DNA of 63,744 bases, counting the filler, from Eubacteriales bacterium (GTDB taxonomy: Bacteria > Bacillota > Clostridia > Oscillospirales > CAG-382), in the NCBI GenBank assembly GCA_045636665.1. It is 4 parts of 4 records of this genome, joined end to end, with 100 filler letters (N's around TTAATTAATTAA, not from the genome) between each part and the next. Parts side by side here need not be neighbours in the genome. Positions count along the whole stretch, not along the records: positions 31,067 to 56,489 come from JAZTXY010000117.1; 3 more parts are not named here. One strand, given 5' to 3'. The notes beneath the pieces are model-generated. The model had not been told where the DNA came from. It was given only the letters and a program-made list of their open reading frames with translations, and did no database searches. A program made the position numbers and the translations under genes. Below, piece by piece: positions 1 through 63,744 of this stretch. The number at the start of each line of letters is the position of its first letter. The first letter of the stretch is position 1.

Positions 1-1271
1 AGGAATTGCAAAGCATTTTGGCTGAATCGGCTGAGCTTAACAACGCTATCGTTGCGGCAACAAGCGCGCGTGAAAGCGCACGTCTTAACGCCGAAGCGCT
101 TAAAAAGGCCGAAGAAACCGCATTTGCCGCGGTAAGTGAGGCGAGAATGTCGCTTTTCACCGCCAAAAACGAGGCTTCGGTTGCAAATGAGCGTCTTGCG
201 CTTTCTACAAGACGCGAAACCGAGCTTAAGGCGAGAATTACGCTTGCGAGCACCGCAATCGAAAAATCCGAAGCGGTCATTAAGGAATGCGTTGCCGAAA
301 TCGAGCGACTTAATGCCGAATGCTTGGAATGCGACACAATAATCGTAAGCTGTGAAAAACGTCTTTCGGACCTTATTTCGGGCAGAGAAGAAAAGGAAAA
401 GCAGTTAAACGAAATGCGCGCAAAGCAGAAAACCGTTTCTGCCGCAAAAGAGGAAGCCTTCCGCAACGTTACCGAAGCCGAAATGAAATGTAATTCGGTC
501 AACACCGAATTTGATACCGTTACGGGCAAGCTTTGGGACGAATACGAGCTTACCTATTCGGATGCCGAAAAATTCCGTCTTCCCAAGGAAAGTATGGATA
601 AGGGCGCGACCCGTCTTGCATCGCTCAAGGCGAAAATCCGTGCAATGGGCACTATTAACGTCAATGCGGTTGAGGAATACCGCGTAACCAAGGAGCGGTA
701 CGATTTCCTTACCACACAAACCGAAGACCTTAACAAAACTCGCGCATCGCTCGACCGCACTATTGCAAAGCTTGCGTCGGGCATGAAGGGAACCTTCCTT
801 GAATGCTTCGAAAAGATAAATACCGAATTTAACGCGGTATTTACCGAGCTTTTCGGAGGCGGAAGCGCAAGGGCGGAATTGACCGACCCGATGCTTCCCT
901 TGGAATGCGGTATCGATATCGTGCTTAAGGTTCCCGGAAAGAGCGTTCGTTCAATTTCGCTTCTTTCGGGCGGTGAGCAATCCTTTGCCGCAATCTCGCT
1001 TTATCTTGCGTTGCAAAGAGTTAACCCCTCGCCGTTCTGTGTGTTTGACGAAATCGAAAGTGCGCTTGACGACGTTAATATCGTTAAGCTTGCATCGTAC
1101 GTTCGTCGCAACAGCGATAAAACGCAGTATATTCTTATTACCCACCGCCGCGGCACGATGGAAAGAGCCGATACTATTTACGGCATAACCATGCGCCAAA
1201 AGGGTATCTCCGACTTTATGAAGCTTAATATGGCAAAGCTCGACGATATTATCAAGGAGTATGCCGAATAA
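1..1271 (+). CDS. smc: Chromosome segregation protein SMC, C-terminal part (5'-truncated by window edge)
   Basis: Coiled coil followed by the ABC signature LSGGEQS and Walker B FDEIESALD; upstream of ftsY. Confidence 0.95.
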   Translation, partial: ELQSILAESAELNNAIVAATSARESARLNAEALKKAEETAFAAVSEARMSLFTAKNEASVANERLALSTRRETELKARITLASTAIEKSEAVIKECVAEIERLNAECLECDTIIVSCEKRLSDLISGREEKEKQLNEMRAKQKTVSAAKEEAFRNVTEAEMKCNSVNTEFDTVTGKLWDEYELTYSDAEKFRLPKESMDKGATRLASLKAKIRAMGTINVNAVEEYRVTKERYDFLTTQTEDLNKTRASLDRTIAKLASGMKGTFLECFEKINTEFNAVFTELFGGGSARAELTDPMLPLECGIDIVLKVPGKSVRSISLLSGGEQSFAAISLYLALQRVNPSPFCVFDEIESALDDVNIVKLASYVRRNSDKTQYILITHRRGTMERADTIYGITMRQKGISDFMKLNMAKLDDIIKEYAE

Positions 1272-1307
1272 TATTTTTCCGTTTTAAATTAAGGAGCAAT
1301 TACAGCA

Positions 1308-2225
1308 ATGGGATTTTTTGATAAACTTAAAAGCGGTTTGAAAAAAACAAAGGATGCGCTTTTAAAACCGGTAAACGATCTGTTTTCATCCTACGACAAG
1401 GTAGACGACGATTTTTACGACGAGCTTTTGGATTTGCTTATAATGGCAGACGTCGGGGTTGAAACCTCCGATTATCTCGTTGAAGAATTGCGCGAAAGAT
1501 TAAAGGAAAAGAAAATCAAGGAAACCTCGCTTGCGCGTGAGGAGTTTCGCCAAATACTCACCGAATCGGTCGGTGAAAGCGGCGAATTGCAGTTCGGAAG
1601 CGGCTTGAACGTCATCCTTATCATCGGTGTAAACGGTGTAGGCAAAACGACGTCTATCGGCAAAATAACCCATTGTCTTAAGGAAAGTGGCAAAAAGGTT
1701 ATGCTTGCCGCGGCAGATACCTTCCGCGCGGCTGCTGCCGAACAGCTTACCGTTTGGGCAGACCGCAACGGAGTGCCGATAATCCGTCAAAACGAGGGCG
1801 CAGACCCTGCTGCTGTCGTTTTCGATGCGGTTTCCGCCGCTAAAAAGGCAAACGTCGACGTGCTTATCGTCGATACTGCGGGCAGATTGCATAACAAAAA
1901 GAACCTTATCGACGAGCTTGCGAAGATTAATCGCGTTATCGACCGCGAAGCGCCCGAAAGCACCCGCGAAACTCTGCTTGTGCTCGATGCTTCAACGGGT
2001 CAAAACGCGCTTATCCAGGCAAAGGAATTCGGTAAGGCGGCAAATATTACGGGGCTTGTTCTTACAAAGCTTGACGGCACCGCAAAGGGCGGTATAATTC
2101 TCGCAATCAAGCGCGAGCTTGGCATTCCCGTTAAATTCATCGGTGTCGGCGAGGGTATCGACGACCTTCGTCCCTTTAACCCGAGTGAATTCATAAACGC
2201 ATTTTTCGAGGACGAAAAAGAATGA
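1308..2225 (+). CDS. ftsY: SRP receptor GTPase FtsY
   Basis: GVNGVGKTT, DTFRAAA, DTAGR, TKLDGTAKGG. Confidence 0.97.
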   Translation: MGFFDKLKSGLKKTKDALLKPVNDLFSSYDKVDDDFYDELLDLLIMADVGVETSDYLVEELRERLKEKKIKETSLAREEFRQILTESVGESGELQFGSGLNVILIIGVNGVGKTTSIGKITHCLKESGKKVMLAAADTFRAAAAEQLTVWADRNGVPIIRQNEGADPAAVVFDAVSAAKKANVDVLIVDTAGRLHNKKNLIDELAKINRVIDREAPESTRETLLVLDASTGQNALIQAKEFGKAANITGLVLTKLDGTAKGGIILAIKRELGIPVKFIGVGEGIDDLRPFNPSEFINAFFEDEKE

Positions 2226-2824
2226 TAAAAATAGTTCTTGCAACCAACAATTCGCATAAGGTCGGTGAATTTCGCGCCGCATTTGAGCAAATGGGTGTCG
2301 AATTCGAGCTTTTAACGATAAAGGAAACCGATTTCAAGGGCGAAATAATCGAAGACGCCGATACCTTCGACGGTAACGCGCTTATAAAAGCGAAAGCGCT
2401 TTGCGACCATACCGGGCTTATTGCCATTGCCGACGACAGCGGACTTTCGGTCGATGCGCTCGACGGAGCCCCCGGTGTTTATTCCGCAAGATTCGCGGGA
2501 GTCGGCGCTACCGACGAACAAAACAACGAAAAGCTGTTGTCGCTTCTCCAATCGATGCCTAACGCAAGCCGCGATGCAAAATTCGTCTGCTCGATATGTG
2601 TCTGCCGTCCCGACGGCGAAATCCTTTATGCACACGGCGAAAGTAAAGGAATTATTATCGATGAATACCGCGGCGACGGACGTTTCGGCTACGACCCGAT
2701 ATTCTATTATCCCCCGATGAACAAAACCTTCGCCGAAATGACCAAGGATGAAAAGAACCAAATAAGTCACCGAGGCAAGGCGATAAAGGAATTGCTCAAA
2801 AGCAAAAGCTTTTTCCTAAAATAG
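2222..2824 (+). CDS. rdgB: Non-canonical purine NTP pyrophosphatase (RdgB/HAM1)
   Basis: ATNNxHK, ADDSGL, PGVYSARF, FGYDPIF, SHRG. Confidence 0.95.
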   Translation: MIKIVLATNNSHKVGEFRAAFEQMGVEFELLTIKETDFKGEIIEDADTFDGNALIKAKALCDHTGLIAIADDSGLSVDALDGAPGVYSARFAGVGATDEQNNEKLLSLLQSMPNASRDAKFVCSICVCRPDGEILYAHGESKGIIIDEYRGDGRFGYDPIFYYPPMNKTFAEMTKDEKNQISHRGKAIKELLKSKSFFLK

Positions 2825-2864
2825 ATTCACACGCAAATAATCCGAACCGAAAGGGACACACGAA

Positions 2865-3734
2865 ATGAACGCATTTCTCGACTATCTCGAATATGTCAAA
2901 AACCAGCTCGCAGATATAGGGGTTATCGATATTATCGATATCGCACTTGTCGCTTTGTTTATGTACTGGATCATAAAATTCGTACGCGGACGCCGCGCAG
3001 GCAAGCTCTTGCTCGGTGTGGGCGTTGTGTTGCTGTTGCTCTTGGTCAGCGACCTGCTCGATATGCGTGCGCTCAATTTTATCCTAAGCAGTGTCGTTTC
3101 GGTCGGTCTTATTGCAATCGTTATCGTTTTCCAGCCCGAGCTTCGCAGTGCGCTTGAAAAGGTTGGCGGAATCGGCGACAACTTCAAGGGAAAGGTTGTC
3201 GGTGACGAGGCATCTGCCATTCGCGAAGCGATCGGAGAAATCAGCGTTGCGGTTGAAGAGCTTTCAAAGAGCAAAACCGGCGCATTGATCGTTTTTGAGC
3301 GCAACACCCGTCTTGGCGACATTATCCGTACCGGCACGATAATCGATGCACATACTACGTCGTTCCTTTTGGGTAACATATTTTTCAATAAAGCACCGCT
3401 TCACGACGGCGCGGTGGTCATTCGCAACGGCAGAATTTATGCGGCGGGCTGCTTCCTTCCGCTTTCGGCTAACAACGATATCGTCAAAGAGCTCGGCACG
3501 CGCCACCGCGCGGCTATCGGTATGAGCGAAAACAGCGATGCTTTGGTGTTGGTCGTTTCCGAGGAAACCGGCTCGTTATCGGTTGCTATCGACGGAGAGC
3601 TTGACCGCAACATTTCACGCGTTAAGCTTGAATCATATCTTACAACCAACCTTCTTGGAGAAGAAAAAATGCATATTGCGCAGGTTGTAAAGGGTAAATT
3701 CTTTGGAAGAAAGGGAAATAAAGATGAAAAATAA
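2865..3734 (+). CDS. cdaA: Membrane diadenylate cyclase CdaA/DacA
   Basis: Three N-terminal TM segments; HDGA and GTRHRAA DAC motifs; VSEETG. Confidence 0.95.
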   Translation: MNAFLDYLEYVKNQLADIGVIDIIDIALVALFMYWIIKFVRGRRAGKLLLGVGVVLLLLLVSDLLDMRALNFILSSVVSVGLIAIVIVFQPELRSALEKVGGIGDNFKGKVVGDEASAIREAIGEISVAVEELSKSKTGALIVFERNTRLGDIIRTGTIIDAHTTSFLLGNIFFNKAPLHDGAVVIRNGRIYAAGCFLPLSANNDIVKELGTRHRAAIGMSENSDALVLVVSEETGSLSVAIDGELDRNISRVKLESYLTTNLLGEEKMHIAQVVKGKFFGRKGNKDEK

Positions 3735-5016
3735 AGCTCAATCCGAAGAATTAAACCGTCAGAAAAACGAAAAACTGCCACGCGTCAAAAAGGTAATCTT
3801 TTTGTTGGCGGCGCTTATCGGCGCGGTTTTCGTTTGGCTCTACGCTATCGGATACGACAGCACGCTTTTCGAACGCACCTTCGACGGCATACCCGTTGTT
3901 ATCGAGGGTGAAAACGAGCTTCGTGATTTGAAGGGCTTTACACTTGCCGAGGGTCAGGAGTTTTCCTCTATAACCGTTGTGGCAAAAGGTAAAAGAAACG
4001 AGCTTAACGAATTGTCTGTTTCGGATTTCCGCGCTGTGGTCGATATTTCAAAGGTCGAAAACGCGGGCGATCAAACCATAAACATTACCGTCTATTCTCC
4101 CAACGGAATCGAGGTAGTTTCGCAATCCTCCACTACGGTAAACCTGTTTGTTGACGAATTTACGCAACGCAACGAGCTTCTTTCGGTTTCGGTCGATATA
4201 GGCAACAAATACGTTATGGCAGAGGGAATCACCTTTGTAAACGCAATTGCAAATCCGTTGTCGGTGCTTGTTTCGGGCCCCTCCTCGATACTCGACCAAA
4301 TAGATTCCGCATACGTCGATTTTAATCTCGACGGACGTGAAATTAAGGAAGATATTTACGGCTACGGCGAAATAAAGCTTCGCGATGCTTACGGAAACAA
4401 TATCGAAAACGAATATCTTACTCTTTCCGAAACGACCGCTTACGTTACGGTAAGCGTTACCAAGCAAAAGGTATTGCCCGTACGCGTTGTATTTACCGGC
4501 GGAATGTTCGACCCGAAGGACGTAACCGTTAACGCTTCTGCGTCGGATATAACCGTTTCGGGCTCTCCGACAGCACTTGCATCGCTTGATGAATTGGTGC
4601 TTGAAATCGATGAAACCACCATCGACGGAAGCAAAAAGTTTGATTTTTCGGTCGGCTCGTTGTTGCCCGACGGCGTTACTAATGAAAGCGGCGTTTCGAA
4701 AATCAACGTTTCGGTAACTCTTCCCAAGCTTGCGGTAAGAGCATACGCAATCGGAAAAGACAACATCACCGTTATAAATCTCCCCGAGGGCAGTGTTTAC
4801 AAGGTGTCGGATAAGCTTGTTATTCAGCTTATCGGCGAGCGTGAGGCTTTTGAAGGAATCGACCGCAAATTGCTTAGCGCAACCGTTGATTTTAACCGTG
4901 TCACCGTCGAACCCGACGGAAGCTATTCGGCAAGGGCGGAAATTTCGCTCGGCGGAGAATACACGGGAATATATATCCACAACATAGACTATATCGTAAA
5001 CTTTACGATCGAATAA
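3724..5016 (+). CDS. cdaR: CdaR/YbbR-domain regulator of CdaA
   Basis: Single TM plus repeated beta-rich YbbR-like segments, directly after cdaA; start moved to ATG 3724. Confidence 0.8.
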   Translation: MKNKAQSEELNRQKNEKLPRVKKVIFLLAALIGAVFVWLYAIGYDSTLFERTFDGIPVVIEGENELRDLKGFTLAEGQEFSSITVVAKGKRNELNELSVSDFRAVVDISKVENAGDQTINITVYSPNGIEVVSQSSTTVNLFVDEFTQRNELLSVSVDIGNKYVMAEGITFVNAIANPLSVLVSGPSSILDQIDSAYVDFNLDGREIKEDIYGYGEIKLRDAYGNNIENEYLTLSETTAYVTVSVTKQKVLPVRVVFTGGMFDPKDVTVNASASDITVSGSPTALASLDELVLEIDETTIDGSKKFDFSVGSLLPDGVTNESGVSKINVSVTLPKLAVRAYAIGKDNITVINLPEGSVYKVSDKLVIQLIGEREAFEGIDRKLLSATVDFNRVTVEPDGSYSARAEISLGGEYTGIYIHNIDYIVNFTIE

Positions 5017-5051
5017 ATTCATTTTAAAATTTCCAGTAAAGAGGTGAGTAT

Positions 5052-7160
5052 ATGAACAACCGTGAATGGCTTGTTCGCCAAACGGATGAAGCTCTGAGTC
5101 GAAAAGTAGCATCGGAATGTCATCTTTTTCCGCTTACCGCAAAGATACTTGTTAATCGCGGCCTTACCGATAAAGAAGAAATAAAAAAATTCCTCGAGCG
5201 TGATACAATGCCGCTTTACGACCCCTTCCTTTTGCCCGATATGGACAAGGCGGCGGCAAGAATAAACGAGGCAATAGAAAAGAAACAGCGCGTTTGCATT
5301 TATGGCGACTATGACGTCGACGGCGTAACAAGCACGGTGTTGCTCTATCTTTACCTCTGCTCGCGCGGGTTGGAATGCGAATATTTCATTCCCGAGCGCA
5401 TATCCGAGGGCTACGGACTGAGCTTGCCCGTTATTGAAAAGATGAAGGGCAGAGTAGACCTTATCATCACCGTCGATACGGGTGTTACCGCGGTTGCCGA
5501 AGCGCAATATGCAAAAAGCATCGGTATCGATATGGTCATCACCGACCACCACTCCTGCCGCGACATTTTGCCCGAAGCGATAGCTGTCGTAAACCCCCAC
5601 CGCGAGGACAGTAAATACCCGTTCCTTAACCTTGCGGGTGTAGGCGTTGTATTTAAGCTCCTTTGCGCTCTTGAGGGCAACACCGAAAGAATACTCGAGC
5701 TTTATTCAGATATAATAGCAGTAGGCACGGTTGCCGACGTTATGCCGATAATCGACGAAAATCGCCGTATTACGGGGGTCGGACTCAACAAGCTTGCCGA
5801 AACCGATAATTTGGGACTTCTTGCGCTTATGCGCCGCGCGGGTATCGTTAAATACGGCAAACGCGTTAAGAAGATAACCTCTGCGACCGTGGGCTACGTT
5901 TTGGCGCCCCGAATCAATGCGGCAGGCAGAATCGCCTGCGCTTCGCGCGCTGTCGAGCTGCTTCTTACAAAAGACGAGCAAGAGGCGGATACGATTGCCG
6001 AGGAGCTTTGCGAAATCAACAAGCTTCGTCAAACGACCGAGCAAAAGATATATGAGCAAGCTGTCGAAATGATTGAAAATTCGGGCAAGGATGACAGATT
6101 TTTGGTGCTCGCCTATGACGGCTGGCATCAAGGTGTTATCGGTGTAGTAGCGTCTAAAATTGCCGAAAAATATTCCCGTCCCTGCATTTTGTTCTCGCTT
6201 GACGGCGATACTGCAAAGGGCTCGGGCAGAAGCATCAAGGGCTTTTCGCTTATGGATGCGCTTTCCTCGTGCGGCGATTGTCTGCTTGAATACGGCGGAC
6301 ACGAGCTTGCCGCAGGACTTTCTATTGAAAGATCGAAGATTGATGAATTCCGAAGAAGAATCAATGAATATGCAAACCCGATTTTCGGTGAGCACGAGCA
6401 CGTTTCGCCGCTTGAAATCGAATGCGCCGTTAATTTCCGCGACCTTAGCGAAAACGCAATCGATGAAATTTTGCGTTTAGAGCCGTTTGGACTCTCAAAC
6501 CCTCAACCCGTCTTGGTTATTCGCAACGTCAGTGTAAATGACATAATGCCTCTTTCGCAGGGTAAACACGTGCGCTTCCGCATAAGCGGTGTCGAAAACG
6601 GCAGAAGCTATTCGTTAAACGCGGTCAATTTCGGCGCGCCCTTTGAAAGCTTCCCTTATTATGACGGCGATGTTTGCGATATTGCTTTTACCGTCGAAAT
6701 GAACGAATATATGGGCACTCGCACACCGCAGATCTTCGTTAAGGAAATGAAGCTCGCATCGGGCGATGAGGATGAAATCGGCGAAAGCGAACGCAATTTC
6801 AAAATTCTTGCGTCGGGCGGCAGCTATAAGGATGCCGAAAAGGATATTCCCGACCTTGCCGAATTCCGTAACGTTTTCCGTTATATCCGCCGCGAGGCAG
6901 GACACGAGGGCACGACTCTTTCGTTGACCTCTGCAAGAAGAACGCTCGAACACGAATTCGACATACCTGTAACTCTTACGAAATTCAGAATAATTCTTGA
7001 GGTTTTAAGCGAACAAAAGCTGATTTCGCTTGAATACCGCAACAGAAATGCAGTCGTTTTGACTATGACTCCGTCGGCAGGAAAGATAAATATCGATGAA
7101 TCGCCCCTGCTTTGCGCAGTTCGTGCAGGAATAACACAAAAGGTAGATAAAGATGCTTAA
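5052..7160 (+). CDS. recJ: ssDNA-specific exonuclease RecJ
   Basis: GDYDVDG, TVDTG, TDHH, APRINAAGR, GGHELAAG. Confidence 0.96.
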   Translation: MNNREWLVRQTDEALSRKVASECHLFPLTAKILVNRGLTDKEEIKKFLERDTMPLYDPFLLPDMDKAAARINEAIEKKQRVCIYGDYDVDGVTSTVLLYLYLCSRGLECEYFIPERISEGYGLSLPVIEKMKGRVDLIITVDTGVTAVAEAQYAKSIGIDMVITDHHSCRDILPEAIAVVNPHREDSKYPFLNLAGVGVVFKLLCALEGNTERILELYSDIIAVGTVADVMPIIDENRRITGVGLNKLAETDNLGLLALMRRAGIVKYGKRVKKITSATVGYVLAPRINAAGRIACASRAVELLLTKDEQEADTIAEELCEINKLRQTTEQKIYEQAVEMIENSGKDDRFLVLAYDGWHQGVIGVVASKIAEKYSRPCILFSLDGDTAKGSGRSIKGFSLMDALSSCGDCLLEYGGHELAAGLSIERSKIDEFRRRINEYANPIFGEHEHVSPLEIECAVNFRDLSENAIDEILRLEPFGLSNPQPVLVIRNVSVNDIMPLSQGKHVRFRISGVENGRSYSLNAVNFGAPFESFPYYDGDVCDIAFTVEMNEYMGTRTPQIFVKEMKLASGDEDEIGESERNFKILASGGSYKDAEKDIPDLAEFRNVFRYIRREAGHEGTTLSLTSARRTLEHEFDIPVTLTKFRIILEVLSEQKLISLEYRNRNAVVLTMTPSAGKINIDESPLLCAVRAGITQKVDKDA

Positions 7161-9357
7161 ACAAGCCGAATCACTTTTTGCCCGTATTAAAGAAGCGGGC
7201 ATATACGATTACGAAAAAATATATAAAGCTTACGAATATGCGGAAAAGCTCCACGAAGGACAAAAACGCATATCGGGTGAGGAATATATCGTCCATCCGC
7301 TGTCGGTAGCCGAGGAGGTTTTGAATCTCCAATTAGATACCGATTCTATCTGCGCGGCATTTTTGCACGATACGGTAGAGGATTGCGGCGAAAAGGTCGA
7401 CCTTTCGGTTATTAAAAAGGAATTCGGGTCCGACGTTGCCGAAATTGTCGACGGTGTCACCAAGCTTGTCCATATCCCCTTTGAAACAAAGCAGGATGAA
7501 AGCATTGAAAACCTGCGTAAGATGTTCCTTGCGATGAGCAAGGACCTGCGCGTTATTTTCGTCAAGCTTTGCGACCGCTTGCATAATATGCGTACGCTCG
7601 ACGTGCGCTCTCCCGAAAAGCAAAGGTCGATAGCGCTTGAAACGATGCACGTTTATGCGCCGCTTGCCCACCGTTTGGGTATCCAAAAGATAAAGAACGA
7701 GCTTGAAACTCTTGCTCTTTACTATCTCGACCCGATAGGATATGCCGAGGTTTCGGACGATATCAACAAGCGCTATGGCGAAAGTAAGGACTTCCTTGAC
7801 CGTGCAACCGAAAAGGTTGCCGAAAGTTTGCACTCTTATAACGTCAAGTTCACGCTTTCGGGCAGAGTTAAAACGATATACAGCATCTATAAAAAGATGT
7901 ACAACCAAAGCAAGCAGTTCGATGAAATTTACGATTTTTACGCTTTGCGTATCATCGTCGACACCGAGCTTGATTGCTATACCGCGCTCGGCATAATTCA
8001 CGAGCAATTCAATTCCATCCCCGGCAGATTCAAGGACTATATTTCCACTCCGAAGCCCAATATGTACCGTTCTTTGCACACCACCGTTATCGGTAAGGAG
8101 GGTATTCCCTTTGAGGTTCAGATAAGAACGTGGGAAATGCATCAGGTTGCGGAATTCGGTATTGCGGCGCATTGGAAATATAAAACCGGCGAGCAGGTCA
8201 AGGCGGATATCGATGCGAAGCTTCAATGGATTCGTACCCTTGTCGAAACCGAAAAGGACGTTGACGACCCCGACGAATTTTTCCGCCCTCTTAAGATCGA
8301 CCTTTTCGAGGATGAAATTTTCGTTTTCACCCCCAAGGGCGACGTTGTCAACCTTCCCAACAACAGTACGCCTATCGATTTTGCCTATGCCATCCACTCC
8401 GCGGTCGGCAACAAGATGGTCGGCGCAAAGGTAAACGGCAATATCGTGCCGATCGATTCGATTCTTGAAACGGGACAGATCGTTGAGGTATTAACGAGTG
8501 CTTCGTCAAAAGGTCCCTCGCGCGATTGGCTCAAAATCGTACGGTCGGGCGAAGCGCGAAACAAAATAAGACAGTATTTCAAAAAGGAAATGCGCCCCGA
8601 AAATATCAACGTGGGCAGAACCGAGCTTGAACGCGAAATAAAGCGCTACGGCAGACAGTATACAGAAGCGCAAAAGAACGAGATTATGAAAAATCTCGCA
8701 AACCGCTTGTCGCTTCCCGACGTTGAAGACCTTTACAACAACATCGGCTACGGCGGACTTTCGGTGTCGAAAATTGCCGTAAAGCTCCGCGAGGAGTTTA
8801 TGCGTGTTGTTTGTCCCCAAACCGAGGTTGCGCCCGTTATTCCGTTGGAAACGGTGCAATCCTCGCGTTACGATAAAACCTCGCGCAGTAATGCCGACAG
8901 TGTTATTGTTGACAGTGTCGAGGGCTGCACGGTTAAGTTTGCAAAATGCTGTAATCCGCTTCCGGGCGACAGCATTATCGGCTATATCACGCGCGGCTAC
9001 GGCGTTTCTATTCATAAATACGATTGTCCCAACGCGCAAAGCGGACTTTCCAACCCCAACGATAAGGACCGTTGGGTGGTCGCTTCGTGGTCGGAAAAGC
9101 TCAACCGTCAAACCGTCGGCAGCTTCGAAGCGGTTTTGAGCATTATAGCGGAATATACACCCCACCTTATTGCCGACATCACTCTTGCGCTTACCGATAT
9201 GAAGGTGGCTATCACGTCGCTCGCAACCCGTGAAAACGCAGGCGAAATGATAACGCTTGTCGGTATCAAGTGCAGCGGTGTCGACCATTTAAAGAACATT
9301 ATTTCCAGCCTCCACCGCATAAAAGGCGTGCGTGAGGTTTCCAGAGGAAGCTTATGA
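7153..9357 (+). CDS. relA: Bifunctional (p)ppGpp synthetase/hydrolase Rel
   Basis: HD domain (LHDTVED), RFKDYI, YRSLHT, EVQIRT, TGS, C-terminal ACT domain. Confidence 0.96.
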   Translation: MLKQAESLFARIKEAGIYDYEKIYKAYEYAEKLHEGQKRISGEEYIVHPLSVAEEVLNLQLDTDSICAAFLHDTVEDCGEKVDLSVIKKEFGSDVAEIVDGVTKLVHIPFETKQDESIENLRKMFLAMSKDLRVIFVKLCDRLHNMRTLDVRSPEKQRSIALETMHVYAPLAHRLGIQKIKNELETLALYYLDPIGYAEVSDDINKRYGESKDFLDRATEKVAESLHSYNVKFTLSGRVKTIYSIYKKMYNQSKQFDEIYDFYALRIIVDTELDCYTALGIIHEQFNSIPGRFKDYISTPKPNMYRSLHTTVIGKEGIPFEVQIRTWEMHQVAEFGIAAHWKYKTGEQVKADIDAKLQWIRTLVETEKDVDDPDEFFRPLKIDLFEDEIFVFTPKGDVVNLPNNSTPIDFAYAIHSAVGNKMVGAKVNGNIVPIDSILETGQIVEVLTSASSKGPSRDWLKIVRSGEARNKIRQYFKKEMRPENINVGRTELEREIKRYGRQYTEAQKNEIMKNLANRLSLPDVEDLYNNIGYGGLSVSKIAVKLREEFMRVVCPQTEVAPVIPLETVQSSRYDKTSRSNADSVIVDSVEGCTVKFAKCCNPLPGDSIIGYITRGYGVSIHKYDCPNAQSGLSNPNDKDRWVVASWSEKLNRQTVGSFEAVLSIIAEYTPHLIADITLALTDMKVAITSLATRENAGEMITLVGIKCSGVDHLKNIISSLHRIKGVREVSRGSL

Positions 9358-9803
9358 GAGCAGTTGTACAACGTGTCCACAGCGCGCAATGCGTTGTGGA
9401 CGGTGAAGTAGTTTCAAAAATCGAAAAGGGCTTGGTCGCTTATATCGGCGTTTTTGACGACGATACCGAGGAAGACCTTTTGAAAATGGCAAATAAAATT
9501 TCGGGCTTGCGTGTTTTTATCGACGAGCAGGGAAAATTATCGCTTAACGCATCTGCTGTCGGCGGAAGCGTTATGCTTATTTCCAATTTTGTGCTTGCAG
9601 GCAGAGTAACGCGCGGATTCCGTCCCGATTGCACACACGCCGCAAAATATGATGATGGCAAAAAAATGTTCGATGCGCTCACTTCGGAAATCGGCAAGGT
9701 TTTGCCGACGGTTACGGGCGTTTTTGGCGCGCATATGGATATTTTGGTGCATAACGACGGTCCTATTAATGTAATAATAGATACACGGGAGCTTCGTAAA
9801 TGA
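9354..9803 (+). CDS. dtd: D-aminoacyl-tRNA deacylase
   Basis: MRAVVQRV, GVFGAHM, NDGP; follows rel. Confidence 0.92.
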   Translation: MRAVVQRVHSAQCVVDGEVVSKIEKGLVAYIGVFDDDTEEDLLKMANKISGLRVFIDEQGKLSLNASAVGGSVMLISNFVLAGRVTRGFRPDCTHAAKYDDGKKMFDALTSEIGKVLPTVTGVFGAHMDILVHNDGPINVIIDTRELRK

Positions 9804-11290
9804 AACTTATCATCGATAACCGCACCCCGTATCTTAACGACTATTATTTCCAAACGCTTTGTCTTCTTTATTTCCCCGGCGAAAAGTTTAAGGATGGCTT
9901 TGAAAGCGAAAATTACGCGCGTTTTTACCTTGAAGAAACCGAAAAGAATTGCTTTACCGCCCGTGTAACGCTGGGTAGCGGCAATCTTTCCGCCGAAGGA
10001 AGCTTTTCGGGCGCATACACTCCGTCGATTCCTATGAATGACGATTTTTATGCGATGAACGCGCTCGGAAAGGCGTTCCTTGAAGCAGGCGAAAAGCTTT
10101 TCGGCTTCGGCTTGCCTTGGGGCTATATTACGGGCTTGCGCCCCGTAAAGCGCGCAAAATATTATCTCGACCGCGGCTATACCGCCGAGCAGGTAATAAC
10201 CCTTTTCAACCGCGATTACGAGGTGTCGACCGAAAAATCGACTCTTTCGGTCGAAACGGCGCTTCTTCAGCAAAAAATGCTTGCGGATATCAAGCCCAAC
10301 GACTGCGGACTTTACGTTTCTATCCCGTTTTGTCCCACAAGGTGCGATTATTGCTCGTTTGTGTCCTACAGCAACGCGCGTCTTTTCTCGTTGATACCCG
10401 ACTATCTCGAAAAGCTGATGCGCGATATACGCGAAACGGGCGAGATGATAAAAAAATTGGGTATGCGTGTGCGCTCGGTATATATCGGCGGCGGTACACC
10501 CTCGATTCTTGATGAATTTCAAATCAACCGTCTTTTATCCACCATCAACCAAAGTGTGGATATTAATGCAAATACCGAATATACTTTTGAAGCAGGCAGA
10601 CCCGATACTGTAACCTATGAAAAGCTTAAAGCCGTAAAGGATAACGGCGTTAAAAGAATAAGCATAAATCCCCAAACGACAAGCGATTTCGTTTTGGAGC
10701 AGATAGGAAGAAAGCATTCGTCGAAGCAATTCTTCACTGCGGCAGAAATAGCAATGAATATCGGCTTTGACACGGTAAATGCCGACCTTATCGCAGGCTT
10801 GCCGGGCGATACCGAGGAAAGCTTTAAAAAGAGTGTTGACGACGTTATTGATCTCGGGTTCCAAAATATTACGGTACATACTCTTTCCATCAAAAACGCG
10901 GCGACGATTCGTTTCGTCGGCGACGGATTTTACGATCCGCAGGGCGATTTTGCGAGAAGCTCGGTTGAATATGCGCGTGCGCGCTTGAAATCGTTCGGTT
11001 ATGCGCCTTATTATCTTTACCGTCAAAAAAACACCGTCGGCAACGCCGAAAACACGGGATATACCTTGCCCGGTAAGGAAAACCTTTATAACGTGCTGAT
11101 GATGGAGGAGCATTCGACGGTATTTGCTTGCGGCGCAGGCTCGATAACCAAGCTTGTAAGCGAAGACCGCAACGATATTTTAAGACACGCCTTCCCGAAA
11201 TATCCTTATGAATACTTAAGCATGGAAAAAAGCTTGGGATACGAGGAGGCAGAGGCATTCTTTGCTCAACACCGAAAGGATGAAATTTAA
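9800..11290 (+). CDS. hemZ: Radical SAM protein HemZ (coproporphyrinogen dehydrogenase-like)
   Basis: CPTRCDYC, GGGTPS, EAGRPD, PYYLYRQKN; rel-dtd-hemZ synteny. Confidence 0.9.
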   Translation: MKLIIDNRTPYLNDYYFQTLCLLYFPGEKFKDGFESENYARFYLEETEKNCFTARVTLGSGNLSAEGSFSGAYTPSIPMNDDFYAMNALGKAFLEAGEKLFGFGLPWGYITGLRPVKRAKYYLDRGYTAEQVITLFNRDYEVSTEKSTLSVETALLQQKMLADIKPNDCGLYVSIPFCPTRCDYCSFVSYSNARLFSLIPDYLEKLMRDIRETGEMIKKLGMRVRSVYIGGGTPSILDEFQINRLLSTINQSVDINANTEYTFEAGRPDTVTYEKLKAVKDNGVKRISINPQTTSDFVLEQIGRKHSSKQFFTAAEIAMNIGFDTVNADLIAGLPGDTEESFKKSVDDVIDLGFQNITVHTLSIKNAATIRFVGDGFYDPQGDFARSSVEYARARLKSFGYAPYYLYRQKNTVGNAENTGYTLPGKENLYNVLMMEEHSTVFACGAGSITKLVSEDRNDILRHAFPKYPYEYLSMEKSLGYEEAEAFFAQHRKDEI

Positions 11291-12142
11291 TTGAATCAAG
11301 AACTTATTAAGAAAATCCGCGAAGACGAGCATAATTACGAAACAACGCTTATCAACACGGCAAAGCGTATCGTTGACGACGAACGCATAAAGCTCGTGCT
11401 TATAACGGGCGGCTCTTGCGCAGGCAAGACAACTACAACGCGCAAGCTGTCGGAGCTTATCAACGCATCGGACAGAAGGGCGCATACCGTTTCGCTCGAC
11501 GATTATTACCGCAACCTTGACGAAAGCGTTTATCTTCCCGACGGCACGCGTGATATCGAATCAATAAACAGCTTGCGCGCCGATTTGATACGTCAAACCT
11601 TCAAGGATTTGCTTGAAGGCAACGAAGCGGCGATTCCGTTTTTTGACTTCAAAACCAAAAAGAGAATAGACGATTACCGCCGTATCAAGCTCATCAAGGG
11701 CGATTTGGTGATAATCGAGGGCTTGCACGCTTTGAATTTGGAGCTTTTTGAAAAGGCTCCCGAAAGTAACGAAATTTTCCGCATTTATCTTTATGCGGAT
11801 GCAAACGACGGAAGCGATTGCCGTTTCGTTCGCCGAATGGTGCGTGATTCGCGCCACCGTGACGCAAGCGCCGAGCACACCTATACGCTTTGGGATAACG
11901 TGAAATTGAACGAGGTCGAGGCAATCGAGCCCTTCCGCAAATATGCCGACGTCGCAATAAACACCTTTTTCCCGTATGAAAGAAGCATCCTTAACGATGA
12001 TGCGATTGCGCTTTTAAGCACTGTTAAGAGCGACAGTGCCCATTACGAAAACGCGCAGGGACTTATTAAGGTGCTTGAACCGTTCCAACAGATTTCGGAC
12101 GAATATATCCCCGAAAATTCGCTTTTAAGAGAGTTTATTTAA
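11291..12142 (+). CDS. Nucleoside/uridine kinase-like P-loop protein
   Basis: GGSCAGKTT, SLDDYY, IIEGLHAL, RRMVRD. Confidence 0.8.
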   Translation: MNQELIKKIREDEHNYETTLINTAKRIVDDERIKLVLITGGSCAGKTTTTRKLSELINASDRRAHTVSLDDYYRNLDESVYLPDGTRDIESINSLRADLIRQTFKDLLEGNEAAIPFFDFKTKKRIDDYRRIKLIKGDLVIIEGLHALNLELFEKAPESNEIFRIYLYADANDGSDCRFVRRMVRDSRHRDASAEHTYTLWDNVKLNEVEAIEPFRKYADVAINTFFPYERSILNDDAIALLSTVKSDSAHYENAQGLIKVLEPFQQISDEYIPENSLLREFI

Positions 12143-12146
12143 AACA

Positions 12147-13868
12147 ATGAACGAAGAAGTTAAAAACACTTCCGCCCAAAAGGGCAGAAGCTTTCTTCGC
12201 GAGGCGGTAATTCTGACTATTGCCAGCTTTGCGGTAAAAATAATCGGAGTGGTTTATAAAATACCGCTCACCAACATAATGGGCGAAAGCATCGGCGTTT
12301 TCAATGCCGCCTATTCGATTTATGCAATGCTGTTTATGCTGTCTACCAGCGGACTTCCCGTTGCGGTAAGCAAATTGGTTGCCGCAAGTAACGAAAAGGG
12401 CAGAGGTCTTGAAGCGAAGCGTATTGCAAAGCTTGCCATAATCGTCTTTGGCGTTATCGGCTTCGTTTTCGCGGCGGCGCTGATTATTTTCGCGCCGAAT
12501 ATAGCAAAATGGACCGGACATTCAGACAGCGTTTTCGCAATGCAAATGATTGCGCCCGCGTTGTTTTTCATCTGCGTGTGCGCGGCGGTACGCGGTTATT
12601 TTCAGGGGCTGCGAAATATGTACCCGACCGCGATATCGCAGTTTATCGAGGCATTTTTCAAGCTGACCGCAGGTCTTGGCGCGGTTATTTATGCAAACCA
12701 TTGCGGCGCAAGCATACCCGTTCAGGCGGCGTGTGCAATATGCGGCGTAACAGTCGGCACGTTCTTCGCAATGGTGTTTATACTCGTTTACCGCAGGTTT
12801 ACCAAAAAATGCAAGCCCAACACAAGCGATTCAACGGTTGACAGCGATAAAAAGCTGATGAAGCTTATCGTGCTTGTTGCGCTTCCCGTAACGCTTACCG
12901 CGGCGGCGCTTTACTTTTCGCAGTTTTTGGATACCATTATCATCGTTAATTGCCTTGTCGATTCGGGCGAAAGCGAAGCGGTTGCAAAAACGCTTTATTC
13001 GGCATATACAGGTCTTTCGGTCCCGATTTACGACCTTCTCCCCGCAACACTTGTTTTCCCGATAGCCACAAGCATCCTACCTGCAATTTCGGGTGCGCTC
13101 GCGGTTAAAAAGACTGCTGCTGCCGCAAATCTTACAAAGCAGGCTATACGCGTTTCGGGCATAATCGCCGTACCCTGCGGTGTTTTTCTGCTCGTTACGG
13201 GCAGACATTGCATTTCGCTTCTTTACGGCGCGAATAAGTGGTCTGCGCCCTTGGCGATGTCAAACGGAAGCGTTATAACGGCACTCGACGCGGCTTCGAT
13301 GTCGCTTTGCGTGCTTGCGTTTGCGGTGTTCTTTATTTCAATCGTTTCAACAACAAATTCACTTCTCAATGCCTACGGCAAGCCCCATCTTCCTTTCTTC
13401 GCAGTGCTTATCGGTATCGGTGTGCTTACGGGTGTTGAATTCTTACTGCTTTACAGTCCGCTCGGCATCTATGCCGCGCCCGTATCCTCGCTCGTATGCT
13501 ATTGCATCGTAATGCTTATCGATATCTTCTTCCTGCGTAAAAAGTGCGGTGTCGAGCTTAAAACGGCTTCGATGTTTGCGCGTCCTTTGCTTTGCGGTGC
13601 CATTTCCGCCGCATTTACATACGGCGCGTATATCGGCGCGAAGGCGCTTTGGAGCGTAATCGACGGCGGAAGCAACGAAACGAGAATGGCGTCGCTCGTA
13701 ATACTTCTTATTTCGGGCATCGCGCTTGTTGTTTCTTATCTTGGTTCGGTGCTTGTATTGCGCGCCATAAACGAGGATGAGGTAAGATTATTGCCGTTTG
13801 GCAACAGAATCGCAAACAAGCTTATCGCATTGGGCTGGTTAAAGAAATCGGCAGTTACAGAGGGATAA
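12147..13868 (+). CDS. MOP-family flippase (YabM/SpoVB/MurJ-like polysaccharide biosynthesis protein)
   Basis: Many TM segments; KIIGVVYKIPL, GLPVAVSKLVA, RGYFQG; yabM position before mazG. Confidence 0.88.
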   Translation: MNEEVKNTSAQKGRSFLREAVILTIASFAVKIIGVVYKIPLTNIMGESIGVFNAAYSIYAMLFMLSTSGLPVAVSKLVAASNEKGRGLEAKRIAKLAIIVFGVIGFVFAAALIIFAPNIAKWTGHSDSVFAMQMIAPALFFICVCAAVRGYFQGLRNMYPTAISQFIEAFFKLTAGLGAVIYANHCGASIPVQAACAICGVTVGTFFAMVFILVYRRFTKKCKPNTSDSTVDSDKKLMKLIVLVALPVTLTAAALYFSQFLDTIIIVNCLVDSGESEAVAKTLYSAYTGLSVPIYDLLPATLVFPIATSILPAISGALAVKKTAAAANLTKQAIRVSGIIAVPCGVFLLVTGRHCISLLYGANKWSAPLAMSNGSVITALDAASMSLCVLAFAVFFISIVSTTNSLLNAYGKPHLPFFAVLIGIGVLTGVEFLLLYSPLGIYAAPVSSLVCYCIVMLIDIFFLRKKCGVELKTASMFARPLLCGAISAAFTYGAYIGAKALWSVIDGGSNETRMASLVILLISGIALVVSYLGSVLVLRAINEDEVRLLPFGNRIANKLIALGWLKKSAVTEG

Positions 13869-13871
13869 AAA

Positions 13872-14672
13872 ATGTCAAAAGAAACCTTGCTTCAAAAACA
13901 AAACTATAATTTCGATGACCTTGTCGAAATAATGCAAATCTTACGCGCGCCCGGCGGCTGTCCTTGGGATGCCGAGCAAACTCATTCGACCATCCGCCGC
14001 GACCTTTTGGAGGAAACCTACGAGCTTATCGAGGGTATCGATAAAAACGACCCCGAAATAATGCGCGAGGAGCTTGGCGACGTTTTGCTTCAAGTCGTTT
14101 TCCATTCGGATATCGCAAAATCGAACGGCAATTTTTCGATTGACGACGTTTGCACCGATATCTGCAAAAAGCTTATAGTCCGCCACCCCCACGTTTTCGG
14201 TGACGTCGTTGTAAGCGGAAGCGAAAACGTACTCGCAAATTGGGATAAAATCAAACGCGAAACAAAGGAGCAAAAAAGCGATACCGAGGTTTTGCGCTCG
14301 ATAACACCTTCGTTGCCCGCGCTTATGCGCGCCGAAAAATTGGGCAAAAAAGCGCGTAAAATGGGATTTGATTTCGACGATGCAAGCGAAGCTCTTGAAA
14401 AGGTTTACGAGGAAGTCGACGAGGTAAAGGAAGCCCTTTCGGGAAAAGACCAAGCGCAAATCGAGGAGGAGTTCGGCGATCTTTTGCTTTCGATCGTCAA
14501 TGCCGCAAGATTGGCAGGTGTCGATTCCGAGCAAGCGCTTTACAACGCAAACGAAAAGTTCTTAAAACGTTTTGAAAAGGTCGAGTCGCTTTGTCTTGCT
14601 TCGGGAAAGACCGTTACCGAAGCCTCACGCGAGGAAAAGGAACGGTTTTGGCAGGAAGCAAAGAAAAATTGA
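13872..14672 (+). CDS. mazG: Nucleoside triphosphate pyrophosphohydrolase MazG
   Basis: GCPWDxEQTH, EELGDVLLQ, RHPHVFG, second EEFGDLL. Confidence 0.95.
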   Translation: MSKETLLQKQNYNFDDLVEIMQILRAPGGCPWDAEQTHSTIRRDLLEETYELIEGIDKNDPEIMREELGDVLLQVVFHSDIAKSNGNFSIDDVCTDICKKLIVRHPHVFGDVVVSGSENVLANWDKIKRETKEQKSDTEVLRSITPSLPALMRAEKLGKKARKMGFDFDDASEALEKVYEEVDEVKEALSGKDQAQIEEEFGDLLLSIVNAARLAGVDSEQALYNANEKFLKRFEKVESLCLASGKTVTEASREEKERFWQEAKKN

Positions 14673-14724
14673 CAAAAAATCGTCACATAAGAGCGTAATT
14701 TGGCGAAAAAAGTGCAAAAAACCC

Positions 14725-14753
14725 TTGCGAATAGGGAAAAATGATGATATAAT
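14725..14753 (+). promoter_or_regulatory. SigA promoter of hup
   Basis: TTGCGA-17 nt-TATAAT with extended -10 TG. Confidence 0.7.
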
Positions 14754-14792
14754 AGGCGCATATAATATATATTTGAAAGGAAATTATTAATT

Positions 14793-15068
14793 ATGAACAA
14801 GTCCACACTCGTAGAATTTGTAGCAACTAACGCTAACCTTAAAAAGAAGGATGCTGAAGCAGCAGTAAACGCAGTATTCAAGGCAATCGAATCCGAACTC
14901 GCAACCGGCGGCAAGGTTCAAATCGCAGGCTTCGGTTCTTTCAAGGTTAAGGAAAGAGCTGCAAGAGTTGGCCGTAACCCCCACACTCAAGATGAAATCA
15001 GCATCCCCGCTTCCAAGGCACCCGTATTCGTTGCTGGTAAAGATCTTAAGAGCGTAGTTAATAAATAA
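14793..15068 (+). CDS. hup: HU DNA-binding protein
   Basis: GFGSF, R.GRNPHT, PVFVAGK. Confidence 0.97.
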   Translation: MNKSTLVEFVATNANLKKKDAEAAVNAVFKAIESELATGGKVQIAGFGSFKVKERAARVGRNPHTQDEISIPASKAPVFVAGKDLKSVVNK

Positions 15069-15084
15069 ATTGTATAAAGACAAC

Positions 15085-15110
15085 AAGGCAGGGATATTCC
15101 CTGCCTTATT
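15085..15110 (+). terminator. Hairpin after hup (weak terminator or processing site)
   Basis: AAGGCAGGGA-TAT-TCCCTGCCTT with only a short U-tail. Confidence 0.55.
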
Positions 15111-15128
15111 GGTCTTTTGGTTTGTTAT

Positions 15129-15371
15129 ATGAGATTAGATAAATATCTTAAAGTATCGCGCATAATCAAGCGCCGCACCGTTGCAAACGAGGCGTGCGGC
15201 GAAAACCTCGTTTCGGTAAACGGAAAGGCAGTAAAGCCGTCCTATGACGTTAAGATAGGCGATATTATCGAGGTCAGATACGGCAGCCGCGCAACAAAGT
15301 TCCGCGTTGTTGCCATTTCCGAAACAACAAAAAAAGCAGAAGCCTCGGAAATGTACGAGGTTTTGGAATAA
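15129..15371 (+). CDS. yabO: S4-domain RNA-binding protein YabO/RqcP (Hsp15-like)
   Basis: MRLDKYLKVSRIIKRRTVANEAC. Confidence 0.92.
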   Translation: MRLDKYLKVSRIIKRRTVANEACGENLVSVNGKAVKPSYDVKIGDIIEVRYGSRATKFRVVAISETTKKAEASEMYEVLE

Positions 15372-15413
15372 TTCATCGTTGACCGTCATACTCTTTAAAC
15401 GGAGGGACGGAAA

Positions 15414-15677
15414 ATGAACCAAAAAAAGCACACCCTTACACTCGATTCAAGAAACATTTTAAACGTTACGGCAGTTGATGATGTGATAAGCTTTGATGAA
15501 ACGCTTGTCAGTCTGTCGGTCGGTGAAAATTTGCTTAACATAAGCGGCGAAGACCTGACAATCAAAAACCTTTCGCTCGAAAACGGCGATATTTCGGTTA
15601 ACGGAAATATTCAGGCAATCGTTTATTTCGACGATGCGCCCAAGAAAAAACGCTTTTCGTTCGGGAAAAACAGGTGA
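15414..15677 (+). CDS. yabP: Sporulation protein YabP
   Basis: H.L.L..R..L.V.AV.DV.SFDE pattern; synteny. Confidence 0.88.
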   Translation: MNQKKHTLTLDSRNILNVTAVDDVISFDETLVSLSVGENLLNISGEDLTIKNLSLENGDISVNGNIQAIVYFDDAPKKKRFSFGKNR

Positions 15678-16108
15678 ACAACGAACAACTTCTTCATATG
15701 GCGCTTGCCGTGTGGGCGTTTGCGCTCGGTGCGTTTCTTTGCGCCGTGTACGACGTTTTCCGTCTGTTTCGTCTGAAGCGAAAACAAAACGCGATTATAC
15801 TTTTCTTTTTTGATTTTGTCTTTTGCGTTTTTTCGACGGTCTGCTTGCTTATACTTTTTTTCAATCTGTCTTACGGCAGAGTGCGGTTTTACGCGCTTGC
15901 TCTTGCCGTCATCGGTTTTTTGGTATGGCGATTTACGGTAAGCCGTTTGGTGATGACGCTGATTTTGAAATTAATCGGACGGATAGAAAAATTATTAACC
16001 TCGATAAAAATTCGCGTAAGTGTTAGATTAAAATACCTTGCGCGACGGATATATACAAAAAGGTACTGCAAAAACGCGGTACGTCATCCGAAAGGACTGT
16101 TAAAATGA
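15674..16108 (+). CDS. yabQ: Spore cortex biosynthesis protein YabQ
   Basis: Hydrophobic; YDVFR and G.VRFY; lies between yabP and divIC. Confidence 0.82.
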   Translation: MNNEQLLHMALAVWAFALGAFLCAVYDVFRLFRLKRKQNAIILFFFDFVFCVFSTVCLLILFFNLSYGRVRFYALALAVIGFLVWRFTVSRLVMTLILKLIGRIEKLLTSIKIRVSVRLKYLARRIYTKRYCKNAVRHPKGLLK

Positions 16109-16392
16109 CAAATAAGAAGCCGGTACGTGCTAATTTAATCATCCGCGCCGCGTTCGTATTTATATTCATATTCCTTTTTGTTTCGGTCATCAATCTTCAA
16201 GTCACGATGAACGACCTTCGTGCCGAACGAGATGCTTTGGTCGAAAAGATGGAGCAAAAGCAGGACGAAATTGATGAGCTTGAGCTTCGTATCAACACTC
16301 CTGTTGACGAAGAATTCATCGAACGTATTGCAAGAGAACGCGGTTTCAGAAAACCCAACGAAATAATCTTCAAATACGATATCGGTGAATAG
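16105..16392 (+). CDS. divIC: Septum formation initiator (DivIC/FtsB)
   Basis: TM, coiled coil, IERIARE.G..KPNEII. Confidence 0.85.
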   Translation: MTNKKPVRANLIIRAAFVFIFIFLFVSVINLQVTMNDLRAERDALVEKMEQKQDEIDELELRINTPVDEEFIERIARERGFRKPNEIIFKYDIGE

Positions 16393-16403
16393 GAGTTTTT
16401 TAT

Positions 16404-16736
16404 ATGGAATACAAAGTCGGTCAATCTGTTTCGGGAACCGTTAGCGGCATTACCGACTACGGCGCATTTGTTCAATTGGAGGACGGAAGCGTCGGTATGA
16501 TTCATATTTCAAAGCTTTCAAACTCATTCGTAAGCGATATTCGCGCGTTTATCAAAAAAGGTGAAGCGGTTAACGCGACTGTCATTTCAAACGAAAACGG
16601 CAAAATCGCGCTTTCGCTTATCGAAAACCTGCGTGAAAAGAAAAAGCCCGATTTTGAATCGATGCTTTCATCCTTTAAATCGGTAAGCGATGAAAAGCTT
16701 TCAACGCTTAACCGCGACAAAAAACGAAGAAAATAA
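16404..16736 (+). CDS. S1 RNA-binding domain protein (YabR-like)
   Basis: G.VSGITDYGAFV, GMIHISKLS. Confidence 0.9.
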   Translation: MEYKVGQSVSGTVSGITDYGAFVQLEDGSVGMIHISKLSNSFVSDIRAFIKKGEAVNATVISNENGKIALSLIENLREKKKPDFESMLSSFKSVSDEKLSTLNRDKKRRK

Positions 16737-16743
16737 GCATTTA

Positions 16744-16779
16744 AAGAAGACCGCGAAAAGCGTCTTCTTTTTCTTTTTT
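16744..16779 (+). terminator. Rho-independent terminator
   Basis: AAAGAAGAC...GTCTTCTTT stem followed by a T-tract. Confidence 0.75.
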
Positions 16780-16840
16780 GTGCAATCTGTTATAAAATTG
16801 TAAACATTCAACAAAATTAATCTGCTATGATAAAAATTAC

Positions 16841-16869
16841 TTGACAGTTACGCGTATGTATGTTAAAAT
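16841..16869 (+). promoter_or_regulatory. SigA promoter of hpf
   Basis: TTGACA-17 nt-TAAAAT with extended -10. Confidence 0.75.
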
Positions 16870-16919
16870 TTAGACAGACAGATAAACTGTCTTATATATA
16901 TTGAATAGGAGATGGCGTT

Positions 16920-17441
16920 ATGAAGACCAGAATCATCACAAAGAAGTTCACCCTTACCGATGACGTACGCGATTGGATTGAGAAGAAGCTTTCTAAGCTT
17001 GATAAATTCTTCTCGCCCGAAACCGAGGCAACTGTCGCCTTAAGCAGTACGAAGATCGGCGAAAGGATCGAGCTTACCATCTACCGTAACGGCTCGATAT
17101 TCCGTTCCGAAATTTCGGACAAGGACTATAAATGCGCCCTTGATACCGCAATGGAAAATATCGAGCGTCAGATAAGAAAAAACCGCACCCGTTTGGAAAA
17201 GAAAGTTCACGTCAAGAAGGAATATTTTGCCGAAGCAGACCTTGTTGAAGCCGAAGAGGAAATTGCGGTTGCCAAGGTAAAACGCTTTGAAATGCACGCT
17301 ATGACGGTTGAAGAAGCGATTTTGCAAATGAACCTTTTGCAGCATAACTTTTATATGTTCCTTAATTCCGATACAGGACGGTACAACGTCGTTTACAAAC
17401 GTGACGATAACCAATACGGCGTTATCGAACCGATTGAATAA
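16920..17441 (+). CDS. hpf: Ribosome hibernation promoting factor (long HPF/RaiA)
   Basis: KKLSKLDKFF, ERQIRKNRT, EEAILQM.LL.H.F, VVYKRDD..YG. Confidence 0.93.
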   Translation: MKTRIITKKFTLTDDVRDWIEKKLSKLDKFFSPETEATVALSSTKIGERIELTIYRNGSIFRSEISDKDYKCALDTAMENIERQIRKNRTRLEKKVHVKKEYFAEADLVEAEEEIAVAKVKRFEMHAMTVEEAILQMNLLQHNFYMFLNSDTGRYNVVYKRDDNQYGVIEPIE

Positions 17442-17450
17442 TTCAAATAA

Positions 17451-17485
17451 AAATACCGCAGACTCTTATGAGTCTGCGGTATTTT
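17451..17485. terminator. Bidirectional terminator between convergent genes
   Basis: AAATACCGCAGACTC-TTAT-GAGTCTGCGGTATTT. Confidence 0.85.
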
Positions 17486-17490
17486 ATATA

Positions 17491-18192
17491 TTACTCGTTA
17501 GGGCCGCTTACCTCGTAAATATAGTCCTTATAGGAATCGGGGAAATCCGCCTTTTCCATTTCCTCGGGAAGGTGAAGCGTAAGCTCGATATCCGATTTGC
17601 CGACATCGTTAACAACGTTGCAAATCATTTCTTCATCGTCATAAATTACGTCGATGCCGTTGATATAGTTTTCAACAAGTAAAACGGGGATAAGATAATC
17701 GCCGTTTTCATAAAGCACGGGCGCCGAAATACGCACGGGGTTATCATTGATAACGACAAGCGACGAGTTTTTCGTGCATTGGATTCGGTTGTCACTGCCG
17801 ATTATAAACATAGTAACATCATCGCCATCGCCCGCAAGTCCGATGTTTGCGATGCTCGAAAGCGATTCAAAGGGGATGTAAAGACCGTATTCGTTATTGA
17901 CGGCGCTTGCGCTCGCCTTGAAAACGACGGTTTCGTCATAAATCACGTTAAGAGAATAAATTTCGGTGTTTTTTGCGGTGGAATTGAAGGAATAATAAAT
18001 CGAACCGGCAATAAAAAGACTAATCGCCAAATAAAACGCCAAGAATACAATAAAGACAGCCAAAAACGCGGTGAAAGAAAAAGTGCTTCTTCTGCGCTTT
18101 TTTGCAGCTTTTTTCACGATTTTTTTGTTGCCGCTTTGCGGTTTTGCAGGTCGTTGCTCGGGTTGATTTTCGTATCCGTAATCGCCGTTCAT
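17491..18192 (-). CDS. Membrane-anchored protein with copper-amine-oxidase-like stalk domain
   Basis: Basic N-terminus, one TM, YIPF and LIPV stalk-type motifs; RBS GGAAAGGGGG before ATG 18192. Confidence 0.6.
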   Translation of the reverse strand: MNGDYGYENQPEQRPAKPQSGNKKIVKKAAKKRRRSTFSFTAFLAVFIVFLAFYLAISLFIAGSIYYSFNSTAKNTEIYSLNVIYDETVVFKASASAVNNEYGLYIPFESLSSIANIGLAGDGDDVTMFIIGSDNRIQCTKNSSLVVINDNPVRISAPVLYENGDYLIPVLLVENYINGIDVIYDDEEMICNVVNDVGKSDIELTLHLPEEMEKADFPDSYKDYIYEVSGPNE

Positions 18193-18316
18193 GCCGTTTA
18201 CCCCCTTTCCGATTACAGTATAGCACAAGCAAACCGAAAATGGAAGAGGGAAGCATAACCTTTTTATGTTTTTTTACATATTATAAGATAACGATATTTT
18301 GGAGGATATATTTTCA

Positions 18317-20554
18317 GTGGGTGAACTTACAAAACGTTTTTCGGAGGAAGCCAAGCGCATTATAACCGCCGCCTTGCTTGTCGCAAAAGAGCTTGGCCAT
18401 TCCTACGTCGGAAGCGAGCATCTGCTTTTGGGAATACTCAAGGATACCGAAAGCACGCCCTGCCGAATGTTGGTTGAGCGCGGTGTTGAATACGGAGAAA
18501 CGCAAAAACGGATTATCGGCATTGTCGGCATGGGATGTAAAACCGCCCTTTCGGGTGACGATATGACACCTATTTGCCGCAGAATAATTCTGCGTGCTTC
18601 TCTTTCGGCAGGCGCGTGCGGTGCGCAGAGCGTCGGCGTTGAGCATCTTTTTATTTCGATGCTTCGCGAGGAATGCGTTGCCACTCGTCTGCTTCGGGAA
18701 AGCAGGGTGGACGTAAATGAATTGCTCGAAATACTCGAAGAATATTACGACGATGCTTGCACACCCGACGAAGAAGACGTTTCGGTCGCGCAAGCCTTTT
18801 GCGTGAAAAAGCCGAAGCCCACGCCTCTGCTTGATGCACACTCGACAAACCTTACCGAAAAGGCAAGGAAAAACGGCGTTGACCCCGTTATTGGCAGAAA
18901 AAACGAGGAAGAACGGCTTATTTCGATATTGTTAAGACGCTCGAAAAACAATCCCTGCTTGGTTGGAGAGGCAGGGGTCGGCAAAACCGCGATCGTCGAA
19001 TCGGTCGCATTGCGTATCGCGAGCGGCGACGTGCCCGACGGCTTAAGGGACAAGAGGATAATGAGCGTCGAGCTTTCGTCGATAGTAGCAGGAACAAAAT
19101 ACCGCGGCGAGTTTGAGGAAAAAATTAAAAACATCCTCGACGAGGTCAAAAAAGCAGGCGACGTTATTTTGTTCATCGATGAGCTTCACACCATTGTCGG
19201 CGCAGGCGGTGCCGAGGGCGCGATAGACGCATCGAACATCCTTAAGCCTGCACTCGCAAGGGGCGAAATACGCATTATCGGCGCGACGACCTTTAAGGAA
19301 TACCGCGAAACGATCGAGCGCGACCGTGCGCTTGAGCGCAGATTCCAAGCGATTCAGGTCGACGAGCCTACCAACGCAGATTGTGAAAAGATGCTTTTGG
19401 GACTTAAAGAGCGTTACGAGAAATTCCATAACGTGACGATAAGCGATGAAGCCGTAAAAAGCTCGATTGCTCTTTCGTCGCGTTATATAACCGACAGAAT
19501 GCTGCCCGACAAGGCAATCGACCTTATCGACGAAGCGGCGGCAAACAAAAAAATGCAAAGCAAGACCGAGAAAAAGCAAAGGGTCACGGCGAAGGATATT
19601 GAATCGGTTATTGAAAAAAAGACCGGCATACCGATAACAAACCCCGATATGTCCGAGAAAAATCGGCTCATTCATCTTGAATCCTATCTGAAAAAACGCA
19701 TTGTCGGTCAGGATTCGGCGATAAGCTCGCTGTGTAATGCCGTGCGTCGCGCAAGGATGGGCGTGCGAGGCGGAGGCAGACCCAACGCATCGTTTCTTTT
19801 TGTCGGAAGCGCGGGCGTAGGCAAGACGGAGTGTGCGAAAGCACTTGCCGAATCGGTCTTTTGCGGTAAAAATTCCTTTATTCGCTTTGATATGTCGGAA
19901 TTTTCCGAGCCGCACAGTATTTCGAAGCTTATCGGCTCGCCTCCCGGATATATCGGATACGACACGGGCGGCTCCTTGACCGAAAGAGTTAAGCGCAACC
20001 CCTATTCGCTTTTGCTTTTTGACGAGATCGAAAAGGCGGATATAACCGTTCGGGCGTTGCTGCTTCAGCTTCTTGACGACGGAATTCTGACCGATTCGAT
20101 GGGGCAAACGGTTCGGTTCGACAACACGATAGTCATTATGACGGCAAACGTAAAGGGCTCGCTTGGCGGTATCGGCTTTGGCGGTTTTACTGCTTCATCT
20201 GACGCTTTGAAGGACTTTTCGCCCGAATTTGCCGACAGGGTGGATGAGATTATAGCCTTTTCGCCGCTTGGCAAAAACGAGCTTTTGGAGGTCGCAAGAC
20301 GAAAGCTTGACGAGTTTGCGTTGAAGCTTGGCGATATAGGGGTAACGTGCGAGTTTGCCGAGGATTTCGCCGAGCTTGCGCTCGGCTTGGCAAAAACAAA
20401 AAGCGCTCGCTCGGTAGCGCGAACCACGCTTCGTCTTGCCGAGGAAGCCGTTGCGATGCTTATGCTTGGCGAAAACCCGAAAAAATGCCAAAATGTAACA
20501 TTTTGCATAGAAAATAACCGCCCGACGGCGAAAATAAAGCAAAATATGTATTGA
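18317..20554 (+). CDS. Clp/Hsp100 ATP-binding subunit (ClpA/ClpC-like, two AAA+ domains)
   Basis: Clp-N repeats (GSEHLLLG), GEAGVGKT, GTKYRGEFEE, GSAGVGKT, GSPPGYIGY, IGF loop; GTG start after GGAGG. Confidence 0.9.
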   Translation: MGELTKRFSEEAKRIITAALLVAKELGHSYVGSEHLLLGILKDTESTPCRMLVERGVEYGETQKRIIGIVGMGCKTALSGDDMTPICRRIILRASLSAGACGAQSVGVEHLFISMLREECVATRLLRESRVDVNELLEILEEYYDDACTPDEEDVSVAQAFCVKKPKPTPLLDAHSTNLTEKARKNGVDPVIGRKNEEERLISILLRRSKNNPCLVGEAGVGKTAIVESVALRIASGDVPDGLRDKRIMSVELSSIVAGTKYRGEFEEKIKNILDEVKKAGDVILFIDELHTIVGAGGAEGAIDASNILKPALARGEIRIIGATTFKEYRETIERDRALERRFQAIQVDEPTNADCEKMLLGLKERYEKFHNVTISDEAVKSSIALSSRYITDRMLPDKAIDLIDEAAANKKMQSKTEKKQRVTAKDIESVIEKKTGIPITNPDMSEKNRLIHLESYLKKRIVGQDSAISSLCNAVRRARMGVRGGGRPNASFLFVGSAGVGKTECAKALAESVFCGKNSFIRFDMSEFSEPHSISKLIGSPPGYIGYDTGGSLTERVKRNPYSLLLFDEIEKADITVRALLLQLLDDGILTDSMGQTVRFDNTIVIMTANVKGSLGGIGFGGFTASSDALKDFSPEFADRVDEIIAFSPLGKNELLEVARRKLDEFALKLGDIGVTCEFAEDFAELALGLAKTKSARSVARTTLRLAEEAVAMLMLGENPKKCQNVTFCIENNRPTAKIKQNMY

Positions 20555-20579
20555 CAAAGAGGCGTTTCGCGTGTATAAT
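20551..20579 (+). promoter_or_regulatory. SigA promoter of the ylxM-ffh operon
   Basis: Perfect TTGACA-17 nt-TATAAT. Confidence 0.85.
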
Positions 20580-20580
20580 A

Positions 20581-20611
20581 AGGTCTGTAAAGAAAATTGC
20601 TTTACAGACCT
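20581..20611 (+). promoter_or_regulatory. ffh leader hairpin/inverted repeat
   Basis: AGGTCTGTAAAG-AAAATTG-CTTTACAGACCT at the transcription start; resembles the conserved GTAAAG...CTTTAC element upstream of ylxM-ffh in Firmicutes. Confidence 0.7.
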
Positions 20612-20637
20612 TTGATCTTTTTGGGGGTGTTTTTACC

Positions 20638-20955
20638 GTGAATCAAGACCGTGCATACATCTGCCGTCTTATCGATATCTACGGTAAGGTGCTTTCCGAA
20701 AGGCAAAGGGATGTGGTCGATCTTTATTATAACGAGGATCTTTCGCTTGCCGAAATAAGCGAAAATTGCGGTATAACGCGCCAAGGTGTGCGCGATGCGA
20801 TAAAGCATGCGATCGAAACACTTAAATCGCTTGAAGCCTCGCTTGGCTTTTGCGCTAAATCGGAAAGCATTTCGCAACTCGCAACCGAAATAAGCGCAAG
20901 CAACGACGTAAACGAAATTCACCGTCTTGCCGAATCGATTATAGGAGAGTTGTAA
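20638..20955 (+). CDS. ylxM: YlxM SRP-associated HTH protein
   Basis: DIYGKVLSERQ, YY.EDLSLAEI, ITRQGV.D; GTG start. Confidence 0.9.
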   Translation: MNQDRAYICRLIDIYGKVLSERQRDVVDLYYNEDLSLAEISENCGITRQGVRDAIKHAIETLKSLEASLGFCAKSESISQLATEISASNDVNEIHRLAESIIGEL

Positions 20956-22277
20956 TGTTTCAAAGTCTTGTAGATAAGATGCAAAACGCCTTTTCGAAGT
21001 TCCGCAACAAAGGCAAACTTACCGAAGCCGACGTTAAGGCTGGTATGCGCGAAATCAAGCTTGCCTTGCTCGAAGCGGACGTTAACTTCAAGGTCGTTAA
21101 AGAATTCGTTGCTCGCGTTTCGGAACGCGCTGTCGGCAACGACGTGCTGGAAAGTCTTCTTCCCGCACAGCAAATCGTTAAAATAGTTAACGAAGAATTG
21201 GTCGCTTTAATGGGCGGCACGAATCAAAAAATAAACGTTTCACCCAAACCCCCGACAGTCATTCTTATGTGCGGTCTTCAGGGCTCGGGTAAAACAACCC
21301 ATTGCGGTAAATTGGCAAGAATGTTCAAAAAGCAGGGCAAGAACCCCTTGCTCGTCGCTTGTGATATCTACCGTCCCGCCGCAATAACTCAGCTTCAGGT
21401 CGTCGGTGAGCAGGTTGGCGCTACCGTTTTCGAACGCGGCACTAACGATCCTGCCGAAACGACCAAGGAAGCAATCAAGCACGCGATTAAATACGGCTTC
21501 GATACGGTTATCATCGATACCGCGGGCCGTCTTCACGTTGATGAAGAGCTTATGCAGGAGCTCAAGCGTGTTAAAGAGGTTGCTCAACCGACCGAAATTT
21601 TGCTCGTTGTCGATGCGATGACCGGTCAGGATGCGGTCAACGTCGCAAAGAGCTTCAACGATCTTTTGGATATTACCGGCGTCATCCTCACAAAGATGGA
21701 CGGCGATACGCGCGGCGGTGCGGCGCTTTCGGTTAAATATATCACCGGCAAGCCGATAAAGCTTATCGGTACGGGTGAAAAGCTCGATTGTATCGAACCC
21801 TTCCACCCCGACAGAATGGCATCGCGTATACTCGGTATGGGTGACGTGCTTACCCTTATCGAAAAAGCGGAACAGCAAATCGATGAAAAGAAGGCGGCTG
21901 AAATGGAACGCAAGTTCCGTGAGCAAAGCTTTACGCTTACCGATTTTCTCGATCAGCTTGCAAGTCTTAAAAATATGGGATCGATGGATTCCTTGCTCGG
22001 TATGATGCCCGGCGTTAAGCCCTCGGCATTGAACAACGCAAAGATTGATGAAAAGGCGTTGGCGCATACCGAAGCGATAATCCTTTCGATGACCCCCTAC
22101 GAGCGCAATCACCCCGACGTTTTAAATTCCTCGCGCAAGCGCAGAATTGCGGCAGGTAGCGGTCGCTCGGTCGAAGAGGTAAACCGTTTGTTAAAGCAGT
22201 ACGAGCAAACAAAGCAGCTTATGAAGCAATTCATGGGTAAAAAAGGTAAAAAGGGAAGATTTAAATTCCCATTTTAA
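20955..22277 (+). CDS. ffh: Signal recognition particle protein Ffh
   Basis: GLQGSGKTT, DTAGR, DGDTRGG, M domain SR.RRIAAGSG. Confidence 0.98.
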   Translation: MFQSLVDKMQNAFSKFRNKGKLTEADVKAGMREIKLALLEADVNFKVVKEFVARVSERAVGNDVLESLLPAQQIVKIVNEELVALMGGTNQKINVSPKPPTVILMCGLQGSGKTTHCGKLARMFKKQGKNPLLVACDIYRPAAITQLQVVGEQVGATVFERGTNDPAETTKEAIKHAIKYGFDTVIIDTAGRLHVDEELMQELKRVKEVAQPTEILLVVDAMTGQDAVNVAKSFNDLLDITGVILTKMDGDTRGGAALSVKYITGKPIKLIGTGEKLDCIEPFHPDRMASRILGMGDVLTLIEKAEQQIDEKKAAEMERKFREQSFTLTDFLDQLASLKNMGSMDSLLGMMPGVKPSALNNAKIDEKALAHTEAIILSMTPYERNHPDVLNSSRKRRIAAGSGRSVEEVNRLLKQYEQTKQLMKQFMGKKGKKGRFKFPF

Positions 22278-22312
22278 TAAATAAGTATTAAATTTTTTGG
22301 AGGAAACTCAAA

Positions 22313-22558
22313 ATGGCAGTTAAGATGAGACTCAGAAGAATGGGCGCAAAGAAAGCTCCCCACTACAGAATCGTTGTTGCGGATTCCCGTTATCCCCGCG
22401 ATGGCAGATTCATCGAAGAAGTAGGCTACTACAATCCTATGACCAATCCTGCAGAAGTTAAAATCGACGCAGAAAAGGCAAAGAAGTGGATCAGCAACGG
22501 CGCACAACCCACCGACACCGTAAGAGATCTTCTTAAGAAGAGCGGAGTATTAGATTAA
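22313..22558 (+). CDS. rpsP: 30S ribosomal protein S16
   Basis: [21 protein letters not shown]. Confidence 0.98.
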
Positions 22559-22785
22559 TGAAACAGATTCTTCTCGATATCACAAAAGCTATCGTCGAGG
22601 ATCCTGATTCGGTTTTGGTAACCGAAAAGGTTAGCGGTGACACCGTAGTTCTCGAACTTTCGGTGGCGAAGCACGATATGGGCAGAGTCATCGGAAAAGA
22701 AGGCAAGATCGCAAAGAGCATTCGTACAGTAATGCGTGCGGCGGCCGCAAAAGAGAACAAACGCGTTATCGTTGATATTGTCTGA
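22558..22785 (+). CDS. khpA: KH-domain RNA-binding protein KhpA
   Basis: DMGRVIGKEG..AKSIR; between rpsP and rimM. Confidence 0.92.
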   Translation: MKQILLDITKAIVEDPDSVLVTEKVSGDTVVLELSVAKHDMGRVIGKEGKIAKSIRTVMRAAAAKENKRVIVDIV

Positions 22786-23276
22786 TGAAGCGTTTTCTTG
22801 AAGCAGGAAGGCTGAATTCTCCGCGCGGACTCAAGGGCGAGCTTCGGTTTGAATGTTGGTGCGACAGCATCGAATTCTTGTCGGGCGTTAAGCACTTGTA
22901 CCTCGATTCAGAGGGAAAACGTCCGTTGGAGGTAAAGGCCTTCCGCGAAACGGTTTCTACCGTAATTTTTGTCGGATACGAGGATCGGAACTCCGCAGCC
23001 GCCCTCACCGGCAGAACGGTATACTTTGACCGTGAGGATATCACGCTTCCCGAAGGCGTTTTTTATAACGACGACCTTATCGGTGTTGACGTCATTGACG
23101 AAAGCACGGGTAAGGTTATCGGAAAGCTAAAGCGCATCGAAGAGGGAATGGCGTCTGATATCTATTTCGTCGAAGGTGAAAAAAATTATATAATCCCCGC
23201 GGTTTCGGAATTTATTGTAAGTGCCGATCCGCAGTCGGGTATTGTTATCCATTTAATTGATGGATTTGAAGCGTAG
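22785..23276 (+). CDS. rimM: Ribosome maturation factor RimM
   Basis: G.L..PRGLKGE, DLIG..V, IIPAV; synteny. Confidence 0.92.
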   Translation: MKRFLEAGRLNSPRGLKGELRFECWCDSIEFLSGVKHLYLDSEGKRPLEVKAFRETVSTVIFVGYEDRNSAAALTGRTVYFDREDITLPEGVFYNDDLIGVDVIDESTGKVIGKLKRIEEGMASDIYFVEGEKNYIIPAVSEFIVSADPQSGIVIHLIDGFEA

Positions 23277-23285
23277 GAGGCTAAG

Positions 23286-23990
23286 ATGAATTTCGAAGTA
23301 CTTACGCTTTTTCCCCATTCTCTTGAACCGATATTCGGAGCAAGTATTTTAGGCAGAGCATCCGCAAAGGGTGTTATTTCTGTGAATTGTACCGACATCC
23401 GCGATTATACCAAGGACAAGCATCGCAAAGTTGACGATGCACCCTACGGCGGCGGATACGGTATGGTTATGATGTGTCAGCCGGTAGTCGATTGCATCCG
23501 CGCGGTCAAAAGCCGCCTTGAAGGCACGACAAGAGTTATCTATATGTCGCCGCAGGGCTCGCTTTTCAATCAGAAAAAGGCAGAGGAGCTTACAAAATAT
23601 GATAACCTCATTCTGCTTTGCGGACATTACGAGGGCATCGACGAGCGTATTATCGAGCTTGAGGTCGACGAGGAGCTTTCGGTCGGGGACTATGTGCTCA
23701 CAGGCGGTGAATTGCCTGCGGCAATAGTTGTCGATTGCGTTTCGCGCCTTATCGACGGCGTTCTTCCTGCCTCGGAATGCTATTCCGAGGAAAGTTTGCA
23801 AAACGGACTTTTGGAGCACGCGCAGTATACACGTCCTCGCGTTTTCGAGGGCTTGGAGGTACCCGAGGTGCTTATAAACGGCGACCACGCAAAGCAACGC
23901 CGTTGGAAGGAAGAACAAAGCCGCGCACGTACCGAATCGAAACGCCCCGACTTGATTGCCAAGTTAGAGGGCGAAAATAACGGAGAATAA
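23286..23990 (+). CDS. trmD: tRNA (guanine-N1)-methyltransferase TrmD
   Basis: VDDAPYGGG.GM, CGHYEGIDER, GDYVLTGGE, YTRP. Confidence 0.97.
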   Translation: MNFEVLTLFPHSLEPIFGASILGRASAKGVISVNCTDIRDYTKDKHRKVDDAPYGGGYGMVMMCQPVVDCIRAVKSRLEGTTRVIYMSPQGSLFNQKKAEELTKYDNLILLCGHYEGIDERIIELEVDEELSVGDYVLTGGELPAAIVVDCVSRLIDGVLPASECYSEESLQNGLLEHAQYTRPRVFEGLEVPEVLINGDHAKQRRWKEEQSRARTESKRPDLIAKLEGENNGE

Positions 23991-23992
23991 AG

Positions 23993-25771
23993 ATGAGTAA
24001 AGCGAGGAAAAAGACCTATAAACAGGGCACCGCAAAACGGCTCGTACAAGAGAGCTGTATTTTGTCGTGCACCCGTTTTCTTTCCTCGCGCTTTGTTCGC
24101 TTTTTCGAAAGCGGATTCGCGTCGCCGTTAATCAATTCTGCAGAAACGGTCGACGATTTCGCACGGGAAAAGGTAACCGGCCCGTTATATAAAAAGGTAG
24201 GCATGAAAAAGAATTTTTCGATGCCTGCGCGTAATACCATTGCGCTGTTTATCAACAACAATCGCGTTTCAAAGCTCGTTTCTGCTTTCAGAAATGCATT
24301 TTTAAACACGACGTTTTGTACGATCGGCATCTTTTTGCTAACCTTTGGCATCTATGCCGCATCGGTATTTTTGCTTAAAAGCTACGTTTCCTTAAATCTT
24401 GGCACAACCGCAAGCGTTACCGACGTCTGTGTTGCGGCGATCGCGGCGATTGCGGGCTTGTTTTTCATCCTTTTCGGCGATAAGGGTGTGCTTTCCGTTG
24501 TCGGAAAAAGCCGTATCGTGGGCAGATTGCTTTCGCGCAATTTGGGCGTTAACGATTCTTCAATCAACCGCTATGCGTCGAGCGAGCCAAAAACCTATGC
24601 AGGGTTTGGCTTCCTGCTCGGGTCGCTGTTTGGTATAGTTACCTTGTTTTATCACCCTGCAATGGTGTTGCTTTTCATTTTTGCAATTACTGTTGCTGTA
24701 ATTATCGTTCATATCCCCGAATTTGGGCTTTTGCTTGCCGTTTCTTTGTTTTCATTCGTTCCCGTGTGGCTTTCGGCGGCAATTGTTTGTGTGACCGTTT
24801 TATCTTATTTGTTTAAATGTTTGCGGCTAAAGCGCAATTTCCGTTTCGGCTCTGCCGATGCGGTTATGCTCCTTACTCTTGCCGTGATGTATTTCACAAG
24901 CTTTGTTTTTGAAGGAATCACCTCGGGCGAATACTATATTTTGATATTTGCTGCGGTATATTTCCTTGCAAAAAACCTTTTATGCTCGAAAACTCTCGTC
25001 GTACAGGCGTTTAATGCACTTTGCGCAGGCATAACGTTCGGCATAGTGCTTTATATCGTGGGCGATTTTGCATCGCTTATTTCTCATAACCATCTTCGCG
25101 ACGCGGCTTTGACGTTGACCGAAAACGTGCTTAAACCCGACGTTTTGGCAATGCTCGCCGTTTGTATTTTACCGATTGCCTTGTCTTCGTCGTCGGTAAC
25201 CTTCGGAACGGCAGTGCGTAACCGTTTCGTATTTTGTGCGGCAGTCGGTGCTTTTGTTATCGACAGCAAGCTTTTCTATGTTTTGCTCGCCGTATCTATG
25301 CTTGTTTATATCACATTCGTGCACAAGGCACCCGTCGGCGCTTTGCTTTGCTCGGCAATAATAATTCCGCCTATCCTCGTATTTACCTCCGACTATTCAC
25401 TGTCAACGGCTGTGTCTGTCGGCAGAATGGTTTATGACGGCTCGCTCGCCTTGGAAACGACCGATGCGTTTTCGAACTTCTGGTCGGGTATGTACGATAT
25501 AAGCAACGGCGCAACCGTGTCCTTGTTCGTTTTGGCTTTGCTTCTGATATTGCAACGCGCGTTTCGCGCTTCATCGTTAAATGACCTGAAAAGCAATTCA
25601 AGCATCGGCGGCGCAGTAGCCGCTTCGGTGGTTATGACGCTTGTTTGCTCGTTGCTTTTCAACCCCTTTTCAGACCTTCGCTCGCTTGTTATGATTTGGT
25701 TCGCTTTAGGTCTCGGAGGCGCGGTTTACGGTGTTTGTTTGAAAGAATCCAATGAATATACGGGGGTGTAA
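23993..25771 (+). CDS. Polytopic membrane protein, distantly O-antigen ligase/polymerase-like
   Basis: Many hydrophobic segments; family assignment tentative. Confidence 0.45.
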   Translation: MSKARKKTYKQGTAKRLVQESCILSCTRFLSSRFVRFFESGFASPLINSAETVDDFAREKVTGPLYKKVGMKKNFSMPARNTIALFINNNRVSKLVSAFRNAFLNTTFCTIGIFLLTFGIYAASVFLLKSYVSLNLGTTASVTDVCVAAIAAIAGLFFILFGDKGVLSVVGKSRIVGRLLSRNLGVNDSSINRYASSEPKTYAGFGFLLGSLFGIVTLFYHPAMVLLFIFAITVAVIIVHIPEFGLLLAVSLFSFVPVWLSAAIVCVTVLSYLFKCLRLKRNFRFGSADAVMLLTLAVMYFTSFVFEGITSGEYYILIFAAVYFLAKNLLCSKTLVVQAFNALCAGITFGIVLYIVGDFASLISHNHLRDAALTLTENVLKPDVLAMLAVCILPIALSSSSVTFGTAVRNRFVFCAAVGAFVIDSKLFYVLLAVSMLVYITFVHKAPVGALLCSAIIIPPILVFTSDYSLSTAVSVGRMVYDGSLALETTDAFSNFWSGMYDISNGATVSLFVLALLLILQRAFRASSLNDLKSNSSIGGAVAASVVMTLVCSLLFNPFSDLRSLVMIWFALGLGGAVYGVCLKESNEYTGV

Positions 25772-25774
25772 ACA

Positions 25775-26221
25775 ATGGAAAGAAGAAAATTTAAAATAAA
25801 TATTCTCGACGTTGTCATTTTCGTTGTAATACTCTGCTCCGTAGCGGTTTTGGTATTCCGCGATACCGTAAACGAGCTTTTCACCAAGCCCGAGGTGACC
25901 ACGCTTGAGGTTGTTGTTTTTGTTAACGGCGCCGATTATTGCGCAGCTGTCGGCTCATCGCTGAATCAGGACGTTGTTTTTAACCCCGACGTTAAGAGCG
26001 ATTTGCAAATGAACGCAAGAATAACCGATTTCAAAGCGGTCTCGGACCTTCTTGCAGAAGCGCAAAGAGGCGAGGCAAAAATTAAGATTTCGGGCTATAA
26101 ACGGCTCGGCAGATTCTATACCGAAGACGGAACAAGGATACATACCGATTCGGAATGTGCGATTTTGATTGGCGAAAACCGTGTGGTCGCAAAACTGCTT
26201 TCGGTTAATATAAGCGGTTGA
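25775..26221 (+). CDS. Membrane-anchored protein, DUF4330-like
   Basis: N-terminal KINILD...TM pattern. Confidence 0.5.
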   Translation: MERRKFKINILDVVIFVVILCSVAVLVFRDTVNELFTKPEVTTLEVVVFVNGADYCAAVGSSLNQDVVFNPDVKSDLQMNARITDFKAVSDLLAEAQRGEAKIKISGYKRLGRFYTEDGTRIHTDSECAILIGENRVVAKLLSVNISG

Positions 26222-26301
26222 TTTTCGTCACAATAGATATTATCGACAAAAAAGTCAAATGATGAAAATGGTATTTCGTTGAATCATCCATTATTTTCCT
26301 A

Positions 26302-26330
26302 TTGATTTGGAGCATACCGTTTGGTATAAT
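26302..26330 (+). promoter_or_regulatory. SigA promoter of ptsH
   Basis: TTGATT-17 nt-TATAAT with extended -10. Confidence 0.7.
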
Positions 26331-26354
26331 ATCGGTATATGGGGGTATTTTTGT

Positions 26355-26618
26355 ATGACTACTAAAAATATAGAAATCCAAAACGCTGTCGGTCTTCATG
26401 CAAGACCTGCGACATATTTTATTCAAAAGGCCAACTCCTTCCGCAGTTCAATCTGGGTTGAAAACAGCGACCGCAGAGCAAACGCAAAAAGCTTGTTGGG
26501 CGTTCTTTCGCTTGGAATCTCCAAAGGCGACATTATCACAATTCTCGCTGACGGTTCGGATGAAGAAGCGGCTGTCGACGCTCTTGTTGCGCTTATTCTC
26601 GGCGGCTTTAACGAATAA
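26355..26618 (+). CDS. ptsH: Phosphocarrier protein HPr
   Basis: GLHARPA (His15) and NAKSLLG (Ser46). Confidence 0.93.
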   Translation: MTTKNIEIQNAVGLHARPATYFIQKANSFRSSIWVENSDRRANAKSLLGVLSLGISKGDIITILADGSDEEAAVDALVALILGGFNE

Positions 26619-26674
26619 TAAACAAAACCACGCCTTGAGCTATTGCTTCAGGGCATTTTTTGTAGGTATATGTT

Positions 26675-28537
26675 ATGACACGCGAAGAACTTTTTGAAAA
26701 AGCGCGGCTTCTTCCTGCCACCCCCGGGGTTTATATAATGAAAAACAAATCCGGCAGGATAATTTACGTCGGCAAGTCAAAAGCGCTTAAAAACCGTGTT
26801 TCAAGCTATTTTTCACCGTATTCCGACCATCGCGGAAAAACAAAGCGAATGGTTGAATCGGTCAACGATTTCGAGGTATATTACACTTTAACCGAGCTTG
26901 AAGCATTATTGCAGGAAAATCAATTTATAAAGCAATTCCAGCCTCGGTATAACATTAAATTAAAGGACGGCGGCGGTTATCCGTATATCAAGCTTACAAA
27001 TGCGGCATATCCGACCTTTTCGATAGTTTACAAGCGTACCGCAGGTAACGATAAATATTTCGGTCCCTATTCCTCCCATCACGTCGCGCGGGACATTTTG
27101 CAAACCGTTAAAAAGGCATTTTCGCTTCCCGATTGCAACAAGGAATTTCCGAAGGATATCGGCAAGGGCAGACCTTGCCTTAATTATCATATCGGACGTT
27201 GCTGCGCCCCCTGCGTTAAGGGAAATTTAACGTCTGAGGACTATCGTGAGCTTGTAAACCGCGCGTCTGCCTTGCTTAAGGGCGACGGCAAAAAGCTTAT
27301 TGCCCAGCTTGAGGAGGGAATGGAGATTGCCTCGGAGGGCCTTAATTTTGAGCTTGCGGCGAAGCTTCGCGATTGCATTTACGCCGTTAAGAAGCTAAAC
27401 GACCGTCAACAAATCGTTTGCTCACCGAATATCGAAGCAGACGTTATCGGCATCTATGCCGACGATTTGGGAAGCGCGCTTTCGCTTTTGTTTGTCCGCG
27501 GCGGCGCGATAGTCGACCGTGAAAATTTCTTTTTCTCGGCTGACGAAATTATCAACAGCGCGGCGCTTGTTTCGTTTTTCCAAAGATATTACGAATTAAG
27601 AGGTTATATCCCGAAAAAGATATATATCGATTACGAGCTTGAGGAAGCCGATTCGGAGCTTTTGTGCGATTGGCTGTGCGAAAAGGCAGGCTTTAAGGTT
27701 TCGCTCATTTATCCCGAAAGGGGAGATATGCGCGCCATTACGACACGGGCTTCCGAAAATGCAAAGCAGCTTATGCTTCACAAGCGCAAAAGCGAGGACA
27801 AGAAGAAGGATTTTCTTGCTTCTATCGCAAAGCTTCTCGGGTTGGAAATTTTGCCCGACCGAATCGAATCCTATGACGTTTCGCATTCAAGCGGCGAATA
27901 TACAAGCTGCGGTATGATCGTGCTTGAGCACGGCGTTTTCGCAAAACGCAAATACCGCGGGTTCAATATCCGCACCGTCGACGACGGCAACGACCTTGCC
28001 GCGCTTGAGGAATGCATCCGCCGAAGATTTTCGCACGATTCGGACGAAGCGGGTTGGGAATACCCCGATTTAATGCTTATCGACGGCGGCGAAAATCAAG
28101 TGCGCCGCGTTAAAAGCGTAATGAACGAAATGGGGATATATATTCCTGTTTTCGGAATGATAAAGGATGAACACCACAAAACACGAACACTCACCGACGG
28201 TGAAAACGAAATATCACTTATAACGCGTCAGGATGCGTTTGTGTTTATTTATAAAATACAAGAGGAAGTACACCGCTACTCGCTTTCGCTTATGGATGCA
28301 AAGCGCCGTAATGCCGTCAAAAAGAGCTCGCTGACCGAAATCAAGGGTGTCGGCGAGAAAAAGGCAAACGACCTTATGCTTCATTTCGGCACTCTTTCAA
28401 GGCTGAAAGCCGCCACAAAGGACGAGCTGACCGAGGTTAAGGGCGTTACCGAACCGATTGCGGAAGCGATTATCGAATACTTCAGAGAGGAACAAAATGA
28501 GAATAATAACAGGAACAGCGAGAGGAACCAAGCTTAA
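26675..28537 (+). CDS. uvrC: Excinuclease ABC subunit C
   Basis: GIY-YIG PGVY..IYVGKSK.L..RV, UVR domain, IDGG, C-terminal HhH. Confidence 0.96.
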   Translation: MTREELFEKARLLPATPGVYIMKNKSGRIIYVGKSKALKNRVSSYFSPYSDHRGKTKRMVESVNDFEVYYTLTELEALLQENQFIKQFQPRYNIKLKDGGGYPYIKLTNAAYPTFSIVYKRTAGNDKYFGPYSSHHVARDILQTVKKAFSLPDCNKEFPKDIGKGRPCLNYHIGRCCAPCVKGNLTSEDYRELVNRASALLKGDGKKLIAQLEEGMEIASEGLNFELAAKLRDCIYAVKKLNDRQQIVCSPNIEADVIGIYADDLGSALSLLFVRGGAIVDRENFFFSADEIINSAALVSFFQRYYELRGYIPKKIYIDYELEEADSELLCDWLCEKAGFKVSLIYPERGDMRAITTRASENAKQLMLHKRKSEDKKKDFLASIAKLLGLEILPDRIESYDVSHSSGEYTSCGMIVLEHGVFAKRKYRGFNIRTVDDGNDLAALEECIRRRFSHDSDEAGWEYPDLMLIDGGENQVRRVKSVMNEMGIYIPVFGMIKDEHHKTRTLTDGENEISLITRQDAFVFIYKIQEEVHRYSLSLMDAKRRNAVKKSSLTEIKGVGEKKANDLMLHFGTLSRLKAATKDELTEVKGVTEPIAEAIIEYFREEQNENNNRNSERNQA

Positions 28538-29072
28538 AACCCTTGAGGGATTAAATACACGCCCGACCACCGAAATGTGCAAGGAAGGCGTTTTTTCGGC
28601 AATTCAGTTTGAACTGCACGACAGAAACGTACTTGACCTGTTCGGCGGATGCGGTCAAATGGCGCTCGAAGCACTTTCCCGCGGGGCTGAACGCGCCGTT
28701 ATAGTCGATTCATCGCGTGCCGCTTGCGAGGTAATAAAGGAAAACGCGCAAAAGACCAAATTGATGAAGCAATGCCGTGTTGTTACCTCCGATTGGAAGG
28801 AATATTTAAGAGGCGCATCGGGCAGAGAAAAATTTGACCTCATTTTCCTCGATCCGCCCTATCAAGAAGGCGTTCTTGACGACGTACTTCACCGCTTGCA
28901 GTATTCCGAGGTTGTCGCAAAGGGCGCGATAATCATTTGCGAATCGGATAAGGACGGCATTCCCAACCCTGTCGAGGGCTGGCAGAGCAAGCTTTATCGC
29001 TATGGCAAGACCTATGTAACTATCGTTCGCGTACCCGAAGACGAGGAAACAACCGTATCCGAGGAGGCGTAA
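28497..29072 (+). CDS. rsmD: 16S rRNA m2G966 methyltransferase RsmD
   Basis: MRIITG.ARG, TRPT, LDLF, EALSRGA, DPPY. Confidence 0.93.
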   Translation: MRIITGTARGTKLKTLEGLNTRPTTEMCKEGVFSAIQFELHDRNVLDLFGGCGQMALEALSRGAERAVIVDSSRAACEVIKENAQKTKLMKQCRVVTSDWKEYLRGASGREKFDLIFLDPPYQEGVLDDVLHRLQYSEVVAKGAIIICESDKDGIPNPVEGWQSKLYRYGKTYVTIVRVPEDEETTVSEEA

Positions 29073-29076
29073 GATT

Positions 29077-29553
29077 ATGAGAACCGCGATAATTTCGGGC
29101 TCTTTCGACCCGATAACCGTCGGCCATATGGATATTATCGTTCGCGCAAGCAGACTTTTCGACAAGGTTGTTATTGCCATTTCGCCCAACAGCGAAAAGA
29201 AGGGCTTCCTTCCGTTTGACGTGCAGCTTGAAGCCGTAAGGGCGAGTATTAAGGATATAGAAAACGTGTCGGCAGTGCAAATTGAAGGACTTCTTGCCGA
29301 ATTTTGCAAAAGCTTTGAAAACCCGGTTATCGTGCGCGGCGCACGTACGGGAAGCGATTTTGATTACGAACGCAGTCTTTTCGTGATAAACAAGGGGCTT
29401 AGCGATATCGAAACTGTCATTCTCCCTGCCGAAAGCGGAATGGACCATATCAGCTCGACCTATGTGCGCGAGCTTATCAAATACCAAAAACCGATTGATG
29501 AAGTTGTTCCGAGCGGAGCAAAAAAAGTAATCGAGGAATATTTAAACAAATGA
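29077..29553 (+). CDS. coaD: Pantetheine-phosphate adenylyltransferase
   Basis: GSFDPITVGH, VRG.R..DF.YE, ISST.VRE. Confidence 0.95.
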   Translation: MRTAIISGSFDPITVGHMDIIVRASRLFDKVVIAISPNSEKKGFLPFDVQLEAVRASIKDIENVSAVQIEGLLAEFCKSFENPVIVRGARTGSDFDYERSLFVINKGLSDIETVILPAESGMDHISSTYVRELIKYQKPIDEVVPSGAKKVIEEYLNK

Positions 29554-30845
29554 AAAGTATAAGAATAAAAAAAGCCGACCTTCGCTTTGTGCGTGAGCCG
29601 TTGCTTGCGCCGTTTGGCTTCAAGGGTAAATATTTAACAGAGCTTTGGCAGACGGTTGTTTATATCGAAAGCGATAATTTTTCAGCCGCTTGTCCGGGCA
29701 CGATTTCGGTGCTTTGGTCGGATGCAAACGTTTTTGGCGACCATTCGCCCGAAAAGTCAAGCGCGCTTATGCGTGACGTAACCGCGCACGCGCTTGAAAT
29801 GATTAACGGCGAAAGCTTTGTATCGCCTATCGAGCTTATTAATTCCATTCTCCCCGAGCTTAAAAATTATGCCGACAAAATTTGCAACCGCAACGTTGCC
29901 GAAACCTTTGTCCTTAATTCGCTCGTCGGCTTGGATTATGCGCTTTGGTCGGTTTACGCGCTTGAAAACGGGATAACCGATTTCGACAATATCATTCCCG
30001 ACCACGCAAAAAACGCTCTTTCCTACCGCCACGAAAGATTGGCGCATATTCCCTTGGTAAGCTATGCCGTTGATGAAAATGGATTGAAAAATCTGCTCGA
30101 TTCGGGCACAGGCCTTTTGAAGATCAAAATAGGCAAGGCTTGTCAAGAGGGCTTGACTCATTCCGAGGATATGAAAACGATGCTCGAATGGGACAAGGAG
30201 CGCCTTACACAAATACATAATATCGCAAAGAACTATCAAACACCTCTTTCCAAGGATAGAAACATCCGTTACTATCTCGATGCAAACGGCAGATACGATA
30301 ATCTTGACCGTCTTGAAGCGTTGCTTTGCCACGCGGATAAGATAGGCGCGATTGACCGTATCGAGCTTATCGAAGAACCCTTCGCACCCGAAAACGAAGT
30401 TTTTGTCGGCAACCTTCCCGTAACCATAAATGCCGATGAATCGGCGCATTCGCTTGCCGACGTCGAAAAACGTCTTGCGCTTGGATATAAAGCCGTTGCG
30501 CTTAAGCCGATTGCAAAAACAATGTCGGTTTCCTTCGATATGGCGGCGGCGATTCACAAAGCAGGCGGACAATGCCTTTGTGCAGACCTTACCGTCGTTC
30601 CCTTGCTTGCCGAATGGAACAAGCAATTCGCATCGCGTATCGGCGCATTGAACGGAATGGCTTGCGGATGTATCGAAATCAACGGTAACCAAAACTACGT
30701 TAATTGGCAAGCGCTTTGCGGAATGCTTCCCAACGGTTTGGAATATAAGCCCGAAAAAGACGGTTGCTTTACTTTGGATAATCAAAGCTATCAAGACGGC
30801 GCAAAGCTGTTTAATGAAAATGGATACAGTAATCTTTTTAAATAA
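29550..30845 (+). CDS. Enolase-superfamily (mandelate racemase / Ala-Glu epimerase-like) enzyme
   Basis: KIKIG (KxK), metal ligands in DAN, EEP and ADES, distal LKP. Confidence 0.8.
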   Translation: MKSIRIKKADLRFVREPLLAPFGFKGKYLTELWQTVVYIESDNFSAACPGTISVLWSDANVFGDHSPEKSSALMRDVTAHALEMINGESFVSPIELINSILPELKNYADKICNRNVAETFVLNSLVGLDYALWSVYALENGITDFDNIIPDHAKNALSYRHERLAHIPLVSYAVDENGLKNLLDSGTGLLKIKIGKACQEGLTHSEDMKTMLEWDKERLTQIHNIAKNYQTPLSKDRNIRYYLDANGRYDNLDRLEALLCHADKIGAIDRIELIEEPFAPENEVFVGNLPVTINADESAHSLADVEKRLALGYKAVALKPIAKTMSVSFDMAAAIHKAGGQCLCADLTVVPLLAEWNKQFASRIGALNGMACGCIEINGNQNYVNWQALCGMLPNGLEYKPEKDGCFTLDNQSYQDGAKLFNENGYSNLFK

Positions 30846-30861
30846 AGAAAGGTAAAAGTTT

Positions 30862-30966
30862 ATGAAAATCGCTCTTCTTCTCGACCCCGGCACAAGAAAT
30901 ATGGTATTTAACCAAAAATGTCTTAAAAGACTTGAAAACAGCGGCGAGGTTGCAATAAACGAAGGC
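30862..30966 (+). CDS. N-terminus of a CDS truncated by the contig end (possibly a D-2-hydroxyacid dehydrogenase)
   Basis: RBS AGAAAGG, MKIALLLDPGTRNMVFNQKCLKRLE...; product guess is weak. Confidence 0.35.
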
Positions 30967-31066
30967 NNNNNNNNNNNNNNNNNNNNNNNNNNNNNNNNNN
31001 NNNNNNNNNNTTAATTAATTAANNNNNNNNNNNNNNNNNNNNNNNNNNNNNNNNNNNNNNNNNNNN
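30967..31066. other. Artificial contig linker
   Basis: N-run with central TTAATTAATTAA (stop codons in all six frames). Confidence 0.97.
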
Positions 31067-32291
31067 CCTTGGCTCACAGAACGCCATGGCTACGATCCGA
31101 CTTCGTGCTATCTATATCCCATTCGCGCAGGCTGTACCGAAGATCGCAACGATTGATGCAAACTACTGCACCATGCTCAAAAGCGGAAAATGCGGCGTAT
31201 GCGCCAAGGTCTGCACCGCCGGAGCGATCGACTATAACGCCAAGGACGAGTATATCGTGGAGAAATACGGCGCGATCGTTGTGGCAACCGGCTTCAACCC
31301 CATCAGCATGGACAAGTTTGACGAGTTTGCCTACAACCAGTCCAAAGACGTGATCACGTCGCTGGAATTTGAGCGTCTTACCAACGCCGCAGGTCCGACT
31401 GCCGGTCATCTGGAGCGCCCGTCCGACGGCAAATCTCCCAAGACCATCGTTTTTGTGCAGTGCGTCGGCTCCCGCTGTGACGCCTGTGCGGAAAAGGGCA
31501 AGGAATACTGCTCGAAGATCTGCTGTATGTACACCGCAAAGCACGCTATGCTTACCAGAGATAAATATCCCGACACCGACGTTACCGTTTTCTATATCGA
31601 CGTAAGAACTCCCGGTAAGAACTTCGATGAATTCTATCGCAGAGCGGTTGAAGAATACGGCGTACATTATATTAAAGGTATGGTTGGTAAGGTTATTCCC
31701 GACGGTGACAAGCTTATCGTTCAGGCGTCCGACCTTATTGCAGGCAAGCAATTGAAGCTCGATGCAGACCTCGTTGTTCTTGCCGCTGCAATCGAACCCG
31801 ACAAGTCGGCTCGTCCTTTGGCTACTATGCTTACCGCAAGTATGGACACCAACGACTTCTTTACCGAAGCACACCCCAAGCTTCGTCCCGTTGAAAGCCC
31901 GACCGCAGGCGTATTCCTTTCGGGCGCTTGCCAAGGACCTAAGGATATTCCCGAAACGGTTGCACAAGCAGGTGCGGCAGCTTCGAAGGTTATCGGCTTG
32001 CTCGCTAAAGACAAGCTCACCGGTAACCCCTGCGTTGCACATTCGAACGAAATGATGTGTAACGGATGCTCTACCTGTGAAAGAGTATGTCCTTACGGTG
32101 CGATCACCTATGAAGACAAAGAATTCCGTATGCCCGACAGAAGCACTCTTATTCGTAGAGTTGCGGCGGTTAACCCCGCAGTATGTCAAGGTTGCGGATG
32201 CTGTACAGTTGCTTGTCCTTCGGGCGCTATGGACCTTAAGGGATTCGCAAGCGAACAGATCATCGCGGAGGTTGATGCAATATGCAAGTAA
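31067..32291 (+). CDS. hdrA: Heterodisulfide reductase subunit A, C-terminal part (5'-truncated)
   Basis: AIYIPF.QAVP, VATG, TSLEFER, FVQCVGSR, YCSKICC, GACQGPKDIPE, C-terminal 2x[4Fe-4S]. Confidence 0.93.
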
Positions 32292-32716
32292 AAGAATATA
32301 AGCCCTTGATCGTGGCATTTTGCTGTAACTGGTGCTCTTATGCCGGTGCAGACCTTGCCGGAAACAACAGATTGAATTATCCTGCCGACGTTAAAATTAT
32401 TCGTGTTCCCTGCTCTTGCAGAGTTAACCCCACCTTTGTGCTTCGCGCATTCCAACGCGGCGCAGACGGCGTTATCCTTTGCGGATGTCACCCCGGTGAC
32501 TGCCACTATACCTCGGGTAACTATTACACCCGCCGTAGAATGGCATTGCTCTTCTCGATGCTCGATTACCTCGGTATCGAACGCGAAAGAACGAGAGTTG
32601 AATGGGTTTCGGCGGCAGAAGGCGCGAAATTTGCCGCTACTATGAACGATTTTGCCGAAAAGGTTGCAGCCCTCGGCGAAAACAAGAGATTGGAGGACCT
32701 CCGATGCAAAAAATAA
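32282..32716 (+). CDS. mvhD: MvhD/FlxD [2Fe-2S] subunit
   Basis: FCCNWCSYAGADLAG, RVPCSCRV, GCHPGDCHY, WVSAAEG. Confidence 0.93.
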   Translation: MQVKEYKPLIVAFCCNWCSYAGADLAGNNRLNYPADVKIIRVPCSCRVNPTFVLRAFQRGADGVILCGCHPGDCHYTSGNYYTRRRMALLFSMLDYLGIERERTRVEWVSAAEGAKFAATMNDFAEKVAALGENKRLEDLRCKK

Positions 32717-33690
32717 ATCGTAACGTTTTGGTCGAAAAGGCGGTATCTCTTCTCGAAAACGGCACAGTTTGCTGTGTTTTGGGTTGGAAAAAAGGCGAAT
32801 TTGACTATGATATCACCCCTGCGGTTTTCACAACCAAGGAAGATATTGAAGCAAACTTTGTTTTTGACGACTTTTGCGGCGCAAACTTCTCTAAATACTT
32901 AGTACAAAAAACCCGCAAGGCAGAAGGCAAAATTCTTGTTTTCCTCAAGTCCTGCGATACTTACAGCTTCAACCAATTGCTTACCGAACACCGTTTCGAC
33001 CGCGAAAAGGTTTATGCGGTTGGCATCCCTTGCGAGGGTATGGTTGACATTAACAAGATTAAGGCAATCAGCGGCGAAGGTATTTCCTCGGTTGATTGCG
33101 GCGAAAAGATCACCGTTAATACCATTTACGACGAAAAGTTCGAAATCAATGCAAGTGACGTTCTTTTGGAGCGTTGCATAAGCTGCAAGAGCAAATTGCA
33201 CGTTGCATACGACGAGCTTATCGGCGAAGAAGGCGAAGTTGTTGAAAGCAACAGATTCGATGAGGTTGCAAATCTTGAAGCGATGACTCCCGACGAAAGA
33301 TTTGCATTCTGGCAAAGCGAGCTTTCGAAGTGTATCCGTTGCAACGCTTGCCGCGACGTTTGCCCTGCATGTACTTGTGAAAAGTGCGTTTTCGATAACC
33401 CCAAATCGGGCGTTGAAAACAAAGCACCTGCAAACGAATTTGAAGAAAAAATGTTCCACATCATCCGCGCGTTCCACGTTGCGGGCAGATGTACCGACTG
33501 TGGCGAATGCTCGCGCGTTTGTCCTCAGCATATTCCGCTTCACCTTCTCAACCGTAAATTCATTAAGGATATCAATGAATTCTACGGCGATTATCAAGCA
33601 GGCGCAGAGGTTGGCTCGCGCGCACCGCTTGCAAACTACACTACCGGAGATATCGAACCCTCGGAAGTGTTTGATGGGAGGGGCGAATAA
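32704..33690 (+). CDS. [4Fe-4S] dicluster protein (FlxC-like)
   Basis: CIRCNACRDVCP.C.C, H.AGRCTDCGECSRVCP; ATG 32704 after GGAGG. Confidence 0.85.
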   Translation: MQKINRNVLVEKAVSLLENGTVCCVLGWKKGEFDYDITPAVFTTKEDIEANFVFDDFCGANFSKYLVQKTRKAEGKILVFLKSCDTYSFNQLLTEHRFDREKVYAVGIPCEGMVDINKIKAISGEGISSVDCGEKITVNTIYDEKFEINASDVLLERCISCKSKLHVAYDELIGEEGEVVESNRFDEVANLEAMTPDERFAFWQSELSKCIRCNACRDVCPACTCEKCVFDNPKSGVENKAPANEFEEKMFHIIRAFHVAGRCTDCGECSRVCPQHIPLHLLNRKFIKDINEFYGDYQAGAEVGSRAPLANYTTGDIEPSEVFDGRGE

Positions 33691-34706
33691 TGTTTAAGTG
33701 TTCTGTTAACGAAATTTATAACGTTTTTGCTAAGATCGCAAACCGTCAAAAGCTTTACGTCCCTGCCGACAACAAAGACGGCAACGCGGTTTACACCGAA
33801 TGGGCTGACGGTATCGAATTGAGCAACGCGCTTAACACCGCAAAGAGCCCTAAGGATTTCTTCTTCCCTCAGTTTGAAAACCTTATGGAATTCAAGGTTG
33901 AAGGCAAGAGCATCGAGGTTAACGACATTCGTGAGGCTTCCGAGGACTTCGTTGTTTTCGGCGTTCGCGCTTGCGACGTTAAGAGCTTTGAAATTCTCGA
34001 CAGAGTATTTCTTGTAGAGCCGTTCGACAGCTATTACGCTTCTCGCAGAGAGCACGGCGTAATTATCTCGATGGCTTGTACAAGACCTACCGAAACCTGC
34101 TTCTGCGCAACCTTCGGTATCGATTGCACAAATCCCGGCGGCGATATTGCCGTTTGGAAGACCGAAGACGCTTATTATTGGCAAGCAAACACCGAAAAGG
34201 GCGAAAAGCTCTTGAATTTGCTCGGCCTTGAAGAATGCAACGAAGATGCGGTCAACGCTCAAAAGGAAAATACCGCAAAGATTATGAGCAAGCTTCCCCT
34301 TGCAAAGCTCACAACCGATAGCTTTGGCGGCGGTAAGACTATGGAAATCTTCAACCGTCCCGAATGGAAGACTCTTTCGGAATCCTGCCTCGGTTGCGGC
34401 ACCTGCACCTTTGTTTGCCCGACCTGTCAATGCTATGACGTTAAGGATTACAACACCGGAAACGGTATTTTGAGATTCCGTTGCTGGGACTCCTGTATGT
34501 ATTCCGACTTCACCAAAATGGCGCACGGCAACAACCGTTTGAGCCAGGTTGAAAGATTCAGACAGAGATTTATGCACAAGCTCGTTTATTTCCCCGAAAA
34601 TAACGAAGGTATATTCGGATGCGTTGGCTGTGGCAGATGTCTTGCTAAATGCCCCATTTCGATGAATATTGTTAAAGTTATGAAGACTATCGGAGGTAAC
34701 GACTGA
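33690..34706 (+). CDS. [4Fe-4S] protein, AsrA/FlxB-like
   Basis: SPKDFFFP, GVRACD, CLGCGTCTFVCPTCQC, R.WDSC, CVGCGRC..CP. Confidence 0.88.
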   Translation: MFKCSVNEIYNVFAKIANRQKLYVPADNKDGNAVYTEWADGIELSNALNTAKSPKDFFFPQFENLMEFKVEGKSIEVNDIREASEDFVVFGVRACDVKSFEILDRVFLVEPFDSYYASRREHGVIISMACTRPTETCFCATFGIDCTNPGGDIAVWKTEDAYYWQANTEKGEKLLNLLGLEECNEDAVNAQKENTAKIMSKLPLAKLTTDSFGGGKTMEIFNRPEWKTLSESCLGCGTCTFVCPTCQCYDVKDYNTGNGILRFRCWDSCMYSDFTKMAHGNNRLSQVERFRQRFMHKLVYFPENNEGIFGCVGCGRCLAKCPISMNIVKVMKTIGGND

Positions 34707-35539
34707 TGAACATGATTAAAGAACCCTTGATTCCCACTGTCGGCGTTATTACCGACGTTCGTCTTGACACTCCCGATATTAAGACCTTCAGAGTTGTTAC
34801 TCCCGACGGAAAGAAGGCGTTTGACCACAGACCCGGTCAATGCGCTATGCTTTCTATCCCCGGTGTCGGCGAAGCGATGTTTTCCATCACTTCCTCGCCC
34901 ACAAACACCGAATATATGGAATTTTCCATTAAAAAGTGCGGATGTGTTACCGATTGGTTGCACCAAGCAGAGGTTGGTCAGAACATCACTATTCGCGGTC
35001 CGTACGGCAAGCCCTTCCCTGTAGATACCGAATTTGCAGGTAAGAATTTGTTGTTCATCGCAGGCGGTGTTGCGCTTGCTCCTCTTCGCTCGGTTATTAA
35101 CTACGTTCGTCACTATAAGGACAGATACGGCAAGATCGATATCGTTTACGGCGCAAGAAGTAAGGAAGACCTTCTTCAGTACCGCGAAATTATCGACGAA
35201 TGGTGCAAGGATGAAGGCGTAAACGTTTACCTCACCATCGACCGTGAACAGCCCGAATGGGACGGTCACGTTGGATTTGTTCCCAATTACGTTAAGGAAC
35301 TCGGATTTGATACCGATAAGACCGTTATTCTTTGCGGTCCTCCCATTATGATCAAGTTTACTCTTGCAGGACTTACCGAGCTCGGATTCAGCAAGGAACA
35401 GGTTTATACCACGCTCGAGCTTAAGATGAAGTGCGCTATCGGTAAATGCGGCAGATGTAACGTTGGCTCTAAATACGTTTGTAAGGACGGCCCCGTTTTC
35501 CGTCTTGACGAGCTTGACGAGCTTCCCAACGAATATTAA
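34706..35539 (+). CDS. FAD/NAD(P)-binding [2Fe-2S] oxidoreductase, AsrB/FlxA-like
   Basis: PGQ, RGPYG, AGGVALAPLRS, CGPPIM, MKCAIGKCGRC, CKDGPVF. Confidence 0.9.
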   Translation: MNMIKEPLIPTVGVITDVRLDTPDIKTFRVVTPDGKKAFDHRPGQCAMLSIPGVGEAMFSITSSPTNTEYMEFSIKKCGCVTDWLHQAEVGQNITIRGPYGKPFPVDTEFAGKNLLFIAGGVALAPLRSVINYVRHYKDRYGKIDIVYGARSKEDLLQYREIIDEWCKDEGVNVYLTIDREQPEWDGHVGFVPNYVKELGFDTDKTVILCGPPIMIKFTLAGLTELGFSKEQVYTTLELKMKCAIGKCGRCNVGSKYVCKDGPVFRLDELDELPNEY

Positions 35540-35557
35540 TTAAGGAGATATAGAACA

Positions 35558-36232
35558 ATGGCAAATATGGTAAATATTTTTCTGTTCGGTAAAAAGTACG
35601 AGGTTCCGGACAATTTGACTATAATGAACGCAATGGAATACGCAGGCTATCAGCTCGTTCGCGGATGCGGATGCCGTAACGGCTTTTGCGGTGCTTGCGC
35701 TACCATTTATCGCATCAAGGGCGACAAGGAATTGAAGGCTTGTCTTGCTTGCCAGACCAAGGTTGAAGACAATATGTACATCGCAACCCTTCCCTTCTTC
35801 CCCCTTGTAAAGCAGGTTTACGATATAAACAACGTACCTGTTACCGAAACCGTAATGATGCAGCTTTATCCCGAAATTTACGCTTGTATCGGCTGTAACG
35901 CTTGTACCAAGGCATGTACTCAGGAGCTTAACGTTATGCAGTACATCGCTTATGCACAGCGCGGCGATTTTGAAAAGTGCGCAGAAGAATCCTTTGACTG
36001 CGTAATGTGCGGCGTTTGTTCGTCGCGTTGCCCTGCAGGTATCTCGCATCCTCAGGTTGCTATGCTTGCACGCCGTATCAACGGTAAATACCTTGCTCCC
36101 GATTGCGGACATCTTAACGACCGTGTAAGAGAGATCAAGGACGGCACATTTAACGAGCTTATCGAAGCTTTGATGCAAAAGCCCATCGAAGAAATGAAAG
36201 AGCTCTATAACACCCGTGAGATCGAGAAGTAA
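35558..36232 (+). CDS. Fumarate reductase/succinate dehydrogenase-type iron-sulfur subunit (short)
   Basis: GCRNGFCGAC...LAC [2Fe-2S]; CIGCNACTKAC and CVMCGVCSSRCP. Confidence 0.82.
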   Translation: MANMVNIFLFGKKYEVPDNLTIMNAMEYAGYQLVRGCGCRNGFCGACATIYRIKGDKELKACLACQTKVEDNMYIATLPFFPLVKQVYDINNVPVTETVMMQLYPEIYACIGCNACTKACTQELNVMQYIAYAQRGDFEKCAEESFDCVMCGVCSSRCPAGISHPQVAMLARRINGKYLAPDCGHLNDRVREIKDGTFNELIEALMQKPIEEMKELYNTREIEK

Positions 36233-36246
36233 GGAGGATTTTAAAC

Positions 36247-37851
36247 ATGTATTCCGAAAAATTCCAAAAATCGATCGCTTTGGTTGAAGCGGCAAGAGAA
36301 AAGAATATTGCTCTTGAACCTGCGCGTATGACCGCACAACAGAAGACCGATCTTCTTGCAGAATACCATCCCGACTATAAGCAGGACGAATTTGAACTCC
36401 TTGCTATCGGCCCCAACAAGGGTGACAAGGTTCCCAAGGAGCTTGCCGCTACCCTTCAGGCGCACAGCAGAATCTGCCCCAATTGCGTAGACCTTGAAAA
36501 CCCCGATTACGACGTTGACGTTCTTGTTATCGGCGGCGGCGGCGCAGGCTCTTCTGCGGCTATCGAAGCACACGAAGCAGGCGCAAACGTTATGATCGTT
36601 ACCAAGCTTCGTATCGGTGACGCTAACACCATGATGGCAGAAGGCGGTATCCAAGCGGCTGATAAGCCCAACGACTCGCCCGCTATTCACTTTGTTGACG
36701 CATTCGGCGGCGGTCACTTTGCAGCTAAGCGCGAGCTTCTTCAAAAATTGGTTTGCGACGCTCCCGAAGCTATTAAATGGCTCAGCGAGCTCGGTGTTGA
36801 ATTCGATAAGACCGAAGACGGCACAATGGTTACCACCCACGGCGGCGGTACCTCGAGAAAGCGTATGCACGCGGCTAAGGACTACTCCGGCGCAGAAATT
36901 ATGAGAACTCTCCGTGACGAGGTTCTTAACAGAAACATTCCCGTTGTTGACTTTACCTCGGCTATCGAGCTTATCCTTGATGAAAACGGCAATGCGGCAG
37001 GCGCGGTTCTTCTTAACATGGAAACCAAAGAGCTTCTTGTTGCAAAGGCAAAGACCGTTATCATCGCTACCGGCGGCGCAGGCAGAATGCACTATCAAGG
37101 CTTCCCCACCTCCAACCACTACGGTGCTACCGCAGACGGCTTGGTTCTCGGTTACAGAGCAGGTGCAAAGCTTCTTTATGCTGAAACCCTTCAGTATCAC
37201 CCCACCGGTGCGGCTTATCCCGAACAGATCTTCGGCGCACTCGTTACCGAAAAGGTTCGTTCCTTGGGCGCAAAGCTTGTAAACGTAAACGGCGAAGTAT
37301 TTATGCATCCGCTTGAAACCAGAGACGTTTCTGCGGCATCCATCATCCGCGAATGCTCGACTCGCGGCAACGGTGTTGAAACCGACCAAGGTCTTGCAGT
37401 ATGGCTCGATACTCCTATGATCGAAGCTATCGGCGGCGAAGGTACTATTGAAAAGAGAATCCCCGCAATGATGAGAATGTTCGGCAAATACGGCATAGAT
37501 ATCCGTAAGGAACCGATTCTTGTTTACCCCACACTTCACTATCAAAACGGCGGTCTTGATATCACTCCCGACGGTATGACCACCAACGTTAAGAATCTTT
37601 TCGTTGCAGGCGAAGCTGTTGGCGGTATCCACGGTAAGAACCGTCTTATGGGCAACTCGCTTCTTGACATCATCGTATTCGGTAGAATCGCAGGCAAGAG
37701 CGCAGGCGCAGTTTGCAAGAACGTTACCGTTGGCAAGCTCAGTCTTGACCACGTTGCTAAATTCGAGAAGGAAATCGCTGATGCGGGTATCGTAACCGAT
37801 ACCGTATCGCCCAAGCTCCTCCCCGATTACACCAGAAAGGTTAACGGTTAA
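36247..37851 (+). CDS. Fumarate reductase-type flavoprotein subunit
   Basis: GGGGAG, AEGG, QYHPT, TE.VR, TRD, HYQNGG, HG.NRL.GNSL. Confidence 0.85.
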   Translation: MYSEKFQKSIALVEAAREKNIALEPARMTAQQKTDLLAEYHPDYKQDEFELLAIGPNKGDKVPKELAATLQAHSRICPNCVDLENPDYDVDVLVIGGGGAGSSAAIEAHEAGANVMIVTKLRIGDANTMMAEGGIQAADKPNDSPAIHFVDAFGGGHFAAKRELLQKLVCDAPEAIKWLSELGVEFDKTEDGTMVTTHGGGTSRKRMHAAKDYSGAEIMRTLRDEVLNRNIPVVDFTSAIELILDENGNAAGAVLLNMETKELLVAKAKTVIIATGGAGRMHYQGFPTSNHYGATADGLVLGYRAGAKLLYAETLQYHPTGAAYPEQIFGALVTEKVRSLGAKLVNVNGEVFMHPLETRDVSAASIIRECSTRGNGVETDQGLAVWLDTPMIEAIGGEGTIEKRIPAMMRMFGKYGIDIRKEPILVYPTLHYQNGGLDITPDGMTTNVKNLFVAGEAVGGIHGKNRLMGNSLLDIIVFGRIAGKSAGAVCKNVTVGKLSLDHVAKFEKEIADAGIVTDTVSPKLLPDYTRKVNG

Positions 37852-37865
37852 TTCGGAGGCAGTTT

Positions 37866-39128
37866 ATGAGTTTATTTGGCGGTGTTATTTCGATAAGTAA
37901 CATTTCAACCCTTTTGTTTGTAGTTTTTGCGGTTTTGATGCTTGGTTACGTGCTTGGCAGAATCACTGTCAAGGGTATTTCACTCGGTGATGCAGGCGTA
38001 TTTATCATTGCTCTTATCGCAGGCGCATTGTTCTTTACAGTATCCGAAGACGGTCAGCTTTTGTTCAGCGCATCTTCCAAGCCTTACGATTTCAACAGCG
38101 GACTTTCGCTTATCGAAAGTCTTGGTCTTGTGCTTTTCGTAACCTCGGTTGGCTTTATTGCAGGTCCTAAGTTCTTCGGCAACTTCAAAAGAAACTTTAA
38201 ATCCTACGTGCTTCTCGGCTTCATCATTATTCTTGCAGGCGGTCTTGCTGCGGCAGCATGTATTGCGATGGGCGAAGCTGTAGGTTACGGCGGAAGCATC
38301 GAAGAACAAGACGGCTTTGTTGCAATGATTGTCGGTCTTCTTTCGGGCTCGCTTACCTCTACCCCTGCATTTTCCGCTGCAAAGGCAACTGTTGCGGCTG
38401 AATATCAAGGCTTGGTATCCGTTGGTCACGGTATCGCTTATATCTTCGGCGTTATCGGTGTTGTTCTCTTCGTTCAACTTATTCCCAAGCTTACCAAGGC
38501 GAATATGGAACAAGAACGCGCAAAGCTTGTTATTAAGGAAGACCAAAACAAAAAGACCTTTGCCGGCAAGCTCTTTGAATTCGACCATATGGGTATCGCA
38601 CCTTTTGCGCTCGCCGCAATTTTGGGTACCGTTATCGGTCAAATCAAAATTCCCCTTTCGGGCGACGGCTTAAGCGGCACCTGCTTCTCGCTCACCACAA
38701 CGGGCGGTTGCTTGTTGGTAAGCCTTGTTATGGGTCACTTTTCGCGCATCGGCTGTGTGAACATTATGCCCTCTACGAGCACCCTTAAGCTCTTCCGCGA
38801 GCTTGGTCTTGTTCTCTTCCTTGTCGGCGCAGGTATCCCCGGCGGTGCTGAATTCGTTGAAAACTTCGATGCAATGTATTTCGTTTACGGAATTATTATG
38901 ACCGTCGTTCCGATGATCATCGGTTTCCTCTTTGCGAAATACGTTCTCAAGCTCAGCTTGCTTAACAACCTCGGTTCGCTTACAGGCGGTATGACCAGCA
39001 CACCCGCGCTCGGTACCCTTATCGGTACTGCAGGCACCGAAGACGTTGCGGCGGCTTATGCGGCGACCTACCCGATCGCACTTATCGCAGTCGTACTCGT
39101 TTCGCAGTTCCTGATTATTTTGTTATAA
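37866..39128 (+). CDS. AspT/YidE/YbjL-family transporter (duplicated membrane domain, no TrkA-C domains)
   Basis: Two repeats G..SGSLTSTPA / G..TGGMTSTPA and LGLVLF. Confidence 0.85.
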   Translation: MSLFGGVISISNISTLLFVVFAVLMLGYVLGRITVKGISLGDAGVFIIALIAGALFFTVSEDGQLLFSASSKPYDFNSGLSLIESLGLVLFVTSVGFIAGPKFFGNFKRNFKSYVLLGFIIILAGGLAAAACIAMGEAVGYGGSIEEQDGFVAMIVGLLSGSLTSTPAFSAAKATVAAEYQGLVSVGHGIAYIFGVIGVVLFVQLIPKLTKANMEQERAKLVIKEDQNKKTFAGKLFEFDHMGIAPFALAAILGTVIGQIKIPLSGDGLSGTCFSLTTTGGCLLVSLVMGHFSRIGCVNIMPSTSTLKLFRELGLVLFLVGAGIPGGAEFVENFDAMYFVYGIIMTVVPMIIGFLFAKYVLKLSLLNNLGSLTGGMTSTPALGTLIGTAGTEDVAAAYAATYPIALIAVVLVSQFLIILL

Positions 39129-39132
39129 AATC

Positions 39133-39161
39133 AAAAAGCCCGTTTTAAAAAACGGGCTTTT
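39133..39161 (+). terminator. Rho-independent terminator of the hdr-flx-frd operon
   Basis: AAAAGCCCGTTTT...AAAACGGGCTTTT. Confidence 0.8.
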
Positions 39162-39164
39162 CTC

Positions 39165-39193
39165 TTGCAAAATCTCTTTTTATAATGTATAAT
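39165..39193 (+). promoter_or_regulatory. SigA promoter of the PPIase gene
   Basis: TTGCAA-17 nt-TATAAT. Confidence 0.7.
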
Positions 39194-39224
39194 GAAATAA
39201 AATATAAGGAATACGGAGTATTTT

Positions 39225-39851
39225 ATGAAACGATTAATTTCTCTTTTACTCATCGCAGTTATGGCATTCACCTTCTTTACCGCTTGCGGCAGTGAAGAAG
39301 ATGAAAAATTTGTTTACGATGCAAACAAAACCTATTATGCTACAATCGCAATTAAGGAATACGGCGAAATTGTTGTAAAGCTCGATTCGATCCAAGCACC
39401 CAAAACCGTTGAAAATTTCGTTAACCTTTCTGTAAGCGGCTTTTATGACGGACTTACCTTCCACCGCATTATGGAAGGATTTATGATGCAGGGCGGCGAC
39501 CCCAACGGTAACGGCACCGGCGGTTCCGAACAGAATATTGTCGGCGAGTTTTCTGCTAACGGATATCTTAACACCCTTTCGCACAAGCGCGGTGTTATTT
39601 CGATGGCACGTCAGGGCGAAAACCCCTACACCGGTGAAAAAAATTACGACAGCGCAAGCAGTCAGTTCTTTATCTGTCATCAGGACAGCATTTTCCTTGA
39701 CGGTCAATATGCCGCTTTCGGCGTTGTTACCGAAGGTATGGACGTTGTTGATAAGGTTTGCAACGAAGCAATGCCTATTGATAACAACGGCACCATCCCC
39801 GCAAGAAATCAGCCGGTTATCGAAAAGATCACCATTACCTGGGACGAATAA
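39225..39851 (+). CDS. Cyclophilin-type peptidyl-prolyl isomerase, lipoprotein
   Basis: Lipobox FTAC; APKTVENF, FHRI, QGGDP, SMAR, SQFFI, LDGQYAAFG. Confidence 0.93.
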   Translation: MKRLISLLLIAVMAFTFFTACGSEEDEKFVYDANKTYYATIAIKEYGEIVVKLDSIQAPKTVENFVNLSVSGFYDGLTFHRIMEGFMMQGGDPNGNGTGGSEQNIVGEFSANGYLNTLSHKRGVISMARQGENPYTGEKNYDSASSQFFICHQDSIFLDGQYAAFGVVTEGMDVVDKVCNEAMPIDNNGTIPARNQPVIEKITITWDE

Positions 39852-39877
39852 GAAAATAACAAATTGGAAAAAAAATA

Positions 39878-39911
39878 TCACCCGTGCAAATTTGCACGGG
39901 TGAATTTTTTT
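39878..39911. terminator. Bidirectional terminator
   Basis: TCACCCGTGCAAA-TTTGCACGGGTGA with flanking A/T tracts. Confidence 0.8.
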
Positions 39912-42391
39912 TAGATTATATTATACATTGTGATGAAGTTTCCGTCTTTTTCATAATATGTGATCCACAAACAGTTATCGGAATAGGTTTCGGGCGGATC
40001 ATACATAGGAAGAAATTGACCGATAGCAAACTCAATTCTTTCGTCATCATCTTCGTAAAGTACAAAGCAAGTGCCGTTCATATTAATATAGTCTTCATCG
40101 GGCGGAGTTATACCAAGCTTTCTCAATACGTCTTGATGCTTATCCTTTGCGGTAATGCCCAAGACACGTTCTCGGTCGGGGTCGTTGCCAACCTGTCCGG
40201 ATTTCATAGAAGCAACGTACTGTCTTATTTCTTCGAGAACAGATTCATCGATACTTACGTTATACGTCTTACCCAATTCGGTTCCTTGATTGAGTATAAA
40301 ACGATTTTCTGCCATCAATGCATAAAAATCAACGTCTTTAGCGTTATCCTTAACGTCGTCCGACTTGTAAAGCGAAAGCGTTAGGGTGTTTTCGGTTTCG
40401 TTGTAATTCATATTGAAAATCGCTTTTTCATCTGCAAAAAGCTGTTTGCACAAATCATCGTCGATGATTATACGGCAGCTTTCGCAAGTCGCAATATTAA
40501 TGCAGGTAACGAAGTTGTCACCGTTTTTATAAACGAATGCAAACGATTTATCCGAGTTAAGAATGTAGCTGTCGCAATCGGCCAGCTTGTTCACTTCTCC
40601 ACTGAATATATTCTTTTTATACAATGCGTTATCGGAATAATAAACGTCAAAATATTCATAAGGTGCCAAATTCATTTTACCTTCAAGTATTTGATCGGTA
40701 TCGTCGCCTCCGTTTGCAATAAGGTGAGCATAATACTTACCGCCGCGTTCCATAATTGCGACTGTTTCATTTCTCGCCAGTTTAACAAATCTTCCCTTGA
40801 TCTTCACTTTGTCTGCTCTACCGTTTTTGACGGTGCAGAACACCCAAGTATCATCATCGGAATCAAAGAGCGTAAGGCGGTTATACCATACGTCTGCGTC
40901 ACACTTAAAGTAATTGCCTTTTCCTTTATCGGTTAAAACCTTATAATATATCACTTTGCCGTTATCGGAAATATAAGCCTTACTGCATCCGAGCATATCG
41001 TTTTCGGTATCTCTGTCTGTTATATCGACAAACTCATTGGTATTGATATAAAACGCCACATAGTATTCGCCGGAATAATCAACCGTTTCTCTTTTATCAT
41101 TTTTGTCAAGACGACATTCCATTCCGCCATAAATCGGCCAAGCACCGTTGATAGTTCCGGTAGGAGACGAAACCGTGAAAAAGCTTCCGTCCTTTGAAAA
41201 AACAATTTCACAACCGTCTGTAAAGCATCTGCTATCATCGATATTTATATCGATGATTTCATCGGTTGTTAAATTATAAATTACGTGTTTCGTTAAATAT
41301 TGAGGAATATCTGCGATTTTAACAATACAGCGTCCGCGTTCTGCATCGATCCAAATCGGAACGGCTGAATAGAAAATATTTTTATATTCATCTCTCGGTA
41401 ACTCGCAATATATTTTGAAGATAAAATCATAAAACATACGGCGAAACTCCGGATCTTCGGGATATATTTCATATTTTTCATGTTCAATATAATATCCGTC
41501 GAGATTTTTCAAAAAATCCATATCGGGAGCAAACGAAGCGCTTTCATATTCAAATAGTTTGCCATACAGCCAAGTAACTATCATATCACGGATATATTTG
41601 CGGTTCTTTTCGGCAGACGTAATGCCGGGATAGTATTCTTCGGCTTTTTTGAAAATATCATTTAAATAACGTTGTTCAACTTCAATACTTTCGCCGTTCA
41701 GCTTTTCGGCAAGATTGAACTCTTTGTCCTCTTTGGTATCGTAAATGATAGGATACAAAGAGTCGGAATAATAAATGATATATCTGTCGGCAAGGATGCT
41801 TTCAACCTTTATTGTCGAATCGACGTTAATTTTTATCGGTTCGGATTTGACAGCAGTATCGGACAAATAATTGCTTTGACCTGCAATGCTGTTAACAGGG
41901 CGAAGGTTCGCACCACTGCCATAGACTATCGAAAATGCCGAAAAGTCGGACTTATCCCAAAGATTCACAACGTTTTGAATAACGTCGCCGACTTCATCGG
42001 GCGGTACGTTTTCGCTGTTTTCATTATTTGAGGTTTCGTTTTCCGAAGGTTGATCGGAATTTTCGACGGATGAATCGTCGGAGCTTTCATCGGACGGTCT
42101 GAATTGACTGTTTTCGTCTTGCGACATATTTTCAACGTAGGAACTGTTATCCGTAAAAGCTTCACTGCTTTGCTGTAAATAGCTGTCGGAAGTGCTGTTA
42201 TAGTTTGGGCCGTCCGCACCTATATCGTCGCTAAACAGCGGTATTAAGGAGGTGAAAATGATAGCGACGCAAGCTGCAGAAGCAAAAGCAATATACAAAG
42301 GTCGTCTTTTTTTAATCGGTTTAACTGCATCTGTTATAAGGTCGTCGTCGATTGAACCTATGGCGTTTTGAAGAAATTCGTTATTTTTCAT
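39911..42391 (-). CDS. Large putative anti-sigma factor (TM plus big extracellular domain), 826 aa
   Basis: ATGA overlap with the sigma stop codon; N-terminal AIGSIDDDLI, one TM, Ser/Asp/Asn-rich linker. Confidence 0.7.
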   Translation of the reverse strand: MKNNEFLQNAIGSIDDDLITDAVKPIKKRRPLYIAFASAACVAIIFTSLIPLFSDDIGADGPNYNSTSDSYLQQSSEAFTDNSSYVENMSQDENSQFRPSDESSDDSSVENSDQPSENETSNNENSENVPPDEVGDVIQNVVNLWDKSDFSAFSIVYGSGANLRPVNSIAGQSNYLSDTAVKSEPIKINVDSTIKVESILADRYIIYYSDSLYPIIYDTKEDKEFNLAEKLNGESIEVEQRYLNDIFKKAEEYYPGITSAEKNRKYIRDMIVTWLYGKLFEYESASFAPDMDFLKNLDGYYIEHEKYEIYPEDPEFRRMFYDFIFKIYCELPRDEYKNIFYSAVPIWIDAERGRCIVKIADIPQYLTKHVIYNLTTDEIIDINIDDSRCFTDGCEIVFSKDGSFFTVSSPTGTINGAWPIYGGMECRLDKNDKRETVDYSGEYYVAFYINTNEFVDITDRDTENDMLGCSKAYISDNGKVIYYKVLTDKGKGNYFKCDADVWYNRLTLFDSDDDTWVFCTVKNGRADKVKIKGRFVKLARNETVAIMERGGKYYAHLIANGGDDTDQILEGKMNLAPYEYFDVYYSDNALYKKNIFSGEVNKLADCDSYILNSDKSFAFVYKNGDNFVTCINIATCESCRIIIDDDLCKQLFADEKAIFNMNYNETENTLTLSLYKSDDVKDNAKDVDFYALMAENRFILNQGTELGKTYNVSIDESVLEEIRQYVASMKSGQVGNDPDRERVLGITAKDKHQDVLRKLGITPPDEDYINMNGTCFVLYEDDDERIEFAIGQFLPMYDPPETYSDNCLWITYYEKDGNFITMYNII

Positions 42392-42948
42392 TTGACCAAT
42401 CCCCTTTCTGTAAGATGTGTGCGAAGTTTGTTTCGTGTTCGCATAAGCTTCATTTTTACCTTGCTTTCGCCGAAACAAAACCGTTTTGAAATTTCCTCGA
42501 TCGAATCGCAATAAAAATATCTGCAGATGAAAATTCTTCGCTCGGTTTCGGGAAGCGCACGCAAAAAATCGCTTATTACCTTTGCAAGCTCGTTTTCCTC
42601 GACGGTGGACAGAATGTTTTGACCGTCGGGAATACATTCGGAAAGCTCGTCATAGGACAAGGTTGCTTCTCCGTTTCCACGCTTTTGAGCGGTTTTAAAG
42701 CGAAGTTTTTTAAGCGAGAGGTTTCGTGTGATTTTTATAAGGAAAGCCGAAAAAACGTTTGGACGTTGCGGAGGAATTGAATTCCATGCGCCCAGATACG
42801 TATCGTTGACAGCCTCCTCGGCATCCTCTGCTACGTTTAGAATATTCATCGCAACCTTAAAGCACAGATTACCGTATTTGATCTGAGTTTCACGAATGGC
42901 CTGTTCGTCACGGTTGAAATAAAGTTCTATTATTTTTTCGTCGGTCAT
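42388..42948 (-). CDS. ECF sigma-70 factor
   Basis: MTDEKII.LY..RDE.AI, DAEE.VNDTY..AW, region 4 FICRY...SIEEI...ESKVK..L.R.R. Confidence 0.93.
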   Translation of the reverse strand: MTDEKIIELYFNRDEQAIRETQIKYGNLCFKVAMNILNVAEDAEEAVNDTYLGAWNSIPPQRPNVFSAFLIKITRNLSLKKLRFKTAQKRGNGEATLSYDELSECIPDGQNILSTVEENELAKVISDFLRALPETERRIFICRYFYCDSIEEISKRFCFGESKVKMKLMRTRNKLRTHLTERGLVK

Positions 42949-42975
42949 AAAAATCTCACCGCCCTTCACCAATAA

Positions 42976-43002
42976 AGTACCGTTTTGCGCGGGTTGGTCA
43001 CA
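42976..43002 (-). promoter_or_regulatory. Putative autoregulated ECF promoter
   Basis: Minus strand TGTGACC-N14-GGTACT just upstream of the sigma RBS. Confidence 0.5.
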
Positions 43003-43015
43003 AATTATATGAAAA

Positions 43016-43047
43016 CACCCGTGTAAAAAACACGGGTGAACTTTTTT
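43016..43047. terminator. Terminator hairpin at the end of the histidine phosphatase gene
   Basis: CACCCGTG-TAAAAAA-CACGGGTG. Confidence 0.7.
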
Positions 43048-43699
43048 ATCGGTCGTTAATGCGAAGTCCTGCATCGTAGATATGCTTTATTTCAGCAAGA
43101 CGACAAAGCTGAGGACGGGTATATCCACTTTCTTCGTTGCGGAAACGGAATTTTGTTACACTGCTTGTACCCAAGCTTATTGTCGGGAATACAAGACCGG
43201 GAGCCATACCGAGAAGGTGGGCAATCCAAGCGCCGCCAAAGCCGCCGTGACAGAATACGGCGATGCTTAAATCATTGGGTTCTGTAATTTTATACATAAA
43301 ACCTTCACGGCAATAGCCGAGAGAGGCAAGAAATTCATCGGAATTTTTTTGCATTTCGACAACCGTCTTCATACGGTCGTTATCAAGGAAATCCTTGAAA
43401 TCGTAAACGCCCTTTTGTACCGAAAAACTATACGTTGCTTCGCTATCGGGCTTAAGCTGATTCGACAGCATATAATCCATATGCTCTGCAGTCCAAGGAA
43501 GAATTTCGGAGGTCATACCCTTTGCTTTGCAGGTCGGCGCCGCGGTATCGATAGCTCTGCCGAGAGGAGAAGTATAAATCTTATCGATATGAACATCCTT
43601 TAACCAATCCGCAAGAGCGTGCGCTTCCTGCCAACCGAATTCAGTTATAGTATTATTTGCATAATCGGGGTCTGCGTGGCGAATAATGTATAATTTCAT
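43046..43699 (-). CDS. Histidine phosphatase (phosphoglycerate mutase-like) family protein
   Basis: IIRHA, SPL.RA..TA, CHGG. Confidence 0.88.
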   Translation of the reverse strand: MKLYIIRHADPDYANNTITEFGWQEAHALADWLKDVHIDKIYTSPLGRAIDTAAPTCKAKGMTSEILPWTAEHMDYMLSNQLKPDSEATYSFSVQKGVYDFKDFLDNDRMKTVVEMQKNSDEFLASLGYCREGFMYKITEPNDLSIAVFCHGGFGGAWIAHLLGMAPGLVFPTISLGTSSVTKFRFRNEESGYTRPQLCRLAEIKHIYDAGLRINDR

Positions 43700-43730
43700 T
43701 TTTAACTCCTTCAAATACATTTACACCAAT

Positions 43731-43795
43731 ATAATGCCACATATTTTATGAAATGTCAAATAAAACTTGCCATATTTTGGAATCCGTGATATAAT
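43731..43795. promoter_or_regulatory. Divergent SigA promoters
   Basis: Minus: TTGACA-17-CATTAT (43759-43731); plus: TTGCCA-17-TATAAT (43767-43795). Confidence 0.7.
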
Positions 43796-43818
43796 TTTAA
43801 AAACGGAGGTGTTTTTTG

Positions 43819-44640
43819 ATGGACAAAGTAATTTTGAAAGAATTTGTTATCCCTTTTAAGGGGATTTCCAAGAAGACTATATATCATTTCAGCGATTCGC
43901 ATTTGACCGAATACGATGCCGAATCCGACATTAACGAAATCGAGCATTCCAAGAAGCAAACCGAAGCTTGGGAGGGTGTTCGAAAGGGCTTTTGCGAAGC
44001 ATACGGCTGCCCTTACGGAGAGCTTGAAATGCAAAGTGCGCAAGAGCATTTGGAAAATCTTTTGAATTGCGCCGCAGACGGCGATGCTTTGGTTATTGCA
44101 GGCGATACTATGGATTATATCAACGGCGCAAATCTTCGTATTTCCGAAAAGCTTTTCGGAAAGTTTGAAAAGCCGTTCGTTCAGGTTTGCGGCAATCACG
44201 AGCCGCATAATGATATTCCCGAAGGTTACGTCGTTTCGAAAATCAAAAACGAGATTCAAACCGTTGACCTTGGCGATATGATTATTATCGGACTTGATAA
44301 TTCGCAAAGAAAAATCACAGCTTCGCAATTAGACGCGCTTAAGGCATTCGCGCAGGAAGGTAAGCCGATGCTTTTGGTTATGCACGTTCCGATTATGAAC
44401 GATGAAAACCGCGAGCTTCTTTTAAAGAGCGGCGTTTATTTTCAGTTGAATTACGACGGATGTCCCAAGGAAAATCTTGAATTTATTGAATTTATCAAGG
44501 AAAACGGTGATAAGATTATCGCTGTGCTCGCAGGACATTTGCACTATTCAAACGTAAGCAAGATAAGCGATGACGTTACGCAATACGTTACCTCGCAAGG
44601 CGTTACCGGAAACATACACAGATACGTGATTGGAGAATAA
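43819..44640 (+). CDS. Calcineurin-like metallophosphoesterase
   Basis: SDSH, GDTMD, GNHE, MHVP, GHLH. Confidence 0.88.
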   Translation: MDKVILKEFVIPFKGISKKTIYHFSDSHLTEYDAESDINEIEHSKKQTEAWEGVRKGFCEAYGCPYGELEMQSAQEHLENLLNCAADGDALVIAGDTMDYINGANLRISEKLFGKFEKPFVQVCGNHEPHNDIPEGYVVSKIKNEIQTVDLGDMIIIGLDNSQRKITASQLDALKAFAQEGKPMLLVMHVPIMNDENRELLLKSGVYFQLNYDGCPKENLEFIEFIKENGDKIIAVLAGHLHYSNVSKISDDVTQYVTSQGVTGNIHRYVIGE

Positions 44641-44642
44641 AG

Positions 44643-45797
44643 ATGACTTATAACTCTCTTATTGAAAAATTCAACTTTCAAATGCCCGATTATGCGCAAA
44701 ATTATTTTGACGATTTCGTTAAAGAATACGACCGCAAAAAGCCGTTGCTTTCGGAAGAGGATGCGGCAATGGTTTGCGATGTAACCGGTTTGCCCGAAGA
44801 AGCAAAGGAAACTCTTATTAAATGCGCAAAAGCGATAAACGAAAACGATGACGCGCATTTGTGCGGCTCGTTTCTTGCGGATTTGACGGTTTACAAGCGC
44901 AAGCCGTGGGTTAATTATATTTATCAGACCGATCTTTTTACTGTTGACGGACTTTATCCCGAGCAGGTTGGTTGGGTTATCGTTGCGGTGATGCTTGCAA
45001 ACACGCTTAATAACAAAAAGCCGCCCGAAGACCTCAACCTTGAAAACCTTAACGCCTTCAAGGCATACAGCAACAGCTGCTTTAACAGCAAGGGTTATTG
45101 GGGTATTGTTGAATGGCATTGGAATATGCTTTGCGCAAGCGGCAGTATGTTCCTTTTCGGTATTCTTAAATTTGTTCCGAGCGAATTTACAAGCAGCTTC
45201 CCGATTATTACAAACGGAAAAGAATACGTTTCACTTGCAGGCGGTGAATATTTTATCGGCAAAGAAGGCGAGCTTGTCGATTGCGAAGAAAAATCAGTTG
45301 GCAAGACCTCGTACCTTGAGGACGATTCAAGCTATGTCGGTCACGTCGTTTCACAAAACGGCAGTGTTGCTTTGACCGCTACCAAATTCGATAAATCGGT
45401 ATGGCACGATTTCCTTCGCGGCGGCGACCATACCATCGACATTCATATACCTGCCAAGGTCGAATACACACCCGAAAAGTTCAAGGAAGCGTTTAAAATG
45501 GCGCTCGATTTCTACAACAATTATTATCCCGACCACAAAACGAAGGCTTTCGCTTGTTATTCGTGGATACTTTCCGCACAGCTTGACAAGGTTTTGCCCG
45601 AAAACAGCAACATTTTAAAGGTTAACAGCCGTTTGCATTTGCTTCCCCAAATCGGCACCTTTGACGAAAATATTATGTTTATCCGCAAGGGCTCTTCGCT
45701 TCAGCAGAAAATTGCGGACGAGCGCGCAAAGGGTACAGAATTCCACTTTGGCGTTATGTATTCTCCGCTTGACGAGCTTGAAAATTTAGATGCTTAA
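44643..45797 (+). CDS. Acyltransferase-domain protein (DUF5596/GNAT-like)
   Basis: LF.FG.L.F, IDIHIP, F.C.SWIL..L...LP..SNI. Confidence 0.65.
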   Translation: MTYNSLIEKFNFQMPDYAQNYFDDFVKEYDRKKPLLSEEDAAMVCDVTGLPEEAKETLIKCAKAINENDDAHLCGSFLADLTVYKRKPWVNYIYQTDLFTVDGLYPEQVGWVIVAVMLANTLNNKKPPEDLNLENLNAFKAYSNSCFNSKGYWGIVEWHWNMLCASGSMFLFGILKFVPSEFTSSFPIITNGKEYVSLAGGEYFIGKEGELVDCEEKSVGKTSYLEDDSSYVGHVVSQNGSVALTATKFDKSVWHDFLRGGDHTIDIHIPAKVEYTPEKFKEAFKMALDFYNNYYPDHKTKAFACYSWILSAQLDKVLPENSNILKVNSRLHLLPQIGTFDENIMFIRKGSSLQQKIADERAKGTEFHFGVMYSPLDELENLDA

Positions 45798-45802
45798 CAA
45801 AA

Positions 45803-45835
45803 GAACAGACCTCGTTACGAGGTCTGTTTATTTTT
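45803..45835. terminator. Bidirectional terminator overlapping the MFS stop codon
   Basis: AACAGACCTCGT-T-ACGAGGTCTGTT. Confidence 0.8.
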
Positions 45836-47059
45836 CGCCGATTTTTTATGTATGTAAAAATAAACGAATATCGCCACAAGCGGAAAGAGTGCGCCGACAA
45901 GCATACCGAGCTTCATCCCGAATTGATCGGGACTTAACGATAACGATTGAGCGATAACATTCATTGAAGGCGACCGAGAAACCGTGTCGGTGATTATCCC
46001 GACGAGCTGAGGGCCGACCGAAGCGCCGAAATCACCGCCTGCCGCCATCATTGCGAAGATAAATACTCCTGCCTTTGGGAAATATTCCTGAACGACGATA
46101 AGACAGCCCGGCCACATCATCGAGGTGAAAAAGCCGGTAAGAGCACACGCAATCAAGCCGATTACCGCAACGTTCGATACGGCGGCGGTAACGTAACAAG
46201 CAAACGCGCCGATTGCGCCGCCGATTAAAATTATCGATATTCTTTTGCCGTATTTCGCGTAAAGCGTTCTGCCCAATCCCAAGGTCGCGCCAAACATCGC
46301 AACACCGAATATATCGCCCCATACCTTGTCTATTCCGAGTGCGCGTTCAATATAACCCGAGCTCCATTGCGCCATTGTACATTCGGACGCGCCGCCTAAA
46401 AAGATTGCCGCTACGCAAAGCCACAGTCTTTTGCTTTTTAACTGCTTGAGTGCGCCCGAAACACGCTTCGGTGTTTCCATTTCGGGAATATCGGATTTTA
46501 AAAACAATGAAAACGCCACTATCGGAATAGCCGCAAAGATAAGCGCAAGGTATTGCCAATTTTCTCCGCCTGCAAGCATTATGTAAACCGAGCTGACAAT
46601 TACAACACCGACAACGCCCCAAGCATAAACAGAATGGAGCTTCGACATTTCCCTATCGGGGTCTTTCGACGGAAGCGCCGCTATAACCGGACTTATCAAC
46701 ACCTCGCCAAGACCTGCCGCAGACGCGAATATTAGCGTACCGAGGAGAAGACCAAGATATATGTTATTCGGGAAAACGTATGGCCAAACGGCATAAAACA
46801 CCAAGCCGATTGCGGCGATAAGCGGTGTTGCTTTTACCGTTTTTTTGATATTGAATTTGTGCGAGAAAAACGAGAATATCAAATCAACCAACAATTGAGT
46901 GGAAAATCCGACAAGCACCAAGGTACCCAAAAGCGAATATGAAATTCCGTAAAGCGTGCGGAACGTGATAAACAGCACGGGTGAAAGGTTTGCCACCACC
47001 GACATTGTAATGCTCGTTGTATAGCACGCAAATTTCAAACGTTTATATTTGTTTTGCAT
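45815..47059 (-). CDS. MFS transporter
   Basis: About 12 TM segments in two halves; 414 aa. Confidence 0.85.
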   Translation of the reverse strand: MQNKYKRLKFACYTTSITMSVVANLSPVLFITFRTLYGISYSLLGTLVLVGFSTQLLVDLIFSFFSHKFNIKKTVKATPLIAAIGLVFYAVWPYVFPNNIYLGLLLGTLIFASAAGLGEVLISPVIAALPSKDPDREMSKLHSVYAWGVVGVVIVSSVYIMLAGGENWQYLALIFAAIPIVAFSLFLKSDIPEMETPKRVSGALKQLKSKRLWLCVAAIFLGGASECTMAQWSSGYIERALGIDKVWGDIFGVAMFGATLGLGRTLYAKYGKRISIILIGGAIGAFACYVTAAVSNVAVIGLIACALTGFFTSMMWPGCLIVVQEYFPKAGVFIFAMMAAGGDFGASVGPQLVGIITDTVSRSPSMNVIAQSLSLSPDQFGMKLGMLVGALFPLVAIFVYFYIHKKSAKNKQTS

Positions 47060-47270
47060 TTTATTTCCTCGAAGTGATTGATGTCATCATCTTACCACAG
47101 CAGTCAATTTATTTCAATCGTTTTCTTATTATTTATCTTTCAAAACTTAACCTTTGCGAAACATTTGAAGTTTACTATTAATTTGTATAGGTCTACCGAC
47201 AGTAGAGTCTTGATTTTTCCACTCTACTTCCCACTTACAAAGAGTATAGTTTAATATTTGTTTAAATCGC

Positions 47271-47299
47271 TTGAAACCTTTTGAAAATTTTTGTATAAT
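47271..47299 (+). promoter_or_regulatory. SigA promoter of the acyltransferase-GT8 operon
   Basis: TTGAAA-17 nt-TATAAT. Confidence 0.7.
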
Positions 47300-47336
47300 G
47301 CTTAAAGTTTAAAAACGTATTTTAGTGAGGTGCGGT

Positions 47337-48113
47337 TTGGATAAGCGTAAAGTAATTTATTATACCGACGAATTAAACGACGAATTTTCGACCGCGCAGA
47401 TAAAAGCAAAGACTATCGACGGAAATTACGTTTATTGCCACAACTCGTTATTTAAAAGGTTTACCCGTTTTTTCTGGTATAGAATAATTGCAACGCCGAT
47501 TACGTTTTTTTATGTAAAGCTGTTTATGCGAAGAAAGGTTTTTGGGAAGGAAAGGCTTAAGCCGTTTTTAAAAAAGGGGTATTTCCTTTACGGGAATCAT
47601 ACCCACGATATAGGCGACGCAATGACTCCCACAACGCTTAATTTCCCACAGCAGAATTATTGCATCGTACACGCCAACAACGTTTCGATGCCTATTCTGG
47701 GGCATCTGACGCCATCGTTTGGCGCGATTCCCCTTCCCGACGATAAAGAGGCTTATAAGCATTTTATCGACTGTATTAATCGCCGTATCGGCGAAGGGCA
47801 TACCGTTGTAATTTATCCCGAAGCTCATATTTGGCCGTACTATACAAAGATAAGACCGTTTACCGACGTTTCGTTTCAATATCCCGTTAAGCTCGACGTC
47901 CCTGTTTTTTGCTTTACAAATACCTATCAAAAGCGCAAGCATTCAAAAAAGCCGAAAACGGTTACCTATATCGACGGGCCGTTTTTTGCCGATAAAGCTT
48001 TAAGCACAAGGCTACAGCGCAAGGATTTGCGCGATAAGGTTTATGACTGCATGTGCGAGCGCGCAAAAAATTCCAACGCAGAATTGATCAAATACATTAA
48101 AAGAGAAGATTAA
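47337..48113 (+). CDS. PlsC-like lysophospholipid acyltransferase
   Basis: GNHT...D and IYPEAH motifs; TTG start after GAGGTG. Confidence 0.78.
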   Translation: MDKRKVIYYTDELNDEFSTAQIKAKTIDGNYVYCHNSLFKRFTRFFWYRIIATPITFFYVKLFMRRKVFGKERLKPFLKKGYFLYGNHTHDIGDAMTPTTLNFPQQNYCIVHANNVSMPILGHLTPSFGAIPLPDDKEAYKHFIDCINRRIGEGHTVVIYPEAHIWPYYTKIRPFTDVSFQYPVKLDVPVFCFTNTYQKRKHSKKPKTVTYIDGPFFADKALSTRLQRKDLRDKVYDCMCERAKNSNAELIKYIKRED

Positions 48114-48114
48114 A

Positions 48115-48945
48115 ATGGTTAACGTTTTATTTTGTGGAAACGATAAGGTCTTTGACGGTATGCTCACCGCCGCCTTATCCATACTTAAGCGTACGGATTC
48201 AAACGAACCGTTTTGCTTTTATGTTTTCACAATGGATGTTTCGCATATAAAGGATAATTATTTGCCGGTTACAAACAGGCAGATGGATTATTTCGAAAAG
48301 GTTATAAAACGCTATAACAATGATAACCGCGCAGTGCTTATTGACGTAACGGATATTTATATGCGTGAATTCAGCGGTTGTCCGAACGAGGGCGCTTATT
48401 GCTCGCCTTACACGTTGATTCGTCTTTTTGCGGATATGATCGATTGTATTCCCGACAAGATTCTTTATCTTGATGCGGATATTATGTTTAACCGCGATAT
48501 TCATTTGCTTTACGACGTTGATATTAGCAATTACGAATATGCGGCGGCAAGAGATCATTACGGAAAATATCTTGTTAACCCGAATTACATAAACGCAGGC
48601 GTTTTGCTTTTTAATATGGCCGAAATTAAAAATACCGGTCTGCTTTGCAAGGCGAGAACGCTTATCAAGACAAAAAAGCTGACCTTTGCCGACCAAAGCG
48701 CAATAATACGCTCTACAACGAAAAAGAAAATGCTTCCCCAACGGTTTAACGACCAAAAGTTTTTGCACAAGCACACGGTTGTAAGACATTTTTCAAAGCG
48801 TTTGTTTTGGCTTCCCTATCCGCATACAGAGAATATCAAGCAATGGCAGGTCGAAAAAATACACAGTGTTTTCGGATATCGCCAATTCGACGATATTCTG
48901 AACGAATACCTTGAACTGAAAAAAGAATTTGAAAGGAGCGAATGA
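48115..48945 (+). CDS. Glycosyltransferase family 8
   Basis: RLF, LYLDAD (DxD), YINAGVLL.N, DQ. Confidence 0.85.
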   Translation: MVNVLFCGNDKVFDGMLTAALSILKRTDSNEPFCFYVFTMDVSHIKDNYLPVTNRQMDYFEKVIKRYNNDNRAVLIDVTDIYMREFSGCPNEGAYCSPYTLIRLFADMIDCIPDKILYLDADIMFNRDIHLLYDVDISNYEYAAARDHYGKYLVNPNYINAGVLLFNMAEIKNTGLLCKARTLIKTKKLTFADQSAIIRSTTKKKMLPQRFNDQKFLHKHTVVRHFSKRLFWLPYPHTENIKQWQVEKIHSVFGYRQFDDILNEYLELKKEFERSE

Positions 48946-50705
48946 CAGTGGAAAAGAAAATAGTGCCTATTTTTTATGCGTGTGATGATGCATTTGTTAA
49001 ATACACCGTTGTTTCGCTTTATTCAATGATAAAAAACGCTTCGAAGGACCGTTTTTATAAAGTACATATTTTACACACCGATATTTCGGACGAAATGAAA
49101 TCCAAGCTTGCGGCTCTCGGCAACGACAATTTTGAAATTTTGTTTGAAAACGTTTCGGAATATCTTGATGCAATTTCTCACAAGCTTCCGATACGCGATT
49201 ACTACTCCAAAACGACCTATTACCGCCTTTTTATTGCAGAAATGTTCTCGCAATACGATAAGGCGATATATATTGACAGCGACACAGTCGTTTGCGGTGA
49301 TATAAGCGAGCTTTTTGATACCGATATCGGCGATTGCTATGTCGGCGCATGTCACGAGCAGGCGATGGTGCAAACCAACGAATACGGCACTTATGCCGAA
49401 AAAGTTGTCGGCGTTTCGCGTCACAATTTCTTTAATGCGGGTATGCTTCTTATAAATTGTCTGCAATTCAGAAACAAAAAGGTTTTGGATCAATTTATTA
49501 AATATCTGCAGATTTACGATTTCGTCGTTACGCAGGACGAGGATTATCTTAACCTCATTTGCAAAGACCACGTTCATTGGCTTGACCAACGCTGGAACAC
49601 CGAGGTTTTTTGCGAAATTCCTTATCCGATTGAAGAAGCAAATATTTTGCACTATATTATGACGAGCAAGCCGTGGCATTACCCCGATTGCAAGCACGCA
49701 GACGTTTTTTGGAGATATGCCAAGGAAACCTCGGTTTATGACGCCATTGTCGAGGTTTTGAATAACTATACCGACGAAAAACGCGCCAAAGACTCTGAAA
49801 TCTTAAAAAATCTGTTACAGCTTGCTGTAAACGAAACAAACCGCGAGGATAATTATCTTAACCGAATAAACCTTACCCGCACAGAGGACAGAGTTAATAT
49901 ACTTAAAAAAATCGATGAATTTGAGCGGTCGGGACGTTTTGACGAAGACGTTGAGGACGATCCGCCAAGCCGCGAATTGATGCCCGATGAGATTGAATAT
50001 ATCCGTAACGGGCTTATCGACCGTATCAAGTCAAAATATGCTTACAAAATCGCACGGAAATTTGTTTACGGTCTTATTAAGGAAAGCAAATTTATTGTAA
50101 AAGATATTAAAGGGGTTGAAAACTTCGCCAATCTTCAAAGCGGCGCGATAATCACCTGCAATCACTTTAATGCTTTTGACAGCTTTGCAATACAGCTTGC
50201 GTATGAAGCCGCCAAGCAAAAGAAGCGCAAGTTTTACAGAGTTATCCGCGAGGGTAATTACACGTCATTCCCCGGCTTTTACGGGTTCTTGATGCGCAAT
50301 TGTCACACGCTTCCGCTTTCTTCCAACCGAAAAACAATGACAAAGTTCGTGAAAGCTACGAATCAATTGCTTAAGGACGGTCATTTCGTGCTTGTTTATC
50401 CCGAACAAAGCATGTGGTGGAATTACAGAAAGCCCAAGCCGCTTAAGAACGGAGCGTATATTTTTGCGGTGCGAAACAACGTTCCCGTGCTTCCCTGCTT
50501 TATCACCATGAAGGATTCCGACATTCTTGGCGAGGACGGATTTTTCGTTCAGGAATACACAATTCATATCGGCAAACCGATTTATCCCGACAACGATTTG
50601 AAATACAACGAAAGACTCGAACAAATGATGAACGAGAATTTCGAGGTATGGAAAACCGTTTACGAGCAGGAATATCAAATGCCGCTTGAATATTCAACCG
50701 AATAA
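48942..50705 (+). CDS. GT8 glycosyltransferase fused to a PlsC-like acyltransferase
   Basis: N-half YYRLFI, YIDSD, FNAG, QD..YLN, HY...KPW; C-half NHFNAFD (HX4D), YPEQ. Confidence 0.85.
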   Translation: MTVEKKIVPIFYACDDAFVKYTVVSLYSMIKNASKDRFYKVHILHTDISDEMKSKLAALGNDNFEILFENVSEYLDAISHKLPIRDYYSKTTYYRLFIAEMFSQYDKAIYIDSDTVVCGDISELFDTDIGDCYVGACHEQAMVQTNEYGTYAEKVVGVSRHNFFNAGMLLINCLQFRNKKVLDQFIKYLQIYDFVVTQDEDYLNLICKDHVHWLDQRWNTEVFCEIPYPIEEANILHYIMTSKPWHYPDCKHADVFWRYAKETSVYDAIVEVLNNYTDEKRAKDSEILKNLLQLAVNETNREDNYLNRINLTRTEDRVNILKKIDEFERSGRFDEDVEDDPPSRELMPDEIEYIRNGLIDRIKSKYAYKIARKFVYGLIKESKFIVKDIKGVENFANLQSGAIITCNHFNAFDSFAIQLAYEAAKQKKRKFYRVIREGNYTSFPGFYGFLMRNCHTLPLSSNRKTMTKFVKATNQLLKDGHFVLVYPEQSMWWNYRKPKPLKNGAYIFAVRNNVPVLPCFITMKDSDILGEDGFFVQEYTIHIGKPIYPDNDLKYNERLEQMMNENFEVWKTVYEQEYQMPLEYSTE

Positions 50706-50745
50706 AGAAAAGCCGAAAAGCTAAAACTTTTCGGCTTCTTTTTTT
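50706..50745. terminator. Bidirectional terminator
   Basis: AAGCCGAAAAG-CTAAAA-CTTTTCGGCTT plus T-tract. Confidence 0.8.
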
Positions 50746-51544
50746 ATATTTTGGATTCTGTAACGGAATACGGTGTTTTCAAGGCGTTAAGCGTTGATTC
50801 GACAGCGACCGCTTTTTCGTATTCATCCACACCCTCGGGCGCCCACGCGATATCCGAGATATCGCAACCGGTTACCGATGCGAAGAAGGTGAGCGCGGCG
50901 ATATATCTGCCCGTACCGAGAGATAGATGATAACCGTCGCGGTTGAGCGATTCTATTCGCGAGGTGCGAGCGTTCTGAATTGCGGTACCCACAGGGGTTG
51001 CAAAATCGAGATATTTTGTGTTAACGATATGGTTTTTCGTAATATCGCTTACGATTTCATACATTCTTGCGGTATCGCCGTTGAACGAAACGATTTCGGG
51101 ATGAGTATGCCACGACTCGCCTACCCAATGGCGGTTGAACACGATTTTTGCCTTTTCGGGCGCTATTTTTCTGATTTCCTCAACAAGCGGTGCCAATTTA
51201 TCATAATATTCAAGGTCGGTATTTTTGCTTCCGTCGATAGTGCCGTGCTGAAGAGCGATGATGTCCCAATCATCGCTCTTTATTGCGTCGACGTTGCTTA
51301 CCTCATAGGTGCAATTCCATTCGCCGTCCTTACCGAAGCTTTCGTAATATTCATATCCCTTCACGTTGCCGATAAGGTTTGAATAGTGACGTCTTGTCGA
51401 GCATCCGCCGATGTAAAGAACGGCGAAATGAAGATTTTTAACGCCCATCGAAAGTGCAACCTCGGGAAGATGCTGTGCTGTGTCGACAGAAAAGCTGTTG
51501 CCGACGAAAAGGATTTTAAGTGTTTCGGGAACGGAATTGTTCAT
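50744..51544 (-). CDS. SGNH/GDSL-like hydrolase (DUF4886-like)
   Basis: ILFVGNSFS, LYIGGC, WD...LQ, RDGYH. Confidence 0.75.
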   Translation of the reverse strand: MNNSVPETLKILFVGNSFSVDTAQHLPEVALSMGVKNLHFAVLYIGGCSTRRHYSNLIGNVKGYEYYESFGKDGEWNCTYEVSNVDAIKSDDWDIIALQHGTIDGSKNTDLEYYDKLAPLVEEIRKIAPEKAKIVFNRHWVGESWHTHPEIVSFNGDTARMYEIVSDITKNHIVNTKYLDFATPVGTAIQNARTSRIESLNRDGYHLSLGTGRYIAALTFFASVTGCDISDIAWAPEGVDEYEKAVAVESTLNALKTPYSVTESKI

Positions 51545-51562
51545 TATATTTTCTCCTGATAA

Positions 51563-52462
51563 TTATTTTATAAGCATTAACCACAGCGGAATTGTGGCAA
51601 CCGAAAACAAATGCGAAAGCATTGCGAGCTTTGCACCCGTTAAGCAATCCTCGTTTATTAGCTTCGGAAATACAATCGTATTGAGTCCGCACGGCATACA
51701 CGCCATCATTACCGCAGGCATCAAGACAAAATCAAGCGCAAACAGCTTTAAAAGCCCGTAAACAACCGCAGGAACGACAATCAGCCGCACTGCAACAAGT
51801 ATGTATACTTTTAAATCGCGCACAAGAGAGCCGATTTTAAACGCCGAGAGCGTTATGCCTACAAGAAGCATACTTAAAGGCGCAACACAAGCAGAGGATG
51901 AGCTTAAAACCGATGTGAAAATTTCGGGGATTTCTAATCCTGTAAGCCCGAAAACGATACCGAGTACAATCGCAACTGTCATTGGGTTAAAGAGCTTTTT
52001 TACCGTTTTTCCGTTGCCCGTGAGCATCGCATAACCAAAGGTATAGGTATAGATTGCAAAAGGAATGCAAAACAGAATCAAATCGGTCAAGCCCGATTCG
52101 CCGAAAATACTTTCGCACAATGCATAACCCATATATGCGTAATTCGAAAGGGTCAACGAATAGCGATAAACCTTTTGCTCGTATTTATCTTTTGTGAGCA
52201 GCTTTGCAACCGCAAGCGAAAACACAACAAGCAAGAGCAAAAGCGAAACCGACACGATAATCGTTTTGCCGTTTTCGGTAATATATGTCTTTGTGAAATT
52301 CTTTGAAAACGTGTTGAACACCTTTGCGGGCAAAAAGAGGTTTACAAGCAGAAAGGATATTATCCCCGTATGTGCTTGTTGCTCTTTTTTCCATTTTCCG
52401 AAGAAAAATCCAAGCAAAAGAAATATGTACAACACCAAAAGCTGTTTAACAATTATTAGCAT
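51563..52462 (-). CDS. AEC (auxin efflux carrier) family transporter
   Basis: LPA.VF, SN..YMG, NP, PLSM..VG, MP. Confidence 0.85.
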   Translation of the reverse strand: MLIIVKQLLVLYIFLLLGFFFGKWKKEQQAHTGIISFLLVNLFLPAKVFNTFSKNFTKTYITENGKTIIVSVSLLLLLVVFSLAVAKLLTKDKYEQKVYRYSLTLSNYAYMGYALCESIFGESGLTDLILFCIPFAIYTYTFGYAMLTGNGKTVKKLFNPMTVAIVLGIVFGLTGLEIPEIFTSVLSSSSACVAPLSMLLVGITLSAFKIGSLVRDLKVYILVAVRLIVVPAVVYGLLKLFALDFVLMPAVMMACMPCGLNTIVFPKLINEDCLTGAKLAMLSHLFSVATIPLWLMLIK

Positions 52463-52590
52463 AAAGCACCATTTTGAAACTTGATGCATTATTGTAACAC
52501 ATTTTTTTGATTAAAACAAGCACGTTACTATTGAAAGATGATATATTTAGTGATAAAATAACAAAAAACGCTGTTAAGGGATTATTTGCT

Positions 52591-53631
52591 ATGAAATTCA
52601 AATTTGATGAAGAATTTTTCAAAAATTGCTTTGAAGAAATAATCAACGTACCGAGCCCTGTGGGTTATTACGTTAAGTTAAACCCGATAATCGAAAAATA
52701 TGCCGCTATATTTGACGAAATGGTTACCTTTGACAACAAAAGCACCGCTTATATCACGCTCGACGGCGAGGATAATTCGAAAACCGTTCTTATCGGAGCA
52801 CACGCCGACACGATTGGGTTGGTCGTTCGCACGATCGATTCCGACGGTAAGATTCGCGTACGTCAGCTCGGCGGTGTGAATTATTGCAGTCTTGAGGGCG
52901 AAACCGCAACAGTGCACACGCGCGACGGTCGTGAATATACGGGTCTTCTTGCGTGTCAATCGCATTCGGTCCACGTTTTCGATGACGCGCGTACGCTTGA
53001 ACGAAACGAAAACACGATGATCCTTATACTCGACGAAAAGGTAAAAAGCAAGGACGACGTTCGTGCGCTCGGCATTCGTAACGGCGATTTTATTTCGATC
53101 GATGCGCGTTGCCAATTTACCGACAACGGTTATATCAAGTCGCGCTTTATCGATGACAAGGCGGCGGTGGCTTGCTGCTTTACGATGCTTAAATACCTTA
53201 AAGAAAATAATTTGAAGCCGAAATACAAAACCATACTTGCCTTCCCCTATGGCGAGGAAATCGGTTTGGGCGGCACCTATGTGCCCGAGGGTGTTTCGGA
53301 ATACGTTGCGCTCGATATCGGTCTTATCGGACCGGGCTATGACGGTAATGAATTTGCGGTAAGTATTTGTGCAAAGGATGCGACCGCGCCTTACGATTAC
53401 GAGCTTACGACAAAGCTTATCAATCTTGCCGAAAAGGCGGAATGCGATTATAACGTCGACATTTTCTATCGCTACGGTACCGACGGAAACGCGGCGATGC
53501 GTGCAGGCAACAACCTTCGTGCGGCGGCTTTCGGCATGGCGGTTTATTGCAGTCACGGTATGGAGCGTACCCATATTGACGGCATTAACAATACACTTAA
53601 TCTTCTTACTTCTTACGTTTTGGATATATAA
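52591..53631 (+). CDS. M42 family metallopeptidase
   Basis: PSP.GY, AHADT, SRFIDDK, EEIG, SHG.ER. Confidence 0.9.
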   Translation: MKFKFDEEFFKNCFEEIINVPSPVGYYVKLNPIIEKYAAIFDEMVTFDNKSTAYITLDGEDNSKTVLIGAHADTIGLVVRTIDSDGKIRVRQLGGVNYCSLEGETATVHTRDGREYTGLLACQSHSVHVFDDARTLERNENTMILILDEKVKSKDDVRALGIRNGDFISIDARCQFTDNGYIKSRFIDDKAAVACCFTMLKYLKENNLKPKYKTILAFPYGEEIGLGGTYVPEGVSEYVALDIGLIGPGYDGNEFAVSICAKDATAPYDYELTTKLINLAEKAECDYNVDIFYRYGTDGNAAMRAGNNLRAAAFGMAVYCSHGMERTHIDGINNTLNLLTSYVLDI

Positions 53632-53636
53632 TTTAG

Positions 53637-53668
53637 GGGTGTCGCAAAAGCGGCACCTTTTTCTTTTT
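53637..53668 (+). terminator. Rho-independent terminator
   Basis: GGTGTCGC-AAAA-GCGGCACC plus T-tract. Confidence 0.75.
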
Positions 53669-53672
53669 CCGC

Positions 53673-53701
53673 TTGACAAACGCGGTCTTTGAAGGTATAA
53701 T
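53673..53701 (+). promoter_or_regulatory. SigA promoter (small membrane protein and probably the tRNA locus)
   Basis: Perfect TTGACA-17 nt-TATAAT. Confidence 0.82.
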
Positions 53702-53730
53702 ATTTTAGGTAGTTTTGGAGGTAATCGTGA

Positions 53731-53991
53731 ATGAAAACAGCTTGTAAAATTGCGTTTTTTGTTTCTCTTGCCCTTGTTTTGCTTTTGGTTGCCGTTTTGA
53801 CCGTTTTTGCGGTTTCCGCAAAAAACGATAACACAAGCAGTGTCGGTATTATCGGCGGCGCCGACGGTCCTACCGCTATCTACGTAACAAGCTCTTTGAT
53901 TTTCGGCAACCCGCTTGTTTGGGCTTTGTGCCTTTGTGGCGTTCTTCTTATTGCTTCCGCAATCGGTTGGATAATTACAAGAAAATCATAA
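53731..53991 (+). CDS. Small two-TM protein carrying the Na+-decarboxylase beta-subunit signature
   Basis: SVGIIGGADGPTAIYV between two hydrophobic helices; RBS GGAGG. Confidence 0.7.
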   Translation: MKTACKIAFFVSLALVLLLVAVLTVFAVSAKNDNTSSVGIIGGADGPTAIYVTSSLIFGNPLVWALCLCGVLLIASAIGWIITRKS

Positions 53992-53996
53992 TATTT

Positions 53997-54145
53997 CGAG
54001 GTGTGGCGCAATCGGGGAGTTTTTCCGAGCACTGTCGGGGACAGATACAGCGAGGAAAAACGAGTGGCAGCAACTTGGCGATTGGCGAGCGATTTATAAT
54101 CGCGAAGATAGAGCCTTAGTTGCAACAGGAAGCGCGGGTGGTTTG
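53997..54145 (+). pseudogene. tRNA-Pro 5'-half pseudogene with an insertion in the D-loop
   Basis: CGAGGTGTGGCGCAATCGG ... AGCGCGGGTGGTTTG aligns with the adjacent tRNA-Pro CGGGGTGTGGCTCAGTTGG/AGAGCGGGTGGTTTG; similarity stops inside the anticodon. Confidence 0.75.
54016..54130. mobile_element. ~115-nt structured insertion (MITE/REP-like or intron-like) in the tRNA D-loop
   Basis: Two long imperfect hairpins; boundaries approximate; mobility is inferred. Confidence 0.55.
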
Positions 54146-54175
54146 CTTCGATTTGTAATAATTAAATATCATTAT

Positions 54176-54251
54176 CGGGGTGTGGCTCAGTTGGTAGAGC
54201 GGGTGGTTTGGGACCATCAGGCCGCAGGTTCAAGTCCTGTCACTCCGACCA
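54176..54251 (+). tRNA. tRNA-Pro (anticodon TGG)
   Basis: Cloverleaf: acceptor CGGGGTG/CACTCCG, D-stem GCTC/GAGC, anticodon loop TTTGGGA, GGTTCAAGTCC, encoded CCA. Confidence 0.97.
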
Positions 54252-54278
54252 AAAATCGCGGTTTTGACCGCAAAATCA

Positions 54279-54308
54279 AAGCCGTAAGGAGTATCCTTGC
54301 GGCTTCTT
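54279..54308 (+). terminator. Hairpin downstream of tRNA-Pro
   Basis: AAGCCGTAAGGA-GTA-TCCTTGCGGCTT. Confidence 0.65.
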
Positions 54309-54368
54309 GAAACTTTACTAACATTTTGTATTTGTTATACTAAGTCATAATTCTTATGTAACTTGTCA

Positions 54369-54397
54369 TTGACAATAGATAATCTACAATACATAAT
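54369..54397 (+). promoter_or_regulatory. Probable SigA promoter of the toxin-antitoxin pair
   Basis: TTGACA-17 nt-CATAAT. Confidence 0.55.
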
Positions 54398-54433
54398 ACT
54401 ATATAACAAATAATTCTAGGAAAGGAAATCGCT

Positions 54434-55822
54434 ATGGCAAAAGCAAAATATTATGCTGTAAAAAAGGGACACAAAATCGGTGTGTTTGAATCATGGGATG
54501 AGTGTCGAGAAGCCACAAGTGGCTTCTCTGGTCCGGATTATAGGGGCTTTTCAACTTTGGAAGAAGCGACTGCATATCTTAATGATGAAAACATATATAC
54601 GACTCAAATCGAAACCGATTTAAGTGAGGGATATGTAGTAGCATATACAGACGGTAGTTTTGACTCAAAAACAAATGATTTTTCATATGGAATTTGCATA
54701 ATCGACTTCGATAAAACAGAAACACTTCTCTGCAGTAAAATTTCTTATACCCAATTCGCTGAAAGCCGCAATATTGCGGGTGAAATCTTTGGAGTATTAA
54801 CTGCTCTTGATTGGGCTGTTTCAAATGGCTATGAGAAAATTAAGATTTACCACGACTTAGAAAGCATATCTAAATGGGCAACTGGAGAGTATAATGCTAA
54901 TAGCCCAATTTCTAAATACTTTGTAGAGACGCTTGAGCGTCGCTTCAACAATTATATTGAGTATGTATTCGTTAAAGTAAAAGGCCATAGTAACAATCCA
55001 TATAACGAAAAGGCAGATCAATTAGCGGCTAGTGCTTTTAGAGGCGAGAAAAAAGTGATTTCTGGTGCTAATTCATTTGCTGTAGACAATTTTGAGAAGT
55101 CAGATATTTATACAATCGTCGAGTTGATTAAAGAAGAATATCCTCAAATTAGCGATGAACGAAAAGCAATTTTAGGTGGAGAACAGATTAAACTTTATTC
55201 AAGCAAAAAAGTTTCCACTATGATCAAAATATATGATAACAAAAAGCTTCTTGTCCAAGGAAAACCCAATTCCATATATGAAATTGTATTGACTTATGTT
55301 TCTGAGATGCTAGGCGAAAAGAAGATTATTCCGTTAGTAAAACAAGCATACCGTATGAAAATTGACAAAGAAGCATTGGAATCTAACTATGCTAATCTCT
55401 GTGCTAATGTCCCCGAAACATACAGTGAGAGCATAAAAACGTTAATTAGACAGGCGTTAATTAATCTAAACGGGTATTTTGAAGCCGAAGAGTATGGACA
55501 ATATGCCTACCCTGCATTAAGAGCATTAGAGGGACACATTAAGTACTTGTTATTCAAGCATGGTATCACTATCGATAAAAGTTTTAATGTTTTTGACGGT
55601 AATCCAGCCGATGGGTATACCTTAACTACTCGAGCCATATGTGATCCTGACAAAACAAACATTGAACAGTGTTACAATTATTATGTAAAAACAAGGCATA
55701 AAATCTTCCATTTTGGAGATATACTTGGTGCAACAGATAACACCTATTTAATTTCCTCAAAAAATGAAGCTGATGAAATAATCAAAGAATCAATAAGGTT
55801 AATAAATAATTCTGTATATTAA
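54434..55822 (+). CDS. Fusion protein: viroplasmin/RNase H1 hybrid-binding domain + RNase HI + RnlA/LsoA-family HEPN toxin
   Basis: KYYAVKKG..G.F.SW.EC...GF.GP.Y.GF; YTDGS, N.AGE, YHD, VKGHS..YNE.AD.LA; KLLVQGK; YPALRALEG.IK; HEPN RHKIFH. Confidence 0.85.
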   Translation: MAKAKYYAVKKGHKIGVFESWDECREATSGFSGPDYRGFSTLEEATAYLNDENIYTTQIETDLSEGYVVAYTDGSFDSKTNDFSYGICIIDFDKTETLLCSKISYTQFAESRNIAGEIFGVLTALDWAVSNGYEKIKIYHDLESISKWATGEYNANSPISKYFVETLERRFNNYIEYVFVKVKGHSNNPYNEKADQLAASAFRGEKKVISGANSFAVDNFEKSDIYTIVELIKEEYPQISDERKAILGGEQIKLYSSKKVSTMIKIYDNKKLLVQGKPNSIYEIVLTYVSEMLGEKKIIPLVKQAYRMKIDKEALESNYANLCANVPETYSESIKTLIRQALINLNGYFEAEEYGQYAYPALRALEGHIKYLLFKHGITIDKSFNVFDGNPADGYTLTTRAICDPDKTNIEQCYNYYVKTRHKIFHFGDILGATDNTYLISSKNEADEIIKESIRLINNSVY

Positions 55823-55844
55823 ATATCGAAAGGGGTGAAACGGA

Positions 55845-56219
55845 ATGTCTAATGAGATAAATAAATTCGAGTTAATTTGCTATTCAACAGGACAATATCA
55901 AGGCCAAGTTATTTGTTTGTCTTACGAAAGCATTCACTCCTATATTCATATTGTTGAAAATGAATTATTAAAAAATAACATACACCGAGCGAACATACTT
56001 ATTGATCAATTGCTTATAACAGGTAATAATAAAAATCGCTTCTTATCAATCGAGTTTGACAACGGAAACTTCCTTTTCTCAACAGCAATAAATATCAATG
56101 CTGATGATATATATAGACAATTTACAATTAGTCATTTAAAGAAAAGGAAAGATATACTAACCAATTCTATCTTAACACCACAACAAATATCGTTGATTGA
56201 AAGAGGATGTATCTTTTGA
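55845..56219 (+). CDS. RnlB/LsoB-family antitoxin
   Basis: ILIDQLL.TG...NRF....FD.G pattern typical of RnlB; 124 aa directly downstream of the RnlA-like gene. Confidence 0.78.
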   Translation: MSNEINKFELICYSTGQYQGQVICLSYESIHSYIHIVENELLKNNIHRANILIDQLLITGNNKNRFLSIEFDNGNFLFSTAININADDIYRQFTISHLKKRKDILTNSILTPQQISLIERGCIF

Positions 56220-56239
56220 ATTTCCCTCTGCTTAAAAGC

Positions 56240-56272
56240 GCACTGCACGTAATCCGTGCCAGTGCCCTTTTT
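56240..56272 (+). terminator. Terminator of the toxin-antitoxin operon
   Basis: GCACTG-CACG-TAATC-CGTG-C-CAGTGC plus T-tract. Confidence 0.65.
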
Positions 56273-56439
56273 CTGTTTTTTTATTCGGTTTTAACACACT
56301 CTTATATCTTTACCTATTTCTAAACTTCACAAGTTTTAGAATATATGATAACTTTCATACATTTGCCATCTAAAGACATATAGTTAGTACAAGTTGTTAT
56401 AATTTGTATCTTTTCTTTGTTTACTCCCCACCAACCATT

Positions 56440-56468
56440 GAGGGCGCCGTTACTCGGCGCCCTCTTTT
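56440..56468 (+). terminator. GC-rich terminator hairpin at the islet's right edge
   Basis: GAGGGCGCCG-TTACT-CGGCGCCCTC-TTTT. Confidence 0.75.
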
Positions 56469-56489
56469 AGTTTTGCTTTCTCTTCTGCG

Positions 56490-56589
56490 NNNNNNNNNNN
56501 NNNNNNNNNNNNNNNNNNNNNNNNNNNNNNNNNTTAATTAATTAANNNNNNNNNNNNNNNNNNNNNNNNNNNNNNNNNNNNNNNNNNNN
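56490..56589. other. Artificial contig linker
   Basis: N-run with TTAATTAATTAA. Confidence 0.97.
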
Positions 56590-56606
56590 ATTAAACATAT
56601 TGCCTC

Positions 56607-56636
56607 AAAAAAGTCAGGACAACCAATCGGTTGTCC
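56607..56636 (-). terminator. Terminator of rpsF-ssb-rpsR
   Basis: GGACAACC-AATC-GGTTGTCC with an A-run that is the U-tail on the minus strand. Confidence 0.7.
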
Positions 56637-56647
56637 GCATGGATTAT

Positions 56648-56980
56648 TTAGTCGGTGATATAAGGGATAAGGGCGAGGTGCCTTGCTCTCTTAACAGCGA
56701 TGGTGAGCTGTCTTTGGTGACGAGCGCAAGTACCGGTAACTCTGCGGGGAAGAATCTTGTAACGTTCAGAAAGGTTCTTCTTAAGACGCATAGTATCCTT
56801 ATAGTCGATATAATCTACTTTGTCAGCGCAGTAAGCGCAAACTTTCTTTCTTCTCTTGTTACGGAAGGGAGCACGTGCATTGTCGCGTTGTTCACGAGGT
56901 TCTCTGGTTTCTCTACCTTCGTTCTGTTCAGCAACGGGAGCAACGGTCTCTTCGGTAGCAACTACCTGTTCGTTTTCCAT
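56648..56980 (-). CDS. rpsR: 30S ribosomal protein S18 (N-terminally extended)
   Basis: [27 protein letters not shown]. Confidence 0.96.
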
Positions 56981-57001
56981 GTTATTCTCCTTAAAAATTT
57001 T

Positions 57002-57436
57002 TTAGAAGGGCAGTTCGTCGTCAGCGGAAAGATCCTCAAAACCGGAATCTGCCGAGGGTGTGCTGTAAGTAGGCGAACCGTTAGACATAGAGGGTTGTCC
57101 GGGCATACCGTCACTCTTGCGATCGACGAAAGTGATTTCATCTGCAACGATTTCAACGGTGTAATGCTTTACATTGTTGTTATCGGTCCAATTGTTGTTT
57201 TGAAGAGTACCCGAAATGAGAATCGGTCTGCCTTTGGTAAAATAACGACAAACAAATTCAGCAGTTTGGCGCCAAGCAACGATATCAAAGAAATCGGTTT
57301 TAGGTTGTTCACCTGCGCGAGTAAAGTTTCTGTTTACAGCGATGCGAAATCTTGTAACGTTTGTGCCATTTGTGGTAGTCTTCAATTCAGGGTCAGCGAC
57401 AAGGTTGCCGACAAGGATAACTCTGTTGAATGCCAT
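57002..57436 (-). CDS. ssb: Single-stranded DNA-binding protein
   Basis: NRVILVGNL..DPEL, VAWR..AE, C-terminal DDELPF. Confidence 0.96.
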   Translation of the reverse strand: MAFNRVILVGNLVADPELKTTTNGTNVTRFRIAVNRNFTRAGEQPKTDFFDIVAWRQTAEFVCRYFTKGRPILISGTLQNNNWTDNNNVKHYTVEIVADEITFVDRKSDGMPGQPSMSNGSPTYSTPSADSGFEDLSADDELPF

Positions 57437-57469
57437 GGTGTTACCTCACTTATTCAGCGAAAGAATTCA

Positions 57470-57757
57470 TTACTGTTCGCAATTTACGATGAGCGAACGA
57501 AGAATGCCGTCGGTAATATTATAAATTCTGGAAAGTTCGCTCGGAAAATCGGGAGCCGATGCGAATTTAACGAGAACATAATAGCCTTCAGTCAAATCTT
57601 CGATGGGGTACGCGAATCTTCTGTTGCCCCACTCGTTAACGGTTTCAACTTCTGCGTTTGCACCGATGAGCGAGGTAAACTTTTCAACAAGTGCCTTAAC
57701 TGCTTCTTCGCCGAGAGCACTGTTGACAACGAAAATTGTTTCGTACTTAGTCATCAT
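57470..57757 (-). CDS. rpsF: 30S ribosomal protein S6
   Basis: KYETIF, WG.RR.AYPI, EGYY; RBS AAGGAGGTG. Confidence 0.96.
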   Translation of the reverse strand: MMTKYETIFVVNSALGEEAVKALVEKFTSLIGANAEVETVNEWGNRRFAYPIEDLTEGYYVLVKFASAPDFPSELSRIYNITDGILRSLIVNCEQ

Positions 57758-57811
57758 TCTACACCTCCTTCTGGACTTTGACTCCACCGCGTTTGGATGG
57801 AGTAAGGAGAA
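57758..57811 (-). promoter_or_regulatory. S6:S18 autoregulatory leader RNA
   Basis: Minus strand CTCCTT...ACTCCATC/GGTGGAGT hairpin...AAGGAG; the anti-SD pairs with the SD as in the known rpsF leader. Confidence 0.7.
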
Positions 57812-57836
57812 AACTTAAAGTTTTCATATCTAAAAT

Positions 57837-57865
57837 ATTATATCACGCAAAAAACTGTTTGTCAA
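57837..57865 (-). promoter_or_regulatory. SigA promoter of the rpsF operon
   Basis: Minus strand perfect TTGACA-17 nt-TATAAT with extended -10. Confidence 0.85.
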
Positions 57866-57888
57866 CATATTTTTTGCTAATATACAAA

Positions 57889-59001
57889 TTAAGCTTGGTT
57901 GTATCTCTTCAAAAGACGACGGATTCTTGCCGCACTGTCGAGAAGGGGCGAGATGGATTCGTCATTGTTGAGGGTGCAAAGAATCTTTGCGATAAACTTG
58001 GACATATCAACCTGTACGAACCAAGGACGTTCAAGCAATTCCTTGGGTGCATAGGTAAGGTTGGTGGAATAGAGCTTCTTGAGCTTGCCTTCTTCGTAAA
58101 GCTTGTCGAACTTTTCGAGACCGCTTGTGAAGAATGCAAAGGAAACAGCGGCATAAACGTCGCTTACGTTTTGCTTCTGAATCTCATTGATTACGTCGAT
58201 TACCGATTCGCCGGAAGCGATCATATCGTCGATAATAAGAACGCGCTTGCCTTCAAGAGGACCGCCGATATATTCGTGCTGAACGATCGGGTTTTTGCCG
58301 TTAACGATTCTGGAATGGTCTCTTCTCTTATAGAACATACCAACGTCGAGGCCGAGAACGTTTGCGTAATAAATAGCTCTGTCCATAGCGCCGGTATCGG
58401 GGCTGATGACGGTCATATTATCCTTGAAAATATCGTCACCTTCGTTTTGGATGAAGCGCTTAAGCATCGAATAGGTGGGATAAATGTTTTCAAAGGAAGT
58501 GCCGGGGATAGCATTGTAGATGGTAGAGTCGTGAGCATCAAAGGTAAGGATGCAATCTACGCCGAGATTTTGAAGTTCTTCAAGCGCCTGTGCGCAGTCG
58601 AGAGATTCTCTGCCTTTTCTCTTGTGTTGACGGGAAGAATAGAGAAGGGGCATCAAAACGGTGATTCTGCTTGCTTTGCCGCCGATAGCGGAAAGAACGC
58701 GCTTGATATCACGGAAGTGATCATCGGGACTCATTCTGTTTTCGTAACCGAAAAGGTTATATGTGCAACTATAATTGCCGATATCGCAGAGGATATAAAT
58801 ATCTCTGCCTCTGACAGAGTCTTGAATTTTGACTTTGCCTTCACCGTTGCTAAAACGTACTTCCTCAATGGGAATAATGTAGCTGTCTCCGTCATCCTCA
58901 TTTCTTAATTGACGGATAAATTGGTCCACTTCACTACCAAGCTGAGCACAGCTTTTAAGAACAATGAGACCCATTTTTCCATGGTGTTGATTCTGCGCCA
59001 T
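57889..59001 (-). CDS. prs: Ribose-phosphate pyrophosphokinase
   Basis: RFSNGEGK, SRQHK, D.H, SPDTG, IIDDMIASG. Confidence 0.92.
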   Translation of the reverse strand: MAQNQHHGKMGLIVLKSCAQLGSEVDQFIRQLRNEDDGDSYIIPIEEVRFSNGEGKVKIQDSVRGRDIYILCDIGNYSCTYNLFGYENRMSPDDHFRDIKRVLSAIGGKASRITVLMPLLYSSRQHKRKGRESLDCAQALEELQNLGVDCILTFDAHDSTIYNAIPGTSFENIYPTYSMLKRFIQNEGDDIFKDNMTVISPDTGAMDRAIYYANVLGLDVGMFYKRRDHSRIVNGKNPIVQHEYIGGPLEGKRVLIIDDMIASGESVIDVINEIQKQNVSDVYAAVSFAFFTSGLEKFDKLYEEGKLKKLYSTNLTYAPKELLERPWFVQVDMSKFIAKILCTLNNDESISPLLDSAARIRRLLKRYNQA

Positions 59002-59170
59002 AATTACACTCCTTGCTTTTGCTGTTTTAGGTACTCCTATTTTACATAAAAAAACAAGATTTGTATATTGACTTATTTAACAAAAAAAATCTAATTTGTG
59101 AAAATTTAATATAGTTTTGACTAAATATGATACTTACGTAATATTTCGGCGCGATTTTTGGAAAATTCAA

Positions 59171-59199
59171 TTGACATTTAAATTAATTTATGTTATCAT
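59171..59199 (+). promoter_or_regulatory. SigA promoter of recA
   Basis: TTGACA-17 nt-TATCAT with extended -10. Confidence 0.78.
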
Positions 59200-59203
59200 A
59201 ATT

Positions 59204-59217
59204 AGAACAAAAGTTCG
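59204..59217. promoter_or_regulatory. LexA/SOS (Cheo) box
   Basis: AGAACAAAAGTTCG matches the Firmicutes GAAC-N4-GTTC consensus, between the promoter and RBS of recA. Confidence 0.85.
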
Positions 59218-59234
59218 CGTGGAGGTTGTGCTTT

Positions 59235-60293
59235 ATGGCAATCAAAGATACGAAAATCGACAGCAAGAAAATGGCTCTTGAAACAGCTCTTGCACATATT
59301 GAAAAACAGTGTGGCAAAGGTGCTATAATGCGTCTTGGTGAAAATGCTGGTATGGAGGTTAAAAGTGTTCCTACCGGCTCGCTTTCTCTCGACGTGGCAT
59401 TGGGAATCGGCGGTGTACCCAAGGGCAGAATTATTGAAATATTCGGCCCGGAATCTTCGGGTAAAACTACACTTGCGCTTCATATAATTGCAGAGGTTCA
59501 AAAGCAGGGCGGAGAAGCTGCTTTCATTGATGCAGAACATGCTCTTGACCCGATTTATGCTCGAGCTTTGGGCGTTGATACAGACTCCTTGCTTGTTTCA
59601 CAGCCCGACTACGGCGAACAGGCGTTGGAAATAACCGAAGCATTGGTTCGCTCCGGTGCTGTTGATGCGGTCGTTGTCGACTCTGTAGCAGCACTCGTTC
59701 CGAAGAATGAAATCGATGGTGATATGGGCGATTCTCACGTTGGTCTTCACGCAAGATTGATGTCTCAGGCTTTGCGTAAGTTATCGGGCGCTATTGCTAA
59801 ATCCAGCTGTATCGTTATTTTCATAAATCAGCTTCGTGAAAAGGTTGGTGTTGTTTACGGAAATCCCGAAACCACAACCGGCGGACGTGCGTTGAAGTTT
59901 TATGCTTCGGTTCGTTTGGACGTTCGTAAATCCGAACAGCTTAAAAACGGCAGTGAAATTATCGGTAACCACGTTAAGTGTAAGGTTGTTAAAAACAAGG
60001 TTGCGCCGCCCTTTAAAACTGCTGAATTCGATATAATTTACGGCAAAGGCATTTCAAAGGAAAGCGAAATTATCGAGCTTGGCGTAGCTTGCGGTATAAT
60101 TGATAAGAGCGGTTCTTGGCTTTCCTATAACGGCGAAAAATTGGGTCAAGGCAAGGATAAGGTTCGCGCTTTGCTTGAAGAAGATGAAGCTTTGGCGGCA
60201 GAGCTTTGCGAAAAGATTATGGCGCATTTTTCCGGTAACGACGTTGAATGTTATGAAACCGTAAACGCCGAAGATTTGTTTGACGAAGAATAA
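59235..60293 (+). CDS. recA: Recombinase A
   Basis: [42 protein letters not shown]. Confidence 0.99.
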
Positions 60294-60294
60294 A

Positions 60295-60663
60295 ATGTTT
60301 ACTGTAACACGTATTTATAAAGACGAAAACAGTAACGAAGCTACGGTAATTTGCGGTGGCGAAAGTTATCGCATAACTGTTCATGAGCTCGAAACGTTAG
60401 GATTGGAAGAAGGCGCAGAAATCGACGAGGAAACTGTTGAATTATTAGCCTCTGCGGTTTTGAGACTTTCGTGTATTAAAAAGGCGTGTGATTTTCTTTC
60501 TTACGGTGATCTTTCCGAAAAGCAACTGCGTGATAAGCTGTGCAGAAAATTTCAGAAAGAGCTTTCTCCGGATGTTGCCCCGTTGTTTGTTGAACGTGGA
60601 TACGTTAATGATAACACACTTGCAAAACGTTATGCGGAAACCTTTTACGAGTTCAAAAATATG
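60295..60663 (+). CDS. recX: Regulatory protein RecX (3'-truncated)
   Basis: A..FLS....SEKQL..KL and GYVND...A; follows recA. Confidence 0.8.
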
Positions 60664-60763
60664 NNNNNNNNNNNNNNNNNNNNNNNNNNNNNNNNNNNNN
60701 NNNNNNNTTAATTAATTAANNNNNNNNNNNNNNNNNNNNNNNNNNNNNNNNNNNNNNNNNNNN
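60664..60763. other. Artificial contig linker
   Basis: N-run with TTAATTAATTAA. Confidence 0.97.
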
Positions 60764-61059
60764 GTATGGCGGCGCACCTTGCGGGCGCGGTTGCGGCTAA
60801 CACAACTCTCCCCGTCATCGGTATCCCCTGCAAGGGTCCCGTGCTCGACGGTATGGATGCTTTGCTTGCCACCGTTCAAATGCCCACAGGCATTCCCGTT
60901 GCTACCGTTGCAATCAACGGCGGCGCAAATGCGGCACTCCTTGCGGCTCAAATCTTGGCGGTCGAGGATAAAGAGCTTGCCGAAAAGCTCGATGCAAAGC
61001 GTGTAAGCGATGCAAACGCGGTTTTGGAAAAAGATGCTGAAATAATGACAAGATTATAA
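60764..61059 (+). CDS. purE: N5-CAIR mutase PurE (5'-truncated)
   Basis: [25 protein letters not shown]. Confidence 0.93.
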
Positions 61060-61089
61060 TAAAGACTTAAATACAGGAGATAAAAAATT

Positions 61090-61770
61090 ATGAAACTCGT
61101 TTATACCGGTAAAACCAAAGACGTATTCGCACTTGACAACGGCAACTATCTTCTCAAATTCAAGGATGACTGCACCGGCAAGGACGGCGTGTTCGATCCC
61201 GGTGAAAATTCTGTCGGCCTTACCATCGACGGCGTTGGTGACGTAAACGTTCGTATGTCCATCTACTTCTTCGAAAAGGTTAATGCTGCAGGCATCAAGA
61301 CCCACTACGTCAGCGCTGACCTTGCAAACACCACGATGGAGGTTCTTCCCGGCAAGGTATTCGGCAAGGGCTTGGAGGTTATCTGCCGTCATAAGGCAGT
61401 CGGCTCCTTCTACCGCCGCTACAGTGATTATTGCGAACTCGGTCAGGACCTTCCCGCATACGTTGAAACTACCTTTAAGAACGATGAAAAGGGCGACCCC
61501 CTCGTTACCAAGGACGGTCTTGTTGACCTCGGCGTTATGACTGCTGAACAATATGACGATATTAAGGTAATGACTCAGAAGATTACTCAAATCGTTGCTG
61601 ACGACCTTTTGGAAAAGGGACTCGTTCTTTACGATATCAAGTTTGAATTCGGTTACGATGCAGAAGGCAAGGTAATGCTTATCGATGAGATCGCATCCGG
61701 CAATATGCGCGTTTACAAGAATGGGGAATATATCGATCCCATGACCCTTTCGGAACTCTTTTTCGCATAA
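61090..61770 (+). CDS. purC: SAICAR synthase
   Basis: [26 protein letters not shown]. Confidence 0.93.
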
Positions 61771-61795
61771 AAACTAAGAAAGCAAGGTTTATCCC

Positions 61796-63220
61796 ATGGG
61801 CGGATTTTTTGGCATAGTTTCAAAGCGCGATGCTCTTGCCGACGTTTTCTTCGGCACCGACTATCATTCGCATTTAGGTACCCGCCGCGCAGGCGTTGCC
61901 GCGTATGATGAAAAAATCGGGCTTCAGCGCGTAATTCATAATATCGAAAGCACACCCTTCAGAACCAAGTTTGACCACATACTCGAGGATATGCACGGTA
62001 ATTCGGCAATCGGCTGTATTTGCGATTCCGATCCTCAACCTCTGCTTATCCGTTCGCGTCTCGGCATCTATGCTCTTTGCTTTATCGGTACTATCAATAA
62101 TGCAAAGAAGCTTATCGACCTTTGCCTTGAATCGGGTCACGACCATTTTGATGCAATGACGGGCGGCGCGGTCAATACGACCGAGCTTCTTGCGGCATTG
62201 ATAAATCAAAAGCACGACCTTGTCGAGGGTATCCGCTTCGCGCAGGAATCGATCGAGGGCTCTGCTTCGATTTTGATGCTCTGTAACGACGGTTCCTTGA
62301 TAGTTGCGCGTGACAGACTCGGCAGAACACCGATTCACATCGGAAAAAGCGATGACGGATACAGCGTTTCGTTTGAATCGTTCGCATTTGAAAAGCTTGA
62401 TTACGTCGATGAACTCGAACTTGGCCCCGGTGAGATACTCAGGGTGTCCACAGACGGAATAACCCAATTATCAAAGCCGCTTAACAAAAAGCGTGTCTGT
62501 GCTTTCCTGTGGTCGTATTACGGATATTCAACCTCGGATTACGAGGGCGTAAACGTCGAAATGATGCGTTACCGCAACGGCGAAATTATGGCGGAAGCAG
62601 ATATGGCGACGGGACTCTATAACGATATCGATTATGCATGCGGCGTTCCCGATTCGGGCACTCCCCACGCTATCGGTTATGCCAACAAAAGCCGCATCCC
62701 CTTTGCTCGTCCTTTTATAAAATATACTCCCACCTGGCCGCGCAGCTTTATGACAGCGCGTCAAGCAGAACGGTCCAAGGTCGCAAAAATGAAGCAGATA
62801 CCCGTTAAAGACCTTATCGAGGGTAAAAGCTTGCTGTTCGTGGACGATTCGATCGTTCGCGGCACCCAACTTAAAGAAACGGTCGACTTTCTTTATGAAA
62901 ACGGCGCAAAAGCAGTCCATATGCGTTCTGCTTGTCCGCCTATTATGTACGGCTGTAAATTCCTCGATTTTTCGCGTAACCGTGACGATATGGAGCTGCT
63001 TGGCAGACGTATCATTATGGAGCTTGAAGGCGAAGAGGGCTTTAAATATATTAACGAATACAGCGATTCTTCAACTGAACGAGGCAAGAACTTCAGAAAA
63101 GCAATTTGCGACAAGCTCGGCTTTGCTTCACTCGAATTTCAATCTCTTGAAGGAATTATCAATGCAATCGGTATCGACGAATCCGAACTCTGTACCTATT
63201 GCTGGAGCGGAAAGGAATAA
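61796..63220 (+). CDS. purF: Amidophosphoribosyltransferase (MGGFFG-type, no N-terminal Cys)
   Basis: ARD.LG..P, GVPDSG, PRPP loop [10 protein letters not shown]-terminal CTYC; pur operon context. Confidence 0.9.
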
Positions 63221-63225
63221 TTATC

Positions 63226-63744
63226 ATGCATAACGAATCCAGATCTGAAAGCTACGCAGCGGCAGGCGTTGATATTACCGCCGGCTACAAGGCTGTTGAA
63301 CTTATGAAAAAGCATATCGCGCGTACCCGTAACGACGGCTGTCTTGACGACGTCGGCGGTTTCGGCGGATGCTTCGGACTTAATATCGCGGGTATGGAAG
63401 AGCCGGTTCTCGTTTCGGGTACCGACGGTGTTGGCACCAAGCTCAAGCTCGCTATCCTTATGGACAAGCACGATACTATCGGTATCGACTGTGTTGCAAT
63501 GTGCGTAAACGACGTTGTTTGCGTCGGCGCAAAGCCCTTGTTCTTCCTTGACTATATCGCTTGCGGTAAAAACTATCCCGAAAAGATTGCCGAATTGGTT
63601 GCAGGCGTTGCAGAGGGCTGCGTTCAGTCGGGTGCTGCTCTTATCGGCGGTGAAACTGCTGAAATGCCCGGTTTCTATCCAATAGATGAATACGACCTTG
63701 CAGGCTTTGCGGTTGGTATGGTAGATAAATCAAAGGGGTTTGAC
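63226..63744 (+). CDS. purM: Phosphoribosylformylglycinamidine cyclo-ligase PurM (3'-truncated by window edge; absent from the ORF track)
   Basis: Translates as [17 protein letters not shown]..., [42 protein letters not shown]. Confidence 0.95.

Follow-up and report, generated by a model that had tools for sequence, protein, structure and literature searches.

The window, a stretch of 63,744 nt, consists of several MAG contigs with N spacers between them, and a two-gene operon lies near the end of one of these contigs. The toxin ORF (54434..55822, plus strand) encodes 462 residues and the antitoxin ORF (55845..56219, plus strand) encodes 124 residues; the 2 ORFs, each preceded by a ribosome-binding site, are separated by 22 nt. 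The contig stops at position 56489, 270 nt past the operon; therefore, the rpsR-ssb-rpsF genes printed after the locus belong to another contig and are not its neighbours. The features are as follows:

54176..54251, plus strand: tRNA-Pro(tgg) (ARAGORN; Rfam tRNA, 65.2 bits), left edge of the variable cargo slot
54252..56409, plus strand: low-GC cargo segment of ~2.16 kb with the toxin–antitoxin operon (GC content, homology breaks)
54369..54397, plus strand: promoter-like site, TTGACA/17 nt/CATAAT (consensus scan, 11/12 matches)
54434..55822, plus strand: toxin gene, 462 residues, with hybrid-binding domain (HBD), RNase H, RnlA NRD, and HEPN (Pfam, AF2, Foldseek)
54446..54577, plus strand: HBD (Cauli_VI / RNase H1 N-terminal), residues 5–48 (Pfam)
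54635..55036, plus strand: RNase H catalytic domain, residues 68–201 (Pfam, PDB match)
55070..55312, plus strand: RnlA NRD (TBP-like domain 2), residues 213–293 (Pfam PF15935; LsoA/RnlA alignment)
55370..55774, plus strand: RnlA DBD / HEPN nuclease domain, residues 313–447 (PF19034, PF18869)
55845..56219, plus strand: RnlB-family antitoxin gene, 124 residues (PF15933)
56240..56282, plus strand: hairpin then T-run after the antitoxin gene, likely operon terminator (direct reading of the sequence)
56410..56489, no strand: conserved right-hand flank, right edge of the slot (same-genus genome matches)

The promoter-like site, identified by pattern match alone, lies 37 nt ahead of the toxin start. 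The right-hand flank contains a G+C-rich terminator-like hairpin (56440–56464); the hairpin at 56240..56282 is absent from the list of the automatic terminator scan. Rfam returned the tRNA alone at the locus. A suhB/mmgR match (56405–56480), whose 23.8 bits fall below the gathering score of 41, was set aside, and a 13-nt palindrome over the -35 box was dropped as a candidate operator, as it was seen in 0 of the 46 loci outside the source genome.

Pfam assigned 4 consecutive modules to the toxin, and all matches of the toxin and the antitoxin lie above the curated cut-offs. These modules are (i) an HBD (Cauli_VI, PF01693; residues 5–48, E = 5e-18, 65.5 bits), which an earlier note on this DNA had placed at about residues 4–50 of the 462-residue ORF and which matches the HBD chains of yeast and human RNase H1 (1qhk and 3bsu); (ii) an RNase H domain (RNase_H, PF00075; residues 68–201, E = 1e-9, 39 bits against a cut-off of 25.8), which matches PDB 2kq2 (E = 1e-11); (iii) an NRD (RnlA_toxin, PF15935; residues 213–293, E = 6e-8, 33.4 bits against a cut-off of 27), which was aligned to LsoA and RnlA; and (iv) a DBD/HEPN region matched by both RnlA-toxin_DBD (PF19034; residues 313–427, E = 6e-15, 56.2 bits against a cut-off of 27) and HEPN_RnaseLS (PF18869; residues 351–447, E = 5e-8, 33.7 bits against a cut-off of 29). 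The TBP1 domain (RnlA_toxin_N, PF19417) had no match in the toxin at E values up to 1. Together with the antitoxin, the locus matched all 4 families that the note had named (Cauli_VI, RNase_H, RnlA_toxin, and RnlB_antitoxin).

The RNase H site of the toxin is complete, with the DEDD residues and the conserved His (D73, E117, D141, H185, and D195), as the note had read from the motifs YTDGS (position 71), AGE (115), YHD (139), KGHS (183), and KAD (193). In the HEPN domain, residues R363, E366, R421, and H426 align with R255, E258, R318, and H323 of RnlA, the last 2 lying in the RX4H motif RHKIFH (position 421). The C-terminal half matches RnlA and LsoA, and the reading of this half as an RnlA-like HEPN region thus stood; the RX4H motif, however, is not terminal as had been described, and 36 residues follow it. 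The 5 RNase H residues as well as R421 and H426 are invariant in 35 of 35 homologues (43–79% identity), among which 25 have R and 10 have K at position 363, and all 35 have E at position 366. Y7 and W21 of the HBD are likewise invariant in the 35 homologues, and 32 of them have K or R at position 37; we take these 3 positions, from the human HBD structure, to be hybrid-contact residues. Among 49 distant full-length representatives (25–66% identity), the RNase H site is complete in 45 (46/50 counting the toxin itself), and all 49 retain R421 and H426 (50/50 counting the toxin itself). The RNase H site is multiply degenerate in 4 of the 49 while their HEPN site is intact, so RNase H catalysis is not a requirement throughout the family.

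The AF2 model of the toxin (pLDDT 88.9, pTM 0.81) had as its top Foldseek matches the NRD–HEPN part of RnlA (7aex, TMt 0.71) and an RNase H1 (4e19, TMt 0.84), and the best structural matches of its RNase H part were the RNase H1 of Halobacterium, LC11, and human. The 124-residue protein, which the note had described as RnlB-like and 22 nt downstream, matches RnlB_antitoxin (PF15933; residues 22–111, E = 2e-17, 63.8 bits) and the solved RnlB (6y2p_C, E = 0.0037), and the spacing is exact. An RnlB homologue lies 15–36 nt 3' of the toxin gene in all 11 related loci that have downstream DNA. The predicted complex of NRD–HEPN with the antitoxin had a weak score of 0.32 (best control, 0.12), with agreement between runs over at least 0% of contacts and a partner pLDDT of at least 77; of 157 solved complexes, 116 reach this mark, as do 2 of 215 mismatched pairs, but at 0.60 or under the solved complexes that reach it number only 18 of the 157, alongside both mismatches. 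Because a like complex (6Y2P) has already been solved, any pass may reflect memorisation by the predictor.

The toxin–antitoxin pair is accessory and is probably horizontally acquired cargo in a variable slot. The GC content of positions 54260–56430 is 33.1%, and that of the remaining contig is 44.5%. The toxin had no full-length copy among the 24 same-genus genomes searched or among 16 genomes from other families of the order; in 398 other genomes of the class, 2 copies were fused and 1 was split, with no others seen. The right-hand element is conserved at 81–93% identity in 11 of 60 same-genus genomes; homology with relatives restarts at 56407–56410, and 2 genomes (G011 and G016) have the same tRNA-Pro upstream of this element. 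In sister species, different low-GC cargo occupies the space from this tRNA-Pro to the right-hand element, and the slot cargo of one of them encodes a DEDDh-BRCT protein matching PADLOC PDC-S48 (E = 3.8e-33), a candidate defence gene. The slot argument is built on this comparison of the tRNA-Pro and right flank of relatives, and not on a candidate empty site in one X2 contig, which joins 54248 to 56410 with a shorter side of 28 letters, under the reliability bound. The 2.2 kb contain no visible integrase or att repeat. A search of the contig for att-like copies of the tRNA 3' end in direct orientation gave none, and its 4 short repeat families look fortuitous. The upstream M42-type peptidase gene has orthologues in G011 and G008 but was uninformative for synteny, as the gene order beyond it differs.

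Variants 90–97% identical to the locus, with the coding region open, were assembled in contigs from 4 sequencing runs of 3 studies (best word share 0.25; contig depth over the coding region 3–6), which covered the flanks at 54279–54375 and 56219–56412 thinly or not at all. The 24 runs listed include no RNA run, and contigs are incapable of showing transcripts.

The fused architecture accounts for 49 of the best 150 representatives at 50%-identity clustering, and NCBI annotation already names such toxin–antitoxin pairs. The toxin itself is 100% unique to its own cluster, and the closest cluster besides is 79% identical to it. The genes around homologues vary in kind: they are defence-like in Lachnospira, transposon-adjacent in 2 MAGs, and ordinary housekeeping genes in others. 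No PADLOC 2.0 model, which the note had suggested consulting, matches the toxin, and the antitoxin has only a chance-level match (RT_IX, E = 0.018); DefenseFinder includes an RnlAB model, according to the lactococcal phage-test paper. HBD–RNase H, a three-domain RnlA, and RnlB are encoded by 3 adjacent genes on plasmids of Lactococcus (pUCCL630D and a plasmid of L. lactis ZFM559) and Carnobacterium (pDC01-2). In a published phage test, the RnlAB of pUCCL630D gave no protection in L. cremoris against the phages tested; the construct was without the RNase H gene, and we found no other phage trial of relatives that have a dedicated RNase H gene. In a collection of 50,697 phage records, none covers 80% of the toxin, and the 360 records that match it do so over the HBD–RNase H part alone.

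RnlA–RnlB is a textbook anti-phage toxin–antitoxin pair, and we know of no mechanistic explanation for its reliance on host RNase HI. According to the available part of Naka et al. 2017, E. coli RNase HI binds the NRD and stimulates RnlA, is required for the action or recruitment of RnlB, and the E. coli RnlA–RnlB relatives restrict T4 dmd mutants; what the note had cited as established for this system agrees with that part. The locus is probably a two-gene type II toxin–antitoxin/abortive-infection module, an RNase H-fused RnlA–RnlB acquired as cargo just downstream of tRNA-Pro, in which RNase H would act in cis. By analogy with the E. coli system, RnlB would bind and block the HEPN dimer; host shutoff by a phage would then let the labile RnlB decay, so that HEPN would degrade mRNA and the infection would be aborted. 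HBD–RNase H may do in cis the two things that host RNase HI does for E. coli RnlA in trans: stimulate the toxin in association with the NRD and assist the recruitment of RnlB. It may also replace the substrate-binding role of the missing TBP1 by guiding the toxin to duplex RNA or RNA:DNA hybrids, where it would cut the RNA strand. With the RNase H module in cis, the system would be independent of the host RNase H repertoire.

A further reading, which we advance only tentatively, is that a dedicated HBD–RNase H is an obligatory third part of RnlAB, whether fused as here, adjacent as on the Lactobacillales plasmids, or borrowed from the host as in E. coli, and that the binding or cutting of phage RNA:DNA hybrids (phage primers, R-loops, or reverse-transcription intermediates) gates HEPN. 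If this is true, the locus would encode an abortive-infection enzyme that senses hybrids, not a passive antitoxin-decay module, and this would account both for why E. coli RnlA depends on RNase HI and for why the lactococcal test was negative.

It is also conceivable, though unlikely, that the RNase H module serves chiefly, without catalysis, as a scaffold or regulator that docks on the NRD and recruits or places RnlB, with HEPN as the sole effector and no hybrid sensing. Such a role would accord with the E. coli RNase HI, which works through NRD association and is needed for RnlB recruitment in the part of Naka et al. 2017 cited above, with the 4 of 49 representatives that retain an RNase H domain with a wrecked catalytic site, and with the pTM of 0.81, which suggests a fixed domain arrangement in the model. 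However, the 35 close homologues all keep the 5 catalytic residues unchanged, 45 of the 49 distant ones have the full set, and HBD Y7 and W21 are conserved; in most lineages, the source lineage included, this conservation speaks for catalysis and hybrid binding being under selection.

We regard it as rather improbable that the pair is chiefly an addiction module stabilising mobile DNA through post-segregational killing, without a role in phage defence. Full-length or split versions do occur in 6 plasmid records, some beside IS elements, integrases, or relaxases, TnpV and HTH_17 genes adjoin 2 homologues, and the lactococcal RnlAB had no protective effect. By contrast, the present locus is chromosomal, in a 2.2-kb slot without visible replicon or transfer genes and for which a sister species has a candidate defence gene; the E. 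coli relatives restrict T4 dmd mutants (Naka et al. 2017, as above), and the lactococcal negative was obtained with the RNase H gene omitted. Addiction and phage-defence roles are not mutually exclusive.

That the pair is a decaying, non-functional remnant is very improbable: in related loci L013 and L014 the toxin gene is interrupted and the antitoxin intact, but here both ORFs are intact with ribosome-binding sites, a promoter-like site, and a likely terminator, every catalytic residue is present, and the 90–97% identical variants are open in 4 runs of 3 studies. It is scarcely credible that the protein is the housekeeping RNase H1 of the organism, extended at its C-terminus by a regulatory region, since the genome encodes a separate canonical RNase HI (rnhA, 155.6 bits; 26% identical to the toxin over 78 residues only), no full-length toxin was found in the 24 same-genus genomes, the GC content is foreign, and the C-terminal half appears to be a complete HEPN toxin with a cognate antitoxin, even though the class is rich in standalone HBD–RNase H proteins 35–47% identical to the N-terminal 200 residues (399 genomes scored, 76 with a match, most of these matches of the standalone kind); the note's own concern that the gene might be conserved housekeeping RNase HI is thus not sustained.

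Returning to the RNase H-fused RnlA–RnlB module, the fused form is a common natural architecture and, because all parts are on one polypeptide, the cleanest material for the question of what RNase H does, that is to say, for telling apart the roles of activator, antitoxin recruiter, substrate finder, and second nuclease. The series of RNase H in trans, adjacent, and fused predicts that two-gene constructs cut from three-gene operons are incomplete, which touches one published negative and the way defence-finding pipelines bound 'RnlAB'. The tRNA-Pro slot is a small, well-bounded hotspot that could yield further defence genes in the genus.

Comparison with known systems revealed that (i) the locus shares with E. 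coli RnlA–RnlB and LsoA–LsoB (RNase LS; type II toxin–antitoxin, anti-T4) the NRD and HEPN/DBD, the 4 active-site residues, the toxin-then-antitoxin order, an RnlB-family antitoxin, and a matching fold, at 15–22% identity to RnlA and LsoA; (ii) compared with E. coli RnlA, TBP1 (PF19417) is gone from the toxin, with HBD and RNase H in its place, and whereas E. coli RnlA draws on host RNase HI in trans, the toxin here has RNase H fused to it; (iii) the three-gene plasmid operons have the same modules in the same order and are 28–32% identical to the source locus, but their RNase H is a separate gene and their RnlA retains TBP1; and (iv) type 1 RNases H with an N-terminal HBD, bacterial and eukaryotic, share the HBD and the DEDD catalytic domain, but are free-standing replication/repair enzymes, whereas here this unit is the N-terminal half of a toxin.

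The fusion of viroplasmin and RNase H to RNase LS, in an operon with RnlB, was reported by Anantharaman et al. 2013 (Biol Direct 8:15); the note had likewise placed this architecture in comparative surveys of HEPN proteins. That computational study proposed, in its available part, that the fused RNase LS targets RNA in DNA–RNA duplexes, and a built-in activator with a hybrid-coupled mechanism, as the note put forward and as we would infer, is essentially that hypothesis. Between the locus and the fusions in that part of the survey, the architecture, operon, and targeting idea are the same, with no difference in kind; TBP1 is a mark of the E. coli subtype and not of the RNase LS family in the breadth in which that survey draws it. 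In the literature we found no bench work on any fused RNase H–RnlA member, in line with the note. Judged by its sequence, the locus is a further member of this catalogued, common RNase H-fused RnlA–RnlB variant. What is new here is that the published lactococcal negative test omitted the RNase H gene, together with the series in which RNase H is supplied in trans, by an adjacent gene, or as a fused domain.

The gene pair that the earlier note read as an RNase HI–RnlA fusion toxin with an RnlB-like antitoxin is real, and that reading is correct. The 2 ORFs are located exactly where it placed them, separated by a gap of 22 nt, and each of the 5 Pfam domains of the toxin exceeds its curated cut-off:

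54434..55822, + strand: toxin gene, ORF of 462 aa
toxin aa 5–48: Cauli_VI, the RNase H1 hybrid-binding domain (HBD)
toxin aa 68–201: RNase_H
toxin aa 213–293: RnlA_toxin (NRD)
toxin aa 313–427: RnlA-toxin_DBD
toxin aa 351–447: HEPN_RnaseLS
55845..56219, + strand: antitoxin gene, ORF of 124 aa

The 124-aa protein belongs to the RnlB_antitoxin family (Pfam, E 1.8e-17) and matches the solved RnlB structure 6y2p_C (E 0.0037). The toxin sequence matches the solved structures of an RNase H-related protein (2kq2, E 1e-11), LsoA (5hy3, E 1e-9) and RnlA (4i8o, E 4e-6), as well as the RNase H1 HBDs 1qhk and 3bsu. Pfam gave no match in the toxin to TBP1 (RnlA_toxin_N, PF19417), the place of which is occupied by the HBD–RNase H module. 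The AlphaFold2 model of the toxin (35 homologues in the alignment) is confident, with a pLDDT of 88.9 and a pTM of 0.81; a Foldseek search with it puts RnlA chains first (6y2r, E 6e-13; 7aex, covering NRD–HEPN, TMt 0.71) and type 1 RNases H next (4e19, TMt 0.84). The predicted complex of the toxin NRD–HEPN region with the antitoxin lends weak support to their binding: it scored 0.32 (runs 0.01, 0.43 and 0.32) against 0.12 for the best control, as a 1:1 model, a stoichiometry that may be ill matched to the 2:2 complex of E. coli.

Both active sites proved intact. The motifs listed in the earlier note, YTDGS, AGE, YHD, KGHS, KAD and RHKIFH, lie at residues 71, 115, 139, 183, 193 and 421, respectively. 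The RNase H residues D73, E117, D141, H185 and D195, the HEPN residues R421 and H426, and the HBD residues Y7 and W21 are invariant in all 35 homologues (43–79% identity). Toxin residues R363, E366, R421 and H426 align with R255, E258, R318 and H323 of E. coli RnlA, which matter for RnlA according to the mutagenesis of Garcia-Rodriguez et al. 2021. A harder conservation test was an exhaustive search of 1.84 billion representatives, which returned 6555 matches at E ≤1e-3 (324 at E ≤1e-30). The best 150 of these 6555 comprise 49 full-length fused proteins, 74 with the HBD–RNase H part only, 10 with the C-terminal part only, and 17 truncated or other proteins. Among the toxin and the 49 full-length representatives (25–66% identity), all 50 proteins retain R421 and H426, and each RNase H position is retained in 46 to 49. 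All RNase H exceptions fall in 4 representatives in which that site is degenerate at several positions and the HEPN site is intact. Because the positions of both sites are kept in at least 46 of these 50 proteins, both nucleases appear to be under selection in most lineages, including that of the window, and the HEPN nuclease would be the indispensable part.

The 4 exceptions (homologues P0127, P0144, P0149 and P0189; 2–5 of the 5 catalytic positions substituted) can serve for comparison as naturally occurring "RNase H-dead" forms. In the same best 150 matches, 20 representatives longer than 350 aa align to toxin residues 1–210 only, their HBD–RNase H part being joined to other C-terminal regions (lengths ~400–415 aa and 572–581 aa); additional nucleases built of two parts may be among them.

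That the gene is merely the conserved housekeeping RNase HI of this genome is not borne out. The source genome, 1.8 Mb in 139 contigs and 80% complete, has on a different contig a separate gene for a canonical RNase HI (155.6 bits), which is only 26% identical to the fused module over 78 aa; no second RnlA was found in this genome. Searches with the toxin turned up no full-length match in 24 genomes of the genus and 16 from the order's other families, several of these genomes being incomplete. The toxin has matches at E ≤1e-20 in 76 of the 399 genomes scored in the class, nearly all through standalone ~200-aa proteins consisting of the HBD–RNase H part only; the full-length form occurs only in the window's genome and 2 others (G137 and G173), and a fourth genome (G114) has a split pair.

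The pair is located in a bounded slot between tRNA-Pro(tgg) (54176..54251) and a conserved element of 80 nt at the contig end (56410–56489); 11 of 60 genomes of the genus share this element at 81–93% identity. The GC content is 33.1% in 54260–56430 versus 44.5% in the rest of the contig. The homology of relatives to the window breaks off at the tRNA end and returns at 56407–56410. In one relative (G011), the same tRNA lies ~1000 nt upstream of the conserved element, with a 288-aa ORF between them (L041:569–1435); in another (G016) the distance is ~700 nt, with 2 small ORFs of 77 and 115 aa (L044:869–1499). These ORFs belong to no known family, both intervals have 30–31% GC, and their cargos could be new defence or toxin–antitoxin genes. 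The interval of a third genome, G449 (L040:1586–2998), encodes a 471-aa RNase_T (DEDDh) and BRCT protein that matches the PADLOC candidate system PDC-S48 (E 3.8e-33). Since other low-GC cargo lies between the same boundaries in sister species, the toxin–antitoxin pair is one of several alternative cargos of this slot. A metagenome contig linking 54248 to 56410 carries little weight because its shorter side has only 28 letters. No integrase or att repeat was seen at the slot on this contig. An 18-nt stretch just upstream of the tRNA (54128–54145) is 89% identical to part of the tRNA body (54193–54210) and is perhaps left over from an earlier copy of the tRNA. The contig ends at 56489, 270 nt past the stop codon of the antitoxin gene; the genes for ribosomal proteins and ssb that follow in the window lie on another contig, beyond the N spacer. 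The spacers (30967–31066 and 56490–56589, the second with a short linker) join contigs of one MAG, and genes across them are not physical neighbours.

Among named genomes, the pair also occurs in Ruminococcaceae, Oscillospiraceae, Acutalibacteraceae, Fimenecus, Lachnospira pectinoschiza M83 and a Methanomassiliicoccus MAG, and an RnlB-like ORF of 119–126 aa follows the toxin by 15–36 nt in all 11 loci with DNA there. Two of these loci (L013, 8001–9312; L014, 7463–8849) have an intact RnlB gene beside a toxin gene that is broken near the NRD, with residues ~210–270 of the query missing or out of frame; the toxin may be decaying there and the antitoxin orphaned. The neighbourhoods are mixed. The Lachnospira locus (L012, 79–15068), which encodes a type I restriction R-like protein, AAA_5, a Macro-domain protein, a dynamin-like GTPase and a 403-aa RNase III + dsRBD protein, looks like a defence island; TnpV and HTH_17 genes flank 2 other loci (L004 and L006). 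The archaeal pair (L005:7953–9765; toxin 46% identical) lies on a 383-kb contig among ordinary archaeal genes, including that of ribosomal protein L15e, and looks like a bacteria-to-archaeon transfer within the same habitat. None of 360 matching phage records covers 80% of the toxin, and 6 of 35 matching plasmid records do; a Priestia plasmid carries the fused form with RnlB.

The survey of Anantharaman et al. 2013 describes the RNase LS HEPN domain as fused in most cases to an N-terminal RNase H and viroplasmin domain, places such genes in an operon with RnlB, and suggests that the fused proteins are directed at RNA within DNA–RNA duplexes. Therefore, the architecture and the central hybrid-targeting hypothesis are already in print. 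Proteins of these kinds appear at NCBI as "viroplasmin family protein", "RnlA family toxin" and "RnlB family antitoxin". Searches of the openly accessible literature found no bench work on the fused form, only this survey and the E. coli RnlA work. Because the architecture is catalogued and widespread, the pair is one more member of it rather than a new category; what makes it valuable is the experimental access it offers to the link between RNase HI and RnlA, which is still unexplained. Added here are a three-gene series, the loss of TBP1, the gap in the published phage test and the slot for cargo beside tRNA-Pro.

The same modules occur as 3 adjacent genes on the plasmids Lactococcus pUCCL630D and Carnobacterium viridans pDC01-2 and on a Lactococcus ZFM559 plasmid: an HBD–RNase H protein (244–306 aa), a three-domain RnlA retaining TBP1, and RnlB. 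According to Grafakou et al. 2024, cloned lactococcal "RnlAB" gave no protection against the phages used. The primers given there map to the rnlA start and rnlB stop of pUCCL630D (L050:3428 and 4896), and the RNase H gene of this operon (L050:2492–4896) ends 15 nt upstream of the rnlA ATG, so it was left out of the construct. The negative result counts against a defence role; in our reading the construct is predicted to be incomplete.

The sequence evidence establishes a predicted two-nuclease toxin, with the HBD and both the RNase H and HEPN sites intact, encoded with a cognate RnlB as putative mobile cargo. By homology to the E. coli system, RnlB would probably block the HEPN dimer, phage-induced shut-off would deplete the labile RnlB and free the HEPN nuclease, and the ensuing mRNA decay would abort infection. 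In E. coli, the host's own RNase HI attaches to the NRD and boosts RnlA, and RnlB needs it in order to act (Naka et al. 2017); TBP1 was found necessary for substrate binding by RnlA (Garcia-Rodriguez et al. 2021). We tentatively propose that the fused module might replace both: it would take over from host RNase HI the tasks of activating the toxin and recruiting RnlB, and from TBP1 that of binding the substrate, bringing the enzyme to hybrids; gating of HEPN activity by hybrid binding is speculative and rather unlikely. Whereas E. coli RnlA uses TBP1 for substrate binding, the window toxin has the HBD–RNase H module instead; the three-gene plasmid systems keep TBP1 and encode RNase H separately. 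RNase H placement thus forms a series: in trans in E. coli, adjacent in the three-gene plasmid systems, and fused in the window.
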